From Candidatus Cloacimonadales bacterium (GTDB lineage: Bacteria; Cloacimonadota; Cloacimonadia; Cloacimonadales; JAIOQZ01), in the NCBI GenBank assembly GCA_963674825.1, contig OY771587.1, positions 1,952,001 through 2,016,000 on the forward strand: a stretch of 64,000 nt of DNA. The letters run 5' to 3'. The notes under the pieces were generated by a model that was given only the letters and a program-made list of their open reading frames with translations, ran no database searches and was not told the origin of the DNA. Below are positions 1 through 64,000 of this stretch, in pieces. Made by a program: the position numbers and the translations under genes. How positions within the stretch are numbered: the stretch's first letter is position 1; every line of letters starts with the position of its first letter.

Positions 1-499
1 GATCTTCCTTCTCAGTGTCCGAAAGGCTTTCGTCGTTCTCAATGTATGTTTTCTCGAAGTTGTCGTTGATCGCGGTGAGAAACGGCAGCATACCGAGGTC
101 CTTGAACATGTCGCGCATATTCTTCAGATTGCTGGTTGTCATCAGCATAAAGCCGTGCTGCGCAATGAAATCACGGTCTGTAGTATAATCTACTCGCTTG
201 ATCTCAGGCTTGATCGCCGCGATTTTTGGAGCGACACGATTGGCGAACTCCACCAGTTCGTCCTCATCACCGGAAACCGCTACGATAAGATTGGAAGACG
301 AGCTGAAATGATCGATAATCCGATTCAGTTCGATCACAGTGGGATCGTCACGCGGCATCAAGTCTTTGAAGCTCATCTTGACCTTCATACCGGAAGCGAT
401 ATAGATCGAAAGCCCGGTGATGATCAGGAATATGAAAAGCAGTGCGATATGCTTCTTTGCAATTAGATTGCCGAAGAATTCGAAGATCTTCTTTCTCAT
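1..499 (-). CDS. MMPL/RND-family transporter, N-terminal part (runs off window)
   Basis: Manual translation from ATG at 499: MRKKIFEFFGNLIAKKHIALLFIFLIITGLSIYIASGMKVKMSFKDLMPRDDP. A TM helix followed by an L/M-P-x-D-x-P motif is typical of MMPL proteins; lies directly downstream of tetR. Confidence 0.7.
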   Translation of the reverse strand, partial: MRKKIFEFFGNLIAKKHIALLFIFLIITGLSIYIASGMKVKMSFKDLMPRDDPTVIELNRIIDHFSSSSNLIVAVSGDEDELVEFANRVAPKIAAIKPEIKRVDYTTDRDFIAQHGFMLMTTSNLKNMRDMFKDLGMLPFLTAINDNFEKTYIENDESLSDTEKED

Positions 500-512
500 A
501 ATGTTACCCCGG

Positions 513-1115
513 TTATTTCGTTGTTATAACTTTCCACAGGTTGTCGATGTATCGATGTAGTTTGTCCTGAGCTTCCCTATCTACCTGGCTGATCATAATT
601 GTGCCTTCATAGAGTGCATTGAAGCTGAAAGCAATAGAATCGATATCCACATCATTTCGAATGATTCCAGCATCCTGGCCTTGTTTTAACTTGCCCGAAA
701 CTTGCTCCTGCATATGCCGATATATGTCTCGAGCTTTATCGCGGAGATCCGAAAATCTGCCCATAGCATCGAACATCATCTTGAAGTAATGGAACGGATT
801 GATTCCTTTTTCGCCTGTCATTTGGAAGAAGGTTTCTTCGATCTCTCCGATAGTCTTGAAGAAGCCCTTGAACAGTTCCTCAGCGCTTCTAGACTGTTTA
901 ACAAGCTCGCTGGTCCAATCAGCCATTTGCTCCAGATAGTTGGGGATAATCTCGTAGTAAAGCGCTTCCTTGCCGTTGAAATAGTGGTAAATTCCACCTT
1001 TGGTAATCCCTGAACGAACAACGATGTCGTTCATAGAAGCACGCTCATAGCTTTTTGTGAGGAATTCGATCAGCGCGGCATTCATGATGCGTTGCTTGGT
1101 AGAGTCGAGATTCAT
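513..1115 (-). CDS. TetR/AcrR family transcriptional regulator
   Basis: N-terminal HTH: TKQRIMNAALIEF...SMNDIVVRSGITKGGIYHYFNGKEAL. Confidence 0.92.
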   Translation of the reverse strand: MNLDSTKQRIMNAALIEFLTKSYERASMNDIVVRSGITKGGIYHYFNGKEALYYEIIPNYLEQMADWTSELVKQSRSAEELFKGFFKTIGEIEETFFQMTGEKGINPFHYFKMMFDAMGRFSDLRDKARDIYRHMQEQVSGKLKQGQDAGIIRNDVDIDSIAFSFNALYEGTIMISQVDREAQDKLHRYIDNLWKVITTK

Positions 1116-1130
1116 ATTAGCTCCTTAATC

Positions 1131-1148
1131 ATACCGACTGGTCGGTAT
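1131..1148. promoter_or_regulatory. Putative TetR operator
   Basis: Perfect inverted repeat ATACCGAC-TG-GTCGGTAT 15 bp upstream of the tetR start, downstream of a TTGACG -35-like hexamer on the minus strand. Confidence 0.7.
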
Positions 1149-1238
1149 TGATTTTGAAGCTGTGATTTCCGTCAAGATTTTTTTGATTGAGATTCAGGTG
1201 ATGTGGGAAATCAGAATGGTAAAATTATCGAAACAACT

Positions 1239-2795
1239 CTATTCACTCGGCATGTCTTCTGGCTTTTTATCTTCAAGCACCACCATTTTGGTTTTCTTAC
1301 TATAATCAGCAAAACGATAGTTCTCGATATCTTTATATCGTGCGACGATATCGCGAATTTTCTGCGCGGCCTGGCGGGCTTTTTCCAGGTATTTCATCGT
1401 ATCCTGGTCACCGCTGAGCTGTATTTCCAAGAGATCGAGGTTTCCCTGCAAAACTGTAAGAGGCTGATTAATCTCGTGATTCGCAGTAACGGCCATTGCC
1501 GAGACGGAAGTAGTGCGTTCCAGTTTGATAATCTCATTCTGAGCCGATTTTAGCTGCTCGTATGCTGCTGCGAGTTCGACGTTTTTCAGGCGATAAATCT
1601 CCGCTTCCTTGGCTTTCTTCTCCGATTCGTATTTTTTATCCATCTCCGCGAGTGCACGGGTTTTTTCCACGGTGGAAATTCTTTCTCTCAGTTCCAGTAG
1701 CGCGCTCTGCTCTTCGAGGGCTTTCTGAAGATATCCGGACCGTTTCAGGTAGTTTTCTTTCTCGTGGTCCGCGAAGTTCATATACAGGAAGAAAGTGTTC
1801 TGATGATTTGCGAAGAGGATATCCAGCGCTGCGATTTCTTCAGCGATCACCCGGGATTCCATCAGGTGGGTCAACGCATTGTCGAACTGTCTCAGAAATA
1901 TCTCGCTGTTTGCCATGCTTGTCAGTGCGTTGGCGATTCCCCATTTTTCATCATTGACCCTGTTCATGTCGATTGCTTTCTGGTAGAAATTACGTGCTCG
2001 TGCATAATCATGCAGGTTGAAGTAAAGATTCCCCATATTGTTCAGTAAGTCCGCTTTGGGATGGGAATCTTCCATCTCGTCGTACAATTCAAGCGCTTTT
2101 AGTCCATTGGAGAGAGCATCTTCTGTTCTTGCCAGCATCATATAAGACTGGCATAGGTTGCTGTATATTCCACAGATGGTGTTGTTGTTTGCTTCGTCGC
2201 AAAACCTCAGGGCTTGCTGGAAATACTCAACAGCCATTTCGGGGTTGGCGATACGATTGTAAAGATTTCCGATGTTAACATTGATGTCACATAGATCGCC
2301 TTTATCGCCCAGTTCTTCACGGATCTTGAGCGCTTTCATCATGAAATCGAGGGCGCGGTCGAATTCGAGCTTGTTGCTATGAATCACACCAATGTTGTTG
2401 TAGAGCTGCGCCAACATGGGTTTCTCTTCGTTTTTCTCGAAATATTCCAGCGCATTGGTGAAGTGCTCCAGCGAACGATTCAGGTTACCTTTGCGGCTGT
2501 AGATCAGGCCAAGATTACTGTTCAATACGGCGATATCGCGCAAGCCTTCAACTTTCTCGGAGATCTCAAGAACTTTTATGTACCCGTTATCGGAATAGCC
2601 CATTTGCTCGAGCTGGATATAATACTGGTACACCATCGCGATCAGCATGCCCTTGGCTGTGTCGTCCGGCATCGATTCGATGATTCTGTCGCACTCGGCA
2701 AGGTACTCGATTGCTTCGTTGGGGGCTTCTTCCATCCTGTCGCGGACTTTCTCGACAAGTTCCTTTACTTTCTGGATATTCTGGTTTGTGTTCAT
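1239..2795 (-). CDS. Tetratricopeptide-repeat protein with C-terminal HisKA-like domain
   Basis: Multiple TPRs (YNNIGVIH, NIGNLY, LNNMGNLY), a coiled coil, and H-box ANHEINQPL; no HATPase_c domain follows. Confidence 0.8.
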   Translation of the reverse strand: MNTNQNIQKVKELVEKVRDRMEEAPNEAIEYLAECDRIIESMPDDTAKGMLIAMVYQYYIQLEQMGYSDNGYIKVLEISEKVEGLRDIAVLNSNLGLIYSRKGNLNRSLEHFTNALEYFEKNEEKPMLAQLYNNIGVIHSNKLEFDRALDFMMKALKIREELGDKGDLCDINVNIGNLYNRIANPEMAVEYFQQALRFCDEANNNTICGIYSNLCQSYMMLARTEDALSNGLKALELYDEMEDSHPKADLLNNMGNLYFNLHDYARARNFYQKAIDMNRVNDEKWGIANALTSMANSEIFLRQFDNALTHLMESRVIAEEIAALDILFANHQNTFFLYMNFADHEKENYLKRSGYLQKALEEQSALLELRERISTVEKTRALAEMDKKYESEKKAKEAEIYRLKNVELAAAYEQLKSAQNEIIKLERTTSVSAMAVTANHEINQPLTVLQGNLDLLEIQLSGDQDTMKYLEKARQAAQKIRDIVARYKDIENYRFADYSKKTKMVVLEDKKPEDMPSE

Positions 2796-3096
2796 CGTGA
2801 AACCTCTAATACGTTCGCTATACGAAAGATTGTCTGATCGAGGAAATTCGTCAAGATATTACCATTTTGCTATTCAATAACAGATAATATTCACGATGCA
2901 CAAAACCTTGCTAACCCCAAACGGCGTCAAGCGAAAAACACGGAATCTCAAGATTTTCTGAACAAGCTACGGGCATCGTTCGTTATTTCTTCCCGTATCG
3001 AATCGCAAAGCTACCATTCTGTTGACAAACCGTCTGAATTATAGCAAGATAGAAGTGTAGGTAAAGATTCAGATACTCTTTGCAGCAAGGAGGCTT

Positions 3097-3465
3097 ATGA
3101 TGAAAAGCACTGCTTTGATTTTAGTTTTTATCGCTTTATGTGCTATCTCGTTTCTGGCAGCACAGGATGCTGATTCCAGCGATTGCCAGACAATGATCGG
3201 GCTACTACCGAACAATCCCAATCCGTTCAAACCATGCACGACGATCGCGTTCAATCTCGATCGCGAAGCTGAATTCACCATCACGATCCACGACCACTAC
3301 GGGCAACTTGTGCAGCAGTACAACGGCATCGGACGAGAGGGACGTAATTCGTTCGAATGGGATGGTAAAGATCAGGCCGGTCGCATGGTCGAACCGGGTG
3401 TTTTTCTGATCAACATGTGCTGCGGTGAATACAACGGTACGTGCAAAGCAATTTTGATGAAATGA
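3097..3465 (+). CDS. Small secreted protein consisting of a FlgD-Ig/T9SS-CTD-like domain
   Basis: Signal peptide, then NNPNPFKPCTTIAF...WDGKDQAGRMVEPGVF...AILMK. Confidence 0.75.
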   Translation: MMKSTALILVFIALCAISFLAAQDADSSDCQTMIGLLPNNPNPFKPCTTIAFNLDREAEFTITIHDHYGQLVQQYNGIGREGRNSFEWDGKDQAGRMVEPGVFLINMCCGEYNGTCKAILMK

Positions 3466-3503
3466 TGTCTTGATTATTCTGTAAAACCCATAGACCCATC
3501 CAC

Positions 3504-3545
3504 ACCGCTTTCAATCGGCTCCGATTGGAGGCGGTTCCTTTTTTT
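3504..3545 (+). terminator. Intrinsic terminator
   Basis: ACCGCTTTCAATCGG/CCGATTGGAGGCGGT stem followed by a T-run. Confidence 0.7.
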
Positions 3546-3553
3546 ACAAGGAT

Positions 3554-3608
3554 AAAAAAAACCGAACATTCTGATGCATCACAAGGATACATCTCGATGT
3601 TCGGTTTT
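3554..3608 (-). terminator. Probable terminator of the flagellar operon
   Basis: AAAACCGAACAT...ATGTTCGGTTTT inverted repeat with a T-run on the minus strand, just after the fliW stop. Confidence 0.6.
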
Positions 3609-3646
3609 AAATTCCTGTTGATTTACACTGACCGAAAATATTCCGA

Positions 3647-4093
3647 TCAGCCGGCCTTGGCAACCGCATCGTCGGAGAGCAGGCGGAACTTCAGATCGTA
3701 ATCGGGGTGATCCAGTACTACCTGTTTTCCGAGGTTGTTCACGGTGTTGATGAGGAGCGGACCTTTGAGGTTCGCGGTCATCTTGCTCGGGTCCTTGGGA
3801 ACGGTGACGATCACAAGCTGTGCGACACGCGTCGGGTCATCGACTTCGATTTCTTCCAGGTCGGCTTTATAGAGCCGAATCTGGTAGTCGGGCTTAAAAA
3901 TGAGCGGATCGGTCACCACAAACGCGAGGTCGGGTGATTCCATGCTCTGGAGCCACTTCAGAGGTGACTTTTTGTTGGAATCGATCAGCACGTAGTCCTT
4001 GTAGCCGGCAAAGCCGAGGATGCCGCTTGGGAACGTGATCTTGGTCTTGGGATCGATTTCAATCTCGCCGAATCGTTTTGTCTTGATTTTCAT
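3647..4093 (-). CDS. fliW: Flagellar assembly factor FliW
   Basis: TKRFGEIEI, FPSGILGF, WLQS, MTANLKGPLLIN motifs. Confidence 0.95.
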   Translation of the reverse strand: MKIKTKRFGEIEIDPKTKITFPSGILGFAGYKDYVLIDSNKKSPLKWLQSMESPDLAFVVTDPLIFKPDYQIRLYKADLEEIEVDDPTRVAQLVIVTVPKDPSKMTANLKGPLLINTVNNLGKQVVLDHPDYDLKFRLLSDDAVAKAG

Positions 4094-4107
4094 GCTATTT
4101 CCCTCTC

Positions 4108-5280
4108 TTATAAATAATTAAGCAGACTTTCGGATAGAACACTACTCAGCATGGAAGTGGTGGTGGAAAGCGCCGTTTCGAGCAAAGAGAGTTGTGAAAT
4201 AGCATCCACCAGATCTGTTTCGGAGACATTCTCGATGTTGGACGTCAGGTTCGTTTCCACGCTAACGAGGTTGTTGCGTGCGACTTCGATCCTGTTCAGG
4301 CGGGTTCCCGCCGCGGCCAGCGTATTCTCGAAGGTGTCCTGAACCGCTTCAAGGTCTTCGAGAGCTTTCGCTATGGCATCGGAATCTCCATTTTCCAAAG
4401 CGATCTTGAGATTGTACATGGTATCGATCAGTCCGGTGTCTTCAGCTACTTCCTGCCCGGTGAAATTGGATATGATACGAGTTGATTTGCTCATATTGAA
4501 TTCAATTTCGCCATCATCACCATTATAGGCTCCGGAGCGGACATACAGCTTGAATTCGTCGCCTTCGGCGAACGTTCCGTCTGTAAAGCTTGCCTGGACA
4601 CCAAGGTCCTCACCGTTTACGTCGTCGTAAACCGATATCGTACTTGAAAGCGTCAGTTGACTTCCCCAGGTGGCACCGCCATCTTCAGAAACCTGATATT
4701 GGGCGGTACCGACGTCGCCGCCGGATATGATCCGTACCAGATATTCTTTCTCGGATGTGCCGGTGAATTCCCCGGAAGTGGTCATCGTACCCTCATAGGT
4801 ATTGGCACTGGATGCATAACCTGGCAGGATCCTTCCGTAATTGAGGTAGGCCTGCTCGTTGGTGTTGTATCCAGAGAAGAGGTAACGATTGTTCTGTTTG
4901 GTGTTAAGAGCTTGGAACATTTGTTCGATCATGCCTCCAACCTCATCGGAGCCAACCGCATATGTCGTAGCATTCGCTGTACCGGTTGCGTTCAATTCGG
5001 CAACCTCTCTCGCCTGGGCCAGAAGGTCGCTGATTTCCGACAAAGACTGCTCGGCAGCCGTCAGGTATTGCTCGGCGTCGTCCATGTTATCCTGATACCG
5101 TTGATTCGCTGCCAGATCGGCAGAGTATCTCATGTACATGACGGTACCTGTGGGGTCATCCGACGCATTGTTCAGCGATTTGCCCGTGGTGATTTCTTCT
5201 TGCAGCTCCCGATATTGCTCGAGCCGTTTGTTCAGCTGAGCATATACGGTTTGATACGCCATCTGGGTTGTGATTCTCAC
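4108..5280 (-). CDS. flgL: Flagellar hook-associated protein 3 FlgL
   Basis: Flagellin-like N-terminus (RITTQM...TGKSLNNASDDP) and RYLFSG motif; GTG start at 5280 with GGAGG RBS. Confidence 0.9.
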   Translation of the reverse strand: MRITTQMAYQTVYAQLNKRLEQYRELQEEITTGKSLNNASDDPTGTVMYMRYSADLAANQRYQDNMDDAEQYLTAAEQSLSEISDLLAQAREVAELNATGTANATTYAVGSDEVGGMIEQMFQALNTKQNNRYLFSGYNTNEQAYLNYGRILPGYASSANTYEGTMTTSGEFTGTSEKEYLVRIISGGDVGTAQYQVSEDGGATWGSQLTLSSTISVYDDVNGEDLGVQASFTDGTFAEGDEFKLYVRSGAYNGDDGEIEFNMSKSTRIISNFTGQEVAEDTGLIDTMYNLKIALENGDSDAIAKALEDLEAVQDTFENTLAAAGTRLNRIEVARNNLVSVETNLTSNIENVSETDLVDAISQLSLLETALSTTTSMLSSVLSESLLNYL

Positions 5281-5281
5281 C

Positions 5282-5527
5282 TTAACCTCCCATTTTACCA
5301 CTCAGAAGTTCGTTCAATTTATCAAACGATGTTTGATCAATGACAGTTTTGGACGCTTTCTGATTTTCTTTCAGAATTTTCTCATAGATCTCTTTGCGAT
5401 AGACCGGTAGCGCTTTGGGCGCTCTAATACCAATTCTTGCCGATGTTTTGTTCATCTCTGCGAGCACGATCTCAATATCGTCTCCGACGATAATCGACTC
5501 GCCAATTTTTCTGGTCAAAATTAACAT
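5282..5527 (-). CDS. csrA: Carbon storage regulator CsrA
   Basis: MLILTRKIGESIIVGDDI...RIGIRAPK...VYRKEIY, with a C-terminal extension of the FliW-binding type. Confidence 0.95.
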   Translation of the reverse strand: MLILTRKIGESIIVGDDIEIVLAEMNKTSARIGIRAPKALPVYRKEIYEKILKENQKASKTVIDQTSFDKLNELLSGKMGG

Positions 5528-5586
5528 CTTTCACCTTCCTTGGTGCCTTTGTATGCCGCGAGGGCAATTTTAACCTTCCCTGGTTA

Positions 5587-6963
5587 TCAGCCGACCAGTC
5601 CTATGACTGTTCCCATAAGCTCATCGGCCATTTCGATGATTTTGGCTGCCGCTTGGTAGGATCTCTGGTAGTTCAAGAGATTCACAGATTCCTCATCCAG
5701 CGACACACCTTTCACAGATTCCCTATAATTATCGATTTGATTTGTCGTCAGTTCCAATGTCTCTGCCTGCGTTTCGGCGGTGGAGGTGTCTTTTCCTATT
5801 TGCGAGATTGTTGAAGCGTAATACTCGCCAAAGGTCTGATTCCCCATCGACGTATCGGAACGCAGTCCTGCTATTTGAAGTGCAATACGGTTATCGCCCT
5901 CTTCTCCACCCAGAGAAGTGGCTATCTTATCCGGCGAATTGGCGATCGCGTCCGAGAGACGGAAATCGGCAGCGCCGGTTATGTCCGATGCGAAAAAGTC
6001 GAGATTTGTAGAAGGAGGATCGCCAATACCGCTACCCTGACGGTGGATGGCGTTGAACTGCTGACTGAGGTTGACGGCCAGGTTGTCCAGCCGGTCCATG
6101 TAGTTCGTAAGATGTTCGTCGCGCAGCTTTAGGAGGCCATTGAGCTGGCCCTGTGTGAGCCCGTTGATACCGGATTGTGTATCTGCCCAGTCGAGTGTGC
6201 TCTTCTGGAGGCCATCGACGACCCTTGTTCTCACTTCGATATGCCGTGCCGAGTCGTGCGTCACCAGCTGATCGGTCCCGAAATAGACGACTCTGCTGCC
6301 CGATGCGGTTTCCTGCACCGATACGTTACCATACTGTGAGAGTTCGTCCAGCAGTGCATCATACTTGTCTTCGAGATCGTTCGCGGGAGTTCCCTGCTGT
6401 CGAGCCATCGTGATCTGCTTGTTTAGCCCGGCGAGTTCGTCCGCAATACCGTTGACTTCTGAAGCCACGGTCTGGATTTCCTCATCGACCTCTGTGTACT
6501 TGTCCGAAATCGTTCCATAGACTCGTTGGAACGAATTCGAGAGCTTCTCGGCCGCGCTGAGGACGCTAAGCCTGTAGGTCGAATCGGCGGGATTGTCCGC
6601 GAGGGCTTCCCATGAATCCCAGAATGCACTGAGATCGGTTGCCAGTCCATAGTCCGAGAGTTCATTCAGCTCCGATTCCAGTTCCTGGAGCTTTTCGGAC
6701 ATCCTTCCCCACGAATTCAGCTCGGAGTTCTCCTCACGGTAGCTATCATCGAGGTAAAGGTCGCGCATACGCTCGATACGCACGGCTTCCACGCCTGTTC
6801 CATAGTAGGCGTTGTAATCGGAAACCGGTATGCTGCTTTCCTGAATCACGCGTTGCCGGCTATATCCTTCGGTATTCACGTTGGATATGTTATGACCGGT
6901 CGTCTGCAGATTCTGCTCAGCAACCGAAAGCGCTTTGCGCCCTATGGACAATAGGTCGAACAT
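5587..6963 (-). CDS. flgK: Flagellar hook-associated protein 1 FlgK
   Basis: TTGHNISNVNTEGYSRQ and GVSLDEESVNLLNYQRSYQAAAK. Confidence 0.95.
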   Translation of the reverse strand: MFDLLSIGRKALSVAEQNLQTTGHNISNVNTEGYSRQRVIQESSIPVSDYNAYYGTGVEAVRIERMRDLYLDDSYREENSELNSWGRMSEKLQELESELNELSDYGLATDLSAFWDSWEALADNPADSTYRLSVLSAAEKLSNSFQRVYGTISDKYTEVDEEIQTVASEVNGIADELAGLNKQITMARQQGTPANDLEDKYDALLDELSQYGNVSVQETASGSRVVYFGTDQLVTHDSARHIEVRTRVVDGLQKSTLDWADTQSGINGLTQGQLNGLLKLRDEHLTNYMDRLDNLAVNLSQQFNAIHRQGSGIGDPPSTNLDFFASDITGAADFRLSDAIANSPDKIATSLGGEEGDNRIALQIAGLRSDTSMGNQTFGEYYASTISQIGKDTSTAETQAETLELTTNQIDNYRESVKGVSLDEESVNLLNYQRSYQAAAKIIEMADELMGTVIGLVG

Positions 6964-6965
6964 GC

Positions 6966-7466
6966 CTAAATCCTCTTGTTCAGAAGAATTGAGCTTCTCT
7001 TCTGGTTGATCATTCCCACGCGACTGTAAACGCGGTCGCGGTCAATGATATCCGCGATCATTTCCAGGTTGTCTCCCACCATCTCCAAGCCGGTGCGGAT
7101 CAGTTCTTTATTCTCCGCGGAGAGCTTGTCGATTGTCTTGAGCGTGTTGGCAAAGACCTTGAAGAACACCTGTGCTTTCTCCCGCTCTTCGGGTTCGGAA
7201 AAGACACAGTCGATATTCTTCAGGGAGGTCTCTTCGATGCCCACACCCACCGTCAACGCCAGCGTTTCCATCAGGTCGTTCCGTTCGTTGGTGGTGTTGT
7301 GTGCGCGGCCGATCAACAGCGCTGCCCTTTGGCTGACTTCCTGGAACTGACGGATATCCCATTTCATTAAAGCGTACTTTTGCTCTGAAAGTACGAGTGC
7401 TACTTCCTGGTAAGCGGCAATCTCCTCTTCCCAGGCGTTGAAAAAATCTCTTTTCAGGGTATCCAT
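6966..7466 (-). CDS. flgN: FlgN-like flagellar export chaperone
   Basis: Helical ~166 aa protein between flgJ and flgK with a L..EN..LI motif; ATG at 7466 with GAAGGAG RBS. Confidence 0.6.
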   Translation of the reverse strand: MDTLKRDFFNAWEEEIAAYQEVALVLSEQKYALMKWDIRQFQEVSQRAALLIGRAHNTTNERNDLMETLALTVGVGIEETSLKNIDCVFSEPEEREKAQVFFKVFANTLKTIDKLSAENKELIRTGLEMVGDNLEMIADIIDRDRVYSRVGMINQKRSSILLNKRI

Positions 7467-7479
7467 CTTGACTCCTTCT

Positions 7480-8331
7480 TTATTGCATCGATTCGTAATA
7501 ATCCATAACTCGTCGCACGTAGTGCTGGGTCTCTTTGAACGGCGGAATACCGTTGTGCTTATCGACATTTCCAGGACCGGCATTGTATGCTGCCAGCGCT
7601 AATTGGACGTCACCTTCATAGCGATCCATCATCATCTTGAGGTAGCGAACGCCACCCTGAATGTTCTGCTCAGGATCGAACGAATCCTGTACGCCAAGTC
7701 CTTCCGCTGTCTTGTCCATGAGCTGCATCAGACCCTTTGCGCCAGCGTGTGATTCAGCGTTGGGATTGCCGTAGCTCTCCTGTGCGATGACCGCCTTGAC
7801 CAGGTTCTCGTCCACACCGTACTTGTCGGCGATCTCCACGATGATCGGTTCGTATTCCCGAAGACGATCTGCGAGAGTCTTGCCGATGGGCTGCGCGGTT
7901 TTTTCCACGACTTTCTCGGCAACTTCCTGCACCGTTTCCGTTGTTTTGGTCAGGGGCTTCTTCGTGCGAATGTAGTCTTTCTCTGAGAGGTTTCGCAGGC
8001 TTTCGATGGGATCCTGATCCTGTGCATCGAACTGCTTCATGATCTGCTTCGAGAGGCCGAAATCGCCTTTCTTCGAGATGTTCATGGCGATCTGCTGCAG
8101 GAACATTTCCTGATACCAGTCGCCACCCGGGACATCGCCCAGCATGGATGCATTCTCGAGTGTCTCGGTCATTGCTGAAAGCATCTGCCGTACGAAAATC
8201 GCCTCGAATTCCTGCGCTGCTTCTTCCGCTTTATCGCGGTCGAAATCCTTGATCTGCTCACCGAGTTTCTTGAACTTCTCGGCGTCGATCCGCTGGATTT
8301 GCAGTGCTTGTTGTCCTTCGAGTGCGATCAT
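7480..8331 (-). CDS. flgJ: FlgJ rod-binding domain fused to SLT lytic transglycosylase
   Basis: [17 protein letters not shown] (rod-binding) plus [26 protein letters not shown] (SLT). Confidence 0.85.
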
Positions 8332-8340
8332 ACCATGCTC

Positions 8341-9426
8341 CTACATGATTACCAGCTCGGCCTGTAATGCGCCGGCTGCCTTGAGTGACTGAAAAATGGA
8401 TATAAGATCACGCGGTGTGACTTTAATGCTATTAAGTGCACGGGCGAGTTCCTGTACGGTGCTCGATTCCAGCACCATAACCCGTGCGGGTTCGTTTATC
8501 GCGGAGATTGTTCCGTATTCGCTCGTCTGTTCGGCCATTCCCCAGCCGACACTCTCTGTTTCCGTATAGGTGTTGATCTTGATCATCAGGTTGCCATGCG
8601 CCACTGCCACTTCGGAAAGCTCGACATTGCCGCCGGCGACGATCGTTCCTGTACGCTCGTTGATGACAACGCGCGCTTTCTGCTCGGGAACCACTTCGAG
8701 ATTTTCGATCGTCGAGATGAAGCCGATCAGCTTCTTTTGAACCAGCACCGAGTCGGGTACTACGATCTGCACGGAACTTGCATCTTCCGGCGCTGCCAGA
8801 CGATATTCGAAATGTGCGTTGATCGCTTCAGCGACACGTTGTGCAGTAGTAAAATCGGGATTTTGAAGATTGATGAGCAGCTCGCCGTTGTAGAGCATCT
8901 GACTATAGACTTCTTTCTCCACCACAGCGCCGTCGGGAATCCGTCCCACCAGCGCGAAGTTCTTACGAACTTTCGCACCTGCCGTGCTGGAATTGAAACC
9001 GCCGATGGAGATCGCGCCCTGCGCCATCGCGTAGAGCTCTTCATCGATACCGAGAAGCGGCGTCATAAGAAGCGTTCCGCCTTCAAGGCTCTTGGCGTCA
9101 CCCACGGAAGAGACGGTTACATCGAAACGACTGCCCGACTTGGAAAAAGCCGGAAGCGTTGCGGTAACGATTACCGCTGCAACGTTGTTGGGCCGAATCT
9201 TGTTCTCCGCGATTGTCAGGCCGAACCGCTCCATCATATTCTTGATCGATTGGATCGTCATCTGACTGCTGCTGCCGTCGCCAGTCCCATCCAGGCCAAC
9301 CACTAGCCCGTAGCCGATAAGCTGCTTCGATTCCAGACCGCTGAAACCGGCGATGTCCTTTAACCGGACCTGCGCATGCATGAGCACGACGCTCAGTAGT
9401 AACGCAAGAAACACGGCTCTCTTCAT
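8341..9426 (-). CDS. flgI: Flagellar P-ring protein FlgI
   Basis: RLKDIA, LIGYGLVVGLDGTGD, GDAKSLEGGTLL, VVINERTGTIV; signal peptide from ATG at 9426. Confidence 0.97.
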   Translation of the reverse strand: MKRAVFLALLLSVVLMHAQVRLKDIAGFSGLESKQLIGYGLVVGLDGTGDGSSSQMTIQSIKNMMERFGLTIAENKIRPNNVAAVIVTATLPAFSKSGSRFDVTVSSVGDAKSLEGGTLLMTPLLGIDEELYAMAQGAISIGGFNSSTAGAKVRKNFALVGRIPDGAVVEKEVYSQMLYNGELLINLQNPDFTTAQRVAEAINAHFEYRLAAPEDASSVQIVVPDSVLVQKKLIGFISTIENLEVVPEQKARVVINERTGTIVAGGNVELSEVAVAHGNLMIKINTYTETESVGWGMAEQTSEYGTISAINEPARVMVLESSTVQELARALNSIKVTPRDLISIFQSLKAAGALQAELVIM

Positions 9427-9524
9427 TTTCTTTACCTCATAAATTGGTTTTCCACTTGGGCACATCGTTGCCGAGACGCTATGCCCGATCGGAAAATTTA
9501 CCGAACCAGATGGGCGTTGTGAAA

Positions 9525-9603
9525 GGCTGTCTCTCGTAATCCGCAGCCATAAAACTGTTGTCTCTCGTAATCAACAGCACGAATTGATGTCATTCGTAAT
9601 CAA
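9525..9603 (-). repeat. Three tandem stem-loops with a shared loop motif in the flgI upstream region
   Basis: TGTCTCTCGTAATC at 9528 and 9559 and TGTCATTCGTAATC at 9588, each flanked by a different complementary stem. Confidence 0.75.
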
Positions 9604-9734
9604 CCACACGGCCAATGAAGACAACCACATCCCCATCAGCCACTTGATTGGAATCGGATAACCACTTCCTCTTCCTCTCGTTTTCCACCGTCGTGGAACC
9701 CATCATTTTTCACGTTATGTTTGCTGACTAATTT

Positions 9735-9751
9735 TGCATGAGCTATGCCAA
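9735..9751 (-). promoter_or_regulatory. Sigma54 (-24/-12) promoter of the flagellar operon
   Basis: Minus strand TTGGCATAGCTCATGCA has exact GG-N10-GC spacing, ~310 bp upstream of flgI. Confidence 0.7.
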
Positions 9752-10059
9752 TTGATATGCTTGTATTGTAAAACTATATAGAGTGGTGAGATACGAGAAA
9801 TGTAGGTAGGATATTCCCCTGGAAAATGAAGGTCGTTTCATTCCATGTGGGAAAGAATTTCCCGATAGGTTTTTTCCTCAGAAGGTGTTCATCGTCCGAA
9901 TATACCAATCGTTTAGGCATTCGGATGTCGATATAATGACGCAACATCATTATCCCCATGTTTTTCTTGACTTCATAAACCCGTGATCTTTTCTGAAATC
10001 TGGCGTAACAAATCCGGTCGGATCTTGTTGCATTAAAAGAAAGAACCCGGGCAGGTTGA

Positions 10060-11094
10060 ATGTTAGAGCGAATCATTACACCAGAACAGATGGACACGGA
10101 GCGTGAATTTGACCGCACGCTGCGACCCAAAACACTCTCTGATTTTGTTGGGCAGGATCAGGTTAAGGAGATCCTCGATATTTCCATCAAAGCTGCCCGG
10201 AAACGCAACGAGCCGCTCGATCACGTGCTGCTCTATGGCCCTCCCGGATTAGGAAAGACAACCCTTGCCCATATTATCTCGAACGAACTCGACACCGAGA
10301 TCAAAGTCAGCTCCGGCCCCGTGCTGGAACGTCCTGCCGATCTGGCCGGCGTGCTGACCAACCTCGATCGCCGCAACGTGCTATTCATCGACGAAATCCA
10401 TCGACTCAACCACGTGATCGAGGAATATATGTATCCTGCCATCGAGGACTTCGAGATCGAGATTATCGTCGATAGCGGTCCCAGTGCGCGCACATTCAAA
10501 ATTGATATCGACCCCTTTACACTTATCGGAGCCACTACACGAGCCGGACTGCTCACAGCGCCTATGCGCGCACGTTTCGGAATTATTTTACGGCTGGACT
10601 ACTACGATGAGGAGAGCATTCGCCGGATCATCGAACGTTCTGCCAACCTGATGGGCGTGGAAATCGATCCCGAAGGCCGTGACGAGATGGCGCGACGCTC
10701 ACGCGGTACGCCACGCGTCGCCAATCGCCTGCTCCGAAGAGTGCGCGATTACGCCGAGATCAAAGGCGACGGCGTCATTACGCGTGAGATCGCGATGAAA
10801 GCGCTCAAGATGCTCAATGTGGATAACATGGGCCTGGACGAGATGGATAAACGCATCCTCATGATGATCATGGAAAATTACCGCGGTGGTCCTGTCGGGC
10901 TCAAGACGCTTGCCGTTGCCGTGGGTGAAGATCCCGGCACTATCGAGGAGATATTCGAACCGTATCTGATCCAGCAGGGATTTCTCGAGAGAACCATGCA
11001 GGGTCGCAAGGTGACGATGAAGGCTTACCGGCACTTTGGGCTCAAGCCGATACAATCGCAGCAGACAATTTTTGAAGAAATGGGTGATGAATGA
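10060..11094 (+). CDS. ruvB: Holliday junction branch migration helicase RuvB
   Basis: LRPKTLSDFVGQ, GPPGLGKTT, FIDEIHR, SRGTPRVANRLL. Confidence 0.98.
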   Translation: MLERIITPEQMDTEREFDRTLRPKTLSDFVGQDQVKEILDISIKAARKRNEPLDHVLLYGPPGLGKTTLAHIISNELDTEIKVSSGPVLERPADLAGVLTNLDRRNVLFIDEIHRLNHVIEEYMYPAIEDFEIEIIVDSGPSARTFKIDIDPFTLIGATTRAGLLTAPMRARFGIILRLDYYDEESIRRIIERSANLMGVEIDPEGRDEMARRSRGTPRVANRLLRRVRDYAEIKGDGVITREIAMKALKMLNVDNMGLDEMDKRILMMIMENYRGGPVGLKTLAVAVGEDPGTIEEIFEPYLIQQGFLERTMQGRKVTMKAYRHFGLKPIQSQQTIFEEMGDE

Positions 11095-12176
11095 GACAAC
11101 TTCTCGCAACCTCAATTCTACTGATCGCGATTCTGTCGCTGATTTCATGTAAAGACAGCTCTTCACCGACTTCCAATACAGCCTGGATTAATACACCCAA
11201 CGAAGGTTACGTTTGGTATCGATATTGGACGCTCAGCCTGCAATATACAGGTGATACACCCGAAAGTGTCGTGTTTTACGTAGATAATGGAACTTACAGT
11301 ACCGATACAGAAGCACCGTTTACCTTTGAGTGGGACCTTGAAGATTTCGAGTATGGTCCGCACAGGATCGAAGCGAAAGTGTATTTTCCCGATGATGAAA
11401 TCTACGATACAGACGATATCTCGATTCGTTACATGCCGATGCCGTTCAAGCCGGAACTGCTGGAAAATTACGACGGCTACACGAAGCGGGATGAGCATGG
11501 TAACCTGATCGGCGAGGTTGATTCGCGTGACTGGCAACTTTGGGACCTCAATACAGAGTTAACGAGAGAAGCCACGATCGGTGGTGTGGAGTTAAGGGCT
11601 GAAGGTCGAAAAGTCTACATTGATTGGAATACCGTTTTCGAGGATAACCATACCGGATTCTATCTGTATCGGGCAACTGATCCCGATGCAATGAATGAGG
11701 ATCATGCTATCCAGATAAACCAGTACGCGATTACCGGAACTCCCGGAGATGACGGAATTGTTTACTACAGTTGGATCGATTCTCTGAATATCGAGTATAT
11801 GACCTACTACTACTGGTTGGACGCGGTCGATCAACAGGGCGTTTCGGAGGTGTCCGGTCCGTGGGCGTGCACTGTAAGTGAAGATATTGAATGGATTACA
11901 TCCATCAGCTCTCCATATCCCAACCCAACTACTGACGAGTCATCCTGCTATTTCACACTGAGCGAAGAAAGCGAAATGACCGTGATGATTGTCGATCGTG
12001 ACGGAGATATACTTGATATAATAATGAATGCAGAAACACTGCCTGCCGGTGCTAATAGTTTCACGTGGAACTGCTCCGATTTCAGCTACGGTCTTTACCG
12101 TTGTGCATATTACATCAAAAATGAATCAAACGAATCCATCGGTTATGGCGATATTGTTCATGGCATTAGCAATTGA
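11091..12176 (+). CDS. Lipoprotein with Ig-like domains and a C-terminal CTD/FlgD-like domain
   Basis: Lipobox LISC, Big-like segment (VVFYVDNG...APFTFEWD), C-terminal PYPNP. Confidence 0.7.
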   Translation: MRQLLATSILLIAILSLISCKDSSSPTSNTAWINTPNEGYVWYRYWTLSLQYTGDTPESVVFYVDNGTYSTDTEAPFTFEWDLEDFEYGPHRIEAKVYFPDDEIYDTDDISIRYMPMPFKPELLENYDGYTKRDEHGNLIGEVDSRDWQLWDLNTELTREATIGGVELRAEGRKVYIDWNTVFEDNHTGFYLYRATDPDAMNEDHAIQINQYAITGTPGDDGIVYYSWIDSLNIEYMTYYYWLDAVDQQGVSEVSGPWACTVSEDIEWITSISSPYPNPTTDESSCYFTLSEESEMTVMIVDRDGDILDIIMNAETLPAGANSFTWNCSDFSYGLYRCAYYIKNESNESIGYGDIVHGISN

Positions 12177-12232
12177 AATTGAGATGAAACTTTCCTTGAC
12201 TGTCCGTTTCGACGGAAGAAATTCGACGCAAT

Positions 12233-13021
12233 ATGAAGAAACCTGTTTTTGCGGTTGATATAGGAAATACGCACATTGCCTGTGGGATATACCACGAAGA
12301 TGCCTTGAAGCATTCATGGCGGATCGGTACCGACGCGTCCAAAACCGAGGATGAATACTTCTCCGTGCTGGACCGATTATTTGATCATGCCGGAATCGGT
12401 ATGGATCAGATAGGCTATGTAGCGCTTTCATGCGTTGTTCCGCCTCTGACCAGGGTGTTCGATCACATCACCGCGAAATACTTCAACGCGCAATTCCTCA
12501 ACGTCAATAGCGCTACCAATACTGGGCTTACATACCCGATGGAGGATCCATCTTATATCGGCGCTGATCTTATCGTAAACGCCTATGCCGCATGGAAGAA
12601 ATACCAGGATCATTGCATTGTATGCGATTTCGGAACCGCTACCACGATTCAGCTCGTGGGTAACGATGGTTTTTTCCACGGCGCGATTATCGCTCCCGGT
12701 GTCATGACATCCTCGACGAATCTCATCCAGAAGACGTCACAGCTTTCCGCTGTGCGGCTGGAAAAGCCGGTCAACGTTCTCGGAACCAGTACACGCGATG
12801 CGATGCTGTCTGGTATTGTGGGAGGAAGCGCGCACATGATCGACGGTTTCATCAACGAAATTCGCGCAACCTACGCGCATCTCGGTCAGATCAAAGCGAT
12901 CGCCACCGGCGGTATTGCCGGATTGATCGGCGAGAACGCAAAAACACTCGACACCATAGACAAAACGCTGACCCTGGACGGCCTCAACATGATTTGCAGG
13001 AAAATATTCGCGGATGAATAA
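12233..13021 (+). CDS. coaX: Type III pantothenate kinase
   Basis: VDIGNT, IGADL, CDFGTATT, ATGG motifs. Confidence 0.95.
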   Translation: MKKPVFAVDIGNTHIACGIYHEDALKHSWRIGTDASKTEDEYFSVLDRLFDHAGIGMDQIGYVALSCVVPPLTRVFDHITAKYFNAQFLNVNSATNTGLTYPMEDPSYIGADLIVNAYAAWKKYQDHCIVCDFGTATTIQLVGNDGFFHGAIIAPGVMTSSTNLIQKTSQLSAVRLEKPVNVLGTSTRDAMLSGIVGGSAHMIDGFINEIRATYAHLGQIKAIATGGIAGLIGENAKTLDTIDKTLTLDGLNMICRKIFADE

Positions 13022-16000
13022 GAAATTCCTGCTCATCCTGCTGCTCACAGCGCTGTTGATGCCGTTAATGGCTGAAGCTTCTTATAAGCTGCCTTACACG
13101 CTGAACGGCTACTACCCGTTGGTTGACAACAAAATCGACATCCTCAAATACCCACACGGCGTTGGCCTGGGATTGATAAATGCCCGGATCAAACCTGACT
13201 TCGAATTCACCACGCGAGAGGTGGTCGATATCGAGGATTCACTCGTTGTGATGGTTGCGGAATATCATGGAATCGAGTATCCGTTGCAGATAATTGTCAC
13301 GTTCGATCAATATATCAACAACCAGATGGTGGCATCATTCCACAAGATGTTGCGTGAACAGGCTATGCAGCAAATTCAGGATGGTGAGAAGGAAACCGGT
13401 GAAGGTATCTTCGGTAAGGAACTTTCTATCGACCTTCCCAAAATGGCGCTTCCAAAGGTTGTTAAAGATTTCATGGGCGATAAGGCTGCCCGGCTGAATA
13501 TTGACGGTAGCGAGAAACTGACATTCCGCGTGGGAAGTACCAAGAATGACAACGCCCAGTACAGTGAAAGCGGATCGTCGGAAGACCTCGACCTCGACCT
13601 CAAGCAGGAGCTTCGGCTTCGGCTTCGCGGTACGATTGGTGAGAAAATCCATGTGAATATCACCCATACTTCCGTTTCCGACGAAGAGATCGGTAATCCG
13701 AATACGATCGAGATCAAATATGTCGGTAACGAGGACGAAATCGTTCAAACGATCGAGGGTGGAAATATTTCCCTAGCGCTATCGGGCTCGAAGATCAATT
13801 ATTCGGCATCATCGGAAAGTCTTTTCGGTATCAAAGCAACCATGAAAGCAGGACCGCTCGATTTGACCTATATCCTGGGTAAGGAAGAGGGCGAAAAGAA
13901 TACGGAGTCATACACCGGGCAATCGCAGGAAGACTCACTTACCTTCTACAGCCAGAACTATGCGCATCGCTCTTACTTCTACATCGATGACCCGAAAGCT
14001 CTCTATGCGATCTACGGTATCGATACCGACTTACCTGATAATCTTCCCGAGACGTGGTCTGGCAACGCGATCGTGACCGGCTCTGGTGGCGAGTGGATGA
14101 TCAAGTCGCCGCAGTTGCTTCCCGATGAAAACTCGGTTCGCGTTTTCGTGGACGACCATAACTATAACAACGATACGGTGGATTCTTTCCCGGGTATTTC
14201 GTGGAACGAACCGGAAAACACGACCGAATACAGATTCGAAGAGCTCTTCGAGGGTACGGACTTCACGTTCGACTACGGAACGGGTATTCTGTCGATCGAA
14301 AAATCTATTACCGACCTTTACACAGTAGGTGTTACTTACACGCTCAACAATGAGCAGATTGGCGATCCATCGACGACCAACCTGCAAGTCAAGCTGTTGA
14401 AGAAGAAGAATCAGACAGAATTGGACAACACTTGGAAATACGAGATGCGCAACATCTACGATCTGAACATGCAAAATGTGAAGAGCGAAGGTTTCAAGGT
14501 GAACGTCTATACGGTGGTTGACGGCGGTTCGGAACTGGTGTATGCAGTGCCGGACGACATCGATATGGGTACCGTGGGCTCAACTTACAACGACTACCTG
14601 CGTCTCGATAGCAACGGTGACGATCTTATCAACGGTGACGACAACACCATCAACCTCAGCAGCGGTATCGTAATTTTCCCATTCCTGGAGCCATTCTACG
14701 CTTTGGGCGACTCTATCATCTACACCGATGAATCCACAATTACCAGCACCGATACGCAGATGCGTATGTATGTTGTCGGTAAGGTTGGTCGTGACCAGAT
14801 TTCGCTCAATCAGCTCAACATCGTCAAGGGTAGCGTCTCGGTGAAGGTTAACGGAAAGACCCTTGAAGAGAATGTCGATTATACGGTTGATTACGATTTC
14901 GGAACCGTGACCTTCCTCTCGTCTGAAGCAAAGGATCCTACCGCCGAAATTGAGATCGATTACGAATACAGGCCTATCTTCGCTATCTCATCGCGCATCA
15001 TGACCGGTGTCCGTGCTGACTTGAAGCTTGGCGACAACGCCCGTCTCGGCGGTACGTTCATCTACCACTCGGAAGAAGTGGAAGAAAAGCGTCCCAAAAT
15101 CGGCAGCGAAAACAAGATCCAGATGATGGCCGGTCTCGATGGAGAAATCAGCATCGACATGCCGCTCCTTACCCGGATCGTCGATTGGATTCCACTGGTT
15201 AAAACTGACGCCGAATCGGAAGTGAGCCTCTCCAGCGAAGTTGCGATCAACATCCCGCAGATATACGGCGATCCCGATAAAAAAGGTGATCCCGAAGCAT
15301 ATCTGGAAGACATGGAATCGATCCTCAGCACGTTCCCGCTGGGAACCACACGTGCAACCTGGGTGCCCGGTAGCAAGCCACTGAATTATAACTATGGCAA
15401 AGCCGATATCAACTGGTATAATCCGACCGATATCTACATGAATGATGTTTATGACGACGATCTGCTGACCGAAGACGAGAAAAATGAAAAGGTCTCGCTG
15501 ATGCAGGTTCGTGTGCTTACACCGGAAATCCATATGCCGGGAATCAACCGGAAATATTGGGCCGGACTTCAGAAATATATCGGTAACCAACTTGATTTCT
15601 CTGAAAAGAAGTACATCGAGATCATGGTCAAGGCAGACAGCGTTGATTCGCCGATCAACATCCACATCGACCTGGGTGATGTCAGTGAAGACTTCTATAC
15701 CGATTTTGGCGGCCTGGGTGTGCTCAATACCGAAGATGGTAAAAACGGCGGTGACTTCGACGGCGCTTACGACTACAAAGAAGACATCGGTCTGGACGGA
15801 TATCCGAACGGTAATCCGCTCGATGATCCGAACGACAACTTCAGCAACGACAAAGTAAACAACATCTACCCATATATCAACGGTACCGAGGACAACAAGA
15901 GTCTGGATACGGAAGATCTCGACGAAAACGGTAGTCTCGATACCACGAACAGGTATCTGGAGTACACGGTCTCGCTCAATTCCGATCAATTCCTGGAGAG

Positions 16001-19000
16001 TGAGAACGATAAAGGATATCGCATCTACCGCATTCCACTGAAGGACAAGGCAGCATTTCAATCTGTCACCGATTCTGCCACGCAGCCCGATCTGGAACGT
16101 GTCAGCTATGTCAGGGTGTGGTTCGAGACGGAAGAGGATGCGATCATCAACATCGTGTCTATGGATATCGTCGGAAATAAATGGGAAGAATCGACGATCC
16201 GCTATTCCGGTACCGATGAGATTGTCCCGGCTTCTTACCTTGAAAGCCATAGCGTGTCCGTTCAGGCTGGTATCATCGATAACCAGAAGGATAACACATA
16301 CACTTCACCGCCTGAGACCACAGAAGAGAAAGACGGCGTCGAGGTGTTTGAGCAGGCTTTGACCATCGATTACGAAAACATCCATAGCGGTTTGTATTCT
16401 CTGGTTCATCAGAATTTTACGAATACCTACAACCTTCTGAACTACGGCAAGCTGCGCTTCTGGGTCTACCCTGAGGCGGGAGATTTCGGCACGGTGAAAG
16501 ATTCGATCGAGATTGTTCTTCAGATCGGTGGTGATTCGCTCAACTATTATGAAGTGGCGATCAAAGTTCTGCCCAATGAGAAGCGAGACAAGATGCAGCG
16601 CTCACTTTGGACGGATTACGAGATTGATTTTAATGACCTTACAAAGCTGAAGCTCATAGACCCGGACACTTATTCTATCGTGTCCGATACGGTAGGAATA
16701 TACACATACAAGAAGTACAAGAATCCGACGCTATCTTCGATCGATTACATGTCGCTGGGTATTCGCGTACCGGGAGGCAGCGAGAAATTCACGGGTCGTG
16801 TGTTCTTCGACGATATTCGCGTAGCGGAACCATTCGACGATATAGGTTACTCGGCGAGTTCATCGCTGAGCATCAAGTTCGCGGACTTCTCGAACCTCAA
16901 TGTGAACGTAAGCTGGGAGACTCCAAACTACTACTTGATCAAGAATAGAACGGGTAGCTCCGGAACCACGAACACGGCGTTCAACGAGTCGATCAGCCTG
17001 GATGTGACCAATAACTACAACCTGCATAAGTTCTTCCCGGCCGAGTGGGGACTCAGCATCCCGCTTTCGCTGAAACAGACGCAATCCGAGTCGAAATCGA
17101 AATATATCTATAACTCGGATGTCGAGGTGAGTACGATCACCGATAAGGCCGAAAAAGACAGGCAGATTACCAAGACGCTGAAACGATCGGCTACGATTTC
17201 TTTCAGCCAGAATAAAACACCCGATAGCTGGATCCTGGCGTATACAATCAAGAATATCTCGTTTAATGGCGATATGTCGAAAAATATCAGCCGTACGCCT
17301 TCGCAACGCGATACGACGTTCTCTTACAACCAGAAATACGCTTATAATCTGGATATCCCGCGTGAAAAACTGGGCATCGAGCTGTTCAAGAATTATTCGG
17401 TCTATTTTCTGCCGCGATCCTATAAGAACAGCCTCAACTACCGCATCTCGTTCCCGCGCAGATGGCGCTGGCTACGCGATTCTGACGGTTCATACGGGTG
17501 GGAACGTGACACACAGGTTCAGACGACTAAGACCGTTGATACCAGCAACATCATCAGCTACGATATCACCTCCGATCTGGGCCTGACCTACTCGCTGACC
17601 ACCACACGAAACATGCTTTGGCGTGAAGAATGGCAGGGTGTCAATATCGGCCGTGCAAAGGATAAAACCCAGAGCTGGGATCTCTCTTACAATCCGAATT
17701 ATATCGATAATATCCTGACGTTCAGCAGTGACATGAACATCGATTATAACGAAAGCCAGAAGGAATACAACAACACTACTGATCCCGATCTGCCGGAGCA
17801 TTACTTCAAGTATCAGGGTAGCGTGAAGCGTAAAATCAGCTTCGATGTCACCTTGCGTAACAGCGATTTACTCACTGGCCTTGCGGACTGGCTTGGTGCA
17901 CCTCCGGATGAACTCGAGGAAATGCCTGACGAGTTCAAGGATATCGAAGATCTCAAGGGCGATGAAAAGGACTTCGACAAAGATGGTGAATTGGATATGG
18001 AACATCTCGACAATCTCGGCAATGGTGACGGAGATGAAAACATCCCGCCGGACGACCTCAAGCCGGGTGAAGATCAAGGCAGAGCCGGCTCAACCCGTCA
18101 CAAACCGCAGGAAGAACACAAGTCGCTGAACGATTTCGGTATTCCCGATTCCACGATGACCGATTCAACGATCGCCAAGCCAGACGAGCCTCTGACGACC
18201 GGTAAAGTGCTGGCAATTCTGGTTCGCTATCTGGCGCGTTTCGAGAATATCACCGTAGATTACACCAATAGCTACGGAACGATCTTTGACGAACGCGATA
18301 ATCCGCCGAACTTCAACTACCAGCTAAGTTTACCTCATGTACTTCCCGAAAACTACGAAGACGGGGAAATTACCGAAAAGACTCTCGACGATGCTTATAC
18401 CGTCTCTACCGGATTCCAGATATTGAACAACCTGAATACGCGATGGAGTTACGGAAAAAATATCAGCCGAACCTATTCGAGCTCTACCGGAAAGGTTGAG
18501 AAGACAATCTTCCCGAACGTGACAATCACGCTTACCGAGGTTGAGAAGATTGTAGGACTTACCGATTACCTCTCGAATTCGCGTATAACCAGTACATACA
18601 CACAGTCCCAACAGGACACTTGGGCCTCAGGGCGACATACGAAGGTCGTGAAAACCATCGCGATGAGTCCGCTTGCCGAATGGGCTGGTAAATGGAGCTT
18701 CGATCTCAATTCCCGCGTCGGGTACAACATGGATACGTCTGAAGATGTTACCCTGTACGAAGATAACAACAGGGTTGTAGAACGGAACAGCTCAAGGCTA
18801 TACGCTACGCTTTCACACACTCTGAAAGCGGCCAAGGGGATCAAGATCCCGTTCGTGAAAGAGCGGCTGCGTCTCAAGAACGAATTTACCACCGACCTTA
18901 CATTCTCCTGGGAAAAGAGCAAGACTACGCGTAAGAGCGGTGAGGAAACGAACCAGACAGACGCAGATAACGAGAAGTACGATATCACACTTGGCGGTAC

Positions 19001-19124
19001 GTACAATTTCCATCGCAACGTAAACGGCGGCTCGACGCTAGATTACTCCTGGCAGCACGACAAAAAGAACAACAACAAGATCCGCACCTTTGGAATCAGC
19101 CTCTGGGTCGAGATCCTGTTCTAA
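13014..19124 (+). CDS. sprA: T9SS translocon SprA/Sov-like outer membrane protein
   Basis: 2036 aa with signal peptide; GTIGEKI, Y.GNEDEIVQTIEGGNISL, GSVSVKVNG.TL.ENVDYTVDY; C-terminal Phe. Confidence 0.85.
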   Translation: MNKKFLLILLLTALLMPLMAEASYKLPYTLNGYYPLVDNKIDILKYPHGVGLGLINARIKPDFEFTTREVVDIEDSLVVMVAEYHGIEYPLQIIVTFDQYINNQMVASFHKMLREQAMQQIQDGEKETGEGIFGKELSIDLPKMALPKVVKDFMGDKAARLNIDGSEKLTFRVGSTKNDNAQYSESGSSEDLDLDLKQELRLRLRGTIGEKIHVNITHTSVSDEEIGNPNTIEIKYVGNEDEIVQTIEGGNISLALSGSKINYSASSESLFGIKATMKAGPLDLTYILGKEEGEKNTESYTGQSQEDSLTFYSQNYAHRSYFYIDDPKALYAIYGIDTDLPDNLPETWSGNAIVTGSGGEWMIKSPQLLPDENSVRVFVDDHNYNNDTVDSFPGISWNEPENTTEYRFEELFEGTDFTFDYGTGILSIEKSITDLYTVGVTYTLNNEQIGDPSTTNLQVKLLKKKNQTELDNTWKYEMRNIYDLNMQNVKSEGFKVNVYTVVDGGSELVYAVPDDIDMGTVGSTYNDYLRLDSNGDDLINGDDNTINLSSGIVIFPFLEPFYALGDSIIYTDESTITSTDTQMRMYVVGKVGRDQISLNQLNIVKGSVSVKVNGKTLEENVDYTVDYDFGTVTFLSSEAKDPTAEIEIDYEYRPIFAISSRIMTGVRADLKLGDNARLGGTFIYHSEEVEEKRPKIGSENKIQMMAGLDGEISIDMPLLTRIVDWIPLVKTDAESEVSLSSEVAINIPQIYGDPDKKGDPEAYLEDMESILSTFPLGTTRATWVPGSKPLNYNYGKADINWYNPTDIYMNDVYDDDLLTEDEKNEKVSLMQVRVLTPEIHMPGINRKYWAGLQKYIGNQLDFSEKKYIEIMVKADSVDSPINIHIDLGDVSEDFYTDFGGLGVLNTEDGKNGGDFDGAYDYKEDIGLDGYPNGNPLDDPNDNFSNDKVNNIYPYINGTEDNKSLDTEDLDENGSLDTTNRYLEYTVSLNSDQFLESENDKGYRIYRIPLKDKAAFQSVTDSATQPDLERVSYVRVWFETEEDAIINIVSMDIVGNKWEESTIRYSGTDEIVPASYLESHSVSVQAGIIDNQKDNTYTSPPETTEEKDGVEVFEQALTIDYENIHSGLYSLVHQNFTNTYNLLNYGKLRFWVYPEAGDFGTVKDSIEIVLQIGGDSLNYYEVAIKVLPNEKRDKMQRSLWTDYEIDFNDLTKLKLIDPDTYSIVSDTVGIYTYKKYKNPTLSSIDYMSLGIRVPGGSEKFTGRVFFDDIRVAEPFDDIGYSASSSLSIKFADFSNLNVNVSWETPNYYLIKNRTGSSGTTNTAFNESISLDVTNNYNLHKFFPAEWGLSIPLSLKQTQSESKSKYIYNSDVEVSTITDKAEKDRQITKTLKRSATISFSQNKTPDSWILAYTIKNISFNGDMSKNISRTPSQRDTTFSYNQKYAYNLDIPREKLGIELFKNYSVYFLPRSYKNSLNYRISFPRRWRWLRDSDGSYGWERDTQVQTTKTVDTSNIISYDITSDLGLTYSLTTTRNMLWREEWQGVNIGRAKDKTQSWDLSYNPNYIDNILTFSSDMNIDYNESQKEYNNTTDPDLPEHYFKYQGSVKRKISFDVTLRNSDLLTGLADWLGAPPDELEEMPDEFKDIEDLKGDEKDFDKDGELDMEHLDNLGNGDGDENIPPDDLKPGEDQGRAGSTRHKPQEEHKSLNDFGIPDSTMTDSTIAKPDEPLTTGKVLAILVRYLARFENITVDYTNSYGTIFDERDNPPNFNYQLSLPHVLPENYEDGEITEKTLDDAYTVSTGFQILNNLNTRWSYGKNISRTYSSSTGKVEKTIFPNVTITLTEVEKIVGLTDYLSNSRITSTYTQSQQDTWASGRHTKVVKTIAMSPLAEWAGKWSFDLNSRVGYNMDTSEDVTLYEDNNRVVERNSSRLYATLSHTLKAAKGIKIPFVKERLRLKNEFTTDLTFSWEKSKTTRKSGEETNQTDADNEKYDITLGGTYNFHRNVNGGSTLDYSWQHDKKNNNKIRTFGISLWVEILF

Positions 19125-19130
19125 GGGATT

Positions 19131-19715
19131 ATGGAACTTTTTGAATCACACACACTTAATTTGATTATCCTTCCAGCACTGATTTTCTTTTCGCGGATCT
19201 GCGACGTTACGCTGGGAACATTGCGTATCATCTTCGTATCGAAAGGCCTGAAGGTCGTTGCGCCTATCATCGGATTTTTTGAAGTTCTGATCTGGCTGGT
19301 GGTTATCAGCCAGGTGATGCAGAACATCAGCCAGTGGTGGAATTACCTCGCTTATGCAGGTGGTTTTGCGACCGGTAACTTCGTTGGAATGTGGATCGAA
19401 AGCCGCATGGCAATGGGAATCTCTCTGGTTCGGATCATCACTCGAACGAATGCCGAAGGCCTTATCTCCACGCTTCGTTTCGCCGGATACCGCGTCACGA
19501 ATGTCAGTGCGATGAACAACGACGGCAAGGTGGAGGTGATTTTCCTGCCGATTCGCCGTAAAGAGATTGAAGCGGTCATCGATGTGGTGAAGGAATACAA
19601 TCCTAAAGCTCTCTATACCGTCGAGGAAGTGAAATCGCTCAGTGCGGGTGCATTGCCACACCGCAGAACGACCCATTTCCCATCGCTCTTCAGCGGGAAA
19701 CGCAAAGGTAAATAA
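19131..19715 (+). CDS. DUF2179/UPF0316 membrane protein
   Basis: RICDVTLGTLRII, YAGGFATGNFVG; TM helices followed by an ACT-like C-terminal domain. Confidence 0.85.
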   Translation: MELFESHTLNLIILPALIFFSRICDVTLGTLRIIFVSKGLKVVAPIIGFFEVLIWLVVISQVMQNISQWWNYLAYAGGFATGNFVGMWIESRMAMGISLVRIITRTNAEGLISTLRFAGYRVTNVSAMNNDGKVEVIFLPIRRKEIEAVIDVVKEYNPKALYTVEEVKSLSAGALPHRRTTHFPSLFSGKRKGK

Positions 19716-19716
19716 A

Positions 19717-19812
19717 TGGCCGAGAGGGCAGGAATCGAACCTGCCGCAGACAGTTTTTTCTGCCCGGTACCGGTTTTGAAGACCGGCTGAAACACCAGTT
19801 CCGTCCTCTCTG
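19717..19812 (-). tRNA. selC: tRNA-Sec (UCA)
   Basis: Minus strand: anticodon arm CCGGT-CTTCAAA-ACCGG, long D stem with 4-nt TGGT loop, long variable arm, GCAGG-TTCGATT-CCTGC T-arm, G discriminator plus CCA; adjacent to selB. Confidence 0.93.
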
Positions 19813-19865
19813 GTAGGCATGGAAACACCAACGATTTTCATTGTAAAGCAAATCTTCGAGTGATC

Positions 19866-21668
19866 ATGAAAAATAAAACCGCGATCATCAGCACCGCAGG
19901 GCATATCGACCATGGGAAGACTGCGCTCATTCGCGCGCTGACAGGCTTCGACTGCGATACCCACAAGCTGGAGAAAGAGCGCGGAATTACCATTTCACTC
20001 GGCTTCACAAGGCTCGACCTCGACAACGGTACTCGTTGCGGGATCATCGATTGCCCCGGGCATCACGATTTCATCCACACGATGGTCGCCGGATCGAGCG
20101 GAATCGATCTCGCACTGGTAACTGTGGCTGCCGACGAAGGAATCATGCCTCAGACCATCGAGCACCTTCGTATCCACGATTTACTGGGTGTTACAAACCG
20201 CATTTACGTCATCACCCGCTGCGATCTTGTCAGTAAAGAAATTGCCGATGCGCTGCAATACACCCTTAATTCTCAGTTCAATGCACCAGTTGTTCAAACC
20301 TCGGCTGTGACCGGAGAGGGTATCGAAAAACTGCATGGATTGATCCAGTGCAGCCTGTCCGATGTTAAACCGCAATTTCTGGATACAGCATTCCGTATGC
20401 CGATCGATCGTATCTTCTCCATTGCAGGTCACGGCCTCGTCATTGGTGGAACTGTACGAACGGGAGTTTTACAGAGATCTGATCCAATATACTTGTTGCC
20501 GGGAGAAAAGAAGCTGCGTATCCGACGAATGGAGTGTTTTGGTGAGTCGGTGGATTCGGTATCTGCTGGGCAACGTACCTCGATCAATATAACCGGCGTA
20601 AAGCGCGAAGATTTGCATCTCGGTATGCAGATTTCCTGCTTTGCAATTCCTTTCACACTGCGGATTGATGCGTCGATCCGGCTATTCGAGGACGCTCAGG
20701 AGCTGGGAATATGGAGCCGTGTGCTTTTTTTGCAGAATGGCGTACGCATGCCGGTATCTGTTCATCTGTTAGATCGGGACACGCTGGCTTCAGGTCATTC
20801 CGGGCTGGCTCAGATCGATTTCGATTCACCTCACATAAGTCTCTATGGGGAGCAATTCGTTCTGCGCGATTCCTCGGATAGAACCACCATTGGTGGAGGA
20901 TTCGTTCTCGACCCGCATCCGCGGCACCACCGCCGCAGGAGACGGCACCAGATTGAATCGTTGCTCAGGCTCGAAAATGGGGGTGTAGATGAGCTTATTC
21001 GCCAAAAGGCGGATGGAATATCCGGTTGCTTCGAAGCGGCGCAAATTGCTGCTGAAAACGGCCTTTCTTTGATGTCGATTATCAGACACCCGGATGTCAT
21101 ATCAGTCAACCGAAAAGGATTCTATCTCGCACGGTCTGTTTTGGATCGAATCGAGAAGAGAATTCTGGATAGGCTGTCAATTTCAGGAGGGCTTTCAACT
21201 GTGGATTTGACCGACGGTAGATCCGAGGAAGAGTTTGCGCTGAAAGTACTCCAGAAGTCGGGACGTGTACAGCATTCTGATGGTCGCTGGTCGCTACCGG
21301 TTACTCAGAGTGAAATCGATCGTGCCTGTGAGGCTGTACTTGCGTATATGCTGCGCGAGAACCGGGAAATCGTGGTCAAAGAGGGTATGATCCGTGAGAT
21401 GGCAAGGATGGATATCGATAAGCATCGGCTGCGCATAGCACTGGATCATCTGGTAAAGACCGACCGGGTTATCCGCCATGAAGCGTGCTATATACACAGC
21501 TTTCTGCTCGATCGGGCAATCGCGACAGCGCAGCGATTAGCATGCTTCTCGGTGCGGGATTTCCGCGATGAAATGGGATGCAGTCGAGGGACAGCAATCG
21601 TGCTGCTGGAATACCTGGACAGCGATGGAAAGACCCGTCGTGAGGGCGATACCAGGATTTTTGTGTGA
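19866..21668 (+). CDS. selB: Selenocysteine-specific elongation factor SelB
   Basis: [28 protein letters not shown]-terminal winged helix FRDEMGCSR...LLEYLD. Confidence 0.93.
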
Positions 21669-21738
21669 GAGCTCTGAAAATGTAAAATTAGTTCTTGACA
21701 GAAAATCACCATTCCTGTTTTTCTGCAACACTTATTGC

Positions 21739-21815
21739 GCGCCTGTAGCTCAATTGGATAGAGCATCTGACTACGGATCAGAAGGTTTGGGATTCGAATT
21801 CCTACAGGCGCGCCA
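21739..21815 (+). tRNA. tRNA-Arg (ACG)
   Basis: GCGCCTG/CAGGCGC acceptor, TCTGA-CTACGGA-TCAGA anticodon arm, encoded CCA. Confidence 0.96.
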
Positions 21816-21850
21816 TTTTTTTTGCCTAAAATCAGCTATTTACAATCAGC
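21790..21850 (+). repeat. attL-like direct repeat (tRNA-Arg 3' end plus downstream sequence)
   Basis: GGATTCGAATTCCTACAGGCGCGCCA-T8-GCCTAAAATCAGCTATTTACAATCAG, repeated at 50654. Confidence 0.9.
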
Positions 21851-22134
21851 TAGCCAGCCTTCAAAAAGCAGTCAAATATTGTGATGGATGTAATTATAGA
21901 TGTATATTGAAGCATATCACGATTCAGATGTCTATAACCACATGGAAAAAATAATCCTCTGCGTCACCGGTTCGGACGAAATCGAATGCCTGCCCAACTG
22001 CCCCAAAATTGTGACACGAATATTCACAGGATCACAGTTTTCGTTTGACAAGAGGATAGACGCGCAATGCTTTGTGATTCAAAGAAATATGAAATTCCGA
22101 TACATTGAAGGGAGGATCAGATCATTAATGGTTT

Positions 22135-22293
22135 ATGGCGTGGCATAATGTGAAGAGTGACGTGGGCGGCAAAAGAACTGCGGCGCAGCTCAATCACGCT
22201 CTTGACGCGCTCGTAAAGGCAGAGGTGCTGACCGCAGATAAGCAGGCGACAAGCTCCAAGCCCCGCACGGTCAATAGAAAATACGGAGGATAA
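22135..22293 (+). pseudogene. Possible C-terminal winged-helix fragment of a mobile-element replication protein
   Basis: Short GC-richer frame MAWHNVKSDVGGKRTAAQLNHALDALVKAEVLTADKQATSSKPRTV; resemblance judged by eye only. Confidence 0.25.
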
Positions 22294-22539
22294 TTCGAAG
22301 AGAAATCGCCACGCAATGTACTGCATGGCTTTCAGTTACGGAAATTTCCGTAAATTCGAACCGGGTACCCCATGGTGTCTTTTCGTTCATCTGGCATATT
22401 CACGCCAACACAAAATATATTTTGACATATCTTCATCTAGAATAACAAGCCTGTTGCATATCTTCATAAAACCCTACACGGAGGCTATGAAAATAAGGAA
22501 GCGGCAAAGCTTTATTTACCGAGATTGGAACCGTGCCCG

Positions 22540-22656
22540 GTGCGAGAAGGAGTCCTCGAAGTGACCGATCCGAGCCAATTCATGGATACCATTCGCAAGG
22601 GCATCGGCTCGGCGAAGTCGTTCGGGTTCGGGCTTCTCTCGGTGGTCAGGAGGTAG
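22540..22656 (+). pseudogene. cas6e: cas6e (CasE/Cse3) C-terminal fragment
   Basis: Frame reads EGVLEVTDPSQFMDTIRKGIGSAKSFGFGLLSV*, the Cas6e G-rich loop signature; no N-terminal part present. Confidence 0.85.
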
Positions 22657-22674
22657 GGGGCGATCCATGCGAAT

Positions 22675-22703
22675 GTATTCCCCACACACGTGGGGGTGAA
22701 CCG
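22675..22703 (+). CRISPR. Solitary type I-E CRISPR repeat
   Basis: 29 bp GTATTCCCCACACACGTGGGGGTGAACCG with CCCCAC/GTGGGG hairpin, 18 bp after the cas6e fragment. Confidence 0.85.
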
Positions 22704-22840
22704 TGGTTTAATATCAACCTGATGGCCAATTAGTTGAAACCTTCGGTGACCTAATGTGTTATTTTCGTGACCTTTATTGACATTATCAGTGTCACTTTAT
22801 ATCGATCTCGTTTCGTTGTATCATGCAAATTCTTCTTGAC

Positions 22841-22858
22841 AGTTAGTTGCGCCTAACT
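22841..22858. promoter_or_regulatory. DtxR/MntR-type operator 1
   Basis: AGTTAGTTGCGCCTAACT (TTAG-N6-CTAA) abutting TTGACA at 22836. Confidence 0.65.
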
Positions 22859-22894
22859 CTTTTTGTCTCTACTAAGTTTTATGCGAGGTGAATC

Positions 22895-23659
22895 ATGGGG
22901 ATTACAGACGAACTCAGCGCCAGCTTGGAGGATTATCTCGAGGCGATTTATCACATCATCCGGGAGAAGCAGGCGGCACGCGTGAAGGACATCGCGGCGA
23001 GGCTGCATGTCAAGGCGGCGTCCGTCACCGGAGCGATGCGCGCCCTTTCCAGCAAGGGACTCATCAACTACGCGCCGTTCGAGATCATCACATTCACCCG
23101 CGACGGTGAGATCGCCGCGAAGGATGTCGTGCGTCGCCATAACGCGCTCAAGGACTTCTTCGTAAAGGTGCTTTCCGTGGACACGGATGTCGCCGACAAG
23201 GCAGCATGCGAGATGGAGCATTGCATCACCAAGCCTCTTCTGGAGCGCTTTATCCAGTTCGCGGAGTTTGTGGAAGTATGCCCCAGGGCTGGAACCAAAT
23301 GGATTCGCGGATTCGGCTATTTCTGCGATCACGATTCGATGGGTGAAAACTGCGAAACGTGCATGCGCACCAATTTGGCCGAGTTGATTCAAAATCGAAA
23401 AGATAAAGGAGAAACCATGAACGAAAAACTGACATTGCGCGACATCAAGCCCGGTAAAAAGGCAAAGGTCGTGAAGGTTGCGCTGGCCGACACAGCGAGC
23501 AGGCGCATGGTCGAGATGGGTATGACGGTCGGTTCCGTTATCGAAGTGGTACGCATTGCGCCTATGGGAGACCCGGTCGATATCAAGCTTAAGGGCTATC
23601 ACTTGAGTGTCCGCAAGAAAGAAGCGGAGGGGATCTATGTGGAAGAGATGCCATCATAA
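22895..23659 (+). CDS. DtxR/MntR family metal-dependent repressor with C-terminal FeoA domain
   Basis: SLEDYLEAIY, ARVKDIA, ACEMEH; Cys-rich linker; FeoA motif RIAPMGDP. Confidence 0.92.
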   Translation: MGITDELSASLEDYLEAIYHIIREKQAARVKDIAARLHVKAASVTGAMRALSSKGLINYAPFEIITFTRDGEIAAKDVVRRHNALKDFFVKVLSVDTDVADKAACEMEHCITKPLLERFIQFAEFVEVCPRAGTKWIRGFGYFCDHDSMGENCETCMRTNLAELIQNRKDKGETMNEKLTLRDIKPGKKAKVVKVALADTASRRMVEMGMTVGSVIEVVRIAPMGDPVDIKLKGYHLSVRKKEAEGIYVEEMPS

Positions 23660-23894
23660 CCACGCGTTTGGCTGCACGTATCCGCTCAGCTTCTGTAAAA
23701 CAGGGCAAACGGTGAAGGTTCAGTGCGTGCACGGCGGTGAAGAGATGAAATCGCGTCTGGAAGCGATGGGATTCCTACCCGGAGCTGATGTTTCCATCAT
23801 CAGCGCGCATCATCACGGACCGTTCATCGTAAAGGTGAAGGACAGCCAGATCGCACTGGGACGGGGCATGAGCCACAAGATCCAGGTGGCATAG
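23637..23894 (+). CDS. feoA: Ferrous iron transport protein A
   Basis: RLEAMGFLPG, IALGRGMSHKI; ATG at 23637 with GGAGG RBS. Confidence 0.88.
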   Translation: MWKRCHHNHAFGCTYPLSFCKTGQTVKVQCVHGGEEMKSRLEAMGFLPGADVSIISAHHHGPFIVKVKDSQIALGRGMSHKIQVA

Positions 23895-23913
23895 TTTTTT
23901 TTTGCCCTAGAAG

Positions 23914-23927
23914 TTAGGCAAGCCTAA
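23914..23927. promoter_or_regulatory. DtxR/MntR-type operator 2
   Basis: Perfect palindrome TTAGGC-AA-GCCTAA upstream of feoB. Confidence 0.7.
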
Positions 23928-23955
23928 AGTTATTAGAACAGACTATGGAGAAACC

Positions 23956-26079
23956 ATGAAAAAGAAAATCACCATCGCGCTCGCCGGCAATCCAAACGCC
24001 GGCAAGACAACGCTATTCAATAACATAACCGGCGCACGGCAGCACGTGGGAAACTATCCCGGCGTCACCGTCGAACGTAAAGAAGGTTTCCGGGACTACA
24101 AGGACTACGAAATAAGGGTCGTCGACCTGCCCGGAACCTACAGCCTCACTGCATACTCGCAGGAAGAGGTAATCGCGCGTAATTTCCTGATCGATGAAAC
24201 ACCGGATGTGGTCATCGATATCATCGATACATCCAATCTGGAACGTAACCTGTACCTCAGCGTACAGCTTATCGAGATAGGTGTCCCGCTCCTTCTGGCG
24301 TTCAACATGAGCGACGTCGCGAAAGCGAAGGGCTATCAGTTTGACATGAAGAAGCTCTCGAATCTGCTCAGCGTACCGATTGTGGAGACGATCGGACACA
24401 AGAATAAGGGTACCTTCGAGCTGCTTGACGCCGTGATCGCCACCTACGAAGATATGAAAGCCGCAAACCCGGCAATCGTGCGTTACGGCAACGATATCGA
24501 AGAGGCGATTCGGGAGATTTCCAGCGTCCTGTATGAAGAACACAGACTCACATCGAAACAGGCGCACTGGGTTGCAATAAAGCTGCTCGAGAGTGACAGA
24601 GATATTGAAAAGCAGTTTATGGACGAGAAACTTGCTTCGGTCGTCAATCGACTCACGAGCACGCTGGAAATGAAGCTCGAAGAACCGATTCAAACAGCGA
24701 TCGCCTCACATCGCTACGGGATGATATCGGGGGCGTGCACGCAGGCGGTACGCTCCACCATCGAGCGACGGCACTCGGTCTCGGACGCAATCGACATGGT
24801 AGCAACCAATCGCTTCCTGGGTATTCCTATCTTCCTCGGGCTGATGTACCTCGTATTCTGGCTCACCTTCACCGTTGGCGCACCGTTGATGGATTGGCTC
24901 GACGCCGGCTTCGGCTGGCTGGGTGAATTCGTAAGCGGTTGGTGGGCTCCGGGCTCCGAAAGCGCGTTGAAATCCCTGCTTGTTGACGGCATCATCGGTG
25001 GCGTGGGCGGTGTCCTGATCTTCCTGCCAAACATCCTGCTTCTCTTCCTCGCTATCGCGTTTCTGGAAGACTCCGGCTACATGGCCCGGGCGGCATTCAT
25101 CATGGACCGGCTGATGCACAAGATCGGTCTGCACGGCAAGAGCTTCATCCCCATGCTGATCGGCTTCGGCTGCTCGGTACCGGCGATTATGGCCACAAGA
25201 ACCCTCGATAACCGACGCGACCGACTGGTGACCATGATGGTGGTCCCGCTGATGAGCTGCGGCGCCAGGCTTCCCATCTACGCGCTGATCATCCCGGCGT
25301 TCTTCCCGCAGGTGTGGCACGCGCCCATGCTGTGGCTCATCTACGTGATCGGCATCCTCCTGGCGATCATCAGCGCGAAGCTCCTGCGCTCGACCATCCT
25401 TAAAGGGGAATCGGTCCCGTTCCTGATGGAGCTTCCACCCTATCGCATGCCCACGATCAAGGGTATCTTCACTCATATGTGGGAGCGCGGATGGCTCTAC
25501 CTGAAGAAAGCCGGAACCATCATCCTCGGATTCTCCATCCTGATGTGGGTCATCACCACGTACCCACAGAAAAAGGATTTCGATCGCGACTACGACAACG
25601 AGATCGCAACGGTTGAGATGGACGAGCAGCTCACGCCGGAAGAACAGCAAGAACAGATCGCGACCATCGAAAACGCTCAGGCATCGGAAGCGCTCTCCCA
25701 TTCTGTCGCTGGCCGCATCGGGCACGTGCTCGAGCCCATCATCAAACCCATGGGGTTCGACTGGCGTATCGGCACGGCAATGATCGGCGCTTTCGCGGCG
25801 AAGGAGCTCTTCGTGGCCCAACTGGGAATCGTTTACTCGGTTGGTGAAGCGGACAAAGATTCGGAAAGCCTTCGAGACAAGTTACGAGAGAATTACACAC
25901 CCCTGATCGGCTTTGCCATCATGCTGTTCTCACTGATCAGCATGCCCTGTATGGCAACGGTCGCTGTGACCAAACGCGAGGCTAACTCGTGGAAATGGGC
26001 TCTGTTCCAGGTCGCAGGACTAACCATCATGGCCTGGCTGATCACAACCATAGTCTATCAGGTCGGAATGCTATTCTGA
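23956..26079 (+). CDS. feoB: Ferrous iron transporter FeoB
   Basis: GNPNAGKT, VGNYPGVTVE, DLPGTYSL, LEDSGYMARAA, GFGCSVPA. Confidence 0.97.
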   Translation: MKKKITIALAGNPNAGKTTLFNNITGARQHVGNYPGVTVERKEGFRDYKDYEIRVVDLPGTYSLTAYSQEEVIARNFLIDETPDVVIDIIDTSNLERNLYLSVQLIEIGVPLLLAFNMSDVAKAKGYQFDMKKLSNLLSVPIVETIGHKNKGTFELLDAVIATYEDMKAANPAIVRYGNDIEEAIREISSVLYEEHRLTSKQAHWVAIKLLESDRDIEKQFMDEKLASVVNRLTSTLEMKLEEPIQTAIASHRYGMISGACTQAVRSTIERRHSVSDAIDMVATNRFLGIPIFLGLMYLVFWLTFTVGAPLMDWLDAGFGWLGEFVSGWWAPGSESALKSLLVDGIIGGVGGVLIFLPNILLLFLAIAFLEDSGYMARAAFIMDRLMHKIGLHGKSFIPMLIGFGCSVPAIMATRTLDNRRDRLVTMMVVPLMSCGARLPIYALIIPAFFPQVWHAPMLWLIYVIGILLAIISAKLLRSTILKGESVPFLMELPPYRMPTIKGIFTHMWERGWLYLKKAGTIILGFSILMWVITTYPQKKDFDRDYDNEIATVEMDEQLTPEEQQEQIATIENAQASEALSHSVAGRIGHVLEPIIKPMGFDWRIGTAMIGAFAAKELFVAQLGIVYSVGEADKDSESLRDKLRENYTPLIGFAIMLFSLISMPCMATVAVTKREANSWKWALFQVAGLTIMAWLITTIVYQVGMLF

Positions 26080-26091
26080 CCGGGAGGAACC

Positions 26092-26259
26092 ATGCTTGAA
26101 ACCATAACCATCATCGCCCTGGTTGCAGCATCGGGAGCATTTCTCGTATGGAAGCTCATCAAGAGCTTTCGCGGCGAGACCGAATGCTGTGGAACCGCAA
26201 GTACATGCAGCGGCAACTGCAAATCCTGCTCACTCGTAGATCAACATGAAAGGAACTGA
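26092..26259 (+). CDS. FeoB-associated Cys-rich membrane peptide (55 aa; not in ORF track)
   Basis: GGAGG RBS; MLETITIIALVAASGAFLVWKLIKSFRGETECCGTASTCSGNCKSC... Confidence 0.8.
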   Translation: MLETITIIALVAASGAFLVWKLIKSFRGETECCGTASTCSGNCKSCSLVDQHERN

Positions 26260-26262
26260 CGA

Positions 26263-27276
26263 ATGAAAAAATCTATACTCTTGATATCCGTATTAGCCAT
26301 GTCCATCGCCCTCACTGCGATCGACATGCCCGAAATCGAACTCGACATCGTGCTGGATGCGCACTTTTACAGCGGCGACACTGCCAACGAAGGTGATTTC
26401 GACACCACCAACCGCTACCAGATCCGTAAAGCCGCTGTCAGCCTGGAAGGCGTCCTGACCGATCGCGTAGAATACGCCATGGAGTTCGGCGTCGCAACCT
26501 GCATCGGAAGCGGCGATCAACTTCGCATCATGGAAGCCGTCGTCATGTACGAACTGCTCGACGACGTGCACGTAGGACTCAAACAGGGTCATGTACTCAA
26601 AGGATTCGCTGCACGCAGAGAATGCTCGGCGCAACTCTCGATGGAAAAACCGGTTTTCATGAGCACGCTCAGCGACTGTCACCCACAGGGTGCCGTGTTG
26701 AATGGAAATTTCGACCTTGGCGGCAACATGGCTCTGGAAGCGGAACTCTCCCTGATGAATGGCCCCAATGGAACCCTTGACGGCGAGCACGATTACAACC
26801 TGGGTATGATCTTCAAGACACCGGTTCAGGGTCTTGACCTTGCCGGGTACTACAACCTCACCGAACGCCAGTATTACGACGAGGATTACCAGCAGTACTC
26901 CGAAGACGGATTCCGAGCCGGCGGTGGCATCGAATATCGCAATCACAACGTATGGAGCACATTCGAGTACTACGTCGGAGAGGGATTCGAGCGGGACGAC
27001 CAAAAGATCGCGGCCTGGTACGCACAGCTTGGCTACGACGCGCAGGTCGGGATCGAGCGACTCCGGTCGATCCAGCCGTTCGTGCGGTACGAATCCTGGG
27101 ATCGCGACATCGACGCGGACGAGGAACAGCTCTACACATACCTGGAAGCTGGCATCAACGTGCACGTTTCCGATAACACCATGCTGCGTGGAGCCTTCCG
27201 AACCAATACCGACACACCGAATGGCGTCGAGGAAGACCCAGACAGCTTCATCATCCGGCTCCAAACCGGAATTTGA
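26263..27276 (+). CDS. Outer-membrane beta-barrel porin (OprO/P-like)
   Basis: Signal peptide, YQIRKAAVSLEG, alternating beta-strand pattern, QPFVRYE, terminal IRLQTGI. Confidence 0.7.
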   Translation: MKKSILLISVLAMSIALTAIDMPEIELDIVLDAHFYSGDTANEGDFDTTNRYQIRKAAVSLEGVLTDRVEYAMEFGVATCIGSGDQLRIMEAVVMYELLDDVHVGLKQGHVLKGFAARRECSAQLSMEKPVFMSTLSDCHPQGAVLNGNFDLGGNMALEAELSLMNGPNGTLDGEHDYNLGMIFKTPVQGLDLAGYYNLTERQYYDEDYQQYSEDGFRAGGGIEYRNHNVWSTFEYYVGEGFERDDQKIAAWYAQLGYDAQVGIERLRSIQPFVRYESWDRDIDADEEQLYTYLEAGINVHVSDNTMLRGAFRTNTDTPNGVEEDPDSFIIRLQTGI

Positions 27277-27287
27277 CAGGAGGATTC

Positions 27288-28172
27288 ATGAAACGACATG
27301 CGCTACTATTTCTATTGATACTCAGTATCTCGATGACGCTCTTCGCCGAAACGACGACAATCGAACCCAGCGACGACATGTACTCCGACGCCGAAAATCC
27401 CGGCGTCAGCCCAACCATCACCCAGCTCTGGACCGCGAACTACTCAGCCGCAGGGCATTTCGAGCGAATCATGATCCGTTTCGATCTGAGTGATTACGCC
27501 GATGTCGAACTCCAGTCCGCGACGCTGAATCTAAGGCGCTTCTTCAGCTGCCCTTCCAGCGGTACAACCGCGACAACATTCTACGCGATCGACCAGCAAT
27601 GGGACGAAGAGACTTGGGATCATACGCAGCATATCGCTTACAACAGCGAAATATCGATGCCGTACGTCTTCAGCGGCACGGGCGGCAATGCAAACGTCGA
27701 TTTCAATATCGATATAACCGATTTCCTCAACAATTGGATCGAAGGAAACATCGAAAATTACGGGTTCGTGATCATTGCGAACAGCGGACAGAAACTTTCC
27801 GAGTTCTACTCCAAGGAACATGCAAACGCAGATTACCATCCATCCTTAACACTGACCTGGCAGGGTAACGTCAACCACGAAGAAGGGATTGCTCCCTACG
27901 GAGTCACTGCCATGAACTTCCCAAATCCCTTTAATCCGGAAACCACCATCGCCTACACCATTCCACAAGACTCCTTCGTAACCGTCGATATCTTCGACGC
28001 GCGCGGACGCCTTATCTATGCTATCTCCAAAGGTTATCAAGCTCAGGGACTACACCAGATAACCTGGAATGGCGTCGATGAATCGGGCAAAGACGTGGCA
28101 AGCGGCGTTTATTACTATCGGATCTCTACGAATCGCGGCACGATGACAAGACCGATGGTCCTAATAAAATAG
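27288..28172 (+). CDS. Secreted DNRLRE-like domain protein with C-terminal CTD/FlgD domain
   Basis: Signal peptide; IMIRFDLS, SATLNL, WDEETW, NYGFVI, FYSKE...PSLTL; NFPNPFNPETTI. Confidence 0.75.
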   Translation: MKRHALLFLLILSISMTLFAETTTIEPSDDMYSDAENPGVSPTITQLWTANYSAAGHFERIMIRFDLSDYADVELQSATLNLRRFFSCPSSGTTATTFYAIDQQWDEETWDHTQHIAYNSEISMPYVFSGTGGNANVDFNIDITDFLNNWIEGNIENYGFVIIANSGQKLSEFYSKEHANADYHPSLTLTWQGNVNHEEGIAPYGVTAMNFPNPFNPETTIAYTIPQDSFVTVDIFDARGRLIYAISKGYQAQGLHQITWNGVDESGKDVASGVYYYRISTNRGTMTRPMVLIK

Positions 28173-28196
28173 TGTCACGGATCCTCTGCAAAAACA

Positions 28197-28226
28197 AATC
28201 CCTCCTCGTGCAACCGGGGAGGGATT
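28197..28226 (+). terminator. Probable terminator of the feo operon
   Basis: AATCCCTCC...GGAGGGATT hairpin; T-tail weak. Confidence 0.5.
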
Positions 28227-28336
28227 GATTACAGATAGATTATCAGTGTTACGTAAGCGACGGCAGTTAATCGATCACCCTATCGAAATCGTCGCAGGTA
28301 TCTTTGGGTTGCTTTGATATCCCGGTGACCCAGTAG

Positions 28337-28432
28337 CTCCTCAGTCACAAAGACATCGCCACCACCCAGGTCTATGCCAAGCTCGTCGATAAGAAACGCG
28401 ATGAAGCCATCGATAAGCTGCCGGAGTTGTGA
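28337..28432 (+). pseudogene. Tyrosine recombinase/integrase C-terminal remnant
   Basis: LLSHKDIATTQVYAKLVDKKRDEAIDKLPEL* matches the box II LLGH...TTxxY motif. Confidence 0.8.
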
Positions 28433-28459
28433 ATTATCTCCATCCCTTGCTCGGACAGA

Positions 28460-30244
28460 TTACTCATTCAAGCTGAATAATCTCAACGCCTCTTCAGTTA
28501 GCTCTGCGGTTCGCTTATCGATATCCTCAATGCTCCAGTGATCAGCTTGAGCTAAATTACGGTTTAACCATAAGCCATTCCTATATCCAACGTAATCATG
28601 ATTTCGATTTTGCTTATCGCGCTTATCAATGAATCCCATGTTCCCGAGAGCACTATTATATCCCGAAAGGGATAAGTTTCCCAATTTATGTGTAAATGAT
28701 TGCTGTAGCTCTAAAGCTTGCTCACGCGATTCGGCAGCGAGCATTTCTAACCATATTGTTGGCAGATTTTCACCCTGAGGTAAAATATGTTCAATTGACC
28801 AAACGAATTTCTTTTTCACTTTCTCCCACAAGTTCCGAGTAGTCTCACGTGTCATATGATCCTCTTCGATTGAGCAAAGAATAAATCGTGTTACATCAAC
28901 ATTATCTTGATATATCTGCCCTTGAAGCCTTTCCCGGAATGTGTTATCCGAAGCTGAAACATTGATCAAGACGCTTTCAATCTTCTCTCTAACTTGTCGT
29001 CCCCTAAGTGTTGAGACCTCATTGACAACTGACATAAATAGGCGAATTAAATCTCGCGTTGGAGGTGTATCAGTTAGATTACGTCGAACAAAAAACCTTA
29101 TGAGAAACTCGACTATGATTCTGATGTCTTCGTCCTGAATGTCAAGGTTGGCTCTCTCTCTCAAAAGATATAGCAATAAAAGATATGATGGAGCACCCTT
29201 TATTCTCTCCAATTTGCACAAGGGAGTTTTCAAAATATCATCTTGGTCATCTTCGTCTTGAACAAGTATTCTAGAGTAAATTCTTCCGGCATTTCGAAGA
29301 CCTTCAAAAAAAGCCTCGGCATCGTTATCAATCAGCCGTTCATATACCTGAATGAGATTAGACCTTGTTGCAATCGGCACTTGTTGAACATCCAGAAGTT
29401 CATTCTTGAAGGCATTATAGTACTGTCTGAAAAACCGCTCCTGAGTAGTATAGTCATCACTGATTAGAGTAAGAAGTTGATTCCAATTGTTGTAGGTGAC
29501 GCTATTTGCACTCTCGTCTTCACTCTCAAGACTTGCCAGAAGCTTATTTTTGATGATATCTATTGCTGTCAGCGGTATTCCGCGATTATTGAGTGACTCA
29601 AAAAGAAGGTAAGCATCAGAGCTGCTTGAAACCTCGATTTTTATCATACACGCTTGATTAAGCTTATGAATAAAGTCTTCAAGAATGTTTATTTCTCCAT
29701 TGTGTTGCTCGATCAGCCTTTTTAGTAAATAGCGGAAAAATTTAAATGCTCTATAGATTCTCCTATTGCCTGCAAATGTTGGTGAGCTATAGCCATCCAA
29801 AATGCCGATTTCTGAAAGTAAACCTCGGTAATCATCCAAATTTCTATTCTGAATCTGTGGATTTACTCTTAGAAGATTCTGCCTGCTATAAAGAATAATG
29901 CGAGGTAAATCTACCAATGCACTTTGAAGCTGAACACCAAGCACACTTTCAGCGGTGTGTAACACATTATAAATAGCTGAGTATAACAATGAGATAGTCA
30001 AAAGTCTTTGTTGTCCATCAACAACTTCAAGCTCATTTACAGAATATGCATCACGATGGTTACTAATACAAATTATAGATCCAAGGAAGTAACCAGGCTC
30101 ATTATCAAGAATATCATCAAAAAGACTCTCCCATTGAGCATATTTCCACGCATACTCTCTTTGATACCGTGGCACCTTGTATATCACTCCTGCACTTACT
30201 CCAAATAAAACAGATACAGGATAATTTGCTGCTGAGCTAATCAT
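28460..30244 (-). CDS. GmrSD-family (DUF262 + DUF1524 HNH) modification-dependent restriction endonuclease
   Basis: VPRYQREYAW, VVDGQQRL, FESLNNRGIPL, SIEHILPQ, LGNL...N; low GC. Confidence 0.9.
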   Translation of the reverse strand: MISSAANYPVSVLFGVSAGVIYKVPRYQREYAWKYAQWESLFDDILDNEPGYFLGSIICISNHRDAYSVNELEVVDGQQRLLTISLLYSAIYNVLHTAESVLGVQLQSALVDLPRIILYSRQNLLRVNPQIQNRNLDDYRGLLSEIGILDGYSSPTFAGNRRIYRAFKFFRYLLKRLIEQHNGEINILEDFIHKLNQACMIKIEVSSSSDAYLLFESLNNRGIPLTAIDIIKNKLLASLESEDESANSVTYNNWNQLLTLISDDYTTQERFFRQYYNAFKNELLDVQQVPIATRSNLIQVYERLIDNDAEAFFEGLRNAGRIYSRILVQDEDDQDDILKTPLCKLERIKGAPSYLLLLYLLRERANLDIQDEDIRIIVEFLIRFFVRRNLTDTPPTRDLIRLFMSVVNEVSTLRGRQVREKIESVLINVSASDNTFRERLQGQIYQDNVDVTRFILCSIEEDHMTRETTRNLWEKVKKKFVWSIEHILPQGENLPTIWLEMLAAESREQALELQQSFTHKLGNLSLSGYNSALGNMGFIDKRDKQNRNHDYVGYRNGLWLNRNLAQADHWSIEDIDKRTAELTEEALRLFSLNE

Positions 30245-30742
30245 GTTTCTTCCTCCTACGATACCATTTATCCCATCCCACACGTCCGCTTAAACATGTC
30301 AACTTATAAATATTATTTATAAACTTATATTCCCGTTACGTGTATCAGTCCCTTCTGGAGCATCTCAATCATCATTTTCACGATGTCTTTCAACGATTTG
30401 GTCGAATTCATTACTGCATTTTATCTACGGCAGTTATTCGAAATTCTCGAATAACTGAATCATCTGATAATTCTCCAATTGTGAATATCCTCTTCAAATG
30501 ATATTAGTTCATTGCGTCTTTATTACCGGCACGAAAAAATTTCTGTATTCTCAAATCGTAATATATGCCTCGAGAACTCCGTGGCCGCAATCCATCCCAC
30601 ACCCACGCTTCTAAACCATTCTTGCCGTTTCTAACGATTAGGTCACCATCGAAAACCATTGACACAATCGATCAACGAACTCATCCTATCTCCAGAAGCG
30701 CATCGGGGTATCATCACCAGAGCGGTGCGTGGAATGTAGGCG

Positions 30743-30919
30743 ATGGGCGACATCACCTACATCCGCCTGCGGCGCGGGTTCGCCTACCTTTCGCTGACCT
30801 CGGATCAGTACTCGGATGCAATCCTGGGATATTCGCTACTACCCGACTTGCGCACGCATGGTCCCGCGCTTTCGCTGCAACAGGCAATTAAGACGCTCCG
30901 CATTGCAGATCGCATGTAG
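30743..30919 (+). pseudogene. IS3-family transposase (rve core) remnant
   Basis: GDITYIRLRRGFAYLSLTSDQYSDAILGYS resembles the IS3 W.DITY...YL...D..SR.I.G core. Confidence 0.75.
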
Positions 30920-31107
30920 TAACCCTCAGCGGCAAGGGTGGCCCAAGTATACATGATGATGATGAATGTGAATTACTTCCTCTATACTACAATTGCTATC
31001 AAATTGATACGTCAGTAATACGCCTCGGCCTTCTTAAGCTCGATCATGCAATTGATGGCAATGCCGGTGATAATGGTCGGTATGTCGACATCACTGGTGA
31101 TTATACG

Positions 31108-34100
31108 ATGGGCGGTCTAGCACCGTATAAAACAAACGAATGCAACATAAACGCAATCTTCGGATGTGAAAGCGGTTGGTTACGAAGCTGGGACCACCAT
31201 TTGCCATCCGAATATGTTGATTACCCATACAAACTTGACCTGAGTGAGCCAGTTATCTCAAACACCAGCCATAATAAGTTCCGCGCAGATGTCACCAATA
31301 ATGTCAATTATAACTGGGCTGAAAATAATTTGGTTAGTATCGTGGATATTCCTGAGAATACCACAATTGAAGCAGTCTTCGCAAACGGTTACATGAGAGA
31401 TCAAGACATTGATCCCGAGGAATCCATCGTTTCCGTCAATTTTGAAAGGCTCCAAGCACATCCAAATTACACCATCGGTTTTCGATATCATGGCATTGAC
31501 AATATACCACACACCATGAAAATCAATCATGTTAGCATCTTGGAACAAACTCCCGTGGTTATACCGTTTGACATGTCGTTAGATATTGGCCCAGGAGAGT
31601 CATATACAATAGACGATAATGATGCTTGTTACACAAGCATCACAATTCGCAACGGCGGCACATTGTTTGTCGATGCATCGAACGTCTTTACTGAGCAGCT
31701 CGTGCTGTACAATGGATCGGAGCTGAATATGCAAGATAATTCCGATCTTGACGCTTATAAGTGCGAATGCATCAATGAAGAAACGTTCCTTGATGCTGCC
31801 GTTATCAATACCGAAGGTGACGGGGACCTGGATATTGAATCGGTAATGATTTTCGGATCCGACCAAGAGACCAACCCCGCCTGTTGTGAATTATACGGCA
31901 ATAATCAGAACAACATGACAATCTACAGGCTCTATATGGGTGAAGATGATAGGTTCGAAATCCTTGAAACAAATAACCCCACCGGCTCTGAAGCCTCTTT
32001 ACTTGTCTCAAAAGCTGACGACATGAATGGCGATATCTCTATTGAGAGCAACATGGCAATCACAAACAACGTGAATCTGGCTGACGGAGGCAGCATTTCG
32101 GTGCAAGCGGGAGGAAAGCTGTTTTTAATCCCGGAAGACGATAACCTGGATTTCACTGCATCGATTACGCTCGAAGGAGCAAACTCATATTTCATGGTTC
32201 AGGACGATGCGTCTCTGATCGTAAGAAGCAGAGCATCCCTGAGTGCGTATGACAGCAGTGCAATCGCGAATATTCAAGGTACGCTTATACTGGAGGATTT
32301 CGCTGAGTTTACGCACTATTCAGGTGTTCTATACATGCAACAAAATACCAACATCGAGCTTTCTGGCCGTTCCATGCTCCATGTGACCAACAATGGCGTT
32401 TTAAAGCTTGGTAATGGTGTCACCATCACCGGCGCAACGGCTAAAAACGATGCCGTCAATCTCCCCGGCGATCGCATCGTGATTGACGAAGGTGGAGATC
32501 TGAAATCTGACAATGCCATATCATCGAATCATATCTGCAACATCACCGTTCATTCGTCAGACGAGCAATGGGAAGGAATCGCGTACGATTCTCCGACGCA
32601 TTGGATGAAATTGTTTATAGACTGGGATGTGTCAGATGTTGATAAACTTCTATTTACAGGTAACAGCAATCCCAGCGCAAAAATCAAATTCCTGAATTGT
32701 CATATTTCGGATTGTACTTACGGAATCAGAGCTCAAGAAATCACAGAGGTTTTTCTGGACGCTACGCGAATAGAAGGCTGTGAATATGGCTTGTTTGCAT
32801 CCGGGATCGTTGATGTGACTCTGACCGTTTTTCAGGGGAATACAGACAATGCTGTCTTCGACGGAAATGTTTATGGAGTTGTGATTAAGGATGCGGATAA
32901 TGGTGGAGGTACATATGGTTGTCCCGAAATAATCAACGCATATGACTTCATAAACAATACAGAAGCGGCGATTACATACACAAACAGCTTCATCAATATC
33001 ACGGGAGTTGATAATGAAAATATGAGTCTTTTTCAAAACAATAAAATAGGTATTGATGGTTCTATCGCGAATCCGTCATACGTATCTTTAATCGAGTATT
33101 GCAGATTCACAGGCAATACAAGTGATGCCCTATATTTGTCTGATCAATGTATCCGCATTGATAATAACAAAATATATGAAAATGGGCGAAACGGCTTGTG
33201 GGGGTATCAAGGATCCATGCAGGAGTTGAGCAGCAATCACATATACGACAATGGAGGAGCGGAAATTATCGGTTGCCGTGATTTTCTTGAAGGAATGAAA
33301 GATGGCAATAATACGGTAAGTGACGATGCCTATGTTTCCATTTTTCATTCGGATCCTCCGGATTACTGGGATGCTTCAGTAATGGACCAATATATCCTTG
33401 TAAAGACTGATCTTATAATGACACGCTCAGCCGATGTATCTGGTAATGATTTTCCGAACATTACTGATCCCGGATTTGAGGACAGGCTTTATCCTTCATA
33501 CTTCGCTTTCAATTTCGAGGAGGGGCAAATTAACGGTGTTGAGGAATTGTATGCGAGCGGTATTTCCGATTTCGAATCGGAGAATTATACGAGCGCAAAA
33601 TATACTCTGACGCTCTTGGTAACAGATTATCCAGAATCGAAAGAAGCGATTTCCGCTCTGATCTATTTCCTCTACATTACCGCTAAAACGGATCAGGATT
33701 ACGAGACCTTGCGCCAGGAACTGAACGCTTTGGTTTCGGAGGATTATCCAGACCTCTATAAAGAGAAAGAGTACGTCATCACGCAGTCGTATCTCTACGA
33801 GAAAAACTACACCGAAGTGATCGAACGGCTGGAAGAGACGATCGAATCACCCGACACAAAGATGGATAGCGTTGTCGCGGTTGCAACCGAGGGATATTGC
33901 TACGTACAGCTTGCTGAGAGTGGAGACCGTGCGTTGCCGCAACAATGTACGGTGAGAACAAAGACATTCGAGGAATATCTCGAATACATGAGAAACCTTC
34001 GGATGGTTTTGGATAGTGGAGCCAAAACTCAAGAAGCACCTGCTTTCAAGTTTTCGCTTGACGCCAACTATCCCAACCCCTTCAATCCAACTACGACGAT

Positions 34101-34323
34101 CTCGTTCTCGATCCCGAAGGACGACAAGGTCGAGCTGAAGGTCTATAACATCAAAGGACAGCTCGTAAAGACATTGGTGAATGACCACCTCGAAGCCGGA
34201 ATGCACAAGGCTGTCTGGAATGGCGATAACCAGCTTGGTAAGAGTGTATCGTCGGGCATCTACCTGTACCGCCTCGAATCCTGCGGGAAATCGAAGGCAC
34301 AGAAGATGCTGTTACTCAAGTAA
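31108..34323 (+). CDS. Large beta-helix protein with TPR-like segment and C-terminal CTD; probably 5'-truncated
   Basis: Parallel beta-helix repeats, NYPNPFNPTTTI...KMLLLK; no signal peptide; frame open upstream to 30892, into the IS3 remnant. Confidence 0.7.
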   Translation: MGGLAPYKTNECNINAIFGCESGWLRSWDHHLPSEYVDYPYKLDLSEPVISNTSHNKFRADVTNNVNYNWAENNLVSIVDIPENTTIEAVFANGYMRDQDIDPEESIVSVNFERLQAHPNYTIGFRYHGIDNIPHTMKINHVSILEQTPVVIPFDMSLDIGPGESYTIDDNDACYTSITIRNGGTLFVDASNVFTEQLVLYNGSELNMQDNSDLDAYKCECINEETFLDAAVINTEGDGDLDIESVMIFGSDQETNPACCELYGNNQNNMTIYRLYMGEDDRFEILETNNPTGSEASLLVSKADDMNGDISIESNMAITNNVNLADGGSISVQAGGKLFLIPEDDNLDFTASITLEGANSYFMVQDDASLIVRSRASLSAYDSSAIANIQGTLILEDFAEFTHYSGVLYMQQNTNIELSGRSMLHVTNNGVLKLGNGVTITGATAKNDAVNLPGDRIVIDEGGDLKSDNAISSNHICNITVHSSDEQWEGIAYDSPTHWMKLFIDWDVSDVDKLLFTGNSNPSAKIKFLNCHISDCTYGIRAQEITEVFLDATRIEGCEYGLFASGIVDVTLTVFQGNTDNAVFDGNVYGVVIKDADNGGGTYGCPEIINAYDFINNTEAAITYTNSFINITGVDNENMSLFQNNKIGIDGSIANPSYVSLIEYCRFTGNTSDALYLSDQCIRIDNNKIYENGRNGLWGYQGSMQELSSNHIYDNGGAEIIGCRDFLEGMKDGNNTVSDDAYVSIFHSDPPDYWDASVMDQYILVKTDLIMTRSADVSGNDFPNITDPGFEDRLYPSYFAFNFEEGQINGVEELYASGISDFESENYTSAKYTLTLLVTDYPESKEAISALIYFLYITAKTDQDYETLRQELNALVSEDYPDLYKEKEYVITQSYLYEKNYTEVIERLEETIESPDTKMDSVVAVATEGYCYVQLAESGDRALPQQCTVRTKTFEEYLEYMRNLRMVLDSGAKTQEAPAFKFSLDANYPNPFNPTTTISFSIPKDDKVELKVYNIKGQLVKTLVNDHLEAGMHKAVWNGDNQLGKSVSSGIYLYRLESCGKSKAQKMLLLK

Positions 34324-34331
34324 CATAACGC

Positions 34332-34402
34332 GTCATGCTGAGTAACTCGTGTGTCATCCTGAGCGTAGTCGAAGGATAACACGAGTTTATCAAAGCATAG
34401 AC
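34332..34402. repeat. Nested REP-like palindromic element
   Basis: GTCATGCT..AACTCGTGT..ATCCT-GAGCGTAGTCGA-AGGAT..ACACGAGTT..AGCATAGAC. Confidence 0.65.
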
Positions 34403-34411
34403 TACAATCTA

Positions 34412-34457
34412 CCTCTCTCCTCCCTCTCCCGTTTACGGGAGAGGGCCGGGGTGAGGG
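34412..34457. repeat. CCCTCTCCC/GGGAGAGGG REP-like hairpin
   Basis: CCCTCTCCC-GTTTAC-GGGAGAGGG-CCGGGGTGAGGG. Confidence 0.65.
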
Positions 34458-34546
34458 CTTTTTCGGCTTTCACAAAGTGAAAACGAAAACATGAGCGTTG
34501 TGAATTCGCACAATGAATTCATGTTAGCGGAATATGGAGACATTAA

Positions 34547-36646
34547 ATGAAACGAGCCCTGTTTTTCATCCTGCTCTCAATCACGCTCCTGTACGCTCTT
34601 GACATTGCTGAAGACACGACATGGGGTCCAGAGGATAACCCGTATATCTTCGATGAGAACGTCAATGTGCTCGAAGGCGCTACGTTAACCATTCTCCCAG
34701 GATGCGAAATCCTGATGAAAGCTATGCCCTCCGGAGCCAGCGGACTTTTCTATGTCACGGACAGCGGAGAAGCCCATGCGAAGATCTTTCATGTATATGG
34801 AAAAATCGTCGCGATCGGAACCGAAGACGAGCCGATCACATTCACCCGCAATCCAGATACGGAAGGCTTTGCCTGGGGCGGTATCTTTGTTGACGAAACG
34901 GCGGATACCCCGGTTTTCGAATACTGCGAACTAATGGGCGTGTATCGCAATGTGTTCACCGACGGATCAAAAACGGTTGGCGGTATTTGCGTACGTGGCT
35001 GCGATTTCCGGATCAAATACTGCACTTTCACGAACTGCAAAGCTGGCATCACGTATCAGAACCTGCCGTGCGATGTAATGATCTACGGCAACACATTCAC
35101 AAAGACGGAGCCGGGGCAATACGCCACCGATATTTACTATGATGCCATCAATGGCTACTCCGATTGGGAATATAGTTCATCCCCGCAAATCATTATTGCA
35201 AGAAATCGTCTTATCAATATCACGAGAAGCTATAACGAAATATATCATGGAGGTGGCGGGATAAAATTATGGATATTCAATTATCATTATAACTCTCCAG
35301 ATTCCGATGATAATTTCGAAGATGAAGCTAACAACGAGAGAAATCAGTCGATGACGTGTGTATATGGAGGAAAGTACATTATAAATGGCATAAGTGGAGG
35401 TGGAGGCGAAATCGATAATATGAGTTATTTCAGGAAAACATACGTATCATACCCACTGGAAGGCTTCCCGGGTGGTACCGTTAGCTCAGGCTTTCATGTC
35501 ATTTCAGATAATATCTTTTTTGGTAATGTCGCTATTGGTGATTATGCTGCCGATTCGACAGTTGTGTGTAATAATGTGGTGTGCAAGCCGAATAGCGATG
35601 ATGACGATGAATTTTATGAGCCAGAAAATCCTTTCACCATATTCAATAACCTGATTACTGGATATACAAGGCTATATCCAACATTTGCAGATGGCGTCAT
35701 ATATAATAACACACTGTTTTCAGATAACCCCTGCTGTCTTGCTTCTTGCCATTTTGACCTGCAAGCATATAATAACATATTCTGCGCAGCAGAAGAAATT
35801 ATGTCATCGGGTGGACCAGCAACAGTCCTGAGCTACAATTTCATGAACCACCCGTTACCTGATTATGTCACCGACGGCGGCGGCAACATCATTGGCGACG
35901 ACCCGATGTTCGCCGATACGCTGAACGGAGATTACAGCCTTGCGGAGGGCAGCCCATGCATCGATGCCGGTATGCCGGACGGGAATTACCCGCCCACGGA
36001 CATCCTGGGTAACGTCCGTGTATGGGATGGCGACGGCGACGGAACCGCAACCATCGATATCGGCGCATTCGAGTACGGCGCACCATTCTGGGGCGGCATC
36101 GAGGGGTATGTGTACGAAGAGGACGGCGAAACTCCGCTCGATATTGCCAAAATAACCGTCGATGGCGTGCAGTTCCCAGAGTGGAGCGACAGCACCGGCT
36201 GGTTCCGCATCCTGACCGGTCCCGGTACCTTCACCCTCAATGTGGAACGCATGTACTACGAGGGCCAGCAGGTCAGCGGCATCGTGGTGGAGCAGGGCGC
36301 GGCAACCTACCGCGAAATCACCATGCAAAGCCTCGCAGCGCACGACTACGACAACCTTATCCAGCAATACACCGTCACCATGGAACAGAATTCACCCAAC
36401 CCCTTCAATCCCACCACGACCATCTCGTTCTCGATCCCGAAGGACGATAAGGTCGAGTTGAAGGTGTACAACATCAAAGGGCAGTTGGTAAAAACGCTGG
36501 TCAACGACCACCTCAAAGCCGGATCGCACAAGGCTGTCTGGAATGGCGATAACCAATCCGGCAAGAACGTATCGTCGGGCATCTACCTGTACCGGCTGGA
36601 ATCGGGTGGAAGAGCTATCACAAGGAAGATGCTGCTGTTGAAATAG
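34547..36646 (+). CDS. Secreted beta-helix protein with choice-of-anchor-Q-like and carboxypeptidase-regulatory-like domains and CTD
   Basis: Signal peptide; V.EGATLTI.PG; DYSLAEGSPCIDAG...IDIGAFEY; QNSPNPFNPTTTI. Confidence 0.8.
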   Translation: MKRALFFILLSITLLYALDIAEDTTWGPEDNPYIFDENVNVLEGATLTILPGCEILMKAMPSGASGLFYVTDSGEAHAKIFHVYGKIVAIGTEDEPITFTRNPDTEGFAWGGIFVDETADTPVFEYCELMGVYRNVFTDGSKTVGGICVRGCDFRIKYCTFTNCKAGITYQNLPCDVMIYGNTFTKTEPGQYATDIYYDAINGYSDWEYSSSPQIIIARNRLINITRSYNEIYHGGGGIKLWIFNYHYNSPDSDDNFEDEANNERNQSMTCVYGGKYIINGISGGGGEIDNMSYFRKTYVSYPLEGFPGGTVSSGFHVISDNIFFGNVAIGDYAADSTVVCNNVVCKPNSDDDDEFYEPENPFTIFNNLITGYTRLYPTFADGVIYNNTLFSDNPCCLASCHFDLQAYNNIFCAAEEIMSSGGPATVLSYNFMNHPLPDYVTDGGGNIIGDDPMFADTLNGDYSLAEGSPCIDAGMPDGNYPPTDILGNVRVWDGDGDGTATIDIGAFEYGAPFWGGIEGYVYEEDGETPLDIAKITVDGVQFPEWSDSTGWFRILTGPGTFTLNVERMYYEGQQVSGIVVEQGAATYREITMQSLAAHDYDNLIQQYTVTMEQNSPNPFNPTTTISFSIPKDDKVELKVYNIKGQLVKTLVNDHLKAGSHKAVWNGDNQSGKNVSSGIYLYRLESGGRAITRKMLLLK

Positions 36647-36784
36647 TGACAAATTATAGTAACCCATCATTCCCGGCATGCCAGACATCACATAGTTATC
36701 CATTCGTAACATAAAATTGAATTGACAGATATTACTCACAACCTGAACTGAACCATTCCTAATCGTTCTTCTGGGAGATAACAC

Positions 36785-39076
36785 ATGGAAGCTTTAGGCT
36801 GCTTATTTGTTTTAGCTATTATTTTTCTGATAATAAAAGCTTTTATCGGCAAGAAAGATAATAAGCATATTCGTCAACAGCAACAGCAGGACGATACTCC
36901 CATTCACTGGCTTGTCGAGTCAATTCAGAATGTAGAGTCTGAACGTATGCGATACGAATCCAACTCATTTCGCATTACCGATTGCTGGATACCTGCAGGC
37001 TTGGAATGTACGGTCGGCGCTTACACAATACCGGGTGGAATGATTTATGTGGGCAAAGCACCTAATAATACCGGAAACAATCCTATATATCCTGCCCTTA
37101 TCGATCCTCGATTAGCAATTAATGAACAACGCCCAGATAAACAAGGATCAACTTTATCATATTATCCAAGTTATTCATCGATCTCTCCTCAAGCTAGAGC
37201 AGCTTATCTCGAGTGGTTAGTAAAAGGCAGGCAAGATCCTGATACTCCAATTGGATACGTATTTCTCTTCTTTTACGGACTTGAAAGAAGACTGTTGGTT
37301 GATCTCAAGGATAAGCACCAACATCAAGAAAAAGATGCTATACTGAATGAAGTGTTACGTCTGTTATCGATCTACCATGATAATTGGTCGTTTCGGAATT
37401 ATGCCCATGACTTTCTCGTATATGTACTTACAAAGCTTGAGAGATGGAATGATATTATTGATCTATACAAAGATTTTAGGGTAAGAGGTCTTAATGAAAT
37501 ACCTGTATCATTTCGTATCGGTATAGCGCAATATATTAGTAGTGAACAACCTATTCCTGCCGAATGGGCTCTAGAATGGGTAAGATTAGAGCCATTCTCA
37601 AATTTGCGCACTCCTGCTCAGCGCTGTTATTGTGAACTGCAAAAGCTGTTTGCTTTTCGATATTATAAGATGTACGATAAGGGAGTAAGCATCAGTCCCA
37701 ATAAAACTTTTATAAAAGTGAAATATCATCCTGCGAGTCAAGCCCTGTATTCAAGGAGCTATTCCAGACAAACCACATTTCCAGATATCGGAAAACTCAC
37801 ACAACCGATATCTAAATTCCGTCCCATCGTTGAGGGGTGTATCGACGAGCTGGATGCTTACAGCCGCTATCTCGGGCGTCATCCGGATGATAGGGAAAGC
37901 CTTCCGGCGATGGCGTTACTCCCAAAATCACTACTCACACTGTCGGATAATTCCAGGCTTGTTACAACGAAGGTACTACTACAGAGCATCATCACGGATG
38001 AAGGAACAGGCTTTATTACTTTGAAAGATATCCTGAACATTTGGGATATCCTCACGGAAAAGCGTATCGCCAAGAAAGACCTCACGTCCATCGCACTATT
38101 GTTGGAAGGCTTGGGATTCGGGATAGAACCCGATCCAAGATTTTCGGGAACAAGCATGAATCCGGAGGATCCGGTGATCGTGTTTCTCTGGCGCGAGGGC
38201 GTTCCGAGTTCTCCCGGTTCGGAATACGCCGAATCGTTGTTGAGGTTGCAGATCAGTGCCATGATATGTCTTGCTGATCAGGTCGTTTCTGCTTCAGAGC
38301 AACAGCACCTTCAACAACTGATAAATGGTTTCAGCAATCTGACCGAAGGAGAGAAAAGGCGTTTGGGTGCTCATCTGAAATGGTTTGTCAAAGCATGCCC
38401 AAGCCGAACCGATTTATTTAAAAAACTGGAGAAGTTGCCGGAAAACCAAAAGTATCTTGTCGCTGATTTCCTCCTCGAAGTTGCACGTGTCGATGGCAAC
38501 ATCGATCCTGAAGAAGTAAAACTGCTATCGAAACTCTATTCCAAAATGGGACTCTCCGAAGAAGAACTTCATACATCCATCCACCAATCTTTTACGCGCC
38601 ATCGTGAGCCGACAGAACCTGTAACAATCAAGGATGCCGATCCAACGGAAGAGTCGTATGCAATTCCTGAAGAAGCACAGAAGGAACGGGGCGTAACGCT
38701 TGATCTTGATGCTATTCAACGGAAAAAGAAAGAAACGGCGGCCGTGACCAACCTTCTTCACAACATATTCACGGAAGATGAACCAGAATCGGTACCGACT
38801 GCACCCATCCATTCGATGAACGACAGCACCATAAGGGGACTGAGTCCCGAGATGTCTGATTTCCTGCGGGCATTGGGGAAAAAATCGGTATGGTCTCGAC
38901 AGGACATCGAAGAGCTGGCACAACGATGCGGTTTGATGCCTGATGGAACAATCGAAGATATCAATGATCTTGCCTATGATATTGCGGATGAACCGCTCTT
39001 GGAGGAAGATGAGGATATGATCATCAATCAAGAAATATACAAGGAGCTAATGCGTGGAGAAAACAGCGAAGATTAA
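36785..39076 (+). CDS. TerB_N/TerB/TerB_C protein (Shango SngA-like)
   Basis: N-terminal TM; YYPSYSSISPQARAAYLEWL, GYVFLFFYGLERR; TerB motifs ADQVVSASE and VDGNIDPEE. Confidence 0.85.
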   Translation: MEALGCLFVLAIIFLIIKAFIGKKDNKHIRQQQQQDDTPIHWLVESIQNVESERMRYESNSFRITDCWIPAGLECTVGAYTIPGGMIYVGKAPNNTGNNPIYPALIDPRLAINEQRPDKQGSTLSYYPSYSSISPQARAAYLEWLVKGRQDPDTPIGYVFLFFYGLERRLLVDLKDKHQHQEKDAILNEVLRLLSIYHDNWSFRNYAHDFLVYVLTKLERWNDIIDLYKDFRVRGLNEIPVSFRIGIAQYISSEQPIPAEWALEWVRLEPFSNLRTPAQRCYCELQKLFAFRYYKMYDKGVSISPNKTFIKVKYHPASQALYSRSYSRQTTFPDIGKLTQPISKFRPIVEGCIDELDAYSRYLGRHPDDRESLPAMALLPKSLLTLSDNSRLVTTKVLLQSIITDEGTGFITLKDILNIWDILTEKRIAKKDLTSIALLLEGLGFGIEPDPRFSGTSMNPEDPVIVFLWREGVPSSPGSEYAESLLRLQISAMICLADQVVSASEQQHLQQLINGFSNLTEGEKRRLGAHLKWFVKACPSRTDLFKKLEKLPENQKYLVADFLLEVARVDGNIDPEEVKLLSKLYSKMGLSEEELHTSIHQSFTRHREPTEPVTIKDADPTEESYAIPEEAQKERGVTLDLDAIQRKKKETAAVTNLLHNIFTEDEPESVPTAPIHSMNDSTIRGLSPEMSDFLRALGKKSVWSRQDIEELAQRCGLMPDGTIEDINDLAYDIADEPLLEEDEDMIINQEIYKELMRGENSED

Positions 39077-40367
39077 GACGAAAGAACGGGATACAATTAT
39101 CCAGGCGCTACGTGCGGGTGTTGTGCCGAGAATCGGACAACAGCATATTCAGGTCGGACGACTACGCGAAGTCGAAACACTCAATCGTGATATCGATCTG
39201 ATTATCGATGGCGGAGCTTCGCTTCGCTTCATCATCGGCGATTATGGCGCAGGAAAGACATTTTTCCTCTTCCTGATTCGTTCGATTGCATTGCAGAAGA
39301 AACTCGTTACGATTCACGCTGATCTGACGCCCGACAGACGCCTGCAAGCATCGGGAGGACAAGCACGAAACCTGTATTCGGAGCTGGTTAAAAACATGTC
39401 CACCCGGTCAAAGCCGGATGGGAATGCACTTCACTCTGTGGTTGAGCGTTTCATCTCCGAAGCCATGAACGAGGCAAGGAAGACAGGCAGCGATGTCGAT
39501 GCGATTATCCATGAGAAAATGCAAAGCCTGAAAGAGATGATCGGCGGTTACGATTTTGCCGAGGTCTTGGTTCAATACTGGAAGGGATACGATAGTGGAA
39601 ACGATCGACTCATGAGCGATGCGATCCGTTGGCTTCGGGGTGAATTCACGACCCGCACTGATGCGAGAATAGCATTAGGCGTACGCTCGATCGTTGACGA
39701 CGCTCAATTCTACGATCAACTGAAATTGATGGCGCGCTTCGTCCGCTTGGCTGGTTATAGTGGCTTGCTGGTCAATCTCGACGAGATGGTCAATCTATAC
39801 AAGATCAGCAATTCGCGATCCCGAGATGCCAATTACGAACAAATTCTGCGAATCCTCAACGATTGCCTTCAGGGAACGGCGGAAGGACTCGGATACCTGT
39901 TTGGTGGAACGCCTGAATTTGTTACGGATTACAGAAGGGGATTGTATAGCTATGAAGCGCTTCAATCACGACTGAGAGAAAACACGTTTGCCGCAGACGG
40001 GCTGGAGGATATGTCCGGTCCTGTCATTCGTCTGTCCAGTCTTTCGCCTGAGGATATGTACGTCTTGCTGAGTAACCTGCTGGAAGTCTATCGCTCGGAT
40101 ACGAAAGTCATTCTCGATTTTCCGGAACAAGCGATCCCCTCCTTTCTCGAACATTGCTTCGGGAAAATCGGGGAAAGCTATTTCCGTACTCCACGCAGCA
40201 CAATCAGACCATTTCTCGACCTCCTTGCCATGTTGGAGCAACATCCGGAAATTCCATGGAATGTTCACCTGGGCAGTTGCAGAATTGAGGAAGATCAGAC
40301 TCCAGAATTAGCCAAAATCGACGAACCCGATGAAGATGAGGATTCGCTTGTCACCTTCAAGATCTGA
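39054..40367 (+). CDS. DUF2791 P-loop ATPase (Shango SngB-like, BrxD-related)
   Basis: ALRAGVVPRIG, GDYGAGKTFF, LDEMVNL. Confidence 0.88.
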   Translation: MEKTAKIKTKERDTIIQALRAGVVPRIGQQHIQVGRLREVETLNRDIDLIIDGGASLRFIIGDYGAGKTFFLFLIRSIALQKKLVTIHADLTPDRRLQASGGQARNLYSELVKNMSTRSKPDGNALHSVVERFISEAMNEARKTGSDVDAIIHEKMQSLKEMIGGYDFAEVLVQYWKGYDSGNDRLMSDAIRWLRGEFTTRTDARIALGVRSIVDDAQFYDQLKLMARFVRLAGYSGLLVNLDEMVNLYKISNSRSRDANYEQILRILNDCLQGTAEGLGYLFGGTPEFVTDYRRGLYSYEALQSRLRENTFAADGLEDMSGPVIRLSSLSPEDMYVLLSNLLEVYRSDTKVILDFPEQAIPSFLEHCFGKIGESYFRTPRSTIRPFLDLLAMLEQHPEIPWNVHLGSCRIEEDQTPELAKIDEPDEDEDSLVTFKI

Positions 40368-42540
40368 TTCTGCTGCATATCACAGGCTGCATCAAGCAAT
40401 GCGCCGCTGGATCCACAAGCAGGAATGGCGTAACCTGCACGCGATACAGGAAGAAGCCATTCCGGTGATCATGGACGCAGAACACGATGTTCTGATCATG
40501 GCTCCGACAGCCGGTGGCAAGACAGAAGCGGCATACCTGCCCATCCTATCGAAGATGCTCAATACTGACCGTTCTCAGGGGATTTCCGTGTTGAATATCA
40601 GCCCATTGAAAGCCCTGATCAACGATCAGTATATGCGCCTCCAAACGCTTTGCGAGCCAGTTGATATTACACTGACTCGCTGGCATGGCGATGCTTCTCA
40701 GGCTACCAAGCAAAACTTGCTCAAGAAACCGTCGGGCGTGCTCCTAATTACACCGGAGTCCCTTGAAGCGCTCTTCATGCACCACGGGATAAAGATGCGG
40801 CATCTCTTCGGAGCGCTTCAGTATATCGTGATCGACGAGCTGCATGCGTTTATCGGAAATGTACGGGGAAGACAATTGCAGTCTCAGCTGTGCCGACTCG
40901 AGAATATTCTCGGAAAACGCATTCCCCGAATTGCGTTGAGCGCGACGATCGGCGACAACGAGCTTGCGCGAAGTTTCCTGCGACCTGCTGCCCCTGAGAG
41001 CGTCATTGCGATTGAGTCTAAAGGGAATGGCGGTGAGCTGCGCCTTCTTGTGAAGGGTTATTGGCTTGACTATGGGCTTGATACTCAAGATGACGACATG
41101 GATAATTCGTATCGGGCAATCTGCGACGATCTCTATAAAACGCTTCGAGGCACGACCAATCTTGTTTTCGCCAACAGTCGCAGGGAAGTCGAGCTTGTGT
41201 CAAGCCAGTTGATCGATCTGTGTGAGAAGAGACGAGTCCCTGTAGAGTTCTTTCCCCACCACGGTAGCCTATCGGCGGACCGCCGTATCGAAGCGGAGAA
41301 ACGATTGAAAAAAAACGGTACGCCAACAACCGTCATCGCAACCAATACACTCGAACTAGGAATCGATATCGGAAGCGTAAATAGTATCGCCCAATTCGGA
41401 GCCCCACCATCGGTCGCCTCAATGAAACAACGGATCGGACGTTCGGGGAGACGGGATGGAGTCTCTCAGATGCGTATTTACTGTCGGGAACCTCAATATT
41501 CAGATCAGGGGAGTATAATAACGGGCCTGCATCTACCCCTGATTCGCGTTGTGGCAACGACCAATCTGATGCTTAAAGGTTGGTTCGAACCGCCCCTGAC
41601 CGACGCTTATGATTTCTCGACTCTCGTTCAACAGACGCTTTCCATGATCTGCGAGAGAGGCGGTTCCAAAGCCATCACTTTGTGGGATGTTCTATGCAAT
41701 CACGGCGCATTCTCACAAGTGGAACGGGAACTATATGTACGTTTCCTGCGTTCTCTGGCAACTTCGAAATTGATCGAGCAATCCCCGTCCGGAGAATTGT
41801 TGCTTGGTGAGATAGGTGAAAGACTTACGTCCAATTTCCGTTTTTTCGCGGCATTTCAGGAGATGGAAGAATATCTCCTGATCACCAATGGAAAAACACT
41901 CGGTAGGCTACCCATCCTATTCCCGCTTGTCCCGGACACACTGATCGTTTTTGCCGGTCGGTACTGGAGAATCGAATCGGTAGATGAGAAACGACACGAA
42001 GTCTATCTGATTCCCAGTGTGGGAGGTCGTTTACCATGGTTCGGAGGAAGTGGTGGCATCGTTCATCCCATGATTCGCCGCGAATGCAAGCGGATTTATC
42101 ACGATGACGATGTTCCTGAATTCCTTAACCATACGGCTCGGGATATTTTTCTCGAAGCTCGCAGGAACTATCACCGAGCTGGCTTGCACAAACGTTTTCT
42201 GGTTCCCGATGATGGGAAGGTGCTTATTTTCCTTTGGGATGGCGATCGGGTTTGTAATACGCTTTCCCTTCAGATGAAGCTCGATGGATTGGATAATTAC
42301 GTGCGAAATGGCATCATTATCGTTGATGAATCATGTGATAAGAAAATCCTTTCATACCTGAAGAAGCATGCGAGAAAGAAGATTTTTCGTGTGGACCAGT
42401 TGGTTAAGAGCGTGCAGAATCTTCGTTTCGAGAAACACGATGAGTTTGTCTCCGATGAACTGGCAGTCATGGATTATGCAAAGAAAATGCTGGATTGTGA
42501 AGGATTAAAATTCTGGCTATATCAACATTTCAATCAATGA
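40330..42540 (+). CDS. Lhr-like DEAD/DEAH helicase (Shango SngC-like)
   Basis: APTAGGKTEAA, TPESLE, DELH, SAT, HHGSL, QRIGRSGRR. Confidence 0.9.
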   Translation: MKMRIRLSPSRSDSAAYHRLHQAMRRWIHKQEWRNLHAIQEEAIPVIMDAEHDVLIMAPTAGGKTEAAYLPILSKMLNTDRSQGISVLNISPLKALINDQYMRLQTLCEPVDITLTRWHGDASQATKQNLLKKPSGVLLITPESLEALFMHHGIKMRHLFGALQYIVIDELHAFIGNVRGRQLQSQLCRLENILGKRIPRIALSATIGDNELARSFLRPAAPESVIAIESKGNGGELRLLVKGYWLDYGLDTQDDDMDNSYRAICDDLYKTLRGTTNLVFANSRREVELVSSQLIDLCEKRRVPVEFFPHHGSLSADRRIEAEKRLKKNGTPTTVIATNTLELGIDIGSVNSIAQFGAPPSVASMKQRIGRSGRRDGVSQMRIYCREPQYSDQGSIITGLHLPLIRVVATTNLMLKGWFEPPLTDAYDFSTLVQQTLSMICERGGSKAITLWDVLCNHGAFSQVERELYVRFLRSLATSKLIEQSPSGELLLGEIGERLTSNFRFFAAFQEMEEYLLITNGKTLGRLPILFPLVPDTLIVFAGRYWRIESVDEKRHEVYLIPSVGGRLPWFGGSGGIVHPMIRRECKRIYHDDDVPEFLNHTARDIFLEARRNYHRAGLHKRFLVPDDGKVLIFLWDGDRVCNTLSLQMKLDGLDNYVRNGIIIVDESCDKKILSYLKKHARKKIFRVDQLVKSVQNLRFEKHDEFVSDELAVMDYAKKMLDCEGLKFWLYQHFNQ

Positions 42541-42643
42541 AATTCACATAGCTGATTCTATTATAGATTCATCGGTTTTCATCACAGTTTGTCTCATTTC
42601 TGTCTCGTTCACGATATCAATAATTCGTATTCTGATGTTATAG

Positions 42644-43690
42644 TTGTGCTTATTAATCATATTTTCGGATTTGCCCGATATCCCCTCGCTGATCAAGAAT
42701 CCCAAGACGGTTGTTGTACCGGAAGAGCCATCGCTGTTGTTTGCGATATGCGGTGCGTTGGTACAGCAGGCGAATCGCAAGAACTTCGGACAAATTCTGA
42801 ACTATGCAGAGCGTATCCCACCGGAGTTCCTGGGCAAAATCCAGAAGATCGCCTCCACAGCAAGAGCCTACCACTATGAAAACCCCCTGCCGTGGATGGA
42901 CAAAGCCGGGATGCTCCTGCCCGATGGCGCGCTCATCCATCATCAATACGAGAATATGGAAGCAGAAGCGATCTATGCCAGCTTGCAGCAGGACAAGACG
43001 AGAAAGCGTTACCAGAATCCATCCTTCGGAGAGGTGCGAGACTACAAACCCAAGCCCGGTGACCTGCCCATGCCATAGCAGATGCAGAACACGAAGATAC
43101 AAGTCTCACAAGCCATGACCACCGCCAGAATGCAGGGGAAACTGCCCCAATCCATGAAGCGCACGATCCGCGAAATCCTTCAGCCACAGCTGCCATGGCG
43201 GGAAATCCTGAGTCGCTTCATCACGCAGAACTCACGTAACGACTACCAATGGAAACAGCCCAATCCGCGATATCTGCATGCGGGGCTATATCTGCCATCG
43301 CTATCAGCCCCGTCCCTCGACACCATTGCTGTCCTGATCGATACCAGCGGTTCCGTCAACCAGACGGAACTCGATCTATTCGCCTCGGAGCTCAAGTCCA
43401 TCCTCGCATCCTACCCCAACACAACCATCCACGTCGCCTACGTCGATAGCCACCTAGCGCACTACCACGATCTTACCTGTCACGATCTCCATCTCGAAGC
43501 CCAGGGCGGTGGAGGCACCGACTACCGACCTGGTTTCACCCACCTCGAAGACAACCAGATCAACCCCGCCTGCATCCTCTACTTCACCGACGGCTACTGC
43601 GACGCCATCCCCGATACATGCGATATTCCGACGCTATGGATCGTGACGGAGAGAACGCTTCATGCCGCCGTTTGGTGAAAAGTTAAAGGC
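42644..43690 (+). pseudogene. Decayed AAA-ATPase / DUF2201 metallopeptidase-VWA gene pair
   Basis: ATPase-like tail fused to a DUF2201-like segment; in-frame TAG at 43076; VWA motifs IDTSGS, GGGGTDY, YFTDGY; frameshift near the end (PPFGE in another frame). Confidence 0.7.
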
Positions 43691-43785
43691 AGGAGACCCC
43701 TGCCTTTTTTTGCTATTAGCTGAAATGGAGGATTACCTCAATAGTCCTTTAATAGCAGTGCAGTTCACTTTAGCTATTAACTAAT

Positions 43786-43895
43786 AAAAAAACGCCCCCT
43801 ACCGAAGTAGAGGGCAAAGTCGTCTCCCGATGGGAGTTGCCTGCGAAGCCAAAGCTTCTTGTTATGACAAGCGCAGACATCGATCAGTGATATCG
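43786..43895 (-). ncRNA. tracrRNA
   Basis: Anti-repeat at 43861-43894 (plus strand GTTATGACAAGCGCAGACATCGATCAGTGATATC, versus the repeat). On the minus strand it is followed by a nexus-like GAAGC/GCTTC hairpin, a CTCCC/GGGAG hairpin, and GCCCTCTAC-TTCG-GTAGGGGGC plus a U-run. Confidence 0.88.
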
Positions 43896-43971
43896 ATGAA
43901 AATAAATATCGATTGACATATATTGTCAAGCAATTCTCAATTATTTCAATATAACATACTGTGAGGCGATT

Positions 43972-46900
43972 ATGAAACGTTCAATTCTCGGGCTTGATCT
44001 CGGTACGAACTCCATTGGATGGGGACTCATCAATCTTGACGAAGCAAATCAGGAATCCGAAGGGACTATTCTCGGAACCGGTGTTCGTATCTTCCAGGAA
44101 ACGACGGAGGGGGTAAAAAAAGAACTGAAGAACCGGACACGTCGAGAAAAACGCGGCATGAGACGCACGATCTCCCGAAGAACAAGGCGCTATAAGCATC
44201 TGCAAAGCATACTCCGAAAAGCGGGTGTTTTTCCGGATGACGAACGCAAAGTCGAGGAGATCATGACCATGGGCGAACTGGGCTGTAATCCATACCTGTT
44301 TCGCAAGAAAGGTCTCGACGAGAAGCTCGAGCTCCACGAATTCGGACGGGCAATGTGCCACCTGAACCAGCGTCGCGGCTTCCAGAGCAACCGCAAAGAT
44401 GGCTCGAAGTCGAAAGAGGATACCGAGTACAAGCAAAAAATGGCAGAACTCGGTCAGGCTATCGAAGGGTCCAGCAATCGCACCCTCGGCGAATACCTTG
44501 CGAATCTCGATCCCTCAGAAAGCAAACGCAAGAAACACACCACGCGTGACATGTACAAAGAGGAGTTCGACAAGCTCTGGGACAAGCAAGCCGAGTACTA
44601 CCAGGATATCCTCACTTCGGAGTTAAAAGTCAGATGCCACAAAGCGATTTTCCATCAGCGTCCATTTCGCGTTCCGGACAGGCATATCGGCATGTGCTCG
44701 CTGGAACCAACGCGCAAGCGTGCCATGAAGGCTTCCGTCCTCGCGCAACGTGTTCGAATATGGCAGGAAATCAATAATCTGCGACGCATTGATCCTTTGA
44801 CTTACGAAGAGATCGAACTGACCATGGACCAGAAGAATGCTCTGTTCAGCTTGATGGATATCAAGAAAGAAATCAAATTTGACGATATCCGTAAGAAGCT
44901 GGGGCTCCATGAAAACGAGCACTTCAACCTCGAGACCGAAAACCGCAAGAAACTCAAGGGCAACACAACATACAATGCAATCAAAGCAGCTCTTGATAAA
45001 CAGAAACCAAAGAAAAATAAATGGAAAGACCTGACTGCTGACCAGCGCTTGCAGCTAGCAGAAGACCTTATTACCTGTGCCTTCGACCAGGAACAAGGGC
45101 TTTTAAATAGACTCCAGAAATTTTGGGGCTACGATAAGGATACCGCCGTCAAATTGGCGGAAATTTCATTCGACGAAGGCTACGCGAACCTCTCCGCCAA
45201 AGCCATGCGCAAGATACTTCCCTTCCTCCAGGATGGCAGCATGTATCGCCAGGCATGCGAAAAAGCCGGATATTTTAATTCTGAGCAACCCATAAGCAAC
45301 CATTCACTCGAAGAACTTCTGCGTGACCTTCGCAATCCCGTGGTTGTTAAAGCGCTACGCCAGACGATGAAAGTCGTTCGAGCCATTACCCGCATGCATG
45401 GCAGACCGGATGAAATCGTCATCGAGATGGCGCGCGATCTGAAACTATCCGGCAAGAAGAAGGAAGAAGCTGATAAAAGAAGATTCAGTAATGAACGCGA
45501 AAACGAAAGGGTTCGCGCCATCCTGGAGACCGAATTTGGGATGAAACCGAGCCGCAACGACATTATCAAATATCGCCTGTGGGAAGAGAGCGAACATGTG
45601 TGCCCATACACGGGTGTCGTGATCGAACGAGAACAACTATACTCCGGCGAGGTTGATATCGAACACATCATCCCATACAGTCGCAGCCTGGATGATTCCT
45701 ACATGAACAAGACTCTCTGTATGGCCGAAGAAAATCGCCTTGTCAAACGCAACCGAACCCCTTGGGAAGCCTACGGAAACGATTCCGATCGCTGGCAGGC
45801 AATGCTCCAGGCGATCAGAAAATTCCCCTATCCCAAGCGCATGAATTTTACCCGGCGTCAGCTCGACGATGACTTCGTCTCCCGCCAGCTTAACGATACC
45901 CGCTACATCTGCACGGCTGTCAAATCCGTCTTCGTGGCGATGGGCTACAAAGTGCGCGTTAGCAAGGGGCAATTAACTGCATTGCTACGCAACAAATGGG
46001 ACCTCGAACACATCCTCGGCACGAAAGCCGACGGTAAGAAAAGTCGCGACGACCATCGTCACCACGCTATTGACGCCATTGTCACCGCCTGTGTCTCACA
46101 GGGGATGTTGCAGAAGGTCTCACGCGCATCCTCCAAGCTGCATCCAGGCGAGCAATTACGTGATCGAGTATTCAAGCCGGTTGAACCGTGGACCGGTTTC
46201 AAGATGGATGTCGAGCGCGCCATCACAGGCATTGTCGTATCGCACCAGCCGATGCGAGGAATTCGCGGCGCGCTGCACCAGGATACCGCGTATGGTTTGA
46301 GGGAGGGAGACCCTGACGCAACGAAGCGCGAGTTTGTCCATCGTGTCCCGGTCGAGTCTCTCACAGCGGCACAAGTTAAAAAGATCATCGATCCAGAGGT
46401 GCAGAAGTTGGTGATCGCCTACCGGAACAATATCGATGAGGCAAAGCAGCAATATGACCGTGTGAAGAAGGGCTACGATCAGGATCTTAAGGATTTCTGG
46501 AAAACCAGGCTCGACGATACACAGAAGCAGCTTGTGCACAAGGACGGTAGCACGCCGATTAAGACCGTTAGAATCGCTGATAACATGAGCATCTCGACAA
46601 TGATGTATGTCAATGATGCAAGCAACAAACCATATAAATACTATGCCCAAGGTAGCAATCATCACGTCGAAATCATTCGGAATAAGATTTCCGGAAAGTA
46701 CGAAGGACGTTTTGTCACGATGATGGAAGCTGCCAGGCGGGTCAGAAGAGAAAATCTCCCAATCGTCCAATACGATCACGGTGAAGAGTGGGAATTTGTC
46801 ATGTGGCTGTCGATCAACGATATGGTCAAGTACAATTCTGGAGACAATAAACAAGGTATATATCGTGTACAATATATCGATCCGGTAAATAACGTCTTGT

Positions 46901-47049
46901 GTTTCCGATTGCACAGCGCTGCCACAATTGGCAATTCAGATGAAAGGCTGTTCGCATCAATTGGAAAAGTAAAAACGCCATTATTCCAAAAACTCCACGT
47001 CGATCCAATCGGCAATGCCAGGGAGTATATCGATGCGAAGAATCCTTGA
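43972..47049 (+). CDS. cas9: Type II-C Cas9 (1025 aa)
   Basis: RuvC-I GLDLGTNSIG, Arg-rich bridge helix, RuvC-II IEMARD, HNH DIEHIIPYS..DDSYMNK, RuvC-III HHAIDA. Confidence 0.97.
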   Translation: MKRSILGLDLGTNSIGWGLINLDEANQESEGTILGTGVRIFQETTEGVKKELKNRTRREKRGMRRTISRRTRRYKHLQSILRKAGVFPDDERKVEEIMTMGELGCNPYLFRKKGLDEKLELHEFGRAMCHLNQRRGFQSNRKDGSKSKEDTEYKQKMAELGQAIEGSSNRTLGEYLANLDPSESKRKKHTTRDMYKEEFDKLWDKQAEYYQDILTSELKVRCHKAIFHQRPFRVPDRHIGMCSLEPTRKRAMKASVLAQRVRIWQEINNLRRIDPLTYEEIELTMDQKNALFSLMDIKKEIKFDDIRKKLGLHENEHFNLETENRKKLKGNTTYNAIKAALDKQKPKKNKWKDLTADQRLQLAEDLITCAFDQEQGLLNRLQKFWGYDKDTAVKLAEISFDEGYANLSAKAMRKILPFLQDGSMYRQACEKAGYFNSEQPISNHSLEELLRDLRNPVVVKALRQTMKVVRAITRMHGRPDEIVIEMARDLKLSGKKKEEADKRRFSNERENERVRAILETEFGMKPSRNDIIKYRLWEESEHVCPYTGVVIEREQLYSGEVDIEHIIPYSRSLDDSYMNKTLCMAEENRLVKRNRTPWEAYGNDSDRWQAMLQAIRKFPYPKRMNFTRRQLDDDFVSRQLNDTRYICTAVKSVFVAMGYKVRVSKGQLTALLRNKWDLEHILGTKADGKKSRDDHRHHAIDAIVTACVSQGMLQKVSRASSKLHPGEQLRDRVFKPVEPWTGFKMDVERAITGIVVSHQPMRGIRGALHQDTAYGLREGDPDATKREFVHRVPVESLTAAQVKKIIDPEVQKLVIAYRNNIDEAKQQYDRVKKGYDQDLKDFWKTRLDDTQKQLVHKDGSTPIKTVRIADNMSISTMMYVNDASNKPYKYYAQGSNHHVEIIRNKISGKYEGRFVTMMEAARRVRRENLPIVQYDHGEEWEFVMWLSINDMVKYNSGDNKQGIYRVQYIDPVNNVLCFRLHSAATIGNSDERLFASIGKVKTPLFQKLHVDPIGNAREYIDAKNP

Positions 47050-47914
47050 TATCGACTGCCCAGCCAAGCTAAGCCTGCGCAAGAGCCAACTGGTCGTCAG
47101 TGCAGATGATGCCTCGACACAGGCTCCATTGGAGGACATCGGCGTGGTCGTCTTGACGCACCCGCAAGTGAATATCACCCAATCCCTGCTTGGCGCTTGT
47201 AGCGAGGCGGGAGTTGTGGTAATTGTCTGCAACAATCGCCGGTTGCCCGAATCAATCCTTCTACCGATCTCTGGAGCTTCTCTCCACACAAAATACCTGG
47301 CTCAACAGGTCAACATGACGCAACGTCTCAAAGACCGGGTATGGAAGGAAGTTGTACAGGCAAAAATCGCGGAACAAGCATTCTCCCTCAAGTTGGCAGG
47401 CAAAGACTACCGTAGCGTCAAATGCCTCGAGACCCGGGTTCGAGTCGGAGACAGCACATCCATCGAGGCCAGGGCTGCGGCGCTCTATTTCCCACGACTA
47501 CTCGGTAAAAGCTTCCGAAGAGATCCCATGAGGTTGGACATTAACGCCCTGCTCAACTACGGCTATGCACTCATCCGGGCAGCAATGGCACGAGCGGTCG
47601 TCGCCACCGGATTGCATCCGTCACTGGGGATCCATCACCACAACCAATACGACAGCCTTTGCCTGGCGGATGACATGATGGAGCCTTTCAGGCCCTATGT
47701 CGATACCCGTGTTGAGAAGATTGCCCAGGCTCAAGGACTCAACGCGTCAGTCAACCGTGACAATAAGCACGATCTCTTGAAAGTCCTGACCGAAAGCTGT
47801 CTCATTGATGGCGCGAGTACACCCATCCTCGTTTCCATGCAGCGCTATGCTGCATCACTGCGCCATGTCATTGCCGGTGACCGTAAGAAGCTGGTCATTC
47901 CCAGGCGGGAATAA
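47033..47914 (+). CDS. cas1: Type II Cas1
   Basis: PLEDIG, EARAA..YF, NALLNYGY, GIHH, LADDMMEPFRP. Confidence 0.96.
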   Translation: MRRILDIDCPAKLSLRKSQLVVSADDASTQAPLEDIGVVVLTHPQVNITQSLLGACSEAGVVVIVCNNRRLPESILLPISGASLHTKYLAQQVNMTQRLKDRVWKEVVQAKIAEQAFSLKLAGKDYRSVKCLETRVRVGDSTSIEARAAALYFPRLLGKSFRRDPMRLDINALLNYGYALIRAAMARAVVATGLHPSLGIHHHNQYDSLCLADDMMEPFRPYVDTRVEKIAQAQGLNASVNRDNKHDLLKVLTESCLIDGASTPILVSMQRYAASLRHVIAGDRKKLVIPRRE

Positions 47915-48387
47915 TGGTCTTTGGAGGATTCCGTAGTATGTGGTTGGTTTTAATGTTCGACCTCCCGGTCGATACCTCCAAAGCGCGTAAAGCATACACG
48001 CAGTTCCGCAAGAACCTGATCACGGATGGGTTCACGATGATGCAATACTCCGTGATGATCCGTCATTGCCCAACGGAGGAAAATGCCGAAGTGCACCGCA
48101 AAAGGGTTCAAGAATTTCTTCCACCCGATGGAGAGATTCGCATCCTTACCTTTACCGATAAACAGTTCGGGCGTATGCAGGTCTATCGTGGTAAAATCCG
48201 GGCCGCGACTGAAGCAGCGCCCAAACAACTCATGATCTTTGACGAAGACACAATGAGTGAGTATAACCAGCCAAAGAAAAAGCGGAAAACCAGTAGAAAA
48301 CAAAGGAAAAAGAGCCACGAATCGGATGAGAACAAGAAAAATGATGATGTTGAGCAGACCTGTAACTTTTGGGTTGACAATGAGTAA
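47914..48387 (+). CDS. cas2: Cas2 with C-terminal charged extension
   Basis: MWLVLMFDLPV, FRKNLITDGF.MMQYSV, TDKQF; extra ~48 aa tail. Confidence 0.93.
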   Translation: MVFGGFRSMWLVLMFDLPVDTSKARKAYTQFRKNLITDGFTMMQYSVMIRHCPTEENAEVHRKRVQEFLPPDGEIRILTFTDKQFGRMQVYRGKIRAATEAAPKQLMIFDEDTMSEYNQPKKKRKTSRKQRKKSHESDENKKNDDVEQTCNFWVDNE

Positions 48388-48398
48388 AGGGGAGCCCA

Positions 48399-50419
48399 GT
48401 TATGGTTTGCGGACAGACATCGATCAGTGATACCCAGACCCAGACGATTCCACAAAGCTTTACTGTTATGGTTTGCGGACAGACATCGATCAGTGATACC
48501 CACACTGCTCGCAGTAAGGAGCGAGCTTCTGTTATGGTTTGCGGACAGACATCGATCAGTGATACCAAGATGAGAACGGGAATTCAGTGTGGGAGGTTAT
48601 GGTTTGCGGACAGACATCGATCAGTGATACCAATCCGGACGTGACCAACTTCACGAATGTGTTATGGTTTGCGGACAGACATCGATCAGTGATACCCCTC
48701 GCAGATATGTTAATCGGAATCGTATCGTTATGGTTTGCGGACAGACATCGATCAGTGATACCCGTGTGTGCTCATCTGTCGCCCCCTTCAGGTTATGGTT
48801 TGCGGACAGACATCGATCAGTGATACCTGAATCGCTAACGATATCGGGAACAGCGGGCGTTATGGTTTGCGGACAGACATCGATCAGTGATACCCCAGTA
48901 GTAAAGGTTATTTCCACCCCGACGTTATGGTTTGCGGACAGACATCGATCAGTGATACCTGAGTATTTTCGACATTACAAAAATAATGGCGTTATGGTTT
49001 GCGGACAGACATCGATCAGTGATACCCACAGTCTACATACATTCCCTTGTCGAACTGTTATGGTTTGCGGACAGACATCGATCAGTGATACCTCTCTAGC
49101 GGGTCTTTTCCCGCTTTGGGAAGTTATGGTTTGCGGACAGACATCGATCAGTGATACCATCGAAGGTGTGGCCACGTTCCCCAATGATGTTATGGTTTGC
49201 GGACAGACATCGATCAGTGATACCTAAACGGCTTTTGGAACCGAAGGTTCGTCGTTATGGTTTGCGGACAGACATCGATCAGTGATACCCGCCGAGTGAT
49301 GCGATATATTCTTTATATGGTTATGGTTTGCGGACAGACATCGATCAGTGATACCTCTACGATTTCGCAGCTCTCCCGCTCGGCATGTTATGGTTTGCGG
49401 ACAGACATCGATCAGTGATACCTGGAGGAATAATGGAACGAACAGAAGATCAGTTATGGTTTGCGGACAGACATCGATCAGTGATACCGAACGGTCTGAC
49501 GTGTACATGATGGTAACAGTTATGGTTTGCGGACAGACATCGATCAGTGATACCAATCCAGGGTGGTCTAAGGACCGCGTGCTGGTTATGGTTTGCGGAC
49601 AGACATCGATCAGTGATACCACACATACAATATACGTAGCCCGCGTATTTTGTTATGGTTTGCGGACAGACATCGATCAGTGATACCGGACACCTTCCAA
49701 TGTCACAGCGTTCTCGAGTTATGGTTTGCGGACAGACATCGATCAGTGATACCCAACGAAGGATCTTCTTGTTGGTAAATGCGCAGTTATGGTTTGCGGA
49801 CAGACATCGATCAGTGATACCGCAGGGTGATATGCGCACAGCTACCTGGATGTTATGGTTTGCGGACAGACATCGATCAGTGATACCAAAACGTGGATCG
49901 TTCTTGCAATCATACTTAGTTATGGTTTGCGGACAGACATCGATCAGTGATACCTGAGCAAAAGCGCAGCCCAGCTTATCGAAGTGTTATGGTTTGCGGA
50001 CAGACATCGATCAGTGATACCCGACGAGTATCATTCTGGATGTGTCGAAGCGTTATGGTTTGCGGACAGACATCGATCAGTGATACCCCGGACTGTCATC
50101 GACCTCTGCGATCTCTTCGTTATGGTTTGCGGACAGACATCGATCAGTGATACCCCTCTGTCTCGTCTCCAAAGTGTCGAGTCTGTTATGGTTTGCGGAC
50201 AGACATCGATCAGTGATACCAGCTATTTCCATGGATGCGATACGGGATATGTTATGGTTTGCGGACAGACATCGATCAGTGATACCCCCCTGCCCCCTCT
50301 CCCGCAATAGATGATATGTTATGGTTTGCGGACAGACATCGATCAGTGATACCAAAAAGAGACAGACTTATCGACGAGCTTATGTTATGGTTTGCGGACA
50401 GACATCGATCAGTGATTTT
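48399..50419 (+). CRISPR. Type II-C CRISPR array: 31 repeats of 36 bp, 30 spacers of 29-32 bp
   Basis: Repeat GTTATGGTTTGCGGACAGACATCGATCAGTGATACC; last copy (50384) degenerate at its 3' end; orientation set by tracrRNA complementarity; counted by hand. Confidence 0.98.
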
Positions 50420-50653
50420 GATATCCCGGTGCCCGAGAAGTGTGGAGCCACTTCTGACTCCTATGGCTCAATTCTCATGAAAAAACTCATGCGTCATTAT
50501 CATGGGTGTAAAGACATTTCTTCAATCGGCGATTATTGGATGACAACGGAAAAAGTATTTGGCGATTTTGTCCCTTTATATCTTTGTTGTTCATGCTATT
50601 ATGATTACATCGGAAAATGACAGAAAATATCGGATAACATTATAATGGGTTTT

Positions 50654-50716
50654 GGATTCGAATTCCTACAGGCGCGCCATTTTTTTTTTGCCTGAAATCA
50701 GCTATTTGCAATTAGT
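50654..50716 (+). repeat. attR-like direct repeat of the tRNA-Arg 3' end
   Basis: 26 bp identical to 21790-21815, then T10-GCCTGAAATCAGCTATTTGCAATTAG (3 mismatches to the left copy). Confidence 0.9.
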
Positions 50717-50806
50717 TTTATCGCTTCCAGTTACAATCCCATGTCATCAATGCGATGGTGCAAATGTGGGCGTGGAATTATCAAGATGTTTGAATCGGTT
50801 CACGGC

Positions 50807-51259
50807 TCAATAATGATATTTCTTGTTATTGAGGATAGTGAAGGCGCGGTAGATTTGCTCGATGAGAACGAGCCGAATCATCTGGTGGGTCATGGTAAAT
50901 CGTGAGCAGCTTAGTACCATATCGGCTCGTTGACGAACACTTTCGTCCATGCCATATACACCGCCAATGATGAATTGGATGTTGTTGTGGCGATTCATCA
51001 GTTCGGCCAGATCAGGACTGGTCATCTCCTTACCATGCTCGTCGAGTGCGATGGTGAAGCCAGGTTCTATTCGCTTGAGGATATGCTCTGACTCGGCCTG
51101 CTTGACGATTTCGATGGTGCCGGTCTTTCGCAGCGGTTGGTCGGGCGTTGCCATCCATTCGATTTTCGCGAATGGACGCAGACGCTTCATGTATTCGTCG
51201 ATTCCTTCCTGAATGAACTGCTGTTTGGTCTTTCCCGGGCTGATGATGCGTATGTTCAT
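50807..51259 (-). CDS. rlmH: 23S rRNA pseudouridine-1915 N3-methyltransferase
   Basis: ALDEHGK, FIIGG.YG, HQMIRLVLIEQIYRAFTI...YH. Confidence 0.96.
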   Translation of the reverse strand: MNIRIISPGKTKQQFIQEGIDEYMKRLRPFAKIEWMATPDQPLRKTGTIEIVKQAESEHILKRIEPGFTIALDEHGKEMTSPDLAELMNRHNNIQFIIGGVYGMDESVRQRADMVLSCSRFTMTHQMIRLVLIEQIYRAFTILNNKKYHY

Positions 51260-51418
51260 GATTTACCTTCCAAGTTCGTTACCATTCGATACACTCCTGT
51301 GTCGTTATTCAGGATAACACTATGTGGCTAATCAGAATAATCGAAAGTATGATGCCATTGAAATGCAAAACGGGACAGCCTAGCAGCCATCCCGTATGCG
51401 TGTGAAAACGTTTTACAA

Positions 51419-52315
51419 TCAGGCGCAGAGAATTCCTAGCGCCATGGAAAGCATCTTGGTTTCGGCGTTGTCAGCGCGCGATGGAATCAGGATAGGGGCC
51501 TTGGTTCCGACGACGACGTGTGCCACGCGGAAGTTACAGTAATAGGTAAAGGCCTTGCCCATGAAGTTACCCGCTTCGATGTTTGGGACGACCAGGACAT
51601 CGGCGTCGCCAGCTACTTCCGATTCAATTCCTTTCATACGTGCTGCTTCGAGGTTAATTGCGTTATCCAGTGCGAGTGGACCGTCAACGATGCAGTTCTT
51701 GATCTGTCCGCGTTGGTTCATCTTGGCGATAAGCGCGGCATCCAGTGTGCACGGCATCTTGGGGTTAACGACTTCCACTGCCGCCAGCAATGCTACTTTT
51801 GGCATCGGGTTACCGAGTGCGTGACCTACCTTTACGGCGTTTTCTATGATAGCTACTTTCTCATCCACTGTGGGGTAGAGGTTGATTCCTCCATCAGTGA
51901 GCAGCACGACACGTTCCGGTGTTTCCACGGCGAGAACGTCGCTGATGACCTTGGCGGAGCGCAGGCCCTTCTCTTTATCCAGAACGGCTTTGAGAATGGT
52001 TGCTGTTGAACCCTTGCCCTTGAGAATCAGATCGCCTTTTCCTTCACGGATCAGTTCGACAGCCTTGGCGCACGCAGCAGCGATGTCACTACCACAATCG
52101 ATGATTTCAAATGCATCGACAAGCTCTGGGGCGATCTCTTTGAGGTGATTACGGATGAATTCGGCATCGCCGGTCATGATCGAATCGGCGAGGTTTTCGC
52201 GTTTGGCCAGGACAGCCGCTTCGATAGACGCAGGAGATTGCGCCGCGGCGATGACCACTGTCTTGTTGTCGCGTTGTTTCAAGGTTTCCAGAAGCTGGTC
52301 GAAATTCCTGATCAT
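51419..52315 (-). CDS. ptb: Phosphate butyryl/acetyl-transferase
   Basis: LKGK, TDGGIN, DGPLALDNA, VPNIEAGN, SRAD. Confidence 0.88.
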   Translation of the reverse strand: MIRNFDQLLETLKQRDNKTVVIAAAQSPASIEAAVLAKRENLADSIMTGDAEFIRNHLKEIAPELVDAFEIIDCGSDIAAACAKAVELIREGKGDLILKGKGSTATILKAVLDKEKGLRSAKVISDVLAVETPERVVLLTDGGINLYPTVDEKVAIIENAVKVGHALGNPMPKVALLAAVEVVNPKMPCTLDAALIAKMNQRGQIKNCIVDGPLALDNAINLEAARMKGIESEVAGDADVLVVPNIEAGNFMGKAFTYYCNFRVAHVVVGTKAPILIPSRADNAETKMLSMALGILCA

Positions 52316-52365
52316 GTTGTTCTCCTGTATTCTATAGATTATTTTTTTGCCGCATGTTGATCATT

Positions 52366-53232
52366 CTAAAGGTTATTGTTCAGCAGCATATCGATGTCGG
52401 TTTCGTATTCGTCGTAGGTTTCCCGGAGTATCTGCTTGAGCGCTTGCTTCTGGATCTGGCGAACGCGTTCGCGGCTGAGTCCGAGCTCTTCTGCGATCTG
52501 CGCGAAGTTCTTTCCGTTGTCACCGTCCAGGCCGAAATAAGATTTCAGAATATACGCATCACGAGAAGGAAGCTTGCCAATCGATTCATCGATTTTGTCC
52601 TGAATCTTCTCGCGGTAGTATATCGTTTTGGGATCGAGCATGTCGGGATCTTCCAGAAAATCGCGAAGCTGCACCGTGTCGTTTGAACTCGTGTAGCTAT
52701 AGTCGTCGAGTGAAAGCGTGTCAACAGAGTGCGATTCGACGTTGTTGATTTCCTTGCCGACGAGATTTGTTTCGTCCTCGATATCTTCGATAGTGGCGCT
52801 GTGCCCGGTGCGGTTGAAGATACGTTCACGGGCAGCTTTGATTTTATTGGCGATATTGGTCTTGCCCAGTGGCATACGGATAAGCGATGTCTTTTCCGCA
52901 AGGGCGAAGAGGATGCGCTGTTTGATCCACCATACAGCGTACGAGATCAGCTTGATATTCTTCTCTGGATCGAATTTCTCGATCGCTTTGATCAGGCCCA
53001 TGTTGCCTTCGCTGATCAGTTCCGCCAAGCTCAGCCCACGATTCTGGTAATGCGAAGCGATCTTGACGACGAATTTCAGGTTGGACTGAATTAGCTTGTT
53101 GATCGCTTCCTGGTCTCCGTCACGTGCACGCAGTGCGAGCTCATGCTCTTCCTCGCGGGAAAGCGTGTCGATCGTTGCAATATCGTTTAAGTAGCTTTGC
53201 AGCGCTTTGTCTTCGAATACGTTCTCAGCCAT
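52366..53232 (-). CDS. Sigma70-family RNA polymerase sigma factor (RpoD/RpoS-like, no region 1.1)
   Basis: SNLKFVVKIA, ELISEGNMGLIKAIEKFDP, SYAVWWIKQ, SRERVRQIQ. Confidence 0.92.
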   Translation of the reverse strand: MAENVFEDKALQSYLNDIATIDTLSREEEHELALRARDGDQEAINKLIQSNLKFVVKIASHYQNRGLSLAELISEGNMGLIKAIEKFDPEKNIKLISYAVWWIKQRILFALAEKTSLIRMPLGKTNIANKIKAARERIFNRTGHSATIEDIEDETNLVGKEINNVESHSVDTLSLDDYSYTSSNDTVQLRDFLEDPDMLDPKTIYYREKIQDKIDESIGKLPSRDAYILKSYFGLDGDNGKNFAQIAEELGLSRERVRQIQKQALKQILRETYDEYETDIDMLLNNNL

Positions 53233-53239
53233 TTAAACC

Positions 53240-53554
53240 TCAGGTCAGGAACTCTCGTGTATGGTCGCTGACGAAATCGAGCAAGTCTTCCATGCTCATC
53301 TCGAGCTGTTTTGCCAGTTCGAAAACGACTTTTACACCCGAAAAGTTCATTCCCAACTCTTGTGTCAATGTTATTATTAAGGTAATTCGGTCAATATCTT
53401 CCGTGCTGAACACCCGAATGTTCGATTCGGTGCGTTCTGGCGAGATCAATCCCTTGCGTTCATACATGCGGATTGTCTGGTCGTGGATGCCCACGATTTT
53501 AGCTACTTCTCCGATGGAGTAGAGGCGTTCGATGTCACGCGGTATCTCTTTCAT
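53240..53554 (-). CDS. MerR-family regulator (HspR-like)
   Basis: YSIGEVAKIVGIHDQTIRMYERKGLISP.R...R...ELGMN..GV. Confidence 0.85.
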   Translation of the reverse strand: MKEIPRDIERLYSIGEVAKIVGIHDQTIRMYERKGLISPERTESNIRVFSTEDIDRITLIITLTQELGMNFSGVKVVFELAKQLEMSMEDLLDFVSDHTREFLT

Positions 53555-54639
53555 GGTGCCTCGATCGGTGGCAATATCGTGAGCGGATCAATCGCCTTGC
53601 CTTGCACACGATACTCGAAATGCAGGTGAGGCCCGGTGGATTTCCCGGTGTTTCCCAGTGTGGCTATAGGCTGGCCTTTCTTCACGGTATCGCCCAGACG
53701 AACCAGGTTAGCGTCATTGTGCGCATAGACGGTCATGACATAATCCTTATGCTCGAGGATCACCACATTGCCGTAGCCGCGTTGTTTTCCGGCAAACACT
53801 ACCTTTCCATCCAGAACCGCGGATATCGGTTCACCAAGCGGCGCAGAGATATCGACACCCTTGTGCGGCTTGCCTGCACGGATGCCGAATTCGGAAGTAA
53901 TCGTCCCTTTGAGTGGAGCGATGATACCGCTGGGTTTCTTCACATCTTTCGGCGGAATTGGTTTCGAGATCACTTCACGCTTCGTGCCGCTCACAGAAAG
54001 TTTCTGCCCGATCTCGATCGTGTTCGAGGTCAGGTCATTAAGCTCTTTCAACTCATCGACTTTCATGCCGTACATCTGCGAGATGCGGTAAAGGGTCTCG
54101 CCTTTTTTCACGATATGGTAGCCGGTCGATTCCTTCAGCGTTGTTTTAGGTGTTTCCGGCTCCGGCGTTTTATCAGCTACAGGCTTCGATCCGGTAGTAT
54201 GGCCTGGTTCGAGCCAGATTTTCTGTCCAGCCTGGATGTCGAATGTCTCCAGATTATTGTAATCGAGAACGTCCAGGATCTCGAGATTGTACATCTTGGA
54301 TATCCGATATACCGTCTCGCCTTTCTCCACGAGGTGATAGCGCGATTCGGGGATATCCCTCTTGGTGACGTACTCGGTTTTCTGGTCGTAGTGCGGCGTC
54401 AGGTAAATCTTCTGTCCTATGAAGATGTCATTCGACGTCAGGTTGTTATAAAGCATAAGCTTGTTAACCGGTATCCCGTGTTTCTGGCTGATGCTGTATA
54501 ACGTGTCGCCGTGACGCACGATATGGTACTCCTTCGATGGTGTGACATACACAGCGCTGCTGCGCAGGCCGTACCAGCTTTCAATCCCCAACAGTAGAAT
54601 CAGTAGAATCAGGAGCTTAATATTTGATCTGGAAATCAT
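53551..54639 (-). CDS. 3xLysM + M23 peptidase (NlpD/MepM-like)
   Basis: Three LysM domains (HIVRHGDTLY, HLVEKGETVY, HIVKKGETLY); HKGVD, YAH, STGPHLHFE. Confidence 0.92.
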   Translation of the reverse strand: MISRSNIKLLILLILLLGIESWYGLRSSAVYVTPSKEYHIVRHGDTLYSISQKHGIPVNKLMLYNNLTSNDIFIGQKIYLTPHYDQKTEYVTKRDIPESRYHLVEKGETVYRISKMYNLEILDVLDYNNLETFDIQAGQKIWLEPGHTTGSKPVADKTPEPETPKTTLKESTGYHIVKKGETLYRISQMYGMKVDELKELNDLTSNTIEIGQKLSVSGTKREVISKPIPPKDVKKPSGIIAPLKGTITSEFGIRAGKPHKGVDISAPLGEPISAVLDGKVVFAGKQRGYGNVVILEHKDYVMTVYAHNDANLVRLGDTVKKGQPIATLGNTGKSTGPHLHFEYRVQGKAIDPLTILPPIEAP

Positions 54640-54889
54640 GTTCTGCTACAGGTTGGCCGGATGGCTGGATATCGATTTCTGTTACGGAGGCGAACATAGG
54701 CCCCTTACGAAGCATGTGAATGAACTCGCTCATATTGCTCTCGGAGCCACTCGCGAGTATTTCCACTGTGCCATTCGAAGCATTACGTACAGAGCCGCGA
54801 ATATCGAGCAGTCTGGCAGTCTTCAGGCAGAAAAACCGGTACCCGACTCCCTGGACTCTTCCCGATAATGTGATCTTGTAGGTTTCCAC
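54617..54889 (-). CDS. acyP: Acylphosphatase
   Basis: GRVQGVGYR, VRN..GTVE; GTG start at 54889. Confidence 0.9.
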   Translation of the reverse strand: METYKITLSGRVQGVGYRFFCLKTARLLDIRGSVRNASNGTVEILASGSESNMSEFIHMLRKGPMFASVTEIDIQPSGQPVAEHDFQIKY

Positions 54890-55043
54890 GTCGCATCCTG
54901 TATTTATTAATTTCTGGAATATGAACAGTGAGGGTATTTCTGTCAATTGATAAATCACTGGAAATTCGAACGAAGGCTGTTTCACAAAAAAGAGAATACA
55001 AGTGGGATAACATTTATTAATGCTGTAACTTGAAGATAGTTAG

Positions 55044-55493
55044 TTACTTGAATCCCTTCATTGCCCGGTCCATGTCTCTTCGCTCATCGCGCTCTTTGAC
55101 TGTGTCGCTTTTATCGTAAGTGTGCTTACCCTTTGCCAATGCCAGCGTCACTTTTGCCAGGCCGCTGTCGTTGATGAAAACATCTTTTGGGATAAGGGTC
55201 ATACCCTTCTCTTCGATTTTCGAGAGCAGTTTTTTAATCTCGCGGCGATGCAGAAGAAGCTTACGACGACGTTCTGGATCGTGGTTGAAATACGTTCCTT
55301 TCTCATACGGGCTGATATGAAGGTTCACCAGCCATACTTCGCCATTATCGATCCGTGCGTATGAATCCTTGAAATTCATCTTACCATCACGAAGCGACTT
55401 GATCTCAGTGCCGGTGAGGACGATCCCCGCTTCTACTTCCTCGATGAAAAAATACTGGAAGCTAGCCTTTCTGTTTTTAAATCTCTTTACCAT
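55044..55493 (-). CDS. smpB: SsrA-binding protein
   Basis: NRKA, EAGIVLTGTEIKSLR, RKLLLHRREI, GKHTYDK; ATG at 55493. Confidence 0.96.
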   Translation of the reverse strand: MVKRFKNRKASFQYFFIEEVEAGIVLTGTEIKSLRDGKMNFKDSYARIDNGEVWLVNLHISPYEKGTYFNHDPERRRKLLLHRREIKKLLSKIEEKGMTLIPKDVFINDSGLAKVTLALAKGKHTYDKSDTVKERDERRDMDRAMKGFK

Positions 55494-55640
55494 AATTTCC
55501 TCGGAGAGAGAATCCTTGAACCCATCTAACCCGTCAATAGATAATTCACAAAGGCTAAAATTCTCGTTCACAACACGTACCGCAACCGGCTGAAACGTAT
55601 AAAGGAACATTTCTTGCATGCGTAACACCCAACTAAAACC

Positions 55641-58600
55641 ATGGAGTACGTTATGAAACGATTAACCGGGGGGAGAAGTATCCGTGCATACTTCATCATT
55701 GCTATTTTGTTAGCCTTCAGTATCTTATCCGCATACGAACTGGATCTGGACAGCCCCAATGACCAGCCTCTGTTCAAATGTACTGAGTCAAACAGTAGTT
55801 TCACCGAGTTCACGTTCAATCTCAGCAATATGGAAGTAATTGAAGAGACAATCAATGGACGGAACTATCAACATTTATGGCATAATAGCGCAGCTTACAC
55901 GCTCGACGAAGGTATGCCTGAATTGCCGATTTTCAGCACCATGATCGCTGTTCCTGATAATGGTACTGTGTCGTTTGAAATTGTAAACCAGATTTACCGT
56001 ACGCTCAATGGCTATTACATATATCCTTCCCAAGGTGTTCATCTCGATGGAGCGCCGCATGGTTTCTTGATCAACAGCGAATTCTATAATGGCAAAGGCA
56101 CATTCGAACCGGAAAAAGTGCTTGTTGGCGACCCTGCTGTAATGCGTGACTGGCGTGTAGTTCCAGTCAATATTCAGCCCGTTGTATGGGATGCCCGTAC
56201 CGGTGACCTTCGGGTTATTACTGAAATGACAGTGCGCCTGAACTACTCGAACGAGCCCGGACCGAACGAGCTCGATCACAGCAATCATAAATACTCTCGC
56301 TCTTTTGAAGCGACCTATTCAGGTATCCTGAATTATACACTGGTTCGTGACGAAGATCCTGAATACCAAGCTCCCAGCGTGCTTGTTATCCATCCCAATA
56401 TTGCGGATGTAAACACACAGATCAGCACCTATGTTGGCTGGAAACGAAACAAGGGTTACTATGTTGTCGATGCGACGACGGATGAAACCGGAACCACCAA
56501 CACGAGCATTAAAAACTATATCCAGGACCTGTACGAAACAGCCGAGAATCCACCGGAGTACGTCGTTCTGGTCGGTGACACGGGCGGATCCATCGCGATC
56601 CCACACTGGACCGAAAACTACAGCTATTATAATGGTGAGGGCGACCATCCTTACACTCTGCTGGCTGGTGACGACTACCTCAGCGATGTGTTCATCGGAC
56701 GTATCTCGGTATCGAGTGTGACCGACCTGATGGTTTACCTTGCCAAGATGAATATCTACGAACGTGACGTAAACCTTGATTACCTGGACATGTTCCATGA
56801 AAGTCTTCTGGTTGGCGATACGAGTCCTTCTGGATTCTCCTGCCAGGTTACGAACAAATACGTAAAAGACCAGATTCTTATGGGTGATCCCGAACATACA
56901 TTCACTGAGCTCTACGCTGCAGACCCCAGCCCGAACGATATGGACAACGCGCTCGATAGCGGCGTTCTATTCTTCAACTACCGTGGCTATATCGGAATGA
57001 GTGGCTGGGGAACCGGCAACATCAGTGGTCTTTCCAATACAAACAAGCTTTGTAACGCAACAATTATTACCTGCGATACCGGTTCATTCTCCGGAACCTC
57101 GCGGACGGAAGTGTTTATTCGTGCCGGAACTCCTACAGCTCCCAAAGGCGCTGTCTCTGCGATCGGTATGTCAACTTCCGGTACGCACACCCAGTTCAAC
57201 AACATCCTCGATGGCGGTATCTACTATGGTATCGAGTCACTTGGTATGAGAACCATAGGTGAAGCACATAACTACGGAAAGGTTCAATTCTATAACGCAT
57301 ACTGGAACGTTGCTCAAAACTACGTTAACATGTTCACGCACTGGTTCAACCAGATGGGCGAGCCGGTTCTCAATATCTGGGTTGCGGAACCGCTTGAGAT
57401 GAACGTATCTTACGATGATTCCGTTCCGTTGGGTCAAGGCTTCCTTGAAGTGAACGTTACCGATGCCGAAGGTTATCCGATCGAAGGCGCATGGGTAACA
57501 GCTCGTAACACGGACGAATCCGTTTACGCATCCGGTTACACCAGTAACCTCGGCTCCATTGTTCTTGAAATCGACGGCGAAAACGCCGGCAACGTCACAT
57601 TGATCGTGACCAAAGAAGACCATATCCCGCATCTTGGTTCGTTCACCATCGAATCGACAGGCGGACTTTCATATTACTCCTCCGCGATCGACGATTCGCA
57701 GGGAAACAATAACGGCAACATTGAGCCAGGTGAGACCATCGAACTGGTTGTTTCACTGGCAAACTACAGCACCAGCAGTCACAGTGGCGTGCAGGCTGAA
57801 TTGATCTGTAACGATCCGTACATCGAGATCGATACGGCCGACGGAGATTACGGAACCATCGCTGCAGGCGGAACCGCCGAAGTCAGCTCTCCGTACGTCT
57901 TCACGATCAGTCCTGATGCTCCGGACAACCACAGGCTGCCCGTATTGCTCAACATCACCGATGATAGTAACAACGATTGGGCAAGCCGCTTCTGGCTTAC
58001 AATCTCAGGCAACGATATCGATATCGAATCTCTGCAAGTCATCGACGGCAACAACACCATGGATCCCGGCGATACCGTTGAACTTCGTTTCACGGTTGTC
58101 AATAACGGACAAACCGACCTCAGCGACGTTTATGGCGAGATTCGCTCTCTGAACGGCCTGATCGGTGTCAACGATTCCATTGCCTTCTTCGGTGACCTCA
58201 ACGCCGGTCAGTCAGCTACCTGTACTACCGACGCGTTCGAAGTTTACTCCATGGCTCAGATTCTCCCCGGAATGCAGATTCAGCTCGAACTGACTCTGTT
58301 CAACAGCGATGGATACGAAGAAGAAGAGATCGCACTCCTGCCCATCGGTAACGTAACGACAACCGATCCGATCGGTCCCGACTCCTATGGTTATGTATGC
58401 TACGATAGTGGCGATACCGGATATATCGATGCACCGGTTTACGAATGGATCGAAATCAATCCCAGCGATGGTGGTCAGGGAACTGATACCAACATCGGTG
58501 ATACTGCCATCGAATACGGTTCGATCGGTTACTTCGATCTGCCGTTTACCTTCTCCTTCTACGGTGAAGAATACGACAACATCGGAATCTGCTCCAACGG

Positions 58601-61148
58601 TTTCGTTACCTTCGGTTATCCCGAAACAGAAAACGTTACCTTCCGTAACTGGCCTATCCCGGGCGCAATGGGAACCAGCCCGATGATTGCTGGTTTCTGG
58701 GAAGATCTGGTAACAAATTCCAGCAGCAATATCTACTACTGGTATGACGACGAATCAACTTATCCGGCTTACATTATCCAGTACGATAATTGCCAGATTG
58801 CCACTGGTGGTAACGTTACATTCGAGATCATTCTCTACGATCCCGAATTTTATGAAACACCGCAAGGCGATGGCGTAATCAAGATACAGTACCAGGATTT
58901 TAATAACACTGATGGATCGAACGAAGCCAGTGGTTTCCAGGGTAACTACTGTACCATTGGTATCGAAAACCACACCGGTGCGGACGGTCTGCAATACACC
59001 TACGATGACACTTATCCGGTTGGTGCGATGGAACTCGCGGACAACACCGCGATCCTCTTCACCGGTATTCCGATTATCTTCCCGGATTCGTACCTGATGC
59101 TCGGCGATGTCGTGGTTATGGACGAAAACGGTAGCTGTATCGTTGATGCCGGCGAATCGGTCAACCTGGGTGTGTTCCTTCAGAACGTTGGTCTGACCGA
59201 GACCACAGGCGCGTTTGCAGAACTTTCCTGCTACGACCCGTATGTAACGGTTACCGCCGACACATCATCCTATCAGGCGATTGCCAGTGGTCAGTCCGCT
59301 TCCAATACGTCATACTTCACCTTCGAAACCCAGCCTTATACACCGGATAATCATGTTGCGACATTCGAAATCACCGTAGAGAACGGCGATGGCGAATGGG
59401 ATTACTTCTTCACGGTTGTGATCCGCAAGCCGAACGTGACGGTTCTTTCGTCCATGATCAACGATATCGATCAGAACAACAACGGTGTGATGGATCCTGG
59501 TGAGACAGCTCAATTGATTATCAACCTGTCGAACGATTCTATGTCGGCTGCCGAAAACGTGACAGCGACTCTTTCGACCGATAGCGAATACATCACCATT
59601 ACAAACGCCGAAGTTGATTATGGAACGATCCAGCCCGGTCACAACCGGCAACAGGCCTTCACCATTACCGTCAGTGAAGACGCTGAAACACCTGGCTCGG
59701 CTCAGTTCAACCTCTATGTCGATTACCTCAACGACGAAGGCTTCAACTACACCTTCCCGATGGGTATTGGCGACTGGGGATTCCAGGAAAGCTTCGAAAA
59801 CGATAACGGCGGCTTCTATTCCTATGCTGGCTGGCAGTACGGTATTCCGAGCATTGGCGCGCATTCCGGTGAGAAATGCTGGGCGACGCACATCGCTTCG
59901 GATTACGGCAACAACGTAAGCTGGTATCTGAATACCGAGCGTTTCTTTATCGGCGACAATACATGGCTCACCTTCTGGCAGTACTACGATACGGAACTCG
60001 GATACGACGGCGGTAACGTCAAGATCTCCGATTCCAATGGTATCGCCTGGGAAGTCATCTATCCTGAGGGTGGTTATCCTACATCTCAGATCAGCTCATC
60101 AGCATCCGGTGTTGGTGGCGAGCCCGGCTTCACCGGCGATTCCGGCGGTTGGCAGCAGGTTTCTTTCGACCTCTCGGAATACTCCGGCAGCGAGATCAAT
60201 CTCCGCTGGCATTTCGGAACGAATGGTTCCAACGTGAACTACGGTTGGGCGATCGACGACGTGGTCGTCTCGGGTGGTCAGGAACGCTCCGGCATCATCA
60301 ACGGTAACGTAGCGCTTAGCGCTCCCTACGGAGAAGTGGAAGAAGCCGAGATTACCGTAGGCAACTATACGGTATGCCCGAATGACGATGGCGATTATAC
60401 GCTCTACGTACCGGGTGGTCTTTACGACCTGACCGCTACGCTTCCGGGATTCGAAACCGGATTGTACGAAGATATCTCTATCGAAGCGGGTGAAGTGCTC
60501 GACGAATACGATTTCGAGCTCAATTACCTCTGTCCGGCTACCGAGTTTGCGGCTGATCTGGATAGCGAAACTGGCGAAGTGCATCTGTCATGGGAATACA
60601 ATCCTCCGACACTCGTGCGAGATGGCAGCAGCAAGGAATCCACGATGGATCGCGAGCTGTTTGTCCAGTTCAACATCTACAAACAGATCGAGAGTGGCTA
60701 CTTTGTGATGGCTGACAGCACCACGGATCAGGAATTCGACGACGTGATCGATATGAGCCGCGTGTATCGCTACTACGTTACCGCTCTCTACGATGTTGGC
60801 GAAAGCCTTCCTACCGAAATCGTCACCGTGAATGGCTACATGGATGGCAACTCGAGCAGCATCCCCGAATTCGTGAACAACCTCGAGAGCAACTACCCGA
60901 ACCCGTTCAATCCAGAGACGAGCATTGCGTTCTCGATCGAGAAACCGGGCAATGTCACCCTTAAGGTTTACAACGTGAAAGGTCAGTTGGTCAAAACGCT
61001 GGTTAACGACAAGCTGAACAGCGGACGCCACGTCATCACATGGCAGGGCAAGTCCGACAACGGCAAGTCGGTATCCTCGGGTATCTACTTCTACCGTCTC
61101 GAAACAGACAAATACGCCCAGACCCGCAAGGCGCTTCTCCTGAAGTAG
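55641..61148 (+). CDS. Gingipain-like C25 peptidase-family multidomain protein with CTD
   Basis: Propeptide (GMPELP), YVVLVGD, IGRIS, ITCDTG; repeated PGE/PGD Ig-like domains; NYPNPFNPET...KALLLK. Confidence 0.88.
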   Translation: MEYVMKRLTGGRSIRAYFIIAILLAFSILSAYELDLDSPNDQPLFKCTESNSSFTEFTFNLSNMEVIEETINGRNYQHLWHNSAAYTLDEGMPELPIFSTMIAVPDNGTVSFEIVNQIYRTLNGYYIYPSQGVHLDGAPHGFLINSEFYNGKGTFEPEKVLVGDPAVMRDWRVVPVNIQPVVWDARTGDLRVITEMTVRLNYSNEPGPNELDHSNHKYSRSFEATYSGILNYTLVRDEDPEYQAPSVLVIHPNIADVNTQISTYVGWKRNKGYYVVDATTDETGTTNTSIKNYIQDLYETAENPPEYVVLVGDTGGSIAIPHWTENYSYYNGEGDHPYTLLAGDDYLSDVFIGRISVSSVTDLMVYLAKMNIYERDVNLDYLDMFHESLLVGDTSPSGFSCQVTNKYVKDQILMGDPEHTFTELYAADPSPNDMDNALDSGVLFFNYRGYIGMSGWGTGNISGLSNTNKLCNATIITCDTGSFSGTSRTEVFIRAGTPTAPKGAVSAIGMSTSGTHTQFNNILDGGIYYGIESLGMRTIGEAHNYGKVQFYNAYWNVAQNYVNMFTHWFNQMGEPVLNIWVAEPLEMNVSYDDSVPLGQGFLEVNVTDAEGYPIEGAWVTARNTDESVYASGYTSNLGSIVLEIDGENAGNVTLIVTKEDHIPHLGSFTIESTGGLSYYSSAIDDSQGNNNGNIEPGETIELVVSLANYSTSSHSGVQAELICNDPYIEIDTADGDYGTIAAGGTAEVSSPYVFTISPDAPDNHRLPVLLNITDDSNNDWASRFWLTISGNDIDIESLQVIDGNNTMDPGDTVELRFTVVNNGQTDLSDVYGEIRSLNGLIGVNDSIAFFGDLNAGQSATCTTDAFEVYSMAQILPGMQIQLELTLFNSDGYEEEEIALLPIGNVTTTDPIGPDSYGYVCYDSGDTGYIDAPVYEWIEINPSDGGQGTDTNIGDTAIEYGSIGYFDLPFTFSFYGEEYDNIGICSNGFVTFGYPETENVTFRNWPIPGAMGTSPMIAGFWEDLVTNSSSNIYYWYDDESTYPAYIIQYDNCQIATGGNVTFEIILYDPEFYETPQGDGVIKIQYQDFNNTDGSNEASGFQGNYCTIGIENHTGADGLQYTYDDTYPVGAMELADNTAILFTGIPIIFPDSYLMLGDVVVMDENGSCIVDAGESVNLGVFLQNVGLTETTGAFAELSCYDPYVTVTADTSSYQAIASGQSASNTSYFTFETQPYTPDNHVATFEITVENGDGEWDYFFTVVIRKPNVTVLSSMINDIDQNNNGVMDPGETAQLIINLSNDSMSAAENVTATLSTDSEYITITNAEVDYGTIQPGHNRQQAFTITVSEDAETPGSAQFNLYVDYLNDEGFNYTFPMGIGDWGFQESFENDNGGFYSYAGWQYGIPSIGAHSGEKCWATHIASDYGNNVSWYLNTERFFIGDNTWLTFWQYYDTELGYDGGNVKISDSNGIAWEVIYPEGGYPTSQISSSASGVGGEPGFTGDSGGWQQVSFDLSEYSGSEINLRWHFGTNGSNVNYGWAIDDVVVSGGQERSGIINGNVALSAPYGEVEEAEITVGNYTVCPNDDGDYTLYVPGGLYDLTATLPGFETGLYEDISIEAGEVLDEYDFELNYLCPATEFAADLDSETGEVHLSWEYNPPTLVRDGSSKESTMDRELFVQFNIYKQIESGYFVMADSTTDQEFDDVIDMSRVYRYYVTALYDVGESLPTEIVTVNGYMDGNSSSIPEFVNNLESNYPNPFNPETSIAFSIEKPGNVTLKVYNVKGQLVKTLVNDKLNSGRHVITWQGKSDNGKSVSSGIYFYRLETDKYAQTRKALLLK

Positions 61149-61167
61149 CCCTGCGTTTCAGACATAT

Positions 61168-61200
61168 AAAAGCCGCTTCCATCCGGAGGCGGCTTTTTCT
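61168..61200 (+). terminator. Intrinsic terminator
   Basis: AAAAGCCGCTTCC-ATCC-GGAGGCGGCTTTT. Confidence 0.8.
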
Positions 61201-61300
61201 TGGTTTATTTATTGACGAATTTCTGGGAGAGAAGTGTTATTGAATTGATCGGATAGAGATGTATCTACCATAATTTATAGCGGAAAGGATATAATAAGCT

Positions 61301-61891
61301 ATGGGAAAAGAACTACTTCCAGATTTTATACTACGGAACTATGAAGTATATGAGTGGAAGCATGCTTGTGCAATATTGAAACAAGATTTTCCACGAGAGT
61401 GGATAGATATTGTTGATATTCTGACGGATTTTAGATTACGGAAAAGCTGGATAACCGTTGGTGGAGGACGAAAATCAAATATCTCTGATTTCATAGACAG
61501 TTATCTTTACGAAAGAGGATGGTCTGAAAAACAATTTAATACCAGGGTTATTGTGGATGATCACGAGACGGATTCACCAACCCATAAAGTCGATTGTTTT
61601 AAAAATCGGGTTGCGCTTGAAATCGAATGGAATAATAAAGATCCGTTTTTTGATCGCGATTTGAATAACTTCAGATTGCTCTTCGAATTGCGAGCTATAA
61701 GTGTTGGTGTGATTATAACACGATGTGATGAGCTGCAAGAAGTGTTTAAGGAAGTTGGCAGAGAAAAATCTTATGGCGCATCGACAACACACATGAGCAA
61801 GCTGATACCCCGCATAGATGGCGGTGGAGGTGGCGGATGCCCAATCGTGATTTTTGGCATCAAGAGGTCACTGTATTTGGAGGATGAATAA
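61301..61891 (+). CDS. BglII/BstYI-like restriction endonuclease
   Basis: HKVD.FKNRVALEIEWNNKDPFFDRDL (PD-(D/E)xK variant). Confidence 0.85.
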   Translation: MGKELLPDFILRNYEVYEWKHACAILKQDFPREWIDIVDILTDFRLRKSWITVGGGRKSNISDFIDSYLYERGWSEKQFNTRVIVDDHETDSPTHKVDCFKNRVALEIEWNNKDPFFDRDLNNFRLLFELRAISVGVIITRCDELQEVFKEVGREKSYGASTTHMSKLIPRIDGGGGGGCPIVIFGIKRSLYLEDE

Positions 61892-62556
61892 TGAATGCTT
61901 CTGATGACTTATTGAAATTTATCGGGGATCGCAAATATTCCACAATTCTTGCAGATCCTCCTTGGCAGTTTAAAAACAGAACGGGCAAGGTTGCTCCTGA
62001 ACATAAAAGGTTATCAAGATACCCCACAATGTCTTTGCAAGAGATAAAAGATCTTCCAGTTGAAGCGATTGTTGACGATCGAGCCCACTTGTACCTTTGG
62101 GTGCCAAATGCACTATTGATTGAAGGGTTACAGGTAATGGATAACTGGGGTTTTAAATATAAGACAAACCTCGTTTGGTATAAAGTCCGAAAAGATGGAG
62201 GCCCTGACCGAAGAGGTGTTGGATTCTATTTTCGGAATGTTACTGAAATATTGTTGTTTGGCGTTAGAGGTGGAAAAATCCGCACTCTGCAACCTGGGAG
62301 AAGCCAAGAGAACATTATTACTTCGAGGAAAAGAGAACATAGTCGTAAGCCTGATGAACAATATGATCTTATAGAATCATGCAGTTGGGGTCCATTTCTC
62401 GAACTTTTTGGCCGAGGTGGAAGAAAGGGGTGGACTACATGGGGTAACCAGGCTGAAGAATATACACCTGATTGGAACACCTATTCAAATCACTCTCAGG
62501 CTGATGCTCCTGACTGCGGACAAATTACACTGTTTGATTCTATTAAAGGTGCATGA
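61891..62556 (+). CDS. MT-A70-family adenine methyltransferase
   Basis: ADPPW, LYLWVPN, HSRKP, LELFGR. Confidence 0.92.
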   Translation: MNASDDLLKFIGDRKYSTILADPPWQFKNRTGKVAPEHKRLSRYPTMSLQEIKDLPVEAIVDDRAHLYLWVPNALLIEGLQVMDNWGFKYKTNLVWYKVRKDGGPDRRGVGFYFRNVTEILLFGVRGGKIRTLQPGRSQENIITSRKREHSRKPDEQYDLIESCSWGPFLELFGRGGRKGWTTWGNQAEEYTPDWNTYSNHSQADAPDCGQITLFDSIKGA

Positions 62557-62671
62557 CGAAAATCTGACTAATTTTCAAGCCGTAAAATCCTTGACACGAA
62601 TGCGCGGGTCGAATTTCGTATGACCAATTGATTGAATTTAATATGCTGCTCACGCGGCAAATAAGTAGAAA

Positions 62672-62703
62672 TCCTTTAACACTGTCCCGAGAGGCAGAAA
62701 GGA
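62672..62703 (+). promoter_or_regulatory. PyrR-binding RNA element
   Basis: TCCTTTAA-CACTGTCCCGAGAGGCAG-AAAGGA matches the CUUUAA...UCCNGNGAGG PyrR loop; upstream of pyrB. Confidence 0.8.
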
Positions 62704-62709
62704 GGAACC

Positions 62710-62733
62710 ATGAACCTGAAAACACTTCGCTGA
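62710..62733 (+). other. Putative leader uORF MNLKTLR
   Basis: AGGAGG-AACC-ATG...TGA inside the pyrB leader. Confidence 0.5.
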
Positions 62734-62785
62734 CCTCCGTCATCCGAATCACCATCCCTATTTTCCCAACACACATGGAGGTACA

Positions 62786-63724
62786 ATGCAAAGCGAATAT
62801 AACTTAGTCGGACGCAATCTGTTCGACCTCGATGACTACAGCCCGGAAGAAATTCTGACCATTCTCGAGGCTGCCAAGGTCATGAAATCGATCAACCTTC
62901 GAGCCTATAAAAAACTCCCGACCCTGCGCGGTAAGACCGTCTGTACGTTATTCTTCGAAAACAGCACCCGCACCAGGATGTCGTTTGAACTGGCCGCGAG
63001 CCGCCTCAGCGCGGATGTGGTGAGTTTCTCCGCCGAAACATCTTCCCTTTCCAAAGGCGAAAGCCTTCAGGACACCGTCTATACCCTCAACGCGATGGGT
63101 ATCGACCTCTATATCATCCGCCACACCTGCCCCGGTTCACCGCAGCTTGTTCACAAACATTCAGGTAAGCCGGTTCTCAACGGCGGTGACGGACGCCACG
63201 CGCATCCCACGCAAGCACTGCTGGATATCTTCTCAATCTGGGAACGCCTCGGTGACCTCAAGGGACTCAAGATCGCGATCGTTGGCGACATCGCTCATTC
63301 GAGAGTTGTTCGTTCCAATCTGATCGGCATGAAGAAGCTTGGCGCTGAAGTAATCGTCTGTGGACCACGCACCTTGATGCCGGGCCACCTTCAGGAGATC
63401 TACGGCTGCAAGGTCGAATACGACCTCAAGACCGCGCTCAAGGATGCAGATGTAGTGATGGGCCTGCGTATGCAGTTTGAACGCCAGGCAGACGGCCTTT
63501 TCCCGAGCCTCGACGAATACACACGCCACTATGTCCTCTCCAAACAGACCATCCGGTGGGCGAAGAAAGACGCCCTGATCATGCACCCCGGCCCGATGAA
63601 CCGCGGAATCGAGATTCTGCCGGAAATCGCGGACAGTCAGCAGAGCCTGATCATCGAGCAGGTCGCGAACGGCGTCGCAGTACGCATGGCGATTCTGTTC
63701 CTGATGCTCGGCGGCGAAATGTAA
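62786..63724 (+). CDS. pyrB: Aspartate carbamoyltransferase catalytic subunit
   Basis: [33 protein letters not shown]. Confidence 0.98.
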
Positions 63725-63734
63725 GGAGGAAATC

Positions 63735-64000
63735 ATGACTACCCTGATCAAGAACGGAACCATTTATTATAAAGATACTTTCCGCACGCTCGACATCCTG
63801 ATCGAGGACACCACCATTGTCAAAGTCGGCGAGAAACTCGAAGCGGATGCAGAGCGTGTTATCGACGCAGACGGCAAACACGTTTTTCCGGGATTTTTCG
63901 ACTTACACAGTCACCTTCGCGATCCTGGCCAGACCCACAAGGAAGATATCGTCAGCGGAACCAGAGCGGCAGCGAAGGGTGGATTCACCACCGTTTGTGC
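63735..64000 (+). CDS. pyrC: Dihydroorotase, N-terminal part (runs off window)
   Basis: [10 protein letters not shown]...[33 protein letters not shown]. Confidence 0.92.

Follow-up and report, generated by a model that had tools for sequence, protein, structure and literature searches.

A conserved, undescribed element upstream of flgI in Cloacimonadota is a likely base-pairing regulator of flagellin synthesis

Introduction

In the genome of a Candidatus Cloacimonadales bacterium, the minus-strand leader region between the divergent ruvB gene and the flgI-flgJ-flgN-flgK-csrA-flgL-fliW operon carries three copies of the motif GATTACGA-NN-GACA (9588-9601, 9559-9572 and 9528-9541, spaced by 29 and 31 nt), and the question raised by this locus is what such a repeated motif does at the head of a flagellar operon. 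An earlier sequence-only reading proposed that the repeats are hairpin loops of an RNA that binds CsrA or another protein. Positions given here are those of the window, that is, the whole stretch of 64,000 nucleotides that was analysed, unless they are said to be genome positions. One contig covers this stretch with no differing letters and may be the source of the DNA, and the sequence of the region was confirmed by two DNA-type contig sets. The threefold occurrence of the core is unusual, as it was found in none of 2,000 shuffles of the region and in 27 of 12,976 genome windows of 300 nt.

Organization of the locus

Two claims about the setting of the repeats were confirmed: a sigma-54-type GG-N10-GC site lies at 9736..9750 on the minus strand, with an inferred transcription start at about 9724, and the downstream operon does contain csrA and fliW. 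The candidate RNA, which we call A, would extend from this predicted start to flgI as a 298-nt leader of the operon in the source genome (9427..9724, on the minus strand, as are all of the features of A and of the operon). Its 5′ segment (9700..9719) resembles, by eye, the predicted site for the 3′ tail of a second element, B, in the leader of the second flagellin gene, and a small hairpin at 9685..9696 is kept in the four genomes of the genus. These are followed by three modules that overlap the repeats, named R1 (9586..9609), R2 (9560..9577) and R3 (9528..9541), by a box (9500..9516), and by a hairpin 3′ of the box (9458..9486) that shows one compensatory change in a genus relative and has no U-run, but sits where other families have a terminator-like hairpin.

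The operon itself comprises flgI, which encodes the P-ring protein (8341..9426; PF02119), a flgJ-like gene with rod-binding and SLT domains (7480..8331), flgN (6966..7466; PF05130), flgK (5587..6963; PF22638), csrA (5282..5527; PF02599), flgL, assigned from its place in the operon and a weak match to Flagellin_N (4108..5280), and fliW (3647..4093; PF02623). A strict sigma-54 pattern is found upstream of 26 ORF starts genome-wide, many of them non-flagellar, including one at 13566 on the minus strand of the window. Elsewhere in the window (19860-21668, plus strand), there is an ORF for what appears by eye to be a SelB-like GTPase, beside an apparent tRNA gene.

Complementarity to flagellin starts and to element B

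A genome-wide search for the motif had been proposed as a check of the loop model, and its matches lie antisense to flagellin starts. Four further copies of the core are present between 686 and 690 kb of the genome, and three of these lie opposite the starts of flagellins 2-4 (genome 690037, 688942 and 687845, minus strand), which share the start sequence ATG TCA CTC GTA AT. and encode MSLVINHN. The fourth lies in non-coding DNA behind the last flagellin gene, in the 5′ extension of B, where a mimic of the flagellin start (genome ~686622-686639) is the exact 18-nt complement of R2. About 130 nt beyond the mimic, there is an exact 17-nt complement of the box, which corresponds to the arm of B predicted to bind flagellin leaders together with the 5′ strand of the last hairpin of B. 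What had been read as a conserved protein-binding loop is, in other words, the complement of flagellin codons 1-7 and of their mimic.

The modules differ in their preferences. R1 is complementary to the first seven codons of flagellins 2-4, start codon included; it matches flagellin 4 at 22 of 23 nt, has one A.C mismatch to its flagellin targets, and places these three genes at ranks 1, 2 and 3 among 2,920 predicted start regions, compared with ranks 2, 4 and 10 for R2 and 24, 43 and 186 for R3. With opening costs included, R1 reaches -14 to -18 kcal/mol with flagellin mRNA and -8.5 with B, while R2 reaches -21.8 with B and -4 to -11 with the flagellins, and R3, a shorter complement of the mimic, -13.8 with B and -1 to -8 with the flagellins. 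The box reaches -16.1 kcal/mol with B, and because it covers the B arm that matches flagellin leaders, this would be a sponge-type contact. The modules match neither flagellin 1 nor a fifth, divergent flagellin (G000:C1:3739271 / 3740430, minus strand), which is followed by a gene that we take to be FliD-like, with a sigma-54-type site.

Element B and the flagellin leaders

The core of B, itself a candidate structured RNA, lies behind the last flagellin gene at genome C1 686451-686565 (L023:6452-6566, minus strand), and B was recovered in 19 genomes (further examples are L070:3090-3204 and L067:137-253). A model of B matched 14 of 151 sampled genomes of the phylum, all of them FlgI-positive, with no match in G201 (64% complete), G202 (in which the flagellin contig ends early), G225 or G229, and an Rfam search with B returned nothing at E<=5. 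B folds far better on the flagellin strand (-23.96) than on the other strand (-9.03).

Each of the two arms of B has a complement in the flagellin leaders, and the two sites run in antiparallel order. At the second site, which is the strand that pairs beside the ribosome site, the differences against the arm of B are 37 of the G.U type and 2 of the A.C type, mostly at one position in related genomes, whereas the first arm shows no G.U bias (25 G.U versus 14, with 66% expected). In 30 of 39 leaders, folding predictions gave a ribosome site that was more than 1 kcal/mol cheaper to open when the site for B was blocked, compared with 10 of 39 for control blocks; in the source genome, flagellin 3 gained 5.6 and flagellin 4 only 0.5 (from 9.6 to 9.1). 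The second flagellin leader was the best partner of the 3′ tail of B in 17 of the 17 genomes that hold this leader, in a comparison made without a shuffle control. Thus, the folding models, which give closed leaders that B opens, predict that B unlocks flagellin leaders. In the predicted folds of the long leaders of flagellins 3 and 4 (L023:7846-7990 and 8943-9085, minus strand), the RNA bends back and covers both the ribosome site and the first codons. By eye, the 5′ strand of these two leaders also resembles the module-then-box layout of A, which suggests a copied flagellin leader as the origin of A.

The 5′ half of B aligns to flagellin C-terminal coding DNA in 17 of 19 genomes, with up to 35 bits and no such alignment among 380 shuffles, and B therefore looks like a collapsed, internally deleted flagellin gene. 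In one genome (G011), the mimic retains its start codon and reads MSLVINNN, and in another (G019, L072), another decayed flagellin start, accompanied by a leader-like stretch, is found upstream of B. A ribosome site and an ORF of 31-35 codons run in frame through the first arm of B (..ILAKSAVAMS..) in seven of eight genomes of families f6 and f10 (G012, G016, G022, G028, G033, G199 and G200, with G038 out of frame), which may represent a relic or a dual-function RNA.

As for other regulators that may act on these genes, flagellin leaders across all genomes mostly carry two CANGGA sequences within 60 nt of the start, one of them overlapping the ribosome site, and are likely CsrA targets to judge from these sites. 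Of 20 genomes, 9 have sigma-28-like sites ahead of the second flagellin and 15 ahead of the first, although the latter lie within coding DNA and were given little weight. No conserved sigma-54 site was found upstream of B, and a sigma-54-like word inside B in 10 of 19 genomes was set aside, as it is a hairpin arm and is not conserved in the other genomes. FliA, a sigma-54 gene and RNase III were found in all five genomes searched, and neither Hfq nor ProQ was found in any of the same five (ProQ with PF04352, for which the E. coli control was positive).

Conservation across Cloacimonadota

FlgI scored above the cut-off in 23 of 232 genomes of the phylum. Two genomes with FlgI-like genes and no flagellin match (G225 and G229) were left out of the counts, and the set comprised 22 flgI loci from 21 genomes, of which the second flgI copy of G003 was dropped from later statistics as a near-duplicate. 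A sigma-54-type site precedes flgI at all 22 loci, with a pattern that was loosened twice to fit all of them, and the box is present at 21 of 22, three of these being degenerate enough to escape a one-mismatch pattern. Two or more exact copies of the box are present in 17 of the 232 genomes, all FlgI-positive, one before flgI and one reversed behind the flagellins; single matches were found in 11 genomes without FlgI, a number near that of a reversed-pattern control (8 genomes), and the B context was absent in the two of these genomes that were inspected.

From the predicted start to flgI, A measures 94-298 nt and carries one to three modules. It has the same orientation at every locus, and its matches persist across six families, with one genome holding the box only and no modules (G038) and another the promoter without A (G201). 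A terminator-like hairpin with a U-run follows the box, at a distance of 2-20 nt, at 13 of 21 loci and at none in the source genus. In family f6 (for example, L010, L015 and L102), B has no start mimic, and A carries instead a 13-15-nt complement of the B segment just before the box-binding arm, so that capture at two sites would persist there with a different second site.

Outside this set, a metagenome scan with FlgI found one locus, the leader of which was identical to one already included, and 17 of the 18 named records that hold B are labelled Candidatus Cloacimonadota or Cloacimonadales. We also observed a contig in a Fibrobacteria-labelled genome (L084) with B and a Cloacimonadota-like flagellin; no match to the FlgI of the window was found in this genome, which is possibly mis-binned. 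A search of the literature, covering mainly openly available papers, found no description of the element or of Cloacimonadota flagellar RNAs, and the only Rfam match of A (E 3.1) lies inside flgI, which gives no credible family. A is a real, conserved and, in the papers covered, undescribed element, and the earlier reading of it as a putative sigma-54-type flagellar RNA element outside any Rfam family is supported.

Tests of base pairing

The complementarities, their conservation and the matched changes between partners are read directly from the sequences. Compared with 300 dinucleotide shuffles, the pairing of A with its own flagellin start reached p<=0.02 at 17 of 21 loci and was not significant in G004, G006, G007 and G038. 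With the box excluded, the pairing of A with its own B reached p<=0.02 in 15 of 19 genomes against 200 shuffles, and the own B took first place in 14 of 19, a place that it shared with the B of close kin in 10 of these and had to itself in 4, although the genomes are related and such counts of pairing and of variants overstate independence. Conserved complementarity to the translation-start region of a distant mRNA, as expected of a trans-acting base-pairing small RNA, is thus present in A.

Individual genomes illustrate how closely the partners follow each other, and the core that had been described as kept in a loop varies between genomes in step with its RNA partners. For example, there is a perfect 22-nt match between A and B in G005 (a score of 22 versus at most 10 for the B of other genomes). 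In G006, the own B scores 18 versus at most 11.5 for those of other genomes, and the A module and the B mimic have changed together while the flagellin starts have not. At flagellin codon 4, the sequence is not the same in G033 and G200, two genomes of one genus, and in each of them A best matches the version of its own genome. Likewise, five variants of the box complement in B are tracked by A, with 6 differences of the G.U type, none of the A.C type and 1 other in 19 genomes.

Flagellin codons 2, 4 and 3 rank 1, 3 and 4 for synonymous conservation among 145 degenerate columns (with GC3 from 0.19 to 0.70), but this constraint does not single out A, because the leaders of later flagellins also pair there in cis (with a probability of 0.8-0.9 for flagellins 3 and 4 of the source genome). 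The modules give no strand preference: their mismatches are 5 G.U versus 6 A.C, against flagellin starts and against B alike, and the duplex of the opposite strands is weaker at 11 of 21 loci and stronger at 10, including the source genome. A model in which A and B are transcribed from the other strands was rejected, since the fold of B is far poorer in that orientation and the differences in the box point to the strands used here; the modules alone do not decide it.

Alternative explanations

Pairing is symmetric, and complementarity alone therefore carries no information on which RNA regulates which. A might be the target, with B, perhaps together with untranslated flagellin mRNA, docking on the modules and box of the nascent flgI operon message and altering its termination, translation or decay as feedback on the sigma-54 operon. 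The same complementarities fit this reading, which would be compatible with a brake on flagellins, and so does the position of the box just ahead of the terminator-like hairpin at 13 of 21 loci, in 8 of which a blocked box is predicted to free the 5′ arm of the terminator by roughly 1 kcal/mol or more. The modules of family f1 also match B better than the real flagellin starts (18-22 versus 6.5-15). Against it, the source genus has no terminator, the terminator effect is small and mostly found in one family, and a cis effect of the box on flgI translation is not predicted in the source genome, where blocking the box leaves access to the flgI ribosome site unchanged (1.3 versus 1.2). Furthermore, the modules of G015 and G016 match flagellin starts and not B, and R1 prefers the flagellins over B. 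This role of A as a target is the main rival of the favoured reading, and we consider it a real but rather unlikely possibility.

A second alternative is that the shared words are double-stranded DNA sites for a regulator, or inert inverted copies of the flagellin locus that recent copying has kept alike. The module strand tests are neutral in this respect, the spacing of the repeats (29 and 31 bp) is close to three helical turns, and B is itself a flagellin relic. Nevertheless, the differences in the box core are all of the G.U type, the joint change of A module and B mimic in G006 occurred with flagellin starts unchanged, and the constant orientation and the matches across six families argue against both versions, which we regard as very unlikely.

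Regarding the hairpins on which the protein-binding proposal was built, the whole leader does fold better than its shuffles (z -2.97), while the three-repeat stretch alone does not (z -0.86). The description of three hairpins with the same loop on different stems did not hold, as the pairing probabilities in the full RNA are about 0 for hairpin 1, 0.48 for hairpin 2 and 0.76 for hairpin 3; similar hairpins occur in two genomes of the same genus, whereas in other families the modules lie in weak or no local hairpins. We thus rejected the three-hairpin covariation model, with hairpin 1 unformed and the stems weak or absent outside the genus. CsrB/RsmZ-type sponges of CsrA carry many ANGGA motifs in hairpin loops. 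Ahead of the box, there are none in the source genome and zero to one at the other 20 loci, and the GGA-rich stretch that had been noted is mostly an insertion absent from three genus relatives; a CsrA sponge of this type was therefore discarded, and the CsrA-type CANGGA sites are found in the flagellin leaders and not in A. Even with hairpins 2 and 3 predicted and recurring in two relatives, and with csrA and fliW in the operon, hairpin loops that bind CsrA or another protein multivalently are an extremely improbable explanation, given the unformed hairpin 1, the scarcity of ANGGA, the stems that fade outside the genus and a core that changes alongside its RNA partners.

Proposed mechanism

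The reading that we favour, with moderate confidence, is that A, a sigma-54-dependent RNA, acts both as a sponge of the activator B and as a block on flagellin starts. The earlier idea of a sponge was probably half right, but multivalent binding of CsrA or another protein is not supported. What follows is inferred as regards the transcription of the two RNAs, the promoter class of each and which RNA controls which. Starting at its sigma-54-type promoter, A would be made as a base-pairing RNA that keeps flagellin translation low, together with the basal-body and hook-junction genes of the sigma-54 class, while the flagellins and B would belong to the sigma-28 class. The leaders of later flagellins would hide the ribosome site, and the arm of B would open it. 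A would capture B at two sites, with R2 and R3 on the start mimic and the box on the active arm, invading the last hairpin of B, while the start codons of flagellins 2-4 would be masked directly by R1. As sigma-28 transcripts came to exceed A in number, this brake would lift. For most other families, we expect A to be a small RNA of 60-170 nt that ends at a terminator before flgI, and in the source genus it may act as the flgI leader or be cut from the flgI message, RNase III being present. It is thus likely, judging from these pairings, that A is a new regulatory RNA that holds back flagellin synthesis, and the earlier proposal that the region regulates flagellar assembly is probably correct.

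A broader and more tentative possibility is that flagellated Cloacimonadota time filament synthesis with a two-way, chaperone-free RNA switch made from pieces of flagellin genes. B would have kept the start of a flagellin gene, now a decoy, and its end, now the activating arm, and A would be a free copy of the inhibitory strand of a flagellin leader. During sigma-54 transcription, A would trap B and block flagellin starts; later, rising levels of B and flagellin mRNA would trap A and attenuate the flgI-csrA-fliW operon, with a threshold switch from hook to filament as the outcome.

If the favoured reading of A as sponge and repressor is true, CsrA-FliW would be joined by a further, post-transcriptional checkpoint that lies between the sigma-54 and the sigma-28 genes, and the circuit would be a clear case of a regulatory RNA born from a dead copy of its own target gene.

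Comparison with known systems

The CsrA-FliW switch is reported to control flagellin mRNA (PMC4894983), and given that the operon contains csrA and fliW and that flagellin leaders carry CANGGA, such a switch probably runs in parallel with A, which, in contrast to CsrB/RsmZ-type sponges, has no repeated ANGGA loops. In the papers compared here, flagellar small RNAs come from Proteobacteria and Campylobacter, so that the circuit predicted here would place two such RNAs in an uncultured phylum, across six families and with Hfq and ProQ not found, on the evidence of genome sequence and of matched changes at two or three separate pairing sites.

Looser analogues are known in two groups. In Campylobacter jejuni, FlmE (CJnc230) and FlmR (CJnc170) are two small RNAs, one of the sigma-54 and one of the sigma-28 class, that act on the flagellar cascade in opposite ways, FlmE being derived from the 3′ end of flgE and repressing flgM, which raises flagellin (PMC11187230). 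A and B would resemble them as a pair of the same two classes with opposite effects, but pairing of FlmE and FlmR with each other or with flagellin starts is not described in the available part of that report. In E. coli, FliX and MotR are sigma-28-dependent, came to light through Hfq, and have their pairing site within the fliC coding sequence (PMC10578931); A would share with them the pairing of a UTR-derived flagellar RNA with flagellin mRNA, but would target the start codon.

The closest known system is that of FlaX and FlaY in Vibrio (PMC11879080; bioRxiv 10.64898/2026.08.28.747715). FlaX is described there as a sigma-54 RNA that originates in a flagellin 3′ UTR, associates with ProQ and is cleaved by RNase E. 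It opens an inhibitory structure in some flagellin leaders, which activates them, and it represses another flagellin; FlaY, of the sigma-28 class, is proposed as a sponge of FlaX. Similarly, B would be an RNA from a flagellin 3′ end that opens inhibitory leader structure, A would be a sigma-54-class RNA that represses flagellin by pairing near the ribosome site, and one RNA would pair with the other. Several differences are also apparent. While activator and repressor are a single RNA in Vibrio, here they would be two separate RNAs, and the classes look reversed, with the activator B behind sigma-28-type flagellins and A in the sigma-54 class. FlaX comes from the 3′ UTR of a sigma-54 major flagellin and is associated with ProQ, which was not found in the five Cloacimonadota genomes searched, whereas A lies 5′ of flgI, at the 5′ end of its operon, with repeated modules and a predicted role as both sponge and repressor, and B lies behind the last flagellin. 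An exact 23-nt pattern of B had no Vibrio match among GTDB species genomes, and a distant homology with FlaX may still exist. Thus, A is predicted from its sequence to work like a base-pairing repressor and sponge comparable to the Vibrio pair, but from another locus and without the ProQ features of FlaX.
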